Below are positions 1 through 9,452 of a DNA stretch of 9,452 nucleotides, piece after piece (positions within the stretch are counted from its first letter, which is position 1; each line of letters starts with the position of its first letter). The position numbers were made by a program, and so were the translations under genes. Origin of the DNA: a virus. Lineage: Duplodnaviria > Heunggongvirae > Uroviricota > Caudoviricetes. The DNA lies in the IMG/VR virus record IMGVR_UViG_2711768048_000004; one strand, given 5' to 3'. The notes below the pieces were generated by a model. The model saw only the letters and a program-made list of their open reading frames with translations, searched no databases and was not told where the DNA came from.

Positions 1-519
1 TTAATCTTTTTTTATTAAACTTTCACTCGTATAAATCAATTCCGCAATATCTTTTAAATGCCATTGCCGCTCAATATTAAAACTGATTATTCCAGTAATT
101 TTACAGGTAAATGTATTTATATTTGTTAGTATAAATGAATTTACACTTTCGCGTTTTTTGAACATGGCAAGTAAGGATATACATAGTCTTTCTTTTAACC
201 AAAGGGAGTGTGAGTCTGCTATTTTAATCCCTTCAAACAGAGAAAAAACAAGCGATAATGGAGGTTCCTCTTCAGCAATATAGCCATTCTTATCAAGAGT
301 AAATTTGCCAGGCAGCTCATTATTCACGTCGATAAAAAAGGATAAACATGTTTTCTTATCTATATCAACAATTCTTAGTTTAGAGGGGCATACTGGTAAC
401 TCCCTTCTAATTTTGTCGCTTACAATAAACAATGAATTTTTTTTGAACGAGATAACTCTCCTGTTTATAATTAAATCAAATGATTGACAGATGAAAACTA
501 CGGAGCAAACATAATCCAT
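1..519 (-). CDS. appY: AraC-family regulator, AppY-like, N-terminal 172 aa only; ends at a TAA at positions 1-3 just as the HTH region begins, so it is probably truncated
   Basis: The 172 aa ORF is recalled as matching the AppY N-terminal region. Its last residues ([19 protein letters not shown]) look like the start of an AraC-type HTH, but the ORF stops there. A T7 homopolymer (plus strand 7-13) sits right next to the stop. Confidence 0.65.
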
Positions 520-1064
520 CTTGCACCTATCATAAAATTAAAACAAGTTGATAGTAGTCAAATAACAACCAATTAAATACACAATCATAATCAGGATGAT
601 GTGCATTTATATTTTTATACACAAAATTATAGTTTGCAAATTTTAATAAATTTCATTTAAGATTAAATTATTATATGTATGTTGTTTTTTATTCTAACTT
701 ATTTCAAAGTTACATTTTTCAACGCTTACTATGCTTTTTATTAACATAAACTCACTACAACGCACCTGAAACCTCTTGCTATATATATGTCAACCGTTTG
801 AATTTAAAATAAAAAGAGTATCATTTTTACTTGCATTTCTTATCAAGTCACATTCAACAACAGTAAAAAAACATTATTAGAACCATTCAATTAACAAAAA
901 ACCAACATCCAGCTTGCTTAATTTTTCTTTATTAAACGATATTGAAAATCAATTGATAAAATACATCTAAACAACCTTTTGGGGCGCAAAAGCATAACAT
1001 CAAACAAACAAATAACACACCGAAAAAACTCACAATTAATAACCTATGATATACATACTGTTTA
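520..1064 (-). promoter_or_regulatory. Long AT-rich non-coding region upstream of the appY-like gene (promoter/leader, possibly nucleoid-protein silenced)
   Basis: About 545 bp that is highly AT-rich with no ORF above a few codons on either strand, lying directly 5' of the appY start at 519. Confidence 0.35.
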
Positions 1065-1325
1065 TTATAGTTGAATAAGCCACTCGATATCTGGTGCTAC
1101 GGAAGTGTCCACACGGTTTAGCAGCACCCGATACTTTTTTCAGGCTTCCAGCAACGATCTTTCTTCCTCCGTTGCGATTTCCAGATCTACAGCATCCTGC
1201 AGTGGCGCAATATACTCACTGAATTCCTGGATGTAGAACTGTGTGGTGACGGTCTTCCAGCCATTCGGCTCCTGCTGTATTGAAGCATACCAGGCTATTT
1301 CAATATCGCTATGCTGCGGCAGCAT
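1065..1325 (-). pseudogene. tfaX: Tail fibre assembly protein (lambda Tfa-like) C-terminal remnant with an in-frame TGA
   Basis: The 61 aa ORF (1140-1325) ends ...EYIAPLQDAVDLEIATEEERSLLEA, matching the lambda Tfa C-terminal region. Past the TGA at 1140-1142 the same frame continues KKYRVLLNRVDTSVAPDIEW to a TAA at 1065-1067; in lambda Tfa the corresponding residue is Trp (SLLEAWKKYRVLLNRVDTS). Confidence 0.6.
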
Positions 1326-1463
1326 TTAACCCCTTGTAATTCATTGCCATAATTGATTTAATTCACAAATAAAACTATAACATGGTGAAATTAATAAAAA
1401 AACACAGATGATGGGGCTAGAATTTACACACCACTTACCCTAAAGCTTTATGACTGGTGGGTT

Positions 1464-2048
1464 TTGGGAGTATCAAATCGGCTTGCATGGGGATGTCCTA
1501 CAAAGGAACACCTTCTTCCACACTTTCTGGAACATTTAGGTAACAACCATCTGGATATTGGTGTTGGAACTGGGTTTTACCTTACTCACGTACCTGAGAG
1601 TAGTCTGATATCTTTAATGGATTTGAACGAAGCTAGCCTGAACGCGGCATCTACAAGGGCTGGGGAATCAAAAATTAAACATAAAATTAGCCATGATGTT
1701 TTTGAACCTTATCCCGCGGCGTTACATGGTCAATTTGATTCCATTTCCATGTCTTACCTTCTTCACTGCCTGCCTGGAAATATATCTACAAAAAGCTGTG
1801 TAATACGCAATGCGGCGCAGGCCTTAACTGACGATGGAACTCTATACGGAGCCACAATTCTTGGCGATGGAGTTGTGCACAATAGCTTCGGTCAAAAACT
1901 GATGCGCATTTACAATCAGAAAGGCATCTTTTCAAACACAAAAGATTCCGAAGAAGGCTTAACACATATACTCTCAGAGCATTTCGAGAATGTTAAAACC
2001 AAGGTTCAAGGTACTGTAGTAATGTTTTCCGCTTCAGGAAAAAAATAG
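1464..2048 (+). CDS. ybcY: Class I SAM-dependent methyltransferase-like protein (ybcY-like); possibly 5'-degenerate
   Basis: Contains a motif I-like glycine-rich stretch (LDIGVGTG) followed by an acidic residue (LMDLNE) and a hydrophobic block (FDSISMSYLLHCLP). There is no in-frame ATG upstream of motif I, only GTG at 1458 and TTG at 1464 with weak RBS. It is convergent with the tail-fibre remnant downstream. Confidence 0.55.
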   Translation: MGVSNRLAWGCPTKEHLLPHFLEHLGNNHLDIGVGTGFYLTHVPESSLISLMDLNEASLNAASTRAGESKIKHKISHDVFEPYPAALHGQFDSISMSYLLHCLPGNISTKSCVIRNAAQALTDDGTLYGATILGDGVVHNSFGQKLMRIYNQKGIFSNTKDSEEGLTHILSEHFENVKTKVQGTVVMFSASGKK

Positions 2049-2055
2049 CATCCAA

Positions 2056-2088
2056 CCGCAGCATGTTCTTGCTTAAGACGTGCTGCGG
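2056..2088. other. Hairpin between convergent genes (possible bidirectional terminator or RNA stabiliser)
   Basis: Inverted repeat ccgcagcatg (2056-2065) / cgtgctgcgg (2079-2088) with an inner tctt/aaga extension and a 4-nt loop. A U-run follows on the minus strand only after an 8-nt spacer. Confidence 0.3.
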
Positions 2089-2102
2089 CATAATCCCAAT
2101 GA

Positions 2103-2636
2103 TTACTCCCTGACAGGGTTCGTAGGCCACTCAATATCAGGTGCAGTTGATGTATCAACACGGTTCAGCAACCCTTCCGGCTTATTAGCAGAATATGCTG
2201 GTGACGTATGAATCGTCACGCTGGCATTACTGGTATAATCCCATTGAATATTTACACCAGTCGCATAATTTCCGATTGCAACGTAAATATCGTAAGTATC
2301 ACCAGATGTATTGACCCAGGCAAAATTTGTAAACCCTGTCGATGTGCGCTGCCATAAAGCACCAGTAATCCCCTTCGGATTACCATTACCTGCACGCAAA
2401 ACAAGTTCAGATATACCTGCCTGTTGAGGTGACCCCACGTTAAATCCCGCGCCACCAATCAACGTAATTGAAACAACAGAACTCGCCTGTGGCATGGTTA
2501 CCGTTGCTAATTTGAACCAACCAGCACCACCGCTGAATGACATTGTTGTTGAGTTAAGCGTACCAATATCTTTCGGCGTCAGTGTTATATCCGCTGAAAG
2601 CGCCTTACCATTCACCTTACGGGCAGAAGGCATCAT
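2103..2636 (-). CDS. Phage tail fibre / tail-fibre-assembly family remnant (tfaD-like) with a lambda-Tfa-type C-terminus
   Basis: The N-terminal part (VNGKALSADITLTPKDIG, glycine-rich repeats GGAGWF, IGGAGFNVG) looks like a tail fibre or adhesin. The C-terminus (LLNRVDTSTAPDIEWPTNPVRE) matches the lambda Tfa C-terminus. The DNA at 2128-2175 is roughly 75-80 percent identical by eye to 1081-1125. Confidence 0.5.
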   Translation of the reverse strand: MMPSARKVNGKALSADITLTPKDIGTLNSTTMSFSGGAGWFKLATVTMPQASSVVSITLIGGAGFNVGSPQQAGISELVLRAGNGNPKGITGALWQRTSTGFTNFAWVNTSGDTYDIYVAIGNYATGVNIQWDYTSNASVTIHTSPAYSANKPEGLLNRVDTSTAPDIEWPTNPVRE

Positions 2637-2732
2637 TAACGGATAACGCCAGCGTCGCGGGTGCCTCTCCGGCAGTCAGGCTGTCACCGGACACCGCATC
2701 CGTCAGGCGGCTGATCCCAAGCTGGCCTGCAA

Positions 2733-2765
2733 GCGCACAAAAGAAAACCCGCGCATAGGCGGGTT
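2733..2765 (-). terminator. Rho-independent terminator on the minus strand
   Basis: Stem aaacccgc (2745-2752) / gcgggtt (2759-2765) with a 6-nt loop; on the minus strand it is followed by TTTTCTTTTGTG. Confidence 0.45.
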
Positions 2766-2791
2766 CAAGCATAAGCGGCTCATTAAAGGCC

Positions 2792-2959
2792 ATGCTGGCA
2801 ATATGCGGGAGATTTCCTAACCAAATGATTGAACAAATTAACATCGCTCTTGAGCAAAAAGGGTCCGGGAATTTCTCAGCCTGGGTCATTGAAGCCTGCC
2901 GTCGGAGGCTAACGTCAGAAAAGAGAGCATATACATCAATTAAAAGTGATGAAGAATGA
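2792..2959 (+). CDS. Small hypothetical protein, possibly ylcI-like (44-55 aa), with a ribbon-helix-helix-like motif
   Basis: Reading from the ATG at 2825 gives MIEQINIALEQKGSGNFSAWVIEACRRRLTSEKRAYTSIKSDEE, stop at 2957-2959; an in-frame ATG at 2792 is an alternative start. The RBS is weak and the ORF is below the 60 aa track cutoff. The assignment is from memory of a DLP12 small ORF in this position. Confidence 0.4.
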   Translation: MLAICGRFPNQMIEQINIALEQKGSGNFSAWVIEACRRRLTSEKRAYTSIKSDEE

Positions 2960-3123
2960 ACATCCCGCGTTCTTCCCTCCGAACAGGACGATATTGTAAA
3001 TTCACTTAATTACGAGGGCATTGCAGTAATTGAGTTGCAGTTTTACCACTTTCCTGACAGTGACAGACTGCGTGTTGGCTCTGTCACAGGTTAAGTAGTT
3101 TGAATGATTAGCAGTTATGGTGA

Positions 3124-3330
3124 TCAGTCAACCACCAGGGAATAATCCTTCATATTATTATCGTGCTTCACCAACGCTGCCTCAATTGCCCTGAATGCTT
3201 CCAGAGACACCTTATGTTCTATACATGCAATTACAACATCAGGGTAACTCATAGAAATGGTGCTATTAAGCATATTTTTTACACGAATCAGATCCACGGA
3301 GGGATCATCAGCAGATTGTTCTTTATTCAT
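3124..3330 (-). CDS. ybcW: Small uncharacterised prophage protein (ybcW-like, 68 aa)
   Basis: A 68 aa ORF with an ATG start and clean composition, sitting in the DLP12-like position divergent from the ybcV-like gene. Confidence 0.65.
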
Positions 3331-3615
3331 TTTGTCGCTCCATGCGCTTGCTCTTCATCTAGCGGTTAAAATATTACTTCAAATCTTTCTGTATGAAGGT
3401 TTGAGCACGTTGGCCTTACATACATCTGTCGGTTGTATTTCCCTCCAGAATGCCAGCAGGACCGCACTTTGTTACGCAACCAATACTATTAATTGAAAAC
3501 ATTCCTAATATTTGACATAAATCATCAACAAAACACAAAGAGGTCAGACCAGATTGAAGCGATAAAAACGATAATGCAAACTACGCGCCCTCGTATCACA
3601 TGGAAGGTTTTACCA

Positions 3616-4026
3616 ATGGCTCAGGTTGCCATTTTTAAAGAAATATTCGATCAAGTGCGAAAAGATTTAAACTGTGAATTGTTTTATTCTGAACTAAAAC
3701 GTCACAATGTCTCACATTATATTTACTATCTAGCCACAGATAATATTCACATTGTGTTAGAAAACGATAACACCGTGTTAATAAAAGGACTTAAAAAGGT
3801 TGTAAATGTTAAATTCTCAAGAAATACGCATCTTATAGAAACGTCCTATGATAGGTTGAAATCAAGAGAAATCACATTTCAGCAATACAGGGAAAATCTT
3901 GCTAAAGCAGGAGTTTTCCGATGGATTACAAATATCCACGAACATAAAAGATATTACTATACCTTTGATAATTCATTACTATTTACTGAGAGCATTCAGA
4001 ACACTACACAAATCTTTCCACGCTAA
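3616..4026 (+). CDS. ybcV: DUF1398-family protein (YbcV/YdfO-like), 136 aa
   Basis: The C-terminal region ([43 protein letters not shown]) matches the YdfO/YbcV family as recalled. The ATG at 3616 has a GGAAGG RBS 7 nt upstream. Alternative starts are the ATG at 3574 and the TTG at 3493 used by the ORF track. Confidence 0.7.
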
Positions 4027-4316
4027 ATCATAACGTCCGGTTTCTTCCGTGTCAGCACCGGGGTGTTGGCATAATACAATACATGTACGCGCTAAACCCT
4101 GTGTGCATCGTTTTTAATTATTCCCGGACACTCCCGCAGAGAAGTTCCCCGTCAGGGCTGTGGACATAGTTAATCCGGGAATACAATGACGATTCATCGC
4201 ACCTGGCATACATTAATAAATATTAACAATATGAAATTTCAACTCATTGTTTAGGGTTTGTTTAATTTTCTACACATACGATTCTGCGAACTTCAAAAAG
4301 CATCGGGAATAACACC

Positions 4317-4610
4317 ATGAAAAAAATGCTACTCGCTACTGCGCTGGCCCTGCTTATTACAGGATGTGCTCAACAGACATTTACTGTTCAAAACAAACAG
4401 ACAGCAGTAGCACCAAAGGAAACCATCACCCATCATTTCTTCGTTTCTGGAATTGGGCAGAAGAAAACTGTCGATGCAGCTAAAATTTGTGGCGGCGCAG
4501 AAAATGTTGTTAAAACAGAAACCCAGCAAACATTCGTAAATGGATTGCTCGGTTTTATTACTTTAGGCATTTATACTCCGCTGGAAGCGCGTGTGTATTG
4601 CTCAAAATAA
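4317..4610 (+). CDS. bor: Bor outer-membrane lipoprotein (serum-resistance protein of lambdoid phages)
   Basis: The 97 aa product is a near match to lambda Bor as recalled. It has a lipoprotein signal peptide with lipobox LITGC and is transcribed opposite to the lysis genes, as in lambda. Confidence 0.9.
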   Translation: MKKMLLATALALLITGCAQQTFTVQNKQTAVAPKETITHHFFVSGIGQKKTVDAAKICGGAENVVKTETQQTFVNGLLGFITLGIYTPLEARVYCSK

Positions 4611-4641
4611 TTGCATGAGTTGCCCATCGATATGGTCAGCT

Positions 4642-5103
4642 CTATCTGCACTGCTCATTAATATACTTCTGGGTTCCTTCCAGTTGTTTTTGCATAGTGA
4701 TCAGCCTCTCTCTGAGGGTGAAATAATCCCGTTCAGCGGTGTCTGCCAGTCGGGGGGAGGCTGCATTATCCACGCCGGAGGCCGTGGTGGCTTCACGCAC
4801 TGACTGACAGACTGCTTTGATGTGCAACCGACGACGACCAGCGGCAACATCATCACGCAGAGCATCATTTTCAGCTTTCGCATCAGCTAACTCCTTCGTG
4901 TATTTTGCATCGAGCGCAGCAACATCACGCTGACGCATCTGCATGTCAGTAATTGCCGCGTTCGCTAGCTTCAGTTCTCTGGCATTTTTGTCGCGCTGGA
5001 CTTTGTAGGCGATTGCGTTATCACGGTAATGATTGACCGCCCATGACAGGCTGACGATGATGCAGATAATCAGAGCGGATATAATCGCGGTTACTCTGCT
5101 CAC
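4642..5103 (-). CDS. Rz: Rz i-spanin (inner-membrane spanin subunit)
   Basis: Near-identical to lambda Rz as recalled ([10 protein letters not shown]...YINEQCR). The likely start is the GTG at 5103-5101, overlapping the endolysin stop (GTGA); the track start at 5115 is another upstream GTG. Confidence 0.9.
4701..4883 (-). CDS. Rz1: Rz1 o-spanin lipoprotein, embedded in the +1 frame of Rz
   Basis: The 60 aa product has a signal peptide with lipobox VVVGC and a proline-rich segment ([15 protein letters not shown]), near-identical to lambda Rz1. AGGAG RBS 7 nt upstream of the ATG. Confidence 0.85.
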
Positions 5104-5597
5104 TGTTGCCCCCACAAACAGACTTCACGCTCAATCTCACGACGAGTCATCAGGCCTTTCCATTGCTTACCGCCAGCGTATGTCCAGCGACGCAGCTGAT
5201 CACATGCGCCTTTGATATCGCCCTGGTTTATTTTGCGAAGAAGCGTCGATGTTCTAAAATTGCCAGCACCCACGTTGTAAACGAATGAGTAAAGAGCGCC
5301 GCGCGTTGTTTCCGGTATATCGACTTTGATATACGGGTTAATTTGTCTGGCGACAGTGGCAAGGTCTTTATTCAAGAGTGCTTTGCATTCTGCTTTGGTA
5401 TACGTTTTACCGAGCATGATGTCTTTTCCGGTGTGTCCGTGACATACAGTCCATACACCAACAATATCTTTGTATGGTATGTAGCTGACACCTTCCAGAC
5501 CATCGTTACCACTTGGGCCAGTGATTAACACTGATGCTATAGCAATTGCTCCGCCACCAATAGCAGCAGCAACGGCTTTTCGTAATGATGGAGGCAT
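5100..5597 (-). CDS. R: SAR endolysin (phage 21 R-type lysozyme with N-terminal signal-anchor-release domain)
   Basis: 165 aa with an N-terminal Gly/Ala-rich weakly hydrophobic segment ([20 protein letters not shown]) and the T4-lysozyme-like catalytic spacing E-x8-D-x5-T ([16 protein letters not shown]). The start overlaps the holin stop (TAATG). Confidence 0.9.
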
Positions 5598-5812
5598 TAT
5601 TCACCTCTCGCAGCCTTGCGCTTATCTTCTTTAATCTTGAAATAAAGGTTTGTCAGGTACGTCAGCAGGCCAAATACCAGGCTACCCAGCACACCTATTG
5701 CTGCCCACTGTGAGGGAGTGACTTTATCTAGCAGCTGTAAAAACCAGTACCCGGCACTACCTGCTGAGGTGCCATAGGCGACACCCGTTGTTAACTTATC
5801 CATGGATTTCAT
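5597..5812 (-). CDS. S: Pinholin (phage 21 S-type, class II holin) with a dual-start motif
   Basis: 71 aa beginning MKSMDK (Met1 and Met4 give antiholin and holin forms), with two TMDs including a Gly/Ala/Ser-rich first TMD. Strong RBS GAGGTGG upstream. Confidence 0.9.
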
Positions 5813-5923
5813 AACCCCACCTCGCAGACAAAGCGGGTGTAAATTGAGGGAATACTACGAAACGTAACAGACTCGGAGTCAGTGAATAACTCAGGTATTG
5901 GGTTATCAGCTAATATCGAGACT

Positions 5924-5957
5924 CAAAAAATGGAAAAACCCGCTCGACGGCGGGTTT
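5924..5957 (-). terminator. Strong rho-independent terminator on the minus strand, upstream of the holin
   Basis: Perfect 8-bp stem aaacccgc (5936-5943) / gcgggttt (5950-5957) with a 6-nt loop; the minus-strand transcript continues TTTTTCCATTTTTT. Confidence 0.5.
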
Positions 5958-6384
5958 AAGCTGTGTGACGAAGTAACCACTCTTAACAGCATAACCAATT
6001 TTTTACGTACGTAAACCACTAAATGATATTTGAGAGAATGCTACCGAGTATTGAAAACACCACTACAAATACATAAGCAAATCTCAACAAATAACCAAAA
6101 AATAATTTCCAGTGTTATTTTTAGCCGGTTTAAATTGAACCTTCAAATTATAGAGCACTTATAAATAACAGCCGTTAATATAAATTGGCTAATAGATTTA
6201 TTTTTATTCAGCCAAGAGCCATGAATAGGATTCGATAGAAAAAAGTTCAGATAAAAATAGAGATCTACTTCACAAATCAAACGAGAAACCAAAACTTACA
6301 TCTTGAAATAATCACATTGATTAGATGAATATTTATCGCGCAGTGACATCATTTTTTAATAATAGTTCAAAAAAAGGGCTCACG

Positions 6385-7482
6385 ATGAAAAAATTAACAG
6401 TGGCAATTTCTGCTGTAGCTGCATCAGTACTGATGGCGATGTCTGCTCAGGCAGCTGAAATTTATAATAAAGACAGTAACAAGCTGGATCTGTACGGGAA
6501 AGTTAATGCTAAGCACTACTTCTCCTCTAATGATGCAGATGATGGTGATACTACTTATGCCCGTCTTGGCTTCAAAGGTGAAACCCAAATCAACGATCAA
6601 CTGACTGGTTTCGGTCAGTGGGAATATGAATTCAAAGGCAACCGCGCTGAATCTCAAGGTTCCTCCAAAGATAAAACCCGTCTTGCCTTCGCTGGCCTGA
6701 AATTCGGTGACTACGGCTCCATCGATTACGGCCGTAACTACGGTGTAGCATACGACATCGGTGCGTGGACTGACGTCCTGCCAGAATTCGGTGGTGACAC
6801 TTGGACTCAAACCGACGTGTTCATGACTCAACGTGCAACTGGTGTTGCAACCTATCGTAACAACGACTTCTTTGGTCTGGTTGATGGTCTGAACTTTGCT
6901 GCTCAGTACCAAGGCAAAAACGATCGTAGCGATTTCGATAACTACACTGAAGGTAACGGTGATGGCTTCGGTTTCTCTGCTACCTATGAATACGAAGGAT
7001 TCGGTATCGGTGCAACTTATGCGAAATCTGATCGTACCGACACTCAAGTTAATGCAGGGAAAGTTCTTCCTGAAGTATTTGCTTCCGGTAAAAATGCAGA
7101 AGTTTGGGCCGCAGGTCTGAAATATGACGCTAACAACATTTACCTGGCCACTACCTATTCTGAAACCCAGAATATGACTGTATTTGCTGATCACTTCGTT
7201 GCTAATAAAGCCCAAAACTTCGAAGCTGTTGCACAATATCAGTTCGATTTCGGTCTGCGTCCGTCCGTTGCTTACCTGCAATCTAAAGGTAAGGATCTTG
7301 GAGTATGGGGCGATCAGGACTTAGTCAAATATGTTGATGTAGGTGCAACCTATTACTTCAACAAAAATATGTCTACTTTCGTTGATTACAAAATCAACCT
7401 GCTTGACAAAAATGACTTCACTAAAGCACTCGGTGTAAGCACTGATGACATCGTTGCTGTAGGTCTGGTTTACCAGTTCTAA
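6385..7482 (+). CDS. nmpC: OmpC-family general porin (NmpC / Lc / OmpD-like), phage-borne
   Basis: 365 aa with a classic Sec signal peptide ([23 protein letters not shown], cleavage after AQA), porin hallmarks ([15 protein letters not shown] start of mature protein, aromatic-rich beta strands, C-terminal ...VGLVYQF). It sits between Q and the holin on the opposite strand, as in DLP12 and PA-2. Confidence 0.9.
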
Positions 7483-7490
7483 TCTGATTA

Positions 7491-7532
7491 CGAAAAAGAT
7501 ATGTTGCGGGAGGCGTTGCCTCCCCAACATAT
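7491..7532 (-). terminator. Rho-independent terminator on the minus strand, about 140-180 nt downstream of Q (tR'-like candidate)
   Basis: Long stem atatgttgcgggaggc (7499-7514) / gcctccccaacatat (7518-7532) with a 3-nt loop and one bulge; on the minus strand it is followed by CTTTTTCG. Confidence 0.45.
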
Positions 7533-7620
7533 AAGTGGCTCCCTCAAGCCACTTCCTTTAGAAGCACAACCTTGCTTCTAACTATATAAACCTTCTGTTA
7601 TATATTACCCTTTATTTTTG

Positions 7621-7654
7621 GGGGCGTCTCAACGCCCCATTTTTAATAATTTTT
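7621..7654 (+). terminator. Rho-independent terminator on the plus strand, downstream of the porin gene
   Basis: Stem ggggcg (7621-7626) / cgcccc (7633-7638) with a 6-nt loop, followed by ATTTTTAATAATTTTT. Confidence 0.5.
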
Positions 7655-7671
7655 AGTAAACAATTGGCATA

Positions 7672-8055
7672 TTAATTAGAGTTATTAACAACGATATCCA
7701 TCTCTAACCGGATATCTAATGCCATTAACATCCCTTCAATTATGCCCTCAGCCTTCTGTAACCTTTTCCCGATATAACCATCAGAGCAGCAATGCTTACC
7801 TGCCAGTGACATGAATGTCATACCGACTACATAATAATCTACTAATAAATCGTGCAAATCGCTGTTGTTCTTTTTCAGACGGGCCATGCACCCGCAAATG
7901 ATCATCGCGTCATCGTCACAACATTGCGGGCGAGATTTTACTTTTGAAGTAATTAATCCCTTAAAACCGGCGGCAATGGACGACCAGGTCACATCTTCAT
8001 GATTATTAGCCGCCCACGCTCCCCAACGCTCAAGAACCATCTGAATATCACGCAT
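7672..8055 (-). CDS. quuD: Late-gene antiterminator Q (quuD-like)
   Basis: 127 aa from the ATG at 8055 (GGAG RBS 8 nt upstream), with a cysteine-rich putative zinc-binding core ([13 protein letters not shown] ... HCCSDGY) typical of Q proteins. It is positioned upstream of the lysis genes. Confidence 0.85.
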
Positions 8056-8140
8056 CAACTTACTCCACAAAAATCAGACCAGAACGCCAATTACAAGCAA
8101 AAATCAACAAAACAGTATTAGTTGATTGTTATCTCTGACT

Positions 8141-8281
8141 TCATACTCCTGCTCCTGTCAGGGTTTTGGCGTAATTCTTCAGTATTCGGTAATCGGTCAA
8201 AACAGAACCGGGGAAACGATATAAGCGCAGACGCCCCCAGCGGTGGCGAAGAAGTTCTGCCATATTAAACTCAAACATCAT
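8141..8281 (-). CDS. ylcG: Small nin-region protein (ylcG-like, 46 aa)
   Basis: Manual translation gives [46 protein letters not shown]. Its start overlaps the rusA stop (ATGA) and the stop is at 8141-8143. It is below the ORF track size cutoff. Confidence 0.6.
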
Positions 8282-8640
8282 TCATTCCCCATTTCGGTGA
8301 TGGTCAGTTCCAGCCTCCCACCTTTGGTAACAGGCATCTTCACAACGCGGTAATCAACGACCTGAGCATCATCCAGCCAGAAACCTGCTTTAGTGAGTGC
8401 GTCAAAAGCGGCTTTTTGCAGATTATCCAGGTCACGGCGACGGCGATCCGGCATGTGGCACTCAATGCGGATTTTCACAGGCATAGCCAGGCCGATATCC
8501 AGCATTGCGTTTTTAATGATTCGGGCGACGTTATCGCGGTATGCCTGCCCCTCTGCGCTGACGTGCGTGCGCCCGCGATTATGGCGGTAATAGCGATTAT
8601 TGCTCGGAGGCCAGGGTAATGTGATGCTGTAGGTATTCAC
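8278..8640 (-). CDS. rusA: RusA Holliday-junction resolvase
   Basis: 120 aa matching DLP12 RusA as recalled ([36 protein letters not shown]...). GTG start overlapping the ybcO stop (GTGA). Confidence 0.9.
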
Positions 8641-8927
8641 GCCTTAATAACCCCCTCTTTCAGCCAGATAACCTGTGTTCTCGCCATACCTTCCAGCGCG
8701 CATTCTTTTGCATATCCAGCGTCAACAAAATGCGTGCGGCGGTCGATTTCGTCGTGGCAGGCAGAACATGCAATGGTGGCAATCAGGTCTGGCGGTTTCG
8801 TACCGGTGCCGCACAATCCAGTCAGCCGGATATGTGCCAGTACAGACGTTTCAGGGTTGCCATTACATACGCCAGGGATTCTTACCTGGCATTCCCGACC
8901 ACGCGCTGCTTTTCTCAAATCAGCCAT
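8637..8927 (-). CDS. ybcO: DUF1364-family putative nuclease (ybcO-like)
   Basis: 96 aa from the ATG at 8927, with a GGAGGA RBS. Contains Cys/His clusters ([11 protein letters not shown] ... CSACHDEID) consistent with a metal-binding nuclease. Confidence 0.8.
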
Positions 8928-9090
8928 GACTCCTCCTTGCTGCCAGTCGCAACCATTTTTTATCAACCAGGCTGGCGGTATATCCGAGCAGTGTTGGTAT
9001 TTCGGATGGCTTCAGCTCAGGTTTACGCTTACGACGATTTGGTACTCTGTAGATGTGTCCGTTCATGACACGAATAAGCGGTGTAGCCAT
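8920..9090 (-). CDS. ninE: NinE protein
   Basis: 56 aa from the ATG at 9090 (MATPLIRVMNGHIYRVPNRRKRKPELK...), with an AGGAGG RBS. The start overlaps the ninB-like stop by 1 nt and the 3' end overlaps the ybcO start by 8 nt. Confidence 0.8.
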   Translation of the reverse strand: MATPLIRVMNGHIYRVPNRRKRKPELKPSEIPTLLGYTASLVDKKWLRLAARRSHG

Positions 9091-9452
9091 TACGCCTCCT
9101 GCTTGTCGCGCAGCAGCTGGAACTCGCAGCTCTGTGGAATAGTCAGGTGGCAACCAATATTCATCGCCCAGGCTTCAACCTTACACAGGAAGACATACAT
9201 CTCTCCGGTATCAAGATCGGAGGTATGGCGTAACGACTGGATAGTGGTGATATCACCGGTTACGACATCAACCAGGTCTTTGGTTTCATAACCGAGATAT
9301 GTGTGTTTGAGAGCATCTTTTACCCAAGCTGGAGTGGCGAACGTTTTACCCCTGCTGATGAGGTATTCACTGATTTCGCTGTACCACATGTGGCTGAGTG
9401 CATTCTGGGAAAGACTGCGTTTCTCACGCCACGGTTTAAGCACCATGCGAAA
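9090..9452 (-). CDS. ybcN: NinB / ybcN-like protein, partial (N-terminus lies beyond the window end)
   Basis: The ORF runs to the window edge with in-frame codons upstream of the first ATG at 9446. It sits in the conserved position before ninE. The family assignment is from context and weak recalled similarity. Confidence 0.6.
   Translation of the reverse strand, partial: FRMVLKPWREKRSLSQNALSHMWYSEISEYLISRGKTFATPAWVKDALKHTYLGYETKDLVDVVTGDITTIQSLRHTSDLDTGEMYVFLCKVEAWAMNIGCHLTIPQSCEFQLLRDKQEA

Follow-up and report, generated by a model that had tools for sequence, protein, structure and literature searches.

The 9452-nt stretch of DNA analyzed here, referred to as the window, begins with appY of a DLP12-type prophage (positions 1 to 519, minus strand), located at the prophage end beside ompT-envY as judged from the neighborhoods in BAA-196, MG1655, FDN-24 and L006. 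The remaining gene content includes bor, rzpD, rrrD, essD, a porin gene, quuD, rusA, ybcO and ninE. appY, assigned by sequence identity, is present as an ORF that starts with ATG, comprises 172 codons and ends in ...SESLIKKD, confirming the preliminary description of a 172-aa minus-strand ORF at this position. The premature TAA stop (complement of positions 1 to 3) is created by a frameshift and is part of TTA AGG (L173 R174) in the wild-type frame. Beside it, at positions 7 to 13, lies a homopolymer of exactly seven T on the plus strand, as had been noted, corresponding to A7 on the coding strand and to codons I169-K170-K171; this is the site of a 1-bp deletion, the wild type being A8. A second A8 tract of appY (positions 437 to 444, minus strand; codons F25-K26-K27-N28) is unaltered in the window. 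The exact coincidence of the window start with the TAA suggests that the window was probably trimmed at a gene-call boundary.

Residues 1-171 of the window product are identical to AppY of both K-12 and FDN-24 (171/171) and are followed by the frameshifted D172; the product falls into the same 90% cluster as AppY. In the alignment, the coding strand reads ATA AAA AAA GAT TAA (I K K D stop) in the window and in ATCC BAA-196 FS, and ATA AAA AAA AGA TTA AGG (I K K R L R), with A8, in MG1655. K-12 and FDN-24 carry T8 and encode a 249-aa AppY. The window ORF thus ends after 172 aa because the A8 tract (codons 170-172) is reduced to A7. One extra base had been predicted to change the reading to IKKRL, and adding one A indeed gives ...IKKRLRDEG... 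as in the real AppY; compared with K-12 appY, the gene is a single base short of A8 and otherwise identical over residues 1-171. The appY gene has a GC content of 32% and uses AAA for 20 and AAG for 2 of its lysine codons.

The closest characterized counterpart is K-12 AppY (b0564; WP_000386784.1), a DLP12-encoded activator of the AraC/XylS family acting on hya, appCBA, gadE, gadY and nhaR. The window gene resembles it in residues 1-171, in its position at the prophage end by ompT-envY and in the upstream region. It differs in encoding 172 instead of 249 aa, in having one A fewer in the A8 run and in having lost the two-HTH domain (residues 159-235 of the K-12 protein). According to Pfam, intact AppY contains HTH_18 (residues 159-235) and HTH_AraC (residues 198-233), while no HTH domain was matched in the 172-aa product using Pfam and NCBIfam. 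That search returned only a sub-threshold match to HSD_C together with weak similarity of the N-terminal part to the YdeO, GadX and HilD models, far under the cut-off; all of these mean no more than "AraC-family N-terminal part". The window product consists of the N-terminal domain plus the first ca. 13 residues of HTH_18, with the stop in HTH motif 1, at K170/K171. The proposal that the gene is truncated just as its DNA-binding domain begins was therefore nearly right, the stop being located ca. 13 residues inside HTH_18. As an AppY ortholog, the window gene shows the N-terminal identity and lacks the in-frame two-HTH C-terminal domain of ca. 100 aa; it is classified as a pseudogene of the AraC/XylS family and not as a functional member.

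The likely consequences can be judged from a published point mutant. AppY-K170E is present at normal protein levels, does not bind hyaA, gadE or gadY promoter DNA, has a ChIP-seq profile resembling that of the empty vector and is without the effects of AppY on acid resistance, biofilm and motility, so that K170 in HTH motif 1 is essential both for binding DNA and for every AppY phenotype tested (Derdouri et al., PLoS Genet 2023, PMC10057817). With HTH_18 mostly gone and K170 being essential, the 172-aa product should not bind DNA and should be null in this respect. By the same reasoning, AppY of the window should be unable to activate hya, appCBA, gadE, gadY or nhaR. The pleiotropic effects of AppY are seen mainly under overproduction (PMC10057817).

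The sequence past the window edge can be followed in related genomes. No gap-free match to the whole window was found among complete E. coli genomes, the best matches being the chicken isolates FDN-24 and FDN-9 with two differences in 9452 nt. In both isolates, these are the tract itself (T7 in the window, T8 there) and a G/A SNP at 8970 (G in the window, A in FDN-24); relative to FDN-24 there is no further indel, and the six other homopolymers of at least 7 nt in the window are unchanged. The nearest relative is a draft contig, L006 (GCA_019371785.1, JAENAJ010000015.1), which shows 0 SNPs over 9452 nt, shares T7 and the G at 8970 with the window and differs solely by C5 to C4 at 8650-8654, at the 3' end of ybcO. 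As anticipated, the rest of the gene, 231 nt, lies outside the window and is present in L006, where it is unbroken in a different frame and ends in ...KTID. The 79 aa encoded out of frame still match HTH_18 (E = 5.9e-16) and HTH_AraC, so that the HTH expected beyond the edge was found without secondary decay, and inserting one A into L006 appY restores the exact FDN-24/K-12 gene. Since the HTH remainder is undecayed and the nearest T8 relative is only one SNP away in 9.4 kb, the event appears to be recent; the change in the tract would be either recent or not real.

ATCC BAA-196 FS, which is gap-free over bases 1-900, was considered as the background of the window and ruled out: K-12 derivatives including BAA-196 align to no more than 93% of the window and have IS5 in or next to the porin gene nmpC. 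The window prophage is a non-K-12 variant of DLP12 with an intact nmpC-type porin gene (6385-7482, plus strand, 365 aa) without IS5 downstream, whereas the 3' end of the MG1655 nmpC ortholog is cut by IS5. Window positions 2173-2812 have no counterpart in K-12 DLP12, which has nohD and terminase remnants there. A ybcY-like gene for a class I SAM-dependent methyltransferase (ca. 1382-2048, plus strand) is a frameshifted pseudogene with its lesion near 1396-1402, a 2-bp deletion at the edge of an A-run (ATG followed by A8 in S42, AT followed by A7 in the window). K-12 and FDN-24 share this lesion; S42, PE15 and a15 have an intact copy. A 60-aa lipoprotein-like ORF (4701-4883, minus strand) lies out of frame within rzpD (4642-5115, minus strand), the usual embedded-gene layout of Rz/Rz1 (rzpD/rzoD). 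The window stems from a variant of DLP12 that has decayed differently.

Distribution and inheritance of the shortened tract

Using the first 900 window bases as query against complete E. coli genomes, the appY locus was found in 837 of 5426. AppY had been introduced as a global regulator, which is overstated for an accessory, prophage-encoded AraC-family activator with this distribution. With this query, ATCC BAA-196 FS was the sole gap-free match among the matches listed, the others listed spanning 901 bases. The tract was then sized with a 90-nt query centered on it, an exact match being counted as T7. T7 was exact in 19 of the 837 appY-carrying complete genomes (2.3%), and nearly all others were one base longer (T8). 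T9 was seen in three (0.4%), all of one laboratory lineage (HE_50/HE_100/HE_100-10); in ESBL 15, 92 nt were spanned for the 91-nt T9 query, which may represent T10. The suggestion of a slippage-type frameshift is supported by these numbers, the window carrying a 1-bp deletion in an A8 tract compared with ca. 97% of appY-carrying genomes. In metagenome and viral contigs, the locus was present on 51, with T7 in two and T8 in 49, and the T7 pattern was not found among GTDB species representatives.

The allele is also visible in public annotation. RefSeq labels appY as "frameshifted" in all 17 of the T7 genomes inspected. Examples such as BAA196FS_RS16440 in NZ_CP042867.1 and the genes of a15, PBS4, MY732 and iso648 have the same A7 allele and an identical 172-aa product, although their strain backgrounds differ from that of the window. 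A large protein collection lists the identical 172-aa product for 456 mostly short contigs (697 blocks), and it is also deposited under GenBank accessions QEF08796.1, CAH5413732.1, GDD97642.1 and GDF79228.1. A literature search on an appY homopolymer frameshift found no relevant report. Public annotation already contains the gene, the allele and its status as a pseudogene.

We examined 29 T7 loci and clustered them at a threshold of at most 5 SNPs per 9.7 kb, which resulted in 16 SNP clusters. One of them, clade A, contains a15 (pig, China), PBS4 (duck, China), MY732 (dog, Japan) and 36C_1_fosA3 (cattle, Japan). In this clade, T7 is the sole indel relative to MG1655 in 9.7 kb, and no T8 was found among genomes with the clade A 3.3-kb haplotype. 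This is inheritance and not coincident error. Clean T7 carriers also occur singly (N18-04097, ECCWS199, 442/2, CDDKNU01, L006 and the metagenome contig L040), and 500010 is a clean carrier too.

A second informative group is an ST648-like lineage, in which four complete genomes carry T7 and at least 27 carry T8 on the same 3.3-kb haplotype. iso648 is a clean T7 assembly, and the ST648-like T7 genomes are clean as well. Within the lineage T7 was found on both alleles of a nearby SNP, implying that T7 arose there at least twice or that the prophage arm has recombined. Variants of the tail fiber and Lom were tried as markers of ST648-like sub-lineages and failed to separate T7 from T8. The structure of the tail-fiber gene differs between otherwise identical ST648-like genomes, and in the lom/gpJ arm (16400-20550 of the ST648-like locus L082) VOFH01 and CH10508 show dense SNP blocks indicative of recombination. 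Because the tail region is recombinant, the number of independent T7 events in this lineage is uncertain. Taken together, the occurrence of the same deletion on at least 16 haplotype backgrounds and its inheritance within a clade identify T7 as a genuine natural allele.

Insertion sequences are found at the locus as well. In the ST648-like strain EC11 (NZ_CM169490.1), appY is split by IS1, an independent route to loss, and IS1 copies adjoin appY in 2011EL-1370-2, N18-04097 and 20AR0300.

Sequencing error, phase variation and recoding

Runs of A8/T8 are typical sites of deletion errors in long-read sequencing. A homopolymer sequencing error, which the preliminary description had left aside, is therefore a possible origin of the T7 call in the window: the source would have T8 and an intact appY, one T having been dropped by basecalling or consensus. 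Such errors do affect the locus. At least 7 of the 29 T7 loci sit in assemblies with further homopolymer indels nearby, and across the conserved 10-kb region between appY and nfrB we counted 16-17 1-bp indels in VOFH01, 5-6 in BS-01 and 3 in CP063991 (K-12), as well as nine deletions in CP047127 (K-12) and eight insertions in SCU-482. The K-12 derivative BAA-196 FS, which carries T7, is a PacBio RS II-only assembly. Further, the differences between the window, L006 and FDN-24 are mostly homopolymer indels (T8/T7, C5/C4 and, in ompT, C4/C3) with few SNPs, a pattern expected of long-read error. Off the window, ompT of FDN-24 is annotated as frameshifted (C4 to C3 relative to MG1655), which may be a real loss or a miscall.

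As an internal control for both instability and miscalling we used the second A8 tract of appY (window positions 437-444). There, 6 of 835 complete genomes carried T7 and 2 carried T9, and the length was variant in 3 of the 48 contigs of metagenome or viral origin, compared with 2 of 51 for the tract at 7-13. T7 at the control tract is also found in the K-12 MG1655 laboratory strain JW5437-1. Both A8 tracts were mis-sized in three assemblies where 0.2 would be expected (P = 0.0008), again as miscalling would produce. The window itself has no other indel in 9452 nt relative to FDN-24, its six other runs of 7 nt or more being unaltered, and T7 is also present in the non-identical sister assembly L006. 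Elsewhere T7 is real and inherited, as seen in clade A with its several laboratories and in the clean ST648-like assemblies, and it is present in one clean metagenome contig. We consider the T7 call in the window to be probably a real mutation and a miscall to be unlikely, while still the most serious competitor.

The preliminary description had also raised phase-variable inactivation. On such a reading, the A-run would be a selected simple-sequence switch that turns AppY reversibly off and on (T8 to T7 to T8), trading acid resistance and biofilm formation against motility. Several observations would fit such a switch. The same deletion occurs on many backgrounds (the 16 SNP clusters), T7 and T8 coexist on one 3.3-kb haplotype in the ST648-like lineage, and overproduction of AppY leads to strong trade-off phenotypes (PMC10057817). 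In raw genome counts, changes at the tract exceed those at the control A8 tract 2.6-fold (P = 0.02), with 19 vs. 6 genomes carrying T7 (P = 0.015). This excess over the control is lost, and the difference is not significant, once clones are collapsed and error-prone assemblies are dropped (ca. 8 vs. 3 events), and in the metagenome and viral contigs both A8 tracts are equally variable. As 8 of the 19 T7 genomes fall into two clades and several assemblies are error-prone, we do not claim any difference in instability between the two tracts.

Other properties of the tract argue against a switch more directly. At 7-8 nt it is short for a contingency locus by general knowledge, and it is fully accounted for by KK dipeptides together with AAA-biased codon usage: when synonymous codons of appY were shuffled, 88-88.5% of the shuffled genes retained an A/T run of 8 or longer and 24% had two or more. 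The off state is confined to 2.3% of genomes and T9 to 0.4% and a single laboratory lineage, while clade A is fixed for T7 even though its isolates come from four hosts (pig, duck, dog, cattle) and from both China and Japan. Loss of appY via IS1, as in EC11, is what ordinary decay of an accessory gene predicts. Measured against what defines a contingency gene, the tract is no longer than composition predicts and shows no behavior that would set it apart from non-switch tracts. Phase variation, which is not supported given the short, codon-expected tract, the rarity of T9, the similar control tract and the fixation in clade A, is in our view highly improbable. The A8 run appears to be an ordinary mutational hot spot and not a programmed switch.

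The resemblance to the contingency genes of Neisseria, Haemophilus, Campylobacter and Helicobacter is limited to a recurrent intragenic homopolymer frameshift that turns the product off. In those organisms, selection maintains longer tracts, a single population commonly contains both lengths, and switching is fast and reversible. In appY, by comparison, codon usage predicts the A8 tract, the off state accounts for 2.3% of genomes, and clade A keeps the gene stably off.

Another way in which the truncated allele could retain function is recoding. Here, the T7 allele would still yield full-length AppY, either because ribosomes slip by -1 on A_AAA_AAA_G or because RNA polymerase adds an A, and the gene would be down-tuned rather than dead or would make two products on purpose. 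The sequence itself would allow for this, since the zero-frame heptamer in the T7 allele is AT[A AAA AAA] GAT and a -1 shift reads AGA TTA AGG (RLR), returning to the wild-type frame ...IKKRLRDEG... A-runs in E. coli promote ribosomal and transcriptional slippage (PMC4066793, PMC1088944). In E. coli genes, runs of A7 and U7 are under-represented, for which slippage or frequent indels have been suggested as possible reasons (PMC4066793), and selection against coding A/T runs, attributed to transcriptional slippage, is typically evident from about nine nucleotides (PMC1088944). The A7 run is shorter than this slippage range of ca. 9 nt (PMC1088944). In the downstream 87 nt, no stimulatory RNA structure was detected (MFE -11.3 kcal/mol, z = -0.44, 63 of 200 shuffles folding as well), and no Shine-Dalgarno-like (GGAGG-like) element is evident upstream of the heptamer. 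Further, appY forms one in-frame ORF in ca. 97% of its copies, so that the frameshifted arrangement is not the conserved state. The T7 allele shares with dnaX and IS-element -1 frameshifting and with poly(A) transcriptional slippage an A-rich slippery heptamer at which a -1 shift restores the frame. It differs from dnaX and IS-element recoding in its lack of a stimulatory structure or SD-like element, in a run below ca. 9 nt and in a frameshift that is not conserved. Rescue by slippage would be expected to reach a few per cent at most, and any leak is probably small. We regard recoding as the least probable of the readings discussed here, and even programmed phase variation and recoding taken jointly as very improbable.

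Conclusions

In conclusion, the window most likely carries a loss-of-function allele of appY that arose by replication slippage, with one A:T pair lost from an A8 tract that is an ordinary hot spot without a programmed switch (probability ca. 0.7). Slippage would have removed one A:T pair from the A8 run encoding I169-K170-K171-R172, and the resulting frameshift would lead to D172 followed by TAA, keeping the N-terminal domain and losing nearly the entire two-HTH domain. The A8 run may be explained as a by-product of Lys-Lys being written with two AAA codons in an AT-rich gene (32% GC) obtained by horizontal transfer, and the same deletion has arisen many times in E. coli at this hot spot. Bacterial pseudogenes arise most commonly through homopolymer frameshifts, and as a discovery the present case matters little. 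It does carry a caution for genome users: ca. 2% of "complete" E. coli genomes carry the T7 call, inherited mutations being mixed with long-read errors, and real and miscalled T7 can be separated only by reads or by an internal control tract.

A more far-reaching interpretation is that the A8 run at K170-K171 is more than a passive target, repeated independent T8 to T7 changes and the IS1 disruption reflecting positive selection for silencing a prophage regulator. The homopolymer would then offer a cheap, occasionally reversible and, through -1 slippage, slightly leaky route; the young ST648-like clone, with at least two T8 to T7 losses and an IS1 disruption, would be an example, and the regulator being silenced, AppY, would be one that boosts acid resistance and biofilm formation but blocks motility. 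We deem such selection very unlikely. If true, it would amount to a contingency-like switch in E. coli, a species that to our knowledge is not known for phase variation based on simple sequence repeats. Selection against AppY, if it were behind the recurrence, would inform how hosts domesticate or silence prophage regulators; the present data do not require it. In practice, a T7 strain should lack the AppY-dependent induction of hydrogenase 1, of cytochrome bd-II/AppA and of the GadE/GadY/NhaR branch.

Follow-up and report, generated by a model that had tools for sequence, protein, structure and literature searches.

Gutted lambdoid prophages at the DLP12 and Qin loci

The closest described counterpart of the locus analysed here is the DLP12 prophage of Escherichia coli K-12, in which the morphogenetic module has been lost between the packaging genes and tfa. 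The K-12 form keeps cos, an intact nohD (the Nu1 homologue) and 103 codons of the terminase gene A, and has a single joint, into tfa; this scar (ylcI-cos-nohD-A'/'tfa, where a slash marks the joint) is present in 483 of 5,426 genomes. Comparable scars are known from the Qin locus (ydfJ/ydfK), where an stf that lacks its 5' part directly follows a packaging remnant, as nohA/stfQ in K-12 and as DUF1441'/'stf in strain 97.3. The partner there is a small terminase gene of the Nu1 or DUF1441 type, not C, and the remainder of stf, tfaQ and pinQ are kept. The functional lambdoid phage PhiR29_1 of Escherichia is complete, ylcI being separated from the tail fibre genes by cos through J, lom and stf. 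Fixed recombination points inside tail fibre genes are also a property of the Pin/Hin/Gin/Cin invertase systems, such as the P segment of e14; pinQ lies beside tfa in the Qin-type relatives, and PinQ is active (PMC12529663).

The window, by which is meant the entire 9,452-nucleotide stretch of DNA that was analysed, very probably represents a DLP12-type cryptic lambdoid prophage at the appY/ompT locus that carries a compound deletion scar at 2103-2960. From the open reading frames and annotation, its gene order (ybcN-ninE-ybcO-rusA-ylcG-quuD-porin-essD-rrrD-rzpD-bor-ybcV-ybcW-ylcI) is near-identical to that of K-12, and annotation of the 99.98%-identical locus of strain FDN-24 places the prophage beside appY-ompT-envY, the ybcK/emrE side forming the opposite flank. 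The late cargo block (Q, an OmpD-like porin, S, R, Rz, bor, ybcV, ybcW and ylcI) is shared with PhiR29_1 at 99.4-99.9%. The window thus has the same appY/ompT-side locus and the same cargo genes as K-12 DLP12, with flanks that are 99.9-100% identical (1001-2172 and 2813-3500), but in place of the K-12 scar it has a fragment of C, a fragment of stf, three joints and a truncated ylcI, an arrangement found in 2 of the 5,426 genomes. No counterpart of the K-12 packaging remnant (cos, nohD and A'; L004 4371-6000) was found in the window, which is therefore a structural variant of DLP12 and not the K-12 form. A preliminary description of this DNA, made from the sequence alone, had named K-12 DLP12 as a reference for alignment; this holds for the flanks and fails at the scar itself, where K-12 keeps cos-nohD-A' and has a different joint.

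Anatomy of the compound scar

Each base of 2103-3500 was assigned to a source block, and in the BLAST assignment of 1001-3500 neighbouring blocks overlapped by 2, 0 and 3 bp. The blocks and joints are as follows.

1001-2172: block matching K-12 DLP12 at 99.9% (BLAST)
2103-2172, minus strand: 3' end of tfa, its last 22 codons (LLNRVDTSTAPDIEWPTNPVRE) and the stop codon, within the preceding block
2170-2172: joint J3 (stf'/'tfa), 3 bp of microhomology (GTT on the minus strand), from a three-way alignment of the window, 14EC020 stf and K-12 tfa
2170-2630, minus strand: internal fragment of stf, residues 589-742 of the 986-aa Stf (PSARKVNGK...SANKPEGL), a 461-bp match at 100% to the intact stf carried by strain 14EC020 (L009 4001-4461)
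2630-2631: joint J2 (C'/'stf), 0 bp of microhomology, from alignment of the window, PhiR29_1 gene C and intact stf
2631-2814, minus strand: remnant of gene C (head protease/scaffold, S49 peptidase), codons 7-67, 184 bp, 100% identical to PhiR29_1 gene C
2813-2814: joint J1 (ylcI'/'C), 2 bp of microhomology (AA on the minus strand), from alignment of the window, the ylcI and C sides of PhiR29_1, and K-12
2813-3500: block matching K-12 DLP12 at 100% (BLAST)

Read in the direction of phage late transcription (the minus strand of the window), a 5'-truncated ylcI is followed by C codons 7-67, the 461-bp piece of stf and the last 22 codons of tfa. These pieces stand in the order and orientation of the intact phage, and the scar is therefore the loss of three intervals. 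Their sizes were set by the intact relative PhiR29_1, in which the cargo block is followed by cos, Nu1, A, W, B, C ... J, lom and stf; the intact stf-tfa-pin layout is present in strain 14EC020.

Interval 1: 4,683 bp, with cos, Nu1, A, W and B
Interval 2: about 16.8 kb, from the remainder of C up to and including the first 588 codons of stf (a composite estimate, as no single reference has both the matching C allele and the matching stf allele)
Interval 3: about 1.25 kb, with the remainder of stf and most of tfa

Lost in all, relative to intact relatives, are about 22.7 kb: cos and Nu1, the genes A, W and B, almost the whole of C, the genes from D to J, lom, and the greater part of stf and tfa. 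The reading of this region as a deletion scar in a lambdoid prophage, with the cos, terminase, head and tail genes gone, is borne out. The preliminary description had, however, envisaged a single junction with the whole module missing, where there are three joints and a 184-bp piece of gene C remains. It had placed the breakpoint within 2640-2960: J1 (2813/2814) falls inside this segment, J2 (2630/2631) lies 10 nt outside it and J3 (2170-2172) well outside. What had been called a tail-fibre remnant is indeed stf sequence, but as an internal fragment fused to the end of tfa by the third joint. Its reported proximity to the ylcI block, at about 300 bp, also stands, the tail-fibre-type frame ending at 2636 and the ylcI frame starting at 2792; the interval is not featureless, however, for 2631-2814 is the remnant of C.

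No packaging sequence was recovered. A 25-nt cosN pattern allowing up to 3 mismatches gave 0 matches, and no Nu1 or terminase frame was found here among the open reading frames or by BLAST, as had been noted earlier. The segment 2640-3120, where a cos site or terminase remnant had been expected to move the breakpoint if present, yielded neither by the cosN pattern or BLAST. When 1001-3500 was compared with lambda and PhiR29_1 by BLAST, nothing matched lambda 48256-48502 or 1-4435, or PhiR29_1 L008 15320-20000; Rfam gave no match in the window. Because this lineage's DLP12, unlike that of K-12, has neither cos nor nohD, a helper terminase cannot cut at cos or package it, and it cannot donate those genes to lambdoid phages.

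The remnants are without any function as phage genes, and the prophage is without morphogenetic genes for virions. The C remnant is 94.6% identical to lambda 4436-4619 at the DNA level, and its protein 92% identical to residues 7-67 of lambda gpC (61 residues). An intact S49 catalytic frame is absent: residues 7-67 of 439 are left, these have no Pfam S49 match, and the frame stops 7 codons past J2. Likewise, a full-length stf with the N-terminal attachment domain and a full-length tfa are absent, Stf residues 589-742 being fused in frame to the last 22 residues of Tfa. The Pfam family Caudo_TAP matches residues 156-174 of this fusion. From 2813 onward ylcI is 100% identical to K-12 and has lost its first 16 codons; the K-12 protein begins MSTKNRTRRTTTRNIR, followed at the break by FPNQ..., and the native start, the 16 codons and the upstream region are deleted in the window.

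The joints have created three chimeric frames, and a hairpin lies in the C remnant.

2103-2636, minus strand: frame of 177 aa, Stf residues 589-742 and the last 22 Tfa residues
2617-2889, minus strand: frame of 90 aa, antisense ylcI, in-frame C residues 7-67 and 7 out-of-frame stf codons
2745-2766, minus strand: terminator-like hairpin and T-run, 8 pairs (pattern scan)
2792-2959, plus strand: chimeric ylcI frame of 55 aa, 7 codons (MLAICGR) from antisense C and then ylcI codons 17-64

The ATG ATG at which the 177-aa frame starts is the last 6 nt of the C remnant in another frame. The overlapping small frames reported on both strands (2617-2889 and 2792-2959) therefore exist as sequences, but they are chimeras made by the joints; the 90-aa frame, which has no Pfam match, is a by-product of J1 and J2. 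In the PGAP annotation, the region of the 177-aa frame appears as pseudogene fragments and the tfa remnant as a 22-aa 'tail fiber assembly protein'. These labels can now be corrected: the "hypothetical" fragments are remnants of C and stf, and both the 22-aa protein and the 55-aa YlcI are products of junctions.

The minus-strand terminator hairpin described at 2745-2765 was recovered, with its T-run, at 2766-2745. It fits the pattern of a Rho-independent terminator (a GC-rich stem-loop and a U-run) and folds well (-19.4 kcal/mol, z = -3.2), but it is gene C coding sequence (EPAYARVFF) that is also found in lambda at 4486-4507, and not a purpose-built terminator. An 11-nt likeness (CGCGGGTTTTC) to sequence beside lambda cosN had raised it as a candidate part of cos; the likeness is coincidental, the hairpin aligning perfectly within C. 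It is very unlikely that the interval serves as a functional cargo or regulatory module in which the hairpin insulates the ybcW/ylcI block and the small frames are real genes. The fit of the hairpin, the annotation of the 55-aa YlcI as a protein by PGAP with its DUF3950 domain intact (Pfam, E = 1.6e-20), and perfect conservation in at least 7 assemblies would agree with such a role. In lambda and PhiR29_1, however, the hairpin sits in C coding sequence inside the Q-antiterminated late operon, and terminator-like matches in the region number 2 against 1.2 +/- 1.1 expected from shuffled sequence, which is not above expectation. Moreover, the frames are chimeras of unrelated reading frames with no family match outside the remnants, and the conservation is that of a clone, the whole 6 kb being 99.96-100% identical among the assemblies.

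Distribution and formation of the scar

Among 5,426 complete genomes, J1, J2 and J3 (the last searched as one contiguous stretch) were each found only in strains FDN-24 and FDN-9. That these are the only two complete RefSeq genomes with the junction, that both come from one study, and that repeated prophage sequences are prone to misassembly would be expected of an assembly artefact. Against this, 2050-3000 of the window is 100% identical in at least 7 independent assemblies, complete and draft (CP084534.1, GCA_004170965.1, GCA_038349485.1 and others), and the index of the collection lists the chimeric YlcI in 138 blocks; an artefact is refuted for practical purposes, with a probability that is close to negligible. 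The scar is clonal. A protein search with YlcI for N-terminal chimeras returned a list dominated by error-bearing contigs of about 3.5 kb, at a guess lambda control DNA.

In kind, the scar is ordinary prophage decay and, taken by itself, a finding of modest importance: one more way of gutting a DLP12-type prophage. Judged from the sequence at the joints, the microhomologies of 2, 0 and 3 bp would be the signature of RecA-independent illegitimate joining, rather than of homologous or classical site-specific recombination. The joining may have proceeded by end-joining after breaks or by template switching.

With somewhat less than even probability, the preferred course of events is that J1 and J2 arose in one event and J3 as a separate small deletion. 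Breaks would have occurred at the two recurrent sites discussed below, one in ylcI and the other in the GGTACC of stf; the approximately 21.5 kb between them would have been lost, and the ends rejoined with capture or copying of the 184-bp piece of C. Two observations support a single event. For two deletion ends placed at random in 21.5 kb, the probability of lying no more than 184 bp apart is about 0.9%, and in one other junction class, L017, a filler of only 7 nt separates the same two sites in ylcI and stf. The passage of De Paepe et al. cited here makes breaks in this region of a resident prophage plausible. Counting against a single event, serial deletions that progressively trimmed islands of sequence would reach the same end state. 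Genomes carrying only one of the joints J1, J2 and J3 were not found, so that how many events there were, and in what order, cannot be reconstructed.

Both flanks are K-12-like and the different scar of K-12 keeps material that is missing here; therefore, either the common ancestor was more complete or a PhiR29_1-like phage supplied the locus anew by recombination. The same flanks, matching K-12 up to J1 and J3 with 1,630 bp of different material between them in K-12, would be expected if the 640-bp insert (stf' and C') had been imported from another prophage, for example one at the Qin locus, to replace the K-12-type nohD-cos segment of an already decayed DLP12. The stf fragment is 99.8-100% identical to stf of Qin-locus prophages, phages frequently exchange sequence with defective prophages (PMC3945230), and hybrids such as MB06234 combine a late region of the DLP12 type with a right end of the Qin type. 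Import is nevertheless unlikely: no donor with the C'/'stf joint occurs in the 5,426 genomes, and illegitimate joints at J1, J2 and J3 would still be required. In addition, the 22-codon remnant of tfa is nested in the larger one of K-12 and the fragments are collinear with the intact phage, both of which deletion predicts and import does not require.

Recurrent break points in stf and ylcI

The stf side of J2 falls inside a GGTACC hexamer of the intact gene (context CGGGTACCTTCT, L009 3995-4006), just after the tandem shaft repeats of stf. At least 6 further junction classes, joined to other partners, end in the same hexamer, among them the Qin scar of the 97.3 type, the stf of which is 99.8% identical to the fragment in the window. 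The ylcI-side end (after ...GGTTAGGAAA) lies 247 bp from cos, and the same nucleotide is used by at least two other junction classes. The classes come from lambdoid prophages at two loci and from a P2-like prophage. Those ending at the stf hexamer are the following.

The window: C'/CC
DUF1441-type small terminase'/: GGTA overlap
Nu1'/ (P0026/L035): TACC overlap
stf codon ~92/ (P0020/L036): 1-nt overlap
P2-like prophage (P0012/L037): ...CGCGTACC/
L017: ynfO', 7-nt filler, TACC
UR21, reciprocal side: stf...GGGTAC/tfaX

The classes using the ylcI site are the window, MB06234/L018/L019 and L017. Only three classes that enter the same 800-nt region of stf end elsewhere, and the chance that 5 of the 8 other classes should lie in a 6-nt window defined beforehand would be about 1e-9, for classes that were collected opportunistically and not by an unbiased survey. 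A BLAST survey for end points with the intact ylcI region found as the best place in each genome usually an intact copy. The K-12 Qin joint nohA/stfQ, which lies at another position in stf, is not informative on a hot spot.

The reuse of break points by unrelated junctions suggests site-specific DNA breakage. It is possible, though doubtful, that the end points are set by sequence-specific breakage at the GGTACC of stf and after ...GGTTAGGAAA in ylcI, with each cut joined to any available partner, an explanation that is compatible with the scar model above. Candidates for the breaking activity would be gyrase, a restriction enzyme of the KpnI type (GGTAC^C), or a serine recombinase whose cut at TA is staggered by 2 nt. 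In its favour are the seven stf classes with different partners inside one hexamer, the three classes at the ylcI site, and the rarity of GGTACC in these phages (lambda has 2 such sites, and the 8.2-kb stf region has 1), together with the presence beside tfa in Qin-type prophages of the gene for PinQ, an active recombinase (PMC12529663). The opportunistic collection of the classes weighs against it, as does the failure to find notable secondary structure at either site or a common motif that convincingly links the two. The partner in the DUF1441 class has GGTATC instead of GGTACC, and simple cutting and religation between two KpnI-type sites is therefore excluded for that class. Tentatively, both sites may be cut repeatedly by an enzyme of the restriction type, by a topoisomerase, or by a recombinase acting on a pseudo-site, and prophages would so be driven into convergent, stereotyped decay. 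Were this true, it would provide a testable mechanism for the convergence of defective prophages on architectures in which a packaging gene is fused to a tail fibre gene.

Other explanations of the recurrent sites were rejected. As a replication barrier, secondary structure at either site is not indicated, for folding was no better than that of shuffled sequence. The Pin invertase sites of e14, derived here and confirmed in the literature, read TTCTCCCAAACC-AA-(C/G)GTTT... and encode NLGLGE; no such site occurs at or near either recurrent break point, and neither junction fits TTCTCCCAAACC-AA-SGTTT in the register of the joint, which also counts against breakage by an enzyme of this kind. The stf break point resembles the invertase systems in being fixed within a tail fibre gene, but the partners here are unrelated to one another in sequence, and deletions result where an invertase would give inversions. 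No AAACCNNGGTTT was found in loci L001-L006, nor an inverted-repeat partner in 14EC020.

With respect to the 7-nt filler of L017, an origin as a trimmed piece of C was rejected, given that no gene C allele contains ATCAACGTTA, as was an origin as a natural allele of stf, the sole match in IMG/VR being L017 itself. Two likenesses, both unproven, were also observed: the junction core of L017 (GAAATCAACGTT) resembles the pix core at 10 of 12 positions, and CCTTCTGCC agrees at 8 of 9 with the inverted repeat at its outer end.

Composition and distribution of the scar

An ORF map and a megablast search of positions 2050-3400 against 5,426 complete E. coli genomes identified the window as the DLP12 cryptic prophage locus, with the following gene order.

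1-519, minus strand: appY
After appY: tfaX pseudogene, then ybcY methyltransferase pseudogene
2103-2636, minus strand: tail-fibre-like ORF
Thereafter: ylcI, ybcW, ybcV, bor, rzpD/rzoD, rrrD, essD
6385-7482, plus strand: intact nmpC-type porin gene (PGAP 'porin', 365 aa)
After the porin gene: quuD, ylcG, rusA, ybcO, ninE, ybcN

The window is 99.98% identical to FDN-24, where the annotated context comprises ompT, envY, and nfrA on one flank and ybcK and emrE on the other, and two draft assemblies of the same lineage match it at 100% identity over the 5,959 window bases covered. The porin gene is intact, whereas in K-12 MG1655 IS5 directly follows a shorter porin CDS; the functional lambdoid phage PhiR29_1 carries the same nmpC-type porin as cargo. 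At window 7-13, a poly-A run of the appY coding strand reads as seven T compared to eight in FDN-24 and K-12, so that AppY is only 172 residues long and its stop codon falls at window 1-3. The run also varies among sister assemblies (seven in L029; eight in L028, as in FDN-24), and the difference reflects either a sequencing error in the homopolymer or a genuine frameshift polymorphism of appY. Outside the window, ompT is annotated as frameshifted in FDN-24 (L001 8519-9471 and 20974-22202 being the regions noted), and an IS3-family element adjoins the ybcL-like kinase-inhibitor gene in its early prophage region.

The preliminary description had placed a single deletion junction, with the morphogenetic module lost, between the tail-fibre remnant and ylcI. 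Local BLAST of window 1001-3500 against K-12 DLP12, lambda, PhiR29_1, and the intact Qin-locus prophage of strain 14EC020 assigned all bases.

1001-2172: K-12 DLP12 (99.9% identity)
2170-2630: stf of 14EC020, L009 4001-4461 (100%)
2631-2814: gene C of PhiR29_1 (100%); lambda 4436-4619 (94.6%)
2813-3500: K-12 DLP12 (100%); lambda 48255-47568 (99%)

In the gene C piece, the coding sequence covers residues 7-67 of the head protease/scaffold protein (92% identity to lambda gpC); the stf piece represents residues 589-742 of the 986-residue side tail fibre, and the tail-fibre ORF closes with 70 nt from the end of tfa, the assembly gene (Pfam Caudo_TAP match). The deletion itself was correctly recognized in substance, and the analysis bears out the gap between the two ORFs (tail-fibre ORF end at 2636, ylcI ORF start at 2792) and the absence of cos (no match to a 25-nt cosN pattern at up to three mismatches) and of Nu1/terminase DNA (same local BLAST); the head-gene remnant had been missed, and both the BLAST blocks and nucleotide alignments show that the joints number three, not one.

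Joints of the scar from nucleotide alignment (slash, joint)
J1, ylcI to gene C, 2813/2814: ...GGTTAGGAAA/TCTCCCGC; 2 bp shared (AA)
J2, gene C to stf, 2631/2630: ...GTTAATGATG/CCTTCTGCC; 0 bases shared
J3, stf to tfa, 2172-2170: ...CCGGAAGGGTT/GCTGAACC; 3 bp shared (GTT)

Among the complete RefSeq genomes (5,426), J1, J2, and J3 are each contiguous only in FDN-24 and FDN-9. The chimeric 55-residue YlcI occurs in 138 indexed blocks of a large assembly collection, and all seven loci returned, which come from complete and draft genomes of different projects, match window 2050-3000 at 100% identity. What the window carries is a genuine, clonally inherited scar, in which deletion at three joints of a DLP12-type prophage left a piece of a head gene behind; in kind it is ordinary.

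Extent and possible origin of the deletions

In PhiR29_1, the same cargo block is followed by cos, Nu1, A, W, B, C, D, and E, and on to J, lom, and stf. Relative to this phage, J1 removed 4,683 bp, comprising the 5' end of ylcI, cos, Nu1, A, W, B, and six codons of gene C. The loss at J2, approximately 16.8 kb, is a composite estimate from two references, being the sum of 15,025 bp (gene C codon 68 to the start of stf in PhiR29_1) and 1,764 bp (14EC020-type stf), while that at J3 is about 1,253 bp (reference 14EC020). Overall, some 22.7 kb were lost and 645 bp of remnants left, all of them collinear and co-oriented with the intact phage, which matches the prediction for deletion.

With 2, 0, and 3 bp of microhomology, the joints suggest illegitimate joining, which would not depend on RecA-type homology. 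Serial deletions fit the joints, as does a history in which one complex event produced J1 and J2, followed by a small, separate J3. We lean slightly toward the complex event, given that a pair of independent deletions would spare as little as a 184-bp island within 21.5 kb with a chance of approximately 0.9%, and that in a different junction class, that of an IMG/VR contig (L017), only a 7-nt filler lies between the ylcI nucleotide and the stf hexamer used in the window; the latter joint looks like the same double break mended without the captured gene C fragment. No intermediates of the joints were found in 5,426 complete genomes, and the complex event remains an inference. De Paepe et al. 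(PMC3945230) described the cos region common to lambda and DLP12 as a recombination hot spot, which they ascribed to cos being the site of double-strand breaks, probably in the two alike. On that account, a resident prophage could plausibly be broken in this part too.

Recurrent break points and related scars

What sets the scar apart is only that, of its six ends, two lie at break points that other junctions use as well. At J2, the stf end falls within the hexamer GGTACC, as read in intact stf (...AATGGTCGGGTA/CCTTCTGCCCGT; protein ...ANDNANGRV/PSARKVNGK; L009 3995-4006, window 2630/2631), just past the tandem shaft repeats. Seven junction classes, the window included and each with a different partner, map to this one hexamer, and they come from lambdoid prophages of two loci as well as from a P2-like prophage. 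The partners are gene C, a DUF1441-type small terminase, Nu1, the stf N-terminus, ynfO, P2 capsid-region sequence, and tfaX.

Other classes at the stf hexamer
DUF1441-type small terminase remnant: Qin-locus prophages, e.g., 97.3; GGTA overlap, intact partner GGTATC
Nu1-Stf in-frame fusion: P0026/L035 2084-2087; TACC overlap
Internal stf deletion from codon ~92: P0020/L036 2778
P2-like prophage, region just after the capsid gene: P0012/L037 ~2522
ynfO' with 7-nt filler: L017 ~4120 on the stf side
Reciprocal side: UR21, stf...GGGTAC/tfaX
Further stf break-point coordinates: L002 ~8461; L014 ~3200

In every right-hand class no more than (G)GTACC is left, and in the left-hand class GGGTAC, which fits a break within the hexamer. 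Of the classes that enter the same 800-nt region, just three stop elsewhere (Q/stf, Nu1 residue 52/stf, and ylcI'/stf codon ~436); for five of eight other classes to fall within 6 nt, the probability is ~1e-9, with the window site predefined and the classes gathered opportunistically.

The ylcI side of J1 (...CATTTGGTTAGGAAA/) is common, to the nucleotide, to two other classes: the ylcI'/stf codon ~436 class of MB06234 (L016 4078), an IMG/VR contig, and a food metagenome (L018 ~6983, L019 ~1716), and that of L017 (~4112), where ynfO' plus the 7-nt filler is joined to the stf hot spot. All three classes read GGAAATC at the joint, intact alleles being GGAAA[A/G/T]CGGATG. Folding revealed no special secondary structure at the recurrent break sites, and no common motif links those of stf and ylcI. 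The known Pin crossover site does not fit as their cause.

The K-12 DLP12 locus, of a type present in 483 of the 5,426 genomes, retains ylcI, cos, nohD, and A' (103 codons), and then a tfa fragment lacking its N-terminus. Between the points equivalent to J3 and J1, K-12 has 1,630 bp compared to 640 bp of different material in the window. Simple deletion cannot turn either form into the other. Either the two descend from a more complete common ancestor, or recombination with a PhiR29_1-like phage rebuilt the locus. At the same locus, EcPF15 (L015, NZ_CP054227.1 4869-5224) retains nohD, A, W, and B, and 64 codons of gene C run directly into the end of tail gene I; the break in gene C is only 13 nt away from that of the window (...CTGGCGTTA/ACGGTAAG). 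In UR21, J, lom, and stf' remain, with tfaX attached to stf'. MB06234 (L016, NZ_CM129882.1 1-8080) is a hybrid prophage in which a DLP12/PhiR29-type late region (porin through ylcI) is directly joined to a 5'-truncated stf, followed by tfa, a Pin-type recombinase gene, ydfK, and ynfT, the right end of the Qin locus. In chimeric ORFs of public assemblies (P0026, P0008, P0016), C-terminal modules of Stf are preceded by Nu1, for which there are two distinct joints, or by the Q antiterminator. It seems that decaying prophages commonly end up with a packaging or late gene fused to a tail fibre gene.

Hairpin and small ORFs of the scar

The minus-strand hairpin proposed as a terminator does exist (2766-2745; fold -19.4 kcal/mol, z = -3.2), but we would not call it a designed terminator, since it is coding sequence for EPAYARVFF of gene C and also occurs in lambda and PhiR29_1, within the Q-antiterminated late operon. 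Three ORFs are by-products of the joints.

2792-2959, plus strand: chimeric ylcI ORF; first 16 codons (MSTKNRTRRTTTRNIR) swapped for seven from antisense gene C, DUF3950 domain intact
2617-2889, minus strand: antisense ylcI continuing in frame into the gene C remnant
177-aa ORF: ATG ATG start supplied by the final 6 nt of the gene C remnant

RefSeq annotates two intact CDSs on the minus strand, of which the 22-aa 'tail fiber assembly protein' (2103-2171) is merely the tfa tail left by J3, and the 45-aa 'nucleocapsid protein' (1993-2130), spanning the ybcY/tfa boundary, looks spurious. A YlcI protein search also returned hundreds of singleton ENA contigs of ~3.5 kb with slightly mutated, extended YlcI-like ORFs, some labelled Staphylococcus or Veillonella; our guess is that these are lambda control DNA contaminating the assemblies.

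Follow-up and report, generated by a model that had tools for sequence, protein, structure and literature searches.

We found that ylcI, ybcW and ybcV, which lie side by side in a stretch of DNA of 9,452 nucleotides (IMG/VR record IMGVR_UViG_2711768048_000004, hereafter the window), are very probably three separate, already annotated accessory genes of a lambda-type right end that have been retained in the defective prophage DLP12, and not one system. All three are already catalogued, and ylcI is present here as a pseudogene-like remnant. Since they are named genes of K-12 and lambda, our analysis adds no new object. ylcI, p78 (ybcV) and p79 (ybcW) belong to the few lambda genes still uncharacterised, p79 has newly been reported as the trigger of an NAD-depleting defence system, ylcI is missing from the lambda reference annotation despite a perfect FNR box upstream, and lambda is the best-equipped phage model for the functions of these genes. 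The first-pass annotation had described the interval as a cluster of uncharacterised cargo genes, a description that overlooked both the identity with the lambda right end and the truncation of ylcI.

The ORF list and megablast against complete E. coli genomes identified DLP12 as the home of the window. E. coli FDN-24 is 100% identical across the window, and K-12 MG1655 DNA is identical to it from base 2813 rightwards. Phage lambda 46369-48255 matches window positions 2813-4700 with 98.6% nucleotide identity, so that this interval is lambda's own right end, from Rz to cos. The gene order of the window is appY, tail-fibre remnants, a frameshifted methyltransferase, ylcI, ybcW, ybcV, bor and then rzpD/rzoD, followed by rrrD, essD, nmpC, quuD and rusA. 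Late phage transcription runs from right to left in the window, as the minus-strand position of the lysis genes shows. The position to which the genes had been assigned from sequence, with the lysis cassette on one side and the former structural genes on the other, was confirmed, as were their names (by family matches and by RefSeq annotation in FDN-24 and K-12) and the reading frames at 2792-2959 (plus strand, 55 aa), 3124-3330 (minus strand, 68 aa), 3493 or 3616 to 4026 (plus strand) and 4317-4610 (bor). An Rfam search of the window returned no matches, and no relevant repeat turned up in 2780-4320. The features are as follows.

2632-2812, minus strand: fragment of a gpC-like (S49 peptidase) N-terminus, a partial CDS in PGAP, on the left of the deletion junction
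2792-2959, plus strand: ylcI', a 5'-truncated chimeric YlcI/YnfO gene (DUF3950) of 55 aa (Pfam DUF3950, 1.6e-20)
2960-3123, no strand: spacer of 164 bp between the convergent ylcI and ybcW, with no intrinsic terminator predicted
2977-4093, no strand: optional ybcW and ybcV cassette (in blastn with locus L046, homology ends at 2976 and resumes at 4094)
3124-3330, minus strand: ybcW, equal to lambdap79, 68 aa, pI 4.9, on the late-gene strand (PHROG 657, 7.5e-48)
3331-3615, no strand: spacer between the divergent ybcW and ybcV, with an FNR-like box and a PdhR box
3616-4026, plus strand: ybcV, the lambdap78 counterpart, DUF1398, 136 aa (Pfam PF07166, 1e-46)
4317-4610, plus strand: bor, serum-resistance lipoprotein gene (Pfam Lambda_Bor, 1.4e-30; RefSeq)

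The ylcI copy in the window is a truncated chimera. Identity to K-12 and lambda begins at 2813, 21 nt into the ORF (junction 2812/2813), and codons 1-7 derive from antisense gpC DNA; on the other side, window 2650-2814 is a 100% match to the boundary between genes annotated as S49 family peptidase and phage portal protein (lambda B/C) in lambdoid prophages. Placed on the lambda map, this corresponds to a deletion of approximately 4.7 kb that took with it Nu1, A, W and B, the 199 nt between the cos cut site and ylcI, and ylcI codons 1-16, and that left the rest of ylcI abutting the start of gene C in antisense. As a result the protein begins MLAICGRFPNQ... in the window and MSTKNRTRRTTTRNIRFPNQ... 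in K-12, its net charge drops from +5.5 to +0.5, and the conserved basic N-terminus MSTKNRTRRTTTRNI of full-length YlcI is missing. The window allele nevertheless scores 73.2 bits against Pfam DUF3950 (cut-off 25) and 32.3 bits against NCBIfam NF041551 (YlcI_YnfO_N; cut-off 30), the K-12 protein reaching 37.6 bits with the latter. The whole FNR-box and cos-proximal region upstream of ylcI is deleted, and a consensus scan found no promoter-like site upstream of ylcI'. We consider this copy most likely inactive, because it has lost its promoter, its start codon, its basic arm and half of the putative beta strand for DNA reading. As a counterpoint, ylcI' remains an open ORF that retains both predicted helices, and the product could have some activity. 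The junction occurs in 2 of 5,426 complete genomes (FDN-24 and FDN-9), and the exact 55-aa protein was present on 138 contigs of a larger collection, which makes it a marker of a small lineage.

The three genes are not conserved together. Across 5,426 complete E. coli genomes, ylcI occupies 8,076 places in 3,785 genomes (approximately 70% of the genomes), ybcV 3,823 places in 2,998 genomes and ybcW 2,136 places in 1,988 genomes, so that the copy numbers are nested (ylcI > ybcV > ybcW). The phage collection has 155 records with YlcI, among them Stx1a and Stx2c phages, 434 and mEp332, 43 with YbcV and 40 with YbcW. YbcV and YbcW occur together in 35 phage records, nearly all of them lambda derivatives, while YbcW without YbcV is found in PhiR63_1, HannyBb and mEp460, and YbcV without YbcW in ev099, Kati, Chlobot and PhiR42/49/70. 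Among 80 viral loci anchored on ylcI, approximately 41 contain all three genes and bor, approximately 32 have bor directly after ylcI (the short type) and 4 have ybcW alone, at 79% identity. Pairwise comparisons place the mosaic boundaries separately: short-type lambdoid prophages are without window 2977-4093, Qin is without 2928-3536, and a third type retains just 2978-3489. At Qin-type loci ynfO and ydfO occur without ybcW, which was the case in 71 of the 72 assessable viral loci anchored on YdfO. Conservation of the three-gene neighbourhood, which the first-pass annotation had proposed as a check, thus fails on unequal copy numbers, on separate mosaic boundaries and on the short-type and Qin-type layouts. 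With co-conservation missing, the idea of a three-gene module fails as well.

In the lambdoid contexts examined, ybcV or ydfO follows a same-strand ylcI or ynfO gene with one exception (L201), so that these two genes may be functionally linked. One reading is that ylcI and ybcV are a two-gene unit, an RHH regulator or antitoxin followed by an effector of approximately 136 aa, into which ybcW was inserted later. The tandem of ynfO and ydfO in Qin, separated by 57 nt and found in that layout in the 71 loci above, is in keeping with it, as are Kati- and ev099-type phages, where ylcI is followed after approximately 126 nt by a ybcV that is 78% identical; the sizes and order of the two genes also recall pairs of RHH antitoxin and toxin. 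However, the Qin-type loci are nearly clonal and therefore represent few independent observations. More than half of ylcI copies are without ybcV (8,076 versus 3,823 places), short-type prophages pass from ylcI to bor, and distant DUF1398 genes, namely ycgX (44%) and genes of Klebsiella (38%) and Salmonella (35%), stand without a DUF3950 neighbour. FDN-24 has an intact ybcV with a sole ylcI that is truncated and promoterless (one place in the record), which argues against an essential antitoxin, and lambda lysogens with ybcV::kan were obtained. We consider this two-gene unit unlikely. A type II toxin-antitoxin pair in particular was rejected, given that ybcW, in the opposite orientation, separates the two genes in this window, that lone DUF1398 genes exist and that ylcI is truncated in FDN-24.

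The RHH-like motif that had been assigned to YlcI is plausible in register and helices, and no significant sequence or fold match was found. The AlphaFold2 monomer (pLDDT 65.7, from a shallow alignment) has coil at 1-18 and helices at 19-32 and 34-52, that is, an unstructured basic N-terminus and two predicted helices joined by a K-G-S-G-N turn. In hhalign against Arc and Mnt, YlcI TRNIRFPNQMIEQINIALEQKGS falls on Arc QFNLRWPREVLDLVRKVAEENGR in the expected register, with E = 0.05 and a probability of 1%. The sole Foldseek match was the RHH antitoxin ParD2 (E = 8), and a lenient Pfam scan and a PDB profile search with YlcI returned nothing. These models suggest that YlcI, a small and very basic protein, is plausibly a ribbon-helix-helix protein that would bind DNA. 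A 41% tblastn match to YlcI in phage vB_KppS-Ant was disregarded, as it lies antisense within an annotated gene.

Lambda encodes the K-12 YlcI protein unchanged at complement(48109..48303), where the RefSeq lambda record annotates nothing. In both lambda and K-12, 199 nt separate the cos cut site from the start of ylcI. In an alignment of ten loci the block from cosN to ylcI is near-identical while the terminase-side sequence diverges completely, and the block is kept even where the small terminase gene is just 37-51% identical. A Nu1-type small terminase gene lies divergent from ylcI, approximately 930 bp off, in 80 of 80 viral contigs anchored on ylcI. This arrangement indicates that ylcI belongs to a cos-proximal block.

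A perfect FNR box, TTGATCTGCATCAA, is present at lambda 48364-48377 with its centre 67.5 nt 5' of the ylcI ATG. With GACAAT read as the -10 element, the box would be at approximately -41, which is class II spacing. FNR ChIP-chip found this site in both DLP12 and Qin (PMC1802558). In K-12 RNA-seq the transcripts of ybcW and ylcI are listed as converging and overlapping, which classes the pair as an excludon. It is conceivable, if quite improbable, that YlcI/YnfO is an overlooked lambda gene encoding an Arc-like repressor, expressed anaerobically from a class II FNR promoter, which heads the prophage-expressed strand and restrains ybcW by convergent transcription. The order on that strand would be ylcI, ybcV or ydfO, and bor, and transcription from ylcI into ybcW would curb leaky synthesis of a product that is sensed by Vulcan-like abortive-infection systems.

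The divergent arrangement of ybcW and ybcV is real, and the spacer between them is 285 bp. It had been called AT-rich with promoter-like elements, neither of which we found: its GC content is 40.0%, compared to 39.6% for ybcW and a window mean of 42.3%, the AT-rich piece being the ybcV gene itself (31.6% GC), and a consensus scan detected no sigma-70-like site in the spacer. Across 2600-4700, 3 sigma-70-like sites were observed versus 5.6 expected from shuffles. An FNR-like box, TTGACATAAATCAT, is located at 3512-3525 and a PdhR box at 3538-3554. The FNR-like box is an FNR ChIP-chip site (PMC1802558) and the PdhR box a PdhR SELEX site, and mRNA of both ybcV and ybcW is approximately 10-fold lower in a pdhR mutant (PMC7660256); the regulatory sites of the spacer are known from published experiments alone. 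Both mRNAs are elevated in microaerobic growth, and T4 MotB reportedly induces ybcV and ybcW more than 1000-fold in BL21(DE3). Because BL21(DE3) also has a lambda DE3 copy, the MotB effect is not assignable to DLP12 or to relief of H-NS.

YbcV covers the PF07166 profile from 1 to 119 of 119 and is a member of DUF1398; it matches the NMR structure of YdfO (PDB 2HH8) over residues 1-136 with E = 5e-71 and approximately 80% identity, and is 98.5% identical to the lambda protein. The ybcV start is best assigned to ATG 3616 rather than TTG 3493 because of the PGAP call, the extent of the 2HH8 alignment and Qin homology that begins at 3537. The lambdap78 annotation of the lambda reference, 177 aa, is too long. 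YbcV is basic (pI 9.2), has a maximum 19-residue hydropathy of 0.43, i.e., no membrane segment, and has no apparent signal sequence, and ybcV is transcribed against the late direction. The dN/dS of ybcV versus ydfO is 0.22, indicating purifying selection, and a genome-wide scan found YbcV in Escherichia and Shigella alone, besides lambda contamination in unrelated taxa, and added no further gene context. By CRISPRi, bor and p78, which are on the strand opposite to p79, were scored non-essential, lambda recombinants with ybcV::kan yielded kanamycin-resistant lysogens, and every lambda-DLP12 recombinant phage tested was active. The head and envelope protein labels that lambdap78 and PHROG 413 carry were rejected, as the protein has no membrane segment, its gene is oriented against late transcription and it is dispensable. 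As for when ylcI, ybcW and ybcV are expressed, we infer that YbcV would be a soluble, cytoplasmic protein made from the prophage under host control, because ybcV shares the anti-late orientation of bor and has its own upstream region that binds FNR and PdhR. In an intact phage, ybcW would be expressed during lytic growth from the Q-antiterminated late transcript that would run from the lysis genes across cos.

The YbcW protein is 100% identical to the product of lambda 47738-47941. It matches PHROG 657 over 1-68 of 68 residues, i.e., along the full length of the family, and no Pfam family. Structure prediction gives a generic three-helix bundle. The same stretch of lambda, of 3.5 kb, serves as the nanopore control amplicon and so contaminates many public assemblies and protein databases. 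The YbcW family has 199 representative matches, nearly all of which are frameshifted reads of lambda control DNA. The sole truly divergent relative (P0318) has 53% identity, and when used as a query for further YbcW homologues it returned itself alone. These searches suggest that YbcW is nearly confined to lambda-like coliphages. According to a preprint of September 2026, the Vulcan NADase defence responds to lambdap79 as its trigger from the phage, 7 of 7 lambda-vir mutants escaping Vulcan had lost lambdap79 via recombination with Qin, and co-expression of lambdap79 and Vulcan is toxic. p79 was scored essential (E) by CRISPRi, in a table that gives it as non-essential from earlier literature. 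We read this conflict as polarity: CRISPRi at p79 would block the late operon before the head genes are reached. Taken with the predicted fold, YbcW would be a dispensable, acidic, three-helix protein of 68 aa.

Triggers of abortive-infection systems are often phage inhibitors of host functions. YbcW might thus be a counter-defence or host-takeover effector that Vulcan detects for that reason, in which case ybcW would be the gene that matters functionally in the interval and the other two genes would be bystanders. A small protein with a pI of 4.9, encoded on the late strand, dispensable and reported to trigger an abortive-infection system would suit such a role, and its substitutions crowd into residues 1-16, with a dN/dS of 0.69 that comes from a single sequence pair. 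However, YbcW has no homology to any known anti-defence protein, its fold is a generic bundle and its family is very narrow, and defence triggers may equally lack a counter-defence role. We regard this effector role as rather doubtful, if worth keeping in mind.

It had also been suggested that the cluster is anti-phage or lysogenic-conversion cargo, which would guard the lysogen by, for example, superinfection exclusion. The genes do occupy an accessory-gene slot beside bor, the strand shared by ylcI, ybcV and bor is anti-late, an orientation typical of prophage-expressed genes, and host regulators bind upstream. The proteins are just 55-136 aa with no enzymatic or sensor domain, though, and each gene has its own pattern of gain and loss. 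In agreement with the earlier statement that no defence domain is recognisable, none of the PADLOC models matched: nothing was better than E = 0.001, and the matches were unrelated partial stretches. The sole functional report concerns YbcW (lambdap79) as a phage product that is sensed by host defence and triggers it, instead of a component of defence. A guarding role for the cluster is therefore very improbable, and we favour three separate accessory genes of a lambda-type right end.

The order of such a right end is Rz, bor, p78, p79, ylcI, cos. The window shares both order and orientation with the right end of lambda (bor, lambdap78, lambdap79 and the unannotated ORF at complement(48109..48303)), including bor on the same strand as its neighbours ylcI and ybcV. 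In contrast to lambda, the window is missing the last 247 bp (the 5' end of ylcI, cosQ and cosN) and the genes Nu1, A, W and B, with ylcI joined to a gpC fragment. The ynfO-ydfO pair of Qin has in common with the window DUF3950 and DUF1398 genes on one strand, and adjoins a Nu1-type terminase gene, as is the case for the lambda-type position, but differs in having no ybcW and a gap of 57 nt. YlcI resembles Arc and Mnt of phage P22 in its small size, its basic N-terminus, its NIRFP motif (NLRWP in Arc) and the two helices with a glycine-containing turn that follow; it differs in giving no significant sequence or fold match to them, and the window allele is also without the N-terminal half of the putative beta strand of an Arc-type RHH protein. 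K-12 DLP12 has YbcW and YbcV proteins identical to those of the window (UniProt YBCW_ECOLI and YBCV_ECOLI). Unlike the window, K-12 DLP12 has kept the full 64-aa ylcI, cos, nohD and a terminase fragment, and the window lineage has an internal deletion other than that of K-12 and an nmpC porin gene without an annotated IS5 beside it. Since the K-12 deletion differs and has spared cos, nohD and the terminase fragment, the two versions of DLP12 decayed independently.

In phage lambda (L003), the DNA beside the cos site contains a ylcI-like open reading frame (48109-48303) that carries no annotation in the lambda reference record. Two candidate regulatory elements lie ahead of it:

lambda 48364-48377, FNR box TTGATCTGCATCAA, a perfect match, 67.5 nt ahead of the ylcI-like ATG
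about lambda 48451-48467, palindrome TGATAATGATTATCA, flanked by cosQ and the FNR box

Only about 125 nt separate the cos cut site from the lambda FNR box, and the corresponding stretch of locus L002 is 3838-4147. The palindrome TGATAATGATTATCA was kept in all 10 of the aligned loci and resembles the consensus of a Fur box. In our reading of the sequence, the FNR box would have class II spacing relative to a GACAAT hexamer upstream of the ylcI-like open reading frame. FNR ChIP peaks have been reported at the ylcI-upstream site in both the DLP12 and Qin prophages (PMC1802558).

Exact copies of the lambda stretch that matches the ylcI, ybcW, and ybcV region recur in public databases as so-called plasmids or contigs of approximately 3.5 kb and as 48.5-kb contigs (loci L093-L130; plasmid matches H201-H214), under taxa that include Staphylococcus, Acinetobacter, Synechocystis, Pseudomonas, Kitasatospora, Flavobacterium, and others. 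Thousands of frameshifted variants in the protein match lists trace to the same stretch. These records look like contamination of public assemblies by lambda DNA used as a sequencing control, and such copies swamp homology searches for genes of this region.

Differences between ybcW of the window (3124-3330) and that of locus L009 cluster in residues 1-16 while the remainder is almost invariant, and the overall dN/dS, from one sequence pair only, is 0.69. The sole truly divergent YbcW relative is P0318 (locus L004, 273-464), with 53% identity. Its gene sits at the margin of a P4/PICI-like satellite island, not in a lambdoid phage, and this island contains an AlpA regulator, two DUF7828/zinc-ribbon genes, and a replication protein.

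The window contains two further features of the DLP12 relic:

1464-2048, class I SAM methyltransferase gene, which RefSeq annotates as frameshifted
4701-4883, rzoD, an Rz1-type lipoprotein open reading frame embedded within rzpD

The nmpC porin gene (6325-7482) has a 365-aa product in the window strain and no IS5 is annotated beside it in RefSeq, whereas in K-12 an IS5 is annotated directly after a slightly shorter porin gene. The window retains fragments of gpC and tail-fibre sequence (2103-2812) that DLP12 of K-12 lacks, while the K-12 version retains cos, nohD, and a terminase fragment, all three missing from the window copy. Since each version retains pieces missing from the other, the two arose by independent deletions from a fuller ancestor.

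What the first reader, a model, noticed from the sequence alone, without database searches (positions are those of the whole stretch)
6385..7482. Intact OmpC-family porin carried antisense to the late operon between Q and the lysis genes
A full-length porin with a signal peptide lies on the strand opposite to Q and the lysis genes. Late transcripts must either read antisense through it or start downstream of it. In E. coli K-12 the corresponding nmpC is recalled as disrupted by IS5, whereas here no insertion is seen. Phage-borne porins of this type (Lc of PA-2) are known to alter outer-membrane composition and phage susceptibility.
Basis: partly seen in the sequence, partly recalled or inferred. 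Interest (0 to 1): 0.45.

Follow-up and report, generated by a model that had tools for sequence, protein, structure and literature searches.

The report
Intact prophage porin gene nmpC
This is the well-known prophage-borne outer-membrane porin gene nmpC (the Lc porin of phage PA-2) in its uninterrupted form, sitting as a self-contained cassette between the phage Q gene and Q's own late promoter; it is real and functional but ordinary and already described.

Summary
Window 6385-7482 (+) encodes a full-length 365-aa porin (Pfam Porin_1, E 5e-157). The protein is identical to NmpC of E. coli K-12 NCM3722 and 98.9% identical to Lc of phage PA-2. The IS5 that disrupts nmpC in MG1655 is absent, and its CTAA target (7421-7424) is unoccupied. 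The window is a DLP12-type prophage remnant, reverse-complemented relative to MG1655.

An 80-nt block at 6015-5930 (- strand) is homologous to the annotated pR'/qut/terminator of Stx phage 933W. That block lies between the porin's 5' end and essD. Nothing comparable follows quuD. The porin is therefore outside the late transcription unit.

The cassette is self-contained. It has its own promoter region, a structured 167-nt 3'UTR (published as the sRNA IpeX) and its own terminator. A separate terminator ends quuD transcripts at the porin's stop codon.

Published proteomics on NCM3722 show NmpC at about 2% of the proteome.

Verdict: already known, low interest.

One side observation: the Q-pR' gap holds varied, mostly antisense cargo in related phages, including defence-system candidates.

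The parts
6385..7482 (+). nmpC coding sequence (365 codons plus stop), intact
   Evidence: The protein is identical to NCM3722 NmpC, with one synonymous change at 6432. It is 98.9% identical to PA-2 Lc.
6385..6453 (+). Signal peptide (23 aa, ...SAQA|AEIY)
   Evidence: The PA-2 record J02580 annotates a signal peptide of 69 nt at the homologous position. Solved mature OmpC chains align from residue 24.
7421..7424 (+). Unoccupied IS5 target CTAA (site of the K-12 MG1655 IS5 insertion, codon 346)
   Evidence: Junction comparison with MG1655: CTAA-IS5-CTAA there, a single CTAA here.
6186..6384 (+). nmpC promoter region (PnmpC): AT-rich, with a CRP-like site near 6256-6277
   Evidence: Deleting -199 to -1 relative to the start codon abolishes PnmpC activity in K-12 (PMC11677980). 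The sequence is identical to K-12. The PA-2 record annotates a CRP site at the homologous position. GC content is 29-36%.
7483..7649 (+). Structured 3'UTR of nmpC, the published 167-nt IpeX sRNA region: four stem-loops, the last being the terminator
   Evidence: The fold gives -62.9 kcal/mol, z = -9.5. The region is almost invariant across phages whose porins differ by 10%. A review describes IpeX as 167 nt, from DLP12, processed from the porin transcript (PMC12197685).
7621..7645 (+). Intrinsic terminator of the nmpC/IpeX transcript (GGGGCGTCTCAACGCCCC followed by a T run)
7493..7532 (-). Intrinsic terminator for transcripts leaving quuD: a 15-bp stem followed by CUUUUU, ending at the porin stop codon
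   Evidence: Fold of the - strand and the sequence itself. It is conserved in PA-2, mEp332, PhiR34_1 and PhiR68_2.
7672..8055 (-). quuD, a Q antiterminator of the Q21/Q933 family (PF06530)
   Evidence: It is 78-81% identical to Stx-phage Q and distantly related to Q21 structures.
5988..6015 (-). Predicted late promoter pR' (-35 TTTACG 6015..6010, 16-nt spacer, -10 TATGCT 5993..5988; predicted start near 5981)
   Evidence: It is homologous to the annotated 933W pR'. The Sakai homologue fits the published dRNA-seq TSS through the 258-nt spacing to tR'. The core motif occurs only once in the window.
5967..5974 (-). Equivalent of the 933W 'qut' element, within the conserved initial transcribed region TAAGAGTGGTTACTTCGTCACA
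   Evidence: Alignment to the 933W annotation.
5925..5957 (-). Terminator-like hairpin plus T run just downstream of pR' (candidate tR')
   Evidence: It is homologous to the first annotated 933W terminator.
5597..5812 (-). essD (phage 21-type holin), first gene of the late/lysis transcript
5100..5597 (-). rrrD endolysin
4642..5103 (-). rzpD spanin, with rzoD embedded at 4701-4883

Best explanation
The feature is the intact nmpC gene of a DLP12-type lambdoid prophage, the E. coli counterpart of the Lc porin of phage PA-2. It is a self-contained lysogenic-conversion cassette of about 1.65 kb (7671 to 6017), inserted in reverse orientation between the end of the Q gene (quuD) and Q's target promoter pR'.

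Shown here or published:
- The gene has its own promoter region, a signal peptide, all sequence hallmarks of a 16-strand general porin, a structured 167-nt 3'UTR and its own terminator.
- In K-12 NCM3722, whose promoter, coding sequence and 3'UTR are identical, NmpC is about 2% of the proteome, is induced by carbon limitation, and OmpC is more than 10-fold lower than in an IS5-disrupted strain.

Inferred:
- The Q-dependent late promoter is the 933W-like pR' block at 6015-5930 on the - strand. Late transcripts therefore start about 170 nt upstream of essD and run away from the porin.
- Transcripts leaving quuD stop at a terminator abutting the porin stop codon. The porin is crossed antisense only by antiterminated early transcripts during lytic growth of complete phages.

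Established knowledge, not tested here: the porin replaces host porins and alters phage susceptibility, and its 3'UTR (IpeX) represses OmpC/OmpF.
For: Identity of the gene:
- Full-length Porin_1 match, and OmpC structures matched over the whole mature protein.
- 98.9% identity to Lc, and 100% to the first 347 residues of the IS5-split NmpC.
- The exact protein is on at least 1000 contigs under the names NmpC/Lc.
- One synonymous difference from NCM3722 across promoter, CDS and 3'UTR.
- IS5 is absent and its target is single-copy.

Expression:
- NCM3722 proteomics (PMC8144880) and PMC3045373.
- PnmpC mapped to within 199 nt upstream of the start codon (PMC11677980).

Late promoter:
- The conserved block at 6015-5930 (-) aligns with the annotated 933W pR', qut and terminator.
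- In Sakai the same promoter sits 258 nt upstream of the second terminator, matching the published dRNA-seq/Term-seq spacing.
- The core motif occurs once per locus in 11 Q-bearing loci, and only at 5973-5985 in the window.
- Q type and block co-occur in nearly the same phage sets (401 and 363 records with near-identical organism breakdown).
- Viable phages (mEp332, PhiR34_1, PA-2, 434B) have the same Q-porin-block-holin order.

Insulation: terminators on both strands in the 189-nt quuD-nmpC gap.
Against: - No transcription start site was mapped in this strain. The pR' assignment rests on homology and on a coordinate-offset inference for the Sakai data.
- The window's -10 (TATGCT) is weaker than the Stx-phage TATCAT, and the promoter falls below the scan's threshold.
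- In Stx phages the mapped tR' is a second hairpin at +258, which the window lacks. How strongly the single hairpin at 5957-5936 terminates is therefore unknown.
One of them reports RpoE control, so other promoters may also feed the lysis genes.
- The IpeX identification rests on a review's description plus position and length. Rfam has no matching family.
Confidence: 0.85

Rival explanations
1. The late promoter lies immediately downstream of quuD, as in lambda, 21 and 82. Q-modified RNA polymerase would then read antisense through the whole porin gene before reaching essD.
For: This is the usual lambdoid geometry. In Stx phages with the related Q, the pR' block begins 44 nt after the Q match.
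Against: The 189 nt after quuD are filled by the four hairpins of the porin 3'UTR and contain no copy of the pR' motif. The scan finds no promoter-like site on the - strand between 7671 and 6017. A - strand terminator sits at 7532-7493. The only 933W-like pR'/qut block is at 6015-5930.
Confidence: 0.05
2. The gene is intact in sequence but quiescent, that is, not expressed or not assembled. Quiescence has been reported for some E. coli porin genes such as ompN.
For: PMC3333887 cites a 1998 report of quiescent nmpC and ompN in E. coli B. The upstream region is AT-rich, which is typical of silenced horizontally acquired DNA.
Against: NCM3722 has the same promoter, coding sequence (one synonymous change) and 3'UTR. 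It makes NmpC at about 2% of the proteome, 200 times the level in an MG1655 derivative (PMC8144880). PnmpC is active enough in K-12 to drive the IS5 transposase (PMC11677980).
Confidence: 0.05
3. The lysis genes are driven mainly by a host-controlled promoter (for example RpoE-dependent) rather than by a Q-dependent pR'. The 933W-like block would then be a decayed relic.
For: PMC7918800 cites Rueggeberg 2015 for RpoE control of the DLP12 lysis cassette, alongside Q and Hha. The window's -10 is weaker than in Stx phages.
Against: The block is 99-100% conserved in plaque-forming phages that carry this module (Kati, PhiR30_1, D2, 2G7b, PA-2), which must express late genes. The same review cites Q-type control of the cassette. 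This explanation is additive with the main one rather than exclusive.
Confidence: 0.05

Closest known systems
NmpC of E. coli K-12 cryptic prophage DLP12 (qsr')
   Same: Same locus, same neighbours (quuD, essD-rrrD-rzpD, borD, appY) and the same protein. The DNA is 99.97% identical to K-12 over 6.6 kb.
   Different: MG1655 has IS5 after codon 346 and the window does not, like K-12 NCM3722. The window also has a rare rearrangement elsewhere in the prophage remnant, at 2173-2812.
Lc porin ('protein 2') of lambdoid phage PA-2 (GenBank J02580)
   Same: Same length. Same flanking pR' block, 3'UTR and lysis genes. 361 of 365 residues are identical.
   Different: Four substitutions (R99H, Q149G, A151T, V154F). 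PA-2 is a viable phage, whereas the window is a defective remnant.
OmpD of Salmonella (chromosomal, yddG-ompD-smvA locus)
   Same: It is the closest non-phage relative found: 78% identity to the S. enterica arizonae porin at that locus. Several phage records label the phage porin 'OmpD'.
   Different: The genomic context differs: no Q, no holin and no IpeX-like 3'UTR near the chromosomal genes in other genera.
OmpC, PhoE and OmpF of E. coli K-12
   Same: Same fold family and the same conserved constriction residues, PEFGGD loop 3 motif and C-terminal YQF.
   Different: 63%, 62% and 58% identity. The surface loops differ. The NCBIfam PhoE and OmpF equivalog cut-offs are not reached.
Stx-phage late region (Q933, pR', StxS RNA, tR', stx genes)
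   Same: Related Q (78-81% identity) and a homologous pR'/qut/first-terminator block.
   Different: In Stx phages the cargo (tRNAs, stx) lies downstream of pR', is co-directional and is Q-dependent. Here the cargo lies upstream of pR', is antisense and has its own promoter.

Membership tests
General bacterial porins (Pfam PF00267 Porin_1; OmpC/OmpF/PhoE type) | Full-length match to the family profile | tested here: met
   Profile positions 1-337 of 337, E 4.7e-157, 523 bits against a cut-off of 23.7.
General bacterial porins (Pfam PF00267 Porin_1; OmpC/OmpF/PhoE type) | Cleavable N-terminal signal peptide and a mature N-terminus AE(I/V)YNK | tested here: met
   The sequence reads [23 protein letters not shown]|AEIYNK. 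It aligns with the mature start of solved OmpC chains and with the PA-2 signal-peptide annotation.
General bacterial porins (Pfam PF00267 Porin_1; OmpC/OmpF/PhoE type) | Loop 3 PEFGGD motif, conserved basic constriction residues and a C-terminal aromatic residue (…YQF) | tested here: met
   P133-D138, K39, R60, R117, Y363, Q364 and F365 are invariant in the six-porin alignment. R99 is conserved in every sequence except PA-2 Lc, which has H at that position.
General bacterial porins (Pfam PF00267 Porin_1; OmpC/OmpF/PhoE type) | Trimeric 16-strand beta-barrel that forms a diffusion pore | not testable with these tools
   Only sequence homology to solved OmpC/OmpK36/PhoE/OmpF structures was obtained (E 1e-137 to 1e-109). 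No structure was predicted and no conductance was measured.
NmpC/Lc phage-borne porin | Near-identity to the NmpC and Lc proteins | tested here: met
   98.9% to Lc. 100% to residues 1-347 of the IS5-split NmpC. Protein identical to NCM3722 NmpC.
NmpC/Lc phage-borne porin | Location in a lambdoid prophage between Q and the S-R-Rz lysis genes, on the opposite strand | tested here: met
NmpC/Lc phage-borne porin | 3'UTR that gives rise to the IpeX sRNA | tested here: inconclusive
   The 3'UTR is identical to K-12 and PA-2, is 167 nt from stop codon to terminator, and is strongly structured. Only a review's description was available.
OmpC orthologue | Equivalence to chromosomal ompC in sequence and locus | tested here: not met
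   It passes NCBIfam's OmpC subfamily cut-off (529.8 against 484). However, identity to K-12 OmpC is only 63% and the gene sits in a prophage, not at the ompC locus.
OmpD orthologue (Salmonella) | Chromosomal position between yddG and smvA | tested here: not met
   The 78%-identical Salmonella arizonae gene is flanked by yddG and smvA. The window gene is flanked by quuD and essD.
Moron (autonomous accessory cassette in a phage genome) | Own promoter, own terminator, atypical base composition and expression from the prophage | tested here: met
   Promoter region from PMC11677980. Terminator at 7621-7645. Upstream region at 29-36% GC against about 50% for the neighbours. Expression in NCM3722.
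Q-dependent late promoter pR' of the Q933/QuuD type | Sequence homology to a characterised pR'/qut/terminator | tested here: met
   Alignment with 933W annotated features 20666-20748, and with Sakai Sp5.
Q-dependent late promoter pR' of the Q933/QuuD type | Co-occurrence with the cognate Q type | tested here: met
   401 phage records carry the Q and 363 carry the block, with near-identical organism breakdown. 100 of 120 IMG/VR contigs with the motif have a PF06530 Q upstream on the same strand.
Q-dependent late promoter pR' of the Q933/QuuD type | Mapped transcription start and Q-dependent read-through | not testable with these tools
   Only an inference is available: the published Sakai TSS-to-tR' spacing of 258 nt fits the homologous promoter.

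The most novel reading that the evidence does not exclude
The porin may be one occupant of a dedicated accessory-gene slot between the Q gene and pR' in lambdoid phages with Q933/QuuD-type antiterminators. The slot is insulated from transcription and its cargo is mostly antisense. In a sample of 100 viral contigs, 76 have 0.6-2.4 kb inserted there. Those inserts fall into about 19 cassette types, nearly all antisense. They include a KAP NTPase (PADLOC candidate PDC-S20), PDC-M53A-like and HNH/PDC-M68A-like proteins, NdpA-like proteins and many unknowns. On this reading NmpC plus IpeX would act as a receptor-swap superinfection-exclusion module in a defence hotspot. In addition, the fully complementary 3'UTRs of quuD and nmpC might couple Q expression and porin expression.
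Probability: 0.35. Interest if true: 0.45.

Novelty: already known. Interest (0 to 1): 0.15.

Why it matters
For the finding itself the significance is small. NmpC/Lc has been studied since the 1970s-80s, and intact alleles are common: at least about 760 of 5,426 complete E. coli genomes have an uninterrupted 3' end.

Its practical relevance is that strains with the intact gene have a different major-porin complement from MG1655. NmpC is about 2% of the proteome and OmpC is much lower. This affects permeability, phage receptors and comparisons between K-12 lineages.

The refinement that the cassette sits upstream of pR' explains how a highly expressed antisense gene can coexist with the late operon. 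It also points to a variable cargo slot that could be mined for defence genes.

Tried and rejected
- Primary papers on the DLP12 essD promoter and QuuD (PubMed 23378572, 25998262), DLP12 lysis genes (PMC3167917), IpeX (PMC1347279), quiescent nmpC (PMC107294), qsr' (PMC218982) and 933W (PMC93574) are not held. Direct promoter mapping could not be cited.
- I tried to recover the published essD TSS from the reporter primers of PMC7918800. The forward primer maps to 6457-6438 and the reverse primer has no exact match. The stated -121/+650 limits do not fit the amplicon, so this was uninformative.
- Rfam gave no IpeX or late-RNA family.
- The consensus promoter scan did not flag the window's pR' (8 of 12 matches), although it flagged the Sakai homologue.
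- Phage 1H12 has a related Q with an antisense lipocalin next to it, but no copy of the pR' motif within 3 mismatches, so it could not be placed in the scheme.
- Cargo proteins of SfIV, 569R4 and PhiR40_1 gave no Pfam or PADLOC hits.
- I considered and rejected IS5 remnants, a frameshift or truncation of the porin and a second pR' copy next to quuD.

Full report
**What is in the window**

The 9.45-kb window is a DLP12-type defective lambdoid prophage of E. coli, reverse-complemented relative to MG1655. Reading the - strand from the right end, it carries ybcN (partial), ninE, ybcO, rusA, ylcG and quuD (the Q antiterminator, 7672-8055). After a gap come essD (holin, 5597-5812), rrrD (endolysin), rzpD/rzoD (spanins) and the appY end. 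borD, ybcV and the porin are on the + strand.

Window 2813-9452 is 99.97% identical to K-12 NCM3722. Apart from IS5, it is equally close to MG1655. The Q-porin-holin stretch is 100% identical to many E. coli chromosomes. At least 80% of it is present in 2,359 of 5,426 complete genomes.

**Checking the observation**

From the ATG at 6385 the + strand encodes 365 residues with no interruption. The evidence that this is an intact porin:
- Pfam Porin_1 is matched end to end at E 4.7e-157.
- Solved OmpC, OmpK36, PhoE and OmpF chains align over residues 24-365 at E 1e-137 to 1e-109.
- In a six-porin alignment the AEIYNK mature N-terminus, the basic constriction residues, the PEFGGD loop 3 motif and the C-terminal YQF are all present.
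- The first 23 residues correspond to the signal peptide annotated in the PA-2 lc record.

Identity values, from closest to most distant:

| Comparison | Identity |
|---|---|
| PA-2 Lc | 98.9% (four substitutions) |
| NCM3722 NmpC | identical protein; one synonymous change at 6432 |
| IS5-split NmpC carried by laboratory phage 434B | 100% over residues 1-347 |
| K-12 OmpC / PhoE / OmpF | 63% / 62% / 58% |

The exact protein sequence is on at least 1000 public contigs, named 'putative outer membrane porin protein NmpC' or 'outer membrane porin protein LC'.

IS5 is absent from the window. MG1655 has CTAA-IS5-CTAA where the window has a single CTAA at 7421-7424.

**Which porin it is**

NCBIfam places the protein above the 'porin OmpC' subfamily cut-off but below the PhoE and OmpF equivalog cut-offs. 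Among species-representative genomes, only E. coli and E. albertii loci carry the Q gene and the porin's 3'UTR alongside the porin.

The next relatives (74-78% identity) are chromosomal porins of Citrobacter, Salmonella and Enterobacter, with no Q, no holin and no such 3'UTR within 2.5 kb. The Salmonella arizonae gene lies between yddG and smvA, which is the ompD locus. NmpC/Lc is therefore best described as a phage-borne member of the OmpD branch of the general porins.

**Where late transcription starts**

Comparison with relatives decides this.

QuuD belongs to the Q21/Q933 family (PF06530). It is 78-81% identical to the Q of Stx phages and distantly related to the solved Q21.

An 80-nt block on the - strand at 6015-5930 aligns with the sequence that immediately follows Q in Stx phages. 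Its elements are:
- -35 TTTACG, a 16-nt spacer and -10 TATGCT;
- the conserved TAAGAGTGGTTACTTCGTCACA;
- a GC-rich hairpin followed by a T run.

The 933W RefSeq record annotates the homologous bases as pR', qut and a terminator.

In strain Sakai the same promoter lies exactly 258 nt upstream of the end of the second terminator. This is the spacing between the dRNA-seq PR' start and the Term-seq tR' end reported by Sy et al. (PMC7547250). The absolute coordinates differ by a constant 142 nt, which I attribute to genome versions; this is an inference.

The core motif occurs once in each of 11 Q-bearing loci examined, and once in the window, at 5973-5985. The Q type and the block are found in nearly the same sets of phage records.

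By contrast, the 189 nt after quuD are fully occupied by the hairpins of the porin 3'UTR. They contain no promoter-like site on the - strand.

The same order (Q, porin, block, holin) is present in plaque-forming phages: PA-2, mEp332, PhiR34_1, PhiR68_2 and the 434B hybrid. The best-supported reading is that the late promoter lies between the porin and essD. The predicted start is near 5981, about 170 nt before the essD ATG. The porin is then outside the late transcription unit.

This rests on homology. No start site was mapped in this strain, and the primary DLP12 promoter papers could not be read.

**How the cassette is built**

The segment between the quuD stop (7672) and the pR' -35 (6015) behaves as an autonomous cassette.
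- Upstream of the porin is an AT-rich region (29-36% GC). It is identical to K-12, where deleting -199 to -1 removes PnmpC activity and where CRP, OmpR, IHF and MprA sites are described (PMC11677980).
- Downstream, the 167 nt from the stop codon to the terminator T run fold into four stem-loops (-62.9 kcal/mol, z = -9.5).
- This 3'UTR is almost invariant in phages whose porin proteins differ by 10%. It matches the description of IpeX: a 167-nt DLP12 RNA processed from the porin transcript that lowers OmpC (PMC12197685).
- On the - strand, the hairpin nearest the porin stop codon is a 15-bp stem followed by CUUUUU. This is a terminator for transcripts leaving quuD.

If both terminators work as predicted, the quuD and nmpC transcripts carry fully complementary 3'UTRs. 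In complete phages, N-antiterminated early transcripts would presumably still run into the porin antisense during lytic growth; this is an inference.

**Function**

The porin is not a silent gene. NCM3722 has the same promoter, coding sequence and 3'UTR. In that strain (PMC8144880, PMC3045373):
- NmpC is about 2% of the proteome, 200-fold above an MG1655 derivative;
- it is induced by carbon limitation, consistent with CRP control;
- OmpC is more than 10-fold lower than in the IS5-disrupted strain.

It is established knowledge that Lc/NmpC forms pores and that PA-2 lysogeny changes the porin complement and phage sensitivity. Neither point was tested here.

**Novelty**

Everything about the finding itself is known:
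- nmpC within the qsr'/DLP12 prophage and its IS5 disruption in K-12 (cited in PMC3333887);
- the Lc sequence of 1986;
- IpeX, and the expression of the intact allele.

About 760 of 5,426 complete genomes have the 3' end of this allele uninterrupted. About 300, mostly K-12 derivatives, show the split. The one refinement offered here is that the cassette lies upstream of pR', not inside the late operon. It follows from published annotations and is consistent with reports of a Q-controlled essD promoter. Interest is therefore low.

**Side observation**

In relatives with this Q family, the gap between Q and the pR' block is often filled.

From 120 IMG/VR contigs carrying the motif, 100 have the Q gene upstream:

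| Gap between Q stop and pR' block | Contigs |
|---|---|
| under 100 nt | 24 |
| 0.6-2.4 kb, porin cassette (always antisense; every copy not cut off by a locus end is intact) | 34 |
| 0.6-2.4 kb, one of about 18 other cassette types | 42 |

In the other cassette types the long ORFs are antisense in all but two. Representatives include:
- a KAP NTPase matching PADLOC candidate PDC-S20 at E 1e-177;
- PDC-M53A-like and HNH/PDC-M68A-like proteins;
- two NdpA-like (PF04245) proteins, each with a partner gene;
- an alpha/beta hydrolase;
- several proteins with no family match.

SfIV's insert at this position was already called a moron by its authors (PMC3851460). The sample is redundant and not random. 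No defence activity was tested.

Noticed in passing
window 6017-7671; loci L008, L016, L017, L098-L217: The gap between the Q gene and the pR' block is a variable cargo slot in phages with PF06530-type Q. Of 100 IMG/VR contigs, 76 carry 0.6-2.4 kb there, in about 19 cassette types that are nearly all antisense. Cargo includes a KAP NTPase (PADLOC PDC-S20, E 1e-177), PDC-M53A-like and HNH/PDC-M68A-like proteins, NdpA-like proteins, an alpha/beta hydrolase and several unknowns.
   Followed up: partly
window 7483-7671: quuD and nmpC converge, and their terminators sit at opposite ends of the gap: the + strand terminator at 7621-7645 and the - strand terminator at 7532-7493. The two mRNAs should therefore carry about 150 nt of fully complementary, highly structured 3'UTR. 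This could allow antisense coupling between Q and porin/IpeX expression.
   Followed up: no
window about 5961-5981 (J02580 1067-1087): The first 'CRP binding site' annotated in the 1986 PA-2 lc record falls on the conserved initial transcribed/qut region of pR' (TGGTTACTTCGTCACA on the - strand). It is about 400 nt upstream of the porin start and may have been misassigned.
   Followed up: partly
window 5813-5957 (- strand): Homology to Stx phages ends after the first hairpin. The second terminator, mapped as tR' at +258 in Sakai, has no counterpart, so only one hairpin separates pR' from essD. This may allow constitutive low-level expression of the lysis cassette, as reported for DLP12 in uninduced cells.
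   Followed up: no
window 7672-7680 versus L012 660-714: QuuD (127 aa) lacks about 18 C-terminal residues of Stx-phage Q. In 933W those codons overlap the pR' -35. The cassette junction therefore coincides with the end of Q homology on one side and with the -35 on the other.
   Followed up: partly
window 2173-2812: A rare rearrangement of the prophage remnant: 640 bp here replace 1,630 bp of K-12 (nohD, a terminase fragment, tfaD). This junction occurs in only 2 of 5,426 complete E. coli genomes, both chicken isolates (FDN-24 and FDN-9), which are also 100% matches elsewhere.
   Followed up: partly
window 1099-1302 (- strand): A near-threshold Rfam match to IS009, a candidate E. coli sRNA (110 bits against a gathering score of 117, E 3e-25), in the tfaX-appY interval.
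   Followed up: no
porin residues 99, 149, 151, 154 (window 6679-6846): The published PA-2 Lc differs from this protein at four positions. One is H for R99, an arginine present in all five other porins aligned. This may be a real variant or an error in the 1986 sequence.
   Followed up: no
L009 4073-5155 and IMG/VR loci: Two porin alleles circulate in this slot: 365 aa, and 360 aa at about 90% identity. They differ mainly in the region aligned to external loops, while the 3'UTR stays almost invariant. In the IMG/VR sample, 13 loci carry the 99-100% allele and 26 the 90-92% allele.
   Followed up: partly

Follow-up and report, generated by a model that had tools for sequence, protein, structure and literature searches.

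The closest described counterpart of the locus analyzed here is IpeX, a 167-nt RNA of DLP12 and PA-2 that is transcribed from the porin promoter within the porin transcript and reported to be processed (Castillo-Keller, Vuong and Misra 2006). Genetic studies in the literature attribute to IpeX a trans effect that lowers OmpC and OmpF after transcription. It is called Hfq-independent, and reviews describe it as lacking complementarity to ompC or ompF. Other small RNAs derived from mRNA 3'UTRs in enterobacteria include CpxQ, DapZ and SroC. For late transcription in lambdoid phages, a useful reference is the PR' promoter of Stx phages, whose start has been mapped by dRNA-seq, 258 nt before the 3' end of tR'.

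The gap between the porin and Q genes

The window, a stretch of 9,452 nucleotides from the tailed-phage record IMGVR_UViG_2711768048_000004, is a lambdoid late-control region. Its minus strand carries the genes for Q, a holin and a lysozyme, and a porin gene lies on the plus strand between Q and the holin. The Q antiterminator is of the QuuD type and has 127 aa (7672..8055, minus strand; PF06530, E 3.5e-53). The holin, of class II, is the first late gene downstream of PR'-tR' (5597..5812, minus strand; PF04971, E 2e-35) and is followed by the lysozyme (5597-5100, minus strand). The porin gene is lc/nmpC (6385..7482, plus strand; Pfam Porin_1, E 5.6e-157); its reading frame is open from 6325, and the start at 6385 was taken from the PA-2 annotation, in which the lc CDS at 1492-2589 corresponds to 6385-7482. 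The same layout is found in K-12 with nmpC and quuD. Between the convergent stop codons of the porin and Q genes lies a gap of 189 bp (7483-7671).

Some other features of the window were recorded along with these genes. A 69-aa reading frame on the minus strand (7321-7530) runs antisense to the 3' end of the porin gene and has its start codon inside hairpin H1, described below. The 1986 PA-2 record calls it ORF1, and in 434B it is annotated as a hypothetical pseudogene; it has no Pfam match and is probably not a gene. Elsewhere on the minus strand, positions 1099-1302 give a full-length match to Rfam IS009 (RF02111) with 110 bits against a gathering score of 117 (E 2.9e-25), and positions 2057-2119 give a weak, partial match to the Shigella sRNA CssrB (RF02799), with 27 bits against a gathering score of 76, that spans essentially the terminal hairpin alone.

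All 189 bases of the gap are identical to the sequence downstream of lc in phage PA-2 (J02580.1), to the DLP12-derived part of phage 434B and to phage Kati, and the DLP12 locus of K-12 is also identical to it. The plus strand of the gap is therefore the published IpeX, and the element is already known. IpeX begins directly after the nmpC/lc stop codon (the porin gene ends at 7482), on the porin strand, and its length of about 167 nt brings it to the Rho-independent terminator of the porin gene at 7621-7644. Counted from the first base past the stop codon, the 167-nt RNA in the 3'UTR of the lc/nmpC mRNA occupies 7483..7649 on the plus strand; the end at 7649 is deduced from the published length and coincides with the end of the T-rich tail of the terminator. 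An earlier reading of the DNA from its sequence only had suggested a small RNA from the porin 3'UTR on this strand, which is right and had already been published as IpeX. The arrangement of quuD, gap and porin gene recurs in about 2,525 of 5,426 complete E. coli genomes. A search of the whole window against Rfam (E <= 1) returned no family in the gap, IpeX having no matching Rfam model, and ipeX is unannotated in the K-12 RefSeq record. E. coli SFAD3, A33 and A36 retain the porin gene and a 3'UTR resembling IpeX (about 88% identical), but no Q is annotated beside them, the next annotated gene being ybcM; the pair of porin and IpeX therefore appears to outlive the prophage.

The gap is densely structured, as the sequence-only reading had held, and the coordinates given there agree with ours within 2-3 nt. 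Secondary-structure prediction, which that reading had put forward as a check, yields the same five stem-loops on either strand, with stabilities beyond those of shuffled sequences. The plus strand folds at -64 kcal/mol, compared to -32.2 +/- 3.8 kcal/mol for 200 dinucleotide shuffles (z -8.3), and the minus strand at -65.5 kcal/mol, compared to -41.9 +/- 4.0 kcal/mol (z -5.9).

Hairpin H1 (7499..7532) forms on both strands, with 15 bp and one bulge, and is the first stem of IpeX on the plus strand. On the minus strand, it is followed by CUUUUUCG at 7498-7491 and corresponds to the hairpin with U-tract previously noticed at 7491-7532; together they make up a terminator-like signal for transcripts of the Q strand, which the terminator scan missed because the stem is bulged. 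The two further hairpins that the reading had noted at about 7535-7556 and 7561-7578 are present on the plus strand as H2 (7533..7554), with the stem AAGUGGCU/AGCCACUU and the 6-nt loop CCCUCA at 7541-7546, and H3 (7558..7581), with a 9-bp stem UAGAAGCA/UGCUUCUA. H4 (7583..7604, plus strand) is a weak hairpin made of AU pairs only, whose loop at 7590-7597 is an anti-Shine-Dalgarno sequence. H5 (7621..7638) pairs GGGGCGU with ACGCCCC and is followed on the plus strand by AUUUUUAAUAAUUUUU. Its 7-bp stem with 6 GC pairs and the AUUUUU that comes next have the make-up of an intrinsic terminator. Supported by both the terminator scan and the fold, H5 and its T-run (7621..7644) terminate the porin transcript and give IpeX its 3' end, at the place where the sequence-only reading had noted a plus-strand terminator (7621-7654). 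The H2 loop CCCUCA is the exact complement of UGAGGG, the ompF Shine-Dalgarno sequence, a motif that also occurs upstream in the ompC leader; the loop is fully unpaired in the ensemble and unchanged in 25 variants.

These variants are 25 distinct homologues of the gap, aligned down to 88% identity, with a mean column identity of 97%. Variable columns are rarer in stems (6 of 92) than at unpaired positions (28 of 97; Fisher p = 5e-5). The covariation test on the 25 variants gave zero compensatory double changes because of the 97% mean identity, and it therefore cannot tell which strand's fold is selected. One-sided changes in stems split 3 : 2, three keeping a G.U pair on the plus strand and two only on the minus strand. 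Both one-sided changes in H3 leave G.U on the plus strand and A.C on the minus strand. The plus-strand T-run after H5 is kept in 24 of the 25 variants, and the minus-strand U-run after H1 comprises five U in 11 variants, four in 12 and three in 2, so that it is shortened in 14 of 25. The stem of H1 is unchanged in all 25 variants while this U-run decays, and H1 is therefore kept for something besides termination on the minus strand. As hairpins, H1, H2 and H3 are unchanged across the variants, and all of them lie outside the duplex predicted with ompC (see below).

The late promoter beyond the porin gene

The sequence-only reading was borne out for the plus strand, but its minus-strand half, a Q-dependent late promoter with a qut site and a terminated 6S-like leader (PR'-qut-tR'), is refuted. 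Its own remark that the gap holds no convincing -35/-10 pair agrees with the promoter scan, which finds no sigma-70-like site on either strand. Candidate pairs picked by eye on the minus strand of the gap (GAGACG-17-TAATAT, TTTACT..., TATAGT) were not convincing either and became moot after PR' was located.

As a member of the Q21/Q933W family, and not of the phage-82 type, the Q protein of the window is a distant match to the Q21 structures 6P18 and 6JNX and shares 78-81% identity with its counterparts in Stx phages. We compared 30 loci downstream of Q from eight genera (E. coli, Shigella, Trabulsiella, Citrobacter, Pantoea, Xenorhabdus, Providencia and Morganella), and 27 of them contain exactly one copy of a conserved module. 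In order, the module consists of TTTACG-WW-CGTAAA(A), a 16-base spacer, a TATNNT -10 element, (T/A)TAAGAGTG, a short leader, and a GC hairpin with a T-run. At the Stx-phage locus compared, the start mapped by dRNA-seq falls on the A of TAAGAGTG, and the conserved module is PR' in Stx phages.

A pattern search for this module found none in the gap within 3 mismatches; the family module occurs once, at 6015-5931. This late-promoter cassette of the window Q (5931..6015, minus strand) is identified by exact pattern match, by homology to the relatives and to the Stx2 phage PR', and by the terminator scan. It comprises, on the minus strand, the -35 hexamer within the 15-nt palindrome TTTACGTACGTAAAA at 6015-6001, matched with zero mismatch, the -10 element TATGCT at 5993-5988, and the tR' hairpin with its T-run at 5957-5936, called by the terminator scan. 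By homology, the late transcript would start at A5981. The cassette stands 170 nt upstream of the holin start, and its leader is about 50 nt long.

Insertion of the porin gene between Q and PR' explains why the PR' of the window stands about 1.65 kb downstream of Q, on the far side of the porin gene. The position is constant among IMG/VR loci with enough sequence, since 74 of 75 carry a single module 1638-1658 nt past the Q stop codon. The module is also displaced past inserted genes in 1H12 (locus position ~4756), where blc and ybgA are inserted, in PhiR40_1 (~3463), in Citrobacter braakii (~5228) and in C. amalonaticus (~3009). Reading directly past the Q stop codon in 1H12 and PhiR40_1 reveals a Q-strand terminator directly after Q in both. 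Looking for PR' right after Q, where it is expected, would misplace the late promoter in many prophages of the PA-2/DLP12 type, which are present in about half of the complete E. coli genomes.

Several side observations concern these regions. Genes have been inserted between Q and the PR' module in several independent lineages. The cassette at 6015-5931 is unannotated in the records inspected, and publications on the DLP12 lysis cassette are silent about PR'. The PR' leader (5980-5964, minus strand) begins with a small hairpin, GUGG...UCAC in the window, whose pairs appear to change in step, with GUGG/CCAC in E. coli relatives and GUGA/UCAC in Xenorhabdus; this hairpin could be part of a pause or Q-loading signal. 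Directly past the Q stop codon, GTTTACTAAAAA at 7661-7650 (minus strand) resembles the PR' palindrome GTTTACGTACGTAAAAA minus its central 5 bases, with no -10 element after it. This could be a remnant of an original PR' close to Q that the porin insertion left behind, or a chance occurrence in AT-rich sequence. In the phage 1H12 locus, the sequence following Q (2950-3005) ends in the terminator AGCCAGCCTCCCCAAAGGCTGGTTTTTTTT, and both this terminator and the sequence preceding it are similar to the 3' portion of the Stx-phage StxS/tR', even though 1H12 has its PR' module elsewhere. The motif ATATAACAG, common to the window and 1H12, had been considered as a sigma-dependent pause element; this idea was dropped once the real module was found, and the motif is better seen as part of the anti-ompC box described in the next section.

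Predicted pairing of IpeX with ompC and ompF

Pairing was computed against the porin leaders of K-12. For ompC, the calculation suggests an antisense box in IpeX at 7579..7617 (plus strand) that would pair with positions -31..+10 through 32 bp in four segments. From the 3' side of the box, these are 7609-7617 with -31..-23 (9 bp), 7589-7603 with -21..-7 (15 bp with one G.U, including the Shine-Dalgarno GAGGG), 7585-7587 with -5..-3 (3 bp) and 7579-7583 with +6..+10 (5 bp). For ompF, positions 7592-7621 of IpeX (plus strand) are predicted to pair with -18..+9.

As backgrounds, we used 4,000 random 65-nt windows and a small set of 120 ORF-derived windows resembling translation-initiation regions (TIR-like). 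The 32-bp ompC duplex reaches -26.7 kcal/mol, a value as low being found in 0.03% of the 4,000 windows and in 0 of the 120 TIR-like ones (z -4.0). The ompF duplex, with -19.1 kcal/mol (1.9% of the 4,000 and 5% of the 120 as low), is marginally better than the cross-controls. Both ompA (-11.4 kcal/mol; 42% and 69% as low) and the phage porin's own lc leader (-14.4 kcal/mol; 16% and 32% as low) are at background level. With the same method, the validated pairs MicC-ompC and MicF-ompF give -22.8 and -27.4 kcal/mol, and the cross-controls -14 to -17 kcal/mol. Extended complementarity to the translation-initiation region beyond chance is found for ompC and is marginal for ompF. The gain on dimer formation by the full-length molecules is -18.4 kcal/mol for ompC, -14.3 for ompF, -9.3 for ompA and -4.8 for lc. 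The predicted ranking, ompC > ompF >> ompA and lc, agrees with the reported targets. Whole-molecule RNAduplex runs of IpeX against 140-170-nt targets produced unrealistically long hybrids (p 0.15, 0.04 and 0.47), and the windowed analyses were used instead.

The box holds two MicC-like elements, GUUAUAU at 7597-7603 and CCUUUAUU at 7609-7616, which MicC joins as GUUAUAU-G-CCUUUAUU. The AUUAC that separates the two seed halves in IpeX, together with the Cs that follow, corresponds to the stretch of MicF paired to the ompF Shine-Dalgarno sequence. In the predicted ensemble, the unpaired probability is 0.89 for the H4 loop, 0.68 for the linker and 0.05 for 7598-7604, which is sequestered in H4. 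The core of the box (7589-7612) is unchanged in 25 of 25 variants. On its minus strand, the gap resembles a porin leader (AAATAAAGGGTAATATATAACAGAAGGTTTAT), which suggests that the box originated by inverted duplication and may be an inverted copy of such a leader.

From these calculations, we propose that direct antisense pairing, by way of the internal MicC/MicF-like box at 7579-7617, lets IpeX repress ompC and, to a lesser degree, ompF. The box would cover the Shine-Dalgarno sequence; we see the chances of this proposal as evenly balanced. The abstract of the 2006 IpeX study reportedly limits Hfq independence to ompC. The long ompC duplex would account for this, and the shorter ompF duplex for the reported Hfq dependence of ompF. 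The MicC-like antisense match of IpeX to ompC is apparently new here and unreported in the literature, and the original authors may hold data that exclude the box, such as a minimal active fragment without it.

As the identity and anatomy established above show, IpeX is transcribed from the porin promoter, folds into H1-H4 and stops at the H5 terminator (7621-7644), beside the convergent Q stop codon. In the proposed mechanism, the open anti-Shine-Dalgarno loop of the weak H4 would seed the pairing of 7579-7617 with the ompC leader (-31..+10), and the resulting duplex would cover the MicC site, the Shine-Dalgarno sequence and the first codons, so that translation would be blocked. A shorter duplex would form over the Shine-Dalgarno sequence and start codon of ompF. 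Since the phage porin's own leader is not complementary, a lysogen would swap the host porins for the phage porin. On the minus strand, the role of H1 and its U-run could at most be to end transcripts that leave Q without antitermination, so that these do not continue antisense through the porin gene. If the mechanism is true, IpeX is an ordinary antisense regulator and a phage tool to exchange host porins for its own. For about 20 years, IpeX has been cited as regulating porins by other means than base pairing, a claim that the predicted 32-bp ompC duplex makes directly testable.

Alternative explanations and comparison with known systems

Taken as a whole, the explanation that the gap is the porin 3'UTR, namely IpeX acting by antisense, with no late promoter on the minus strand, is likely in our view. 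The competing idea, in line with the literature, accepts IpeX as a real RNA but has it work by an indirect route, such as titration of a protein or an RNase, and takes the complementarity as fortuitous or a relic of an inverted porin leader; we find it doubtful, though it has arguments in its favor. Reviews report no base pairing as well as Hfq independence, and the invariance of H1-H3, which are outside the predicted duplex, implies some other role for these hairpins. Against it, the ompC duplex beats the validated MicC-ompC pair by the same method and is an extreme outlier relative to two backgrounds; moreover, the MicC seed recurs in the ompC match, the Shine-Dalgarno sequence lies within it, and the order of predicted targets fits the reported ones. 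The hairpins could also be merely crossed convergent terminators with RNA-stabilizing stems, insulating Q from the porin gene with no role in trans. H5 does end plus-strand transcripts and H1 minus-strand ones, and a Q-strand terminator precedes other genes inserted after Q as well. However, five hairpins within 160 nt at 97% identity exceed the needs of two terminators, and published genetics assign to the gap sequence a trans effect on OmpC and OmpF, which leaves pure insulation very unlikely.

The other two possibilities involve the Q strand. A Q-dependent PR' with a qut site, whose short leader would stop at tR' (H1 and its U-run) and yield a 6S-like RNA of 100-150 nt, would be in keeping with the position of the gap directly downstream of Q, the site of PR' in lambda, 21, 82 and most relatives, and a minus-strand hairpin with five U is indeed present. 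Yet the promoter scan finds no site in the gap and the module, one per locus in relatives, is at 6015-5931 instead; the U-run after H1 is down to four or three U in most relatives, and no upstream promoter in the gap exists for which H1 could serve as tR'. We regard a late promoter in the gap as extremely improbable. Read-through of the Q strand in the lytic state could also make an RNA fully complementary to IpeX, which would neutralize IpeX or trigger RNase III cleavage of the porin mRNA, as a switch from lysogeny to lysis. The two transcription units do overlap by about 150 bp (7491-7644) because each terminator adjoins the stop codon of the other gene, but this arrangement may simply follow from the mode of porin insertion, and we consider such a switch improbable. 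The antisense reading of IpeX remains the preferred one. As the element is already catalogued, its rediscovery is not news in itself, and the part worth pursuing is the predicted MicC-like mechanism.

Compared to the IpeX of DLP12 and PA-2 published by Castillo-Keller, Vuong and Misra, the RNA of the window has the same sequence (100%), the same position after the lc/nmpC stop codon and the same strand, and its length fits. The two do not differ in sequence, and the present analysis contributes a predicted pairing with ompC and ompF that the secondary literature denies. The leaders of the lambda 6S RNA and StxS type do have a counterpart in the window, which holds a PR'-tR' cassette homologous to the PR' of Stx phages. 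However, this cassette is at 6015-5931 with a leader of about 50 nt, and the RNA of the gap is transcribed on the other strand, from the porin promoter.

The closest mechanistic parallels would be MicC, which acts on ompC, and MicF, which acts on ompF. Like these, IpeX is encoded beside a porin gene and is predicted to target the translation-initiation region of another porin. Its positions 7597-7603 and 7609-7616 repeat nucleotides 1-7 and 9-16 of MicC, and the predicted ompC site overlaps that of MicC; its AUUACC matches the part of MicF engaged with the ompF Shine-Dalgarno sequence. Contrary to both, IpeX is an mRNA 3'UTR and not a free-standing gene, and its putative seed is internal and partly in a weak hairpin instead of at the 5' end. 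Compared to MicC, the IpeX seed is split by AUUAC, and the predicted duplex reaches over the Shine-Dalgarno sequence. Like CpxQ, DapZ and SroC, IpeX has the same terminator as its parent mRNA, from which it is reportedly processed; it differs from them in being part of a phage-borne gene and in targeting the host paralogues of its own parent gene.
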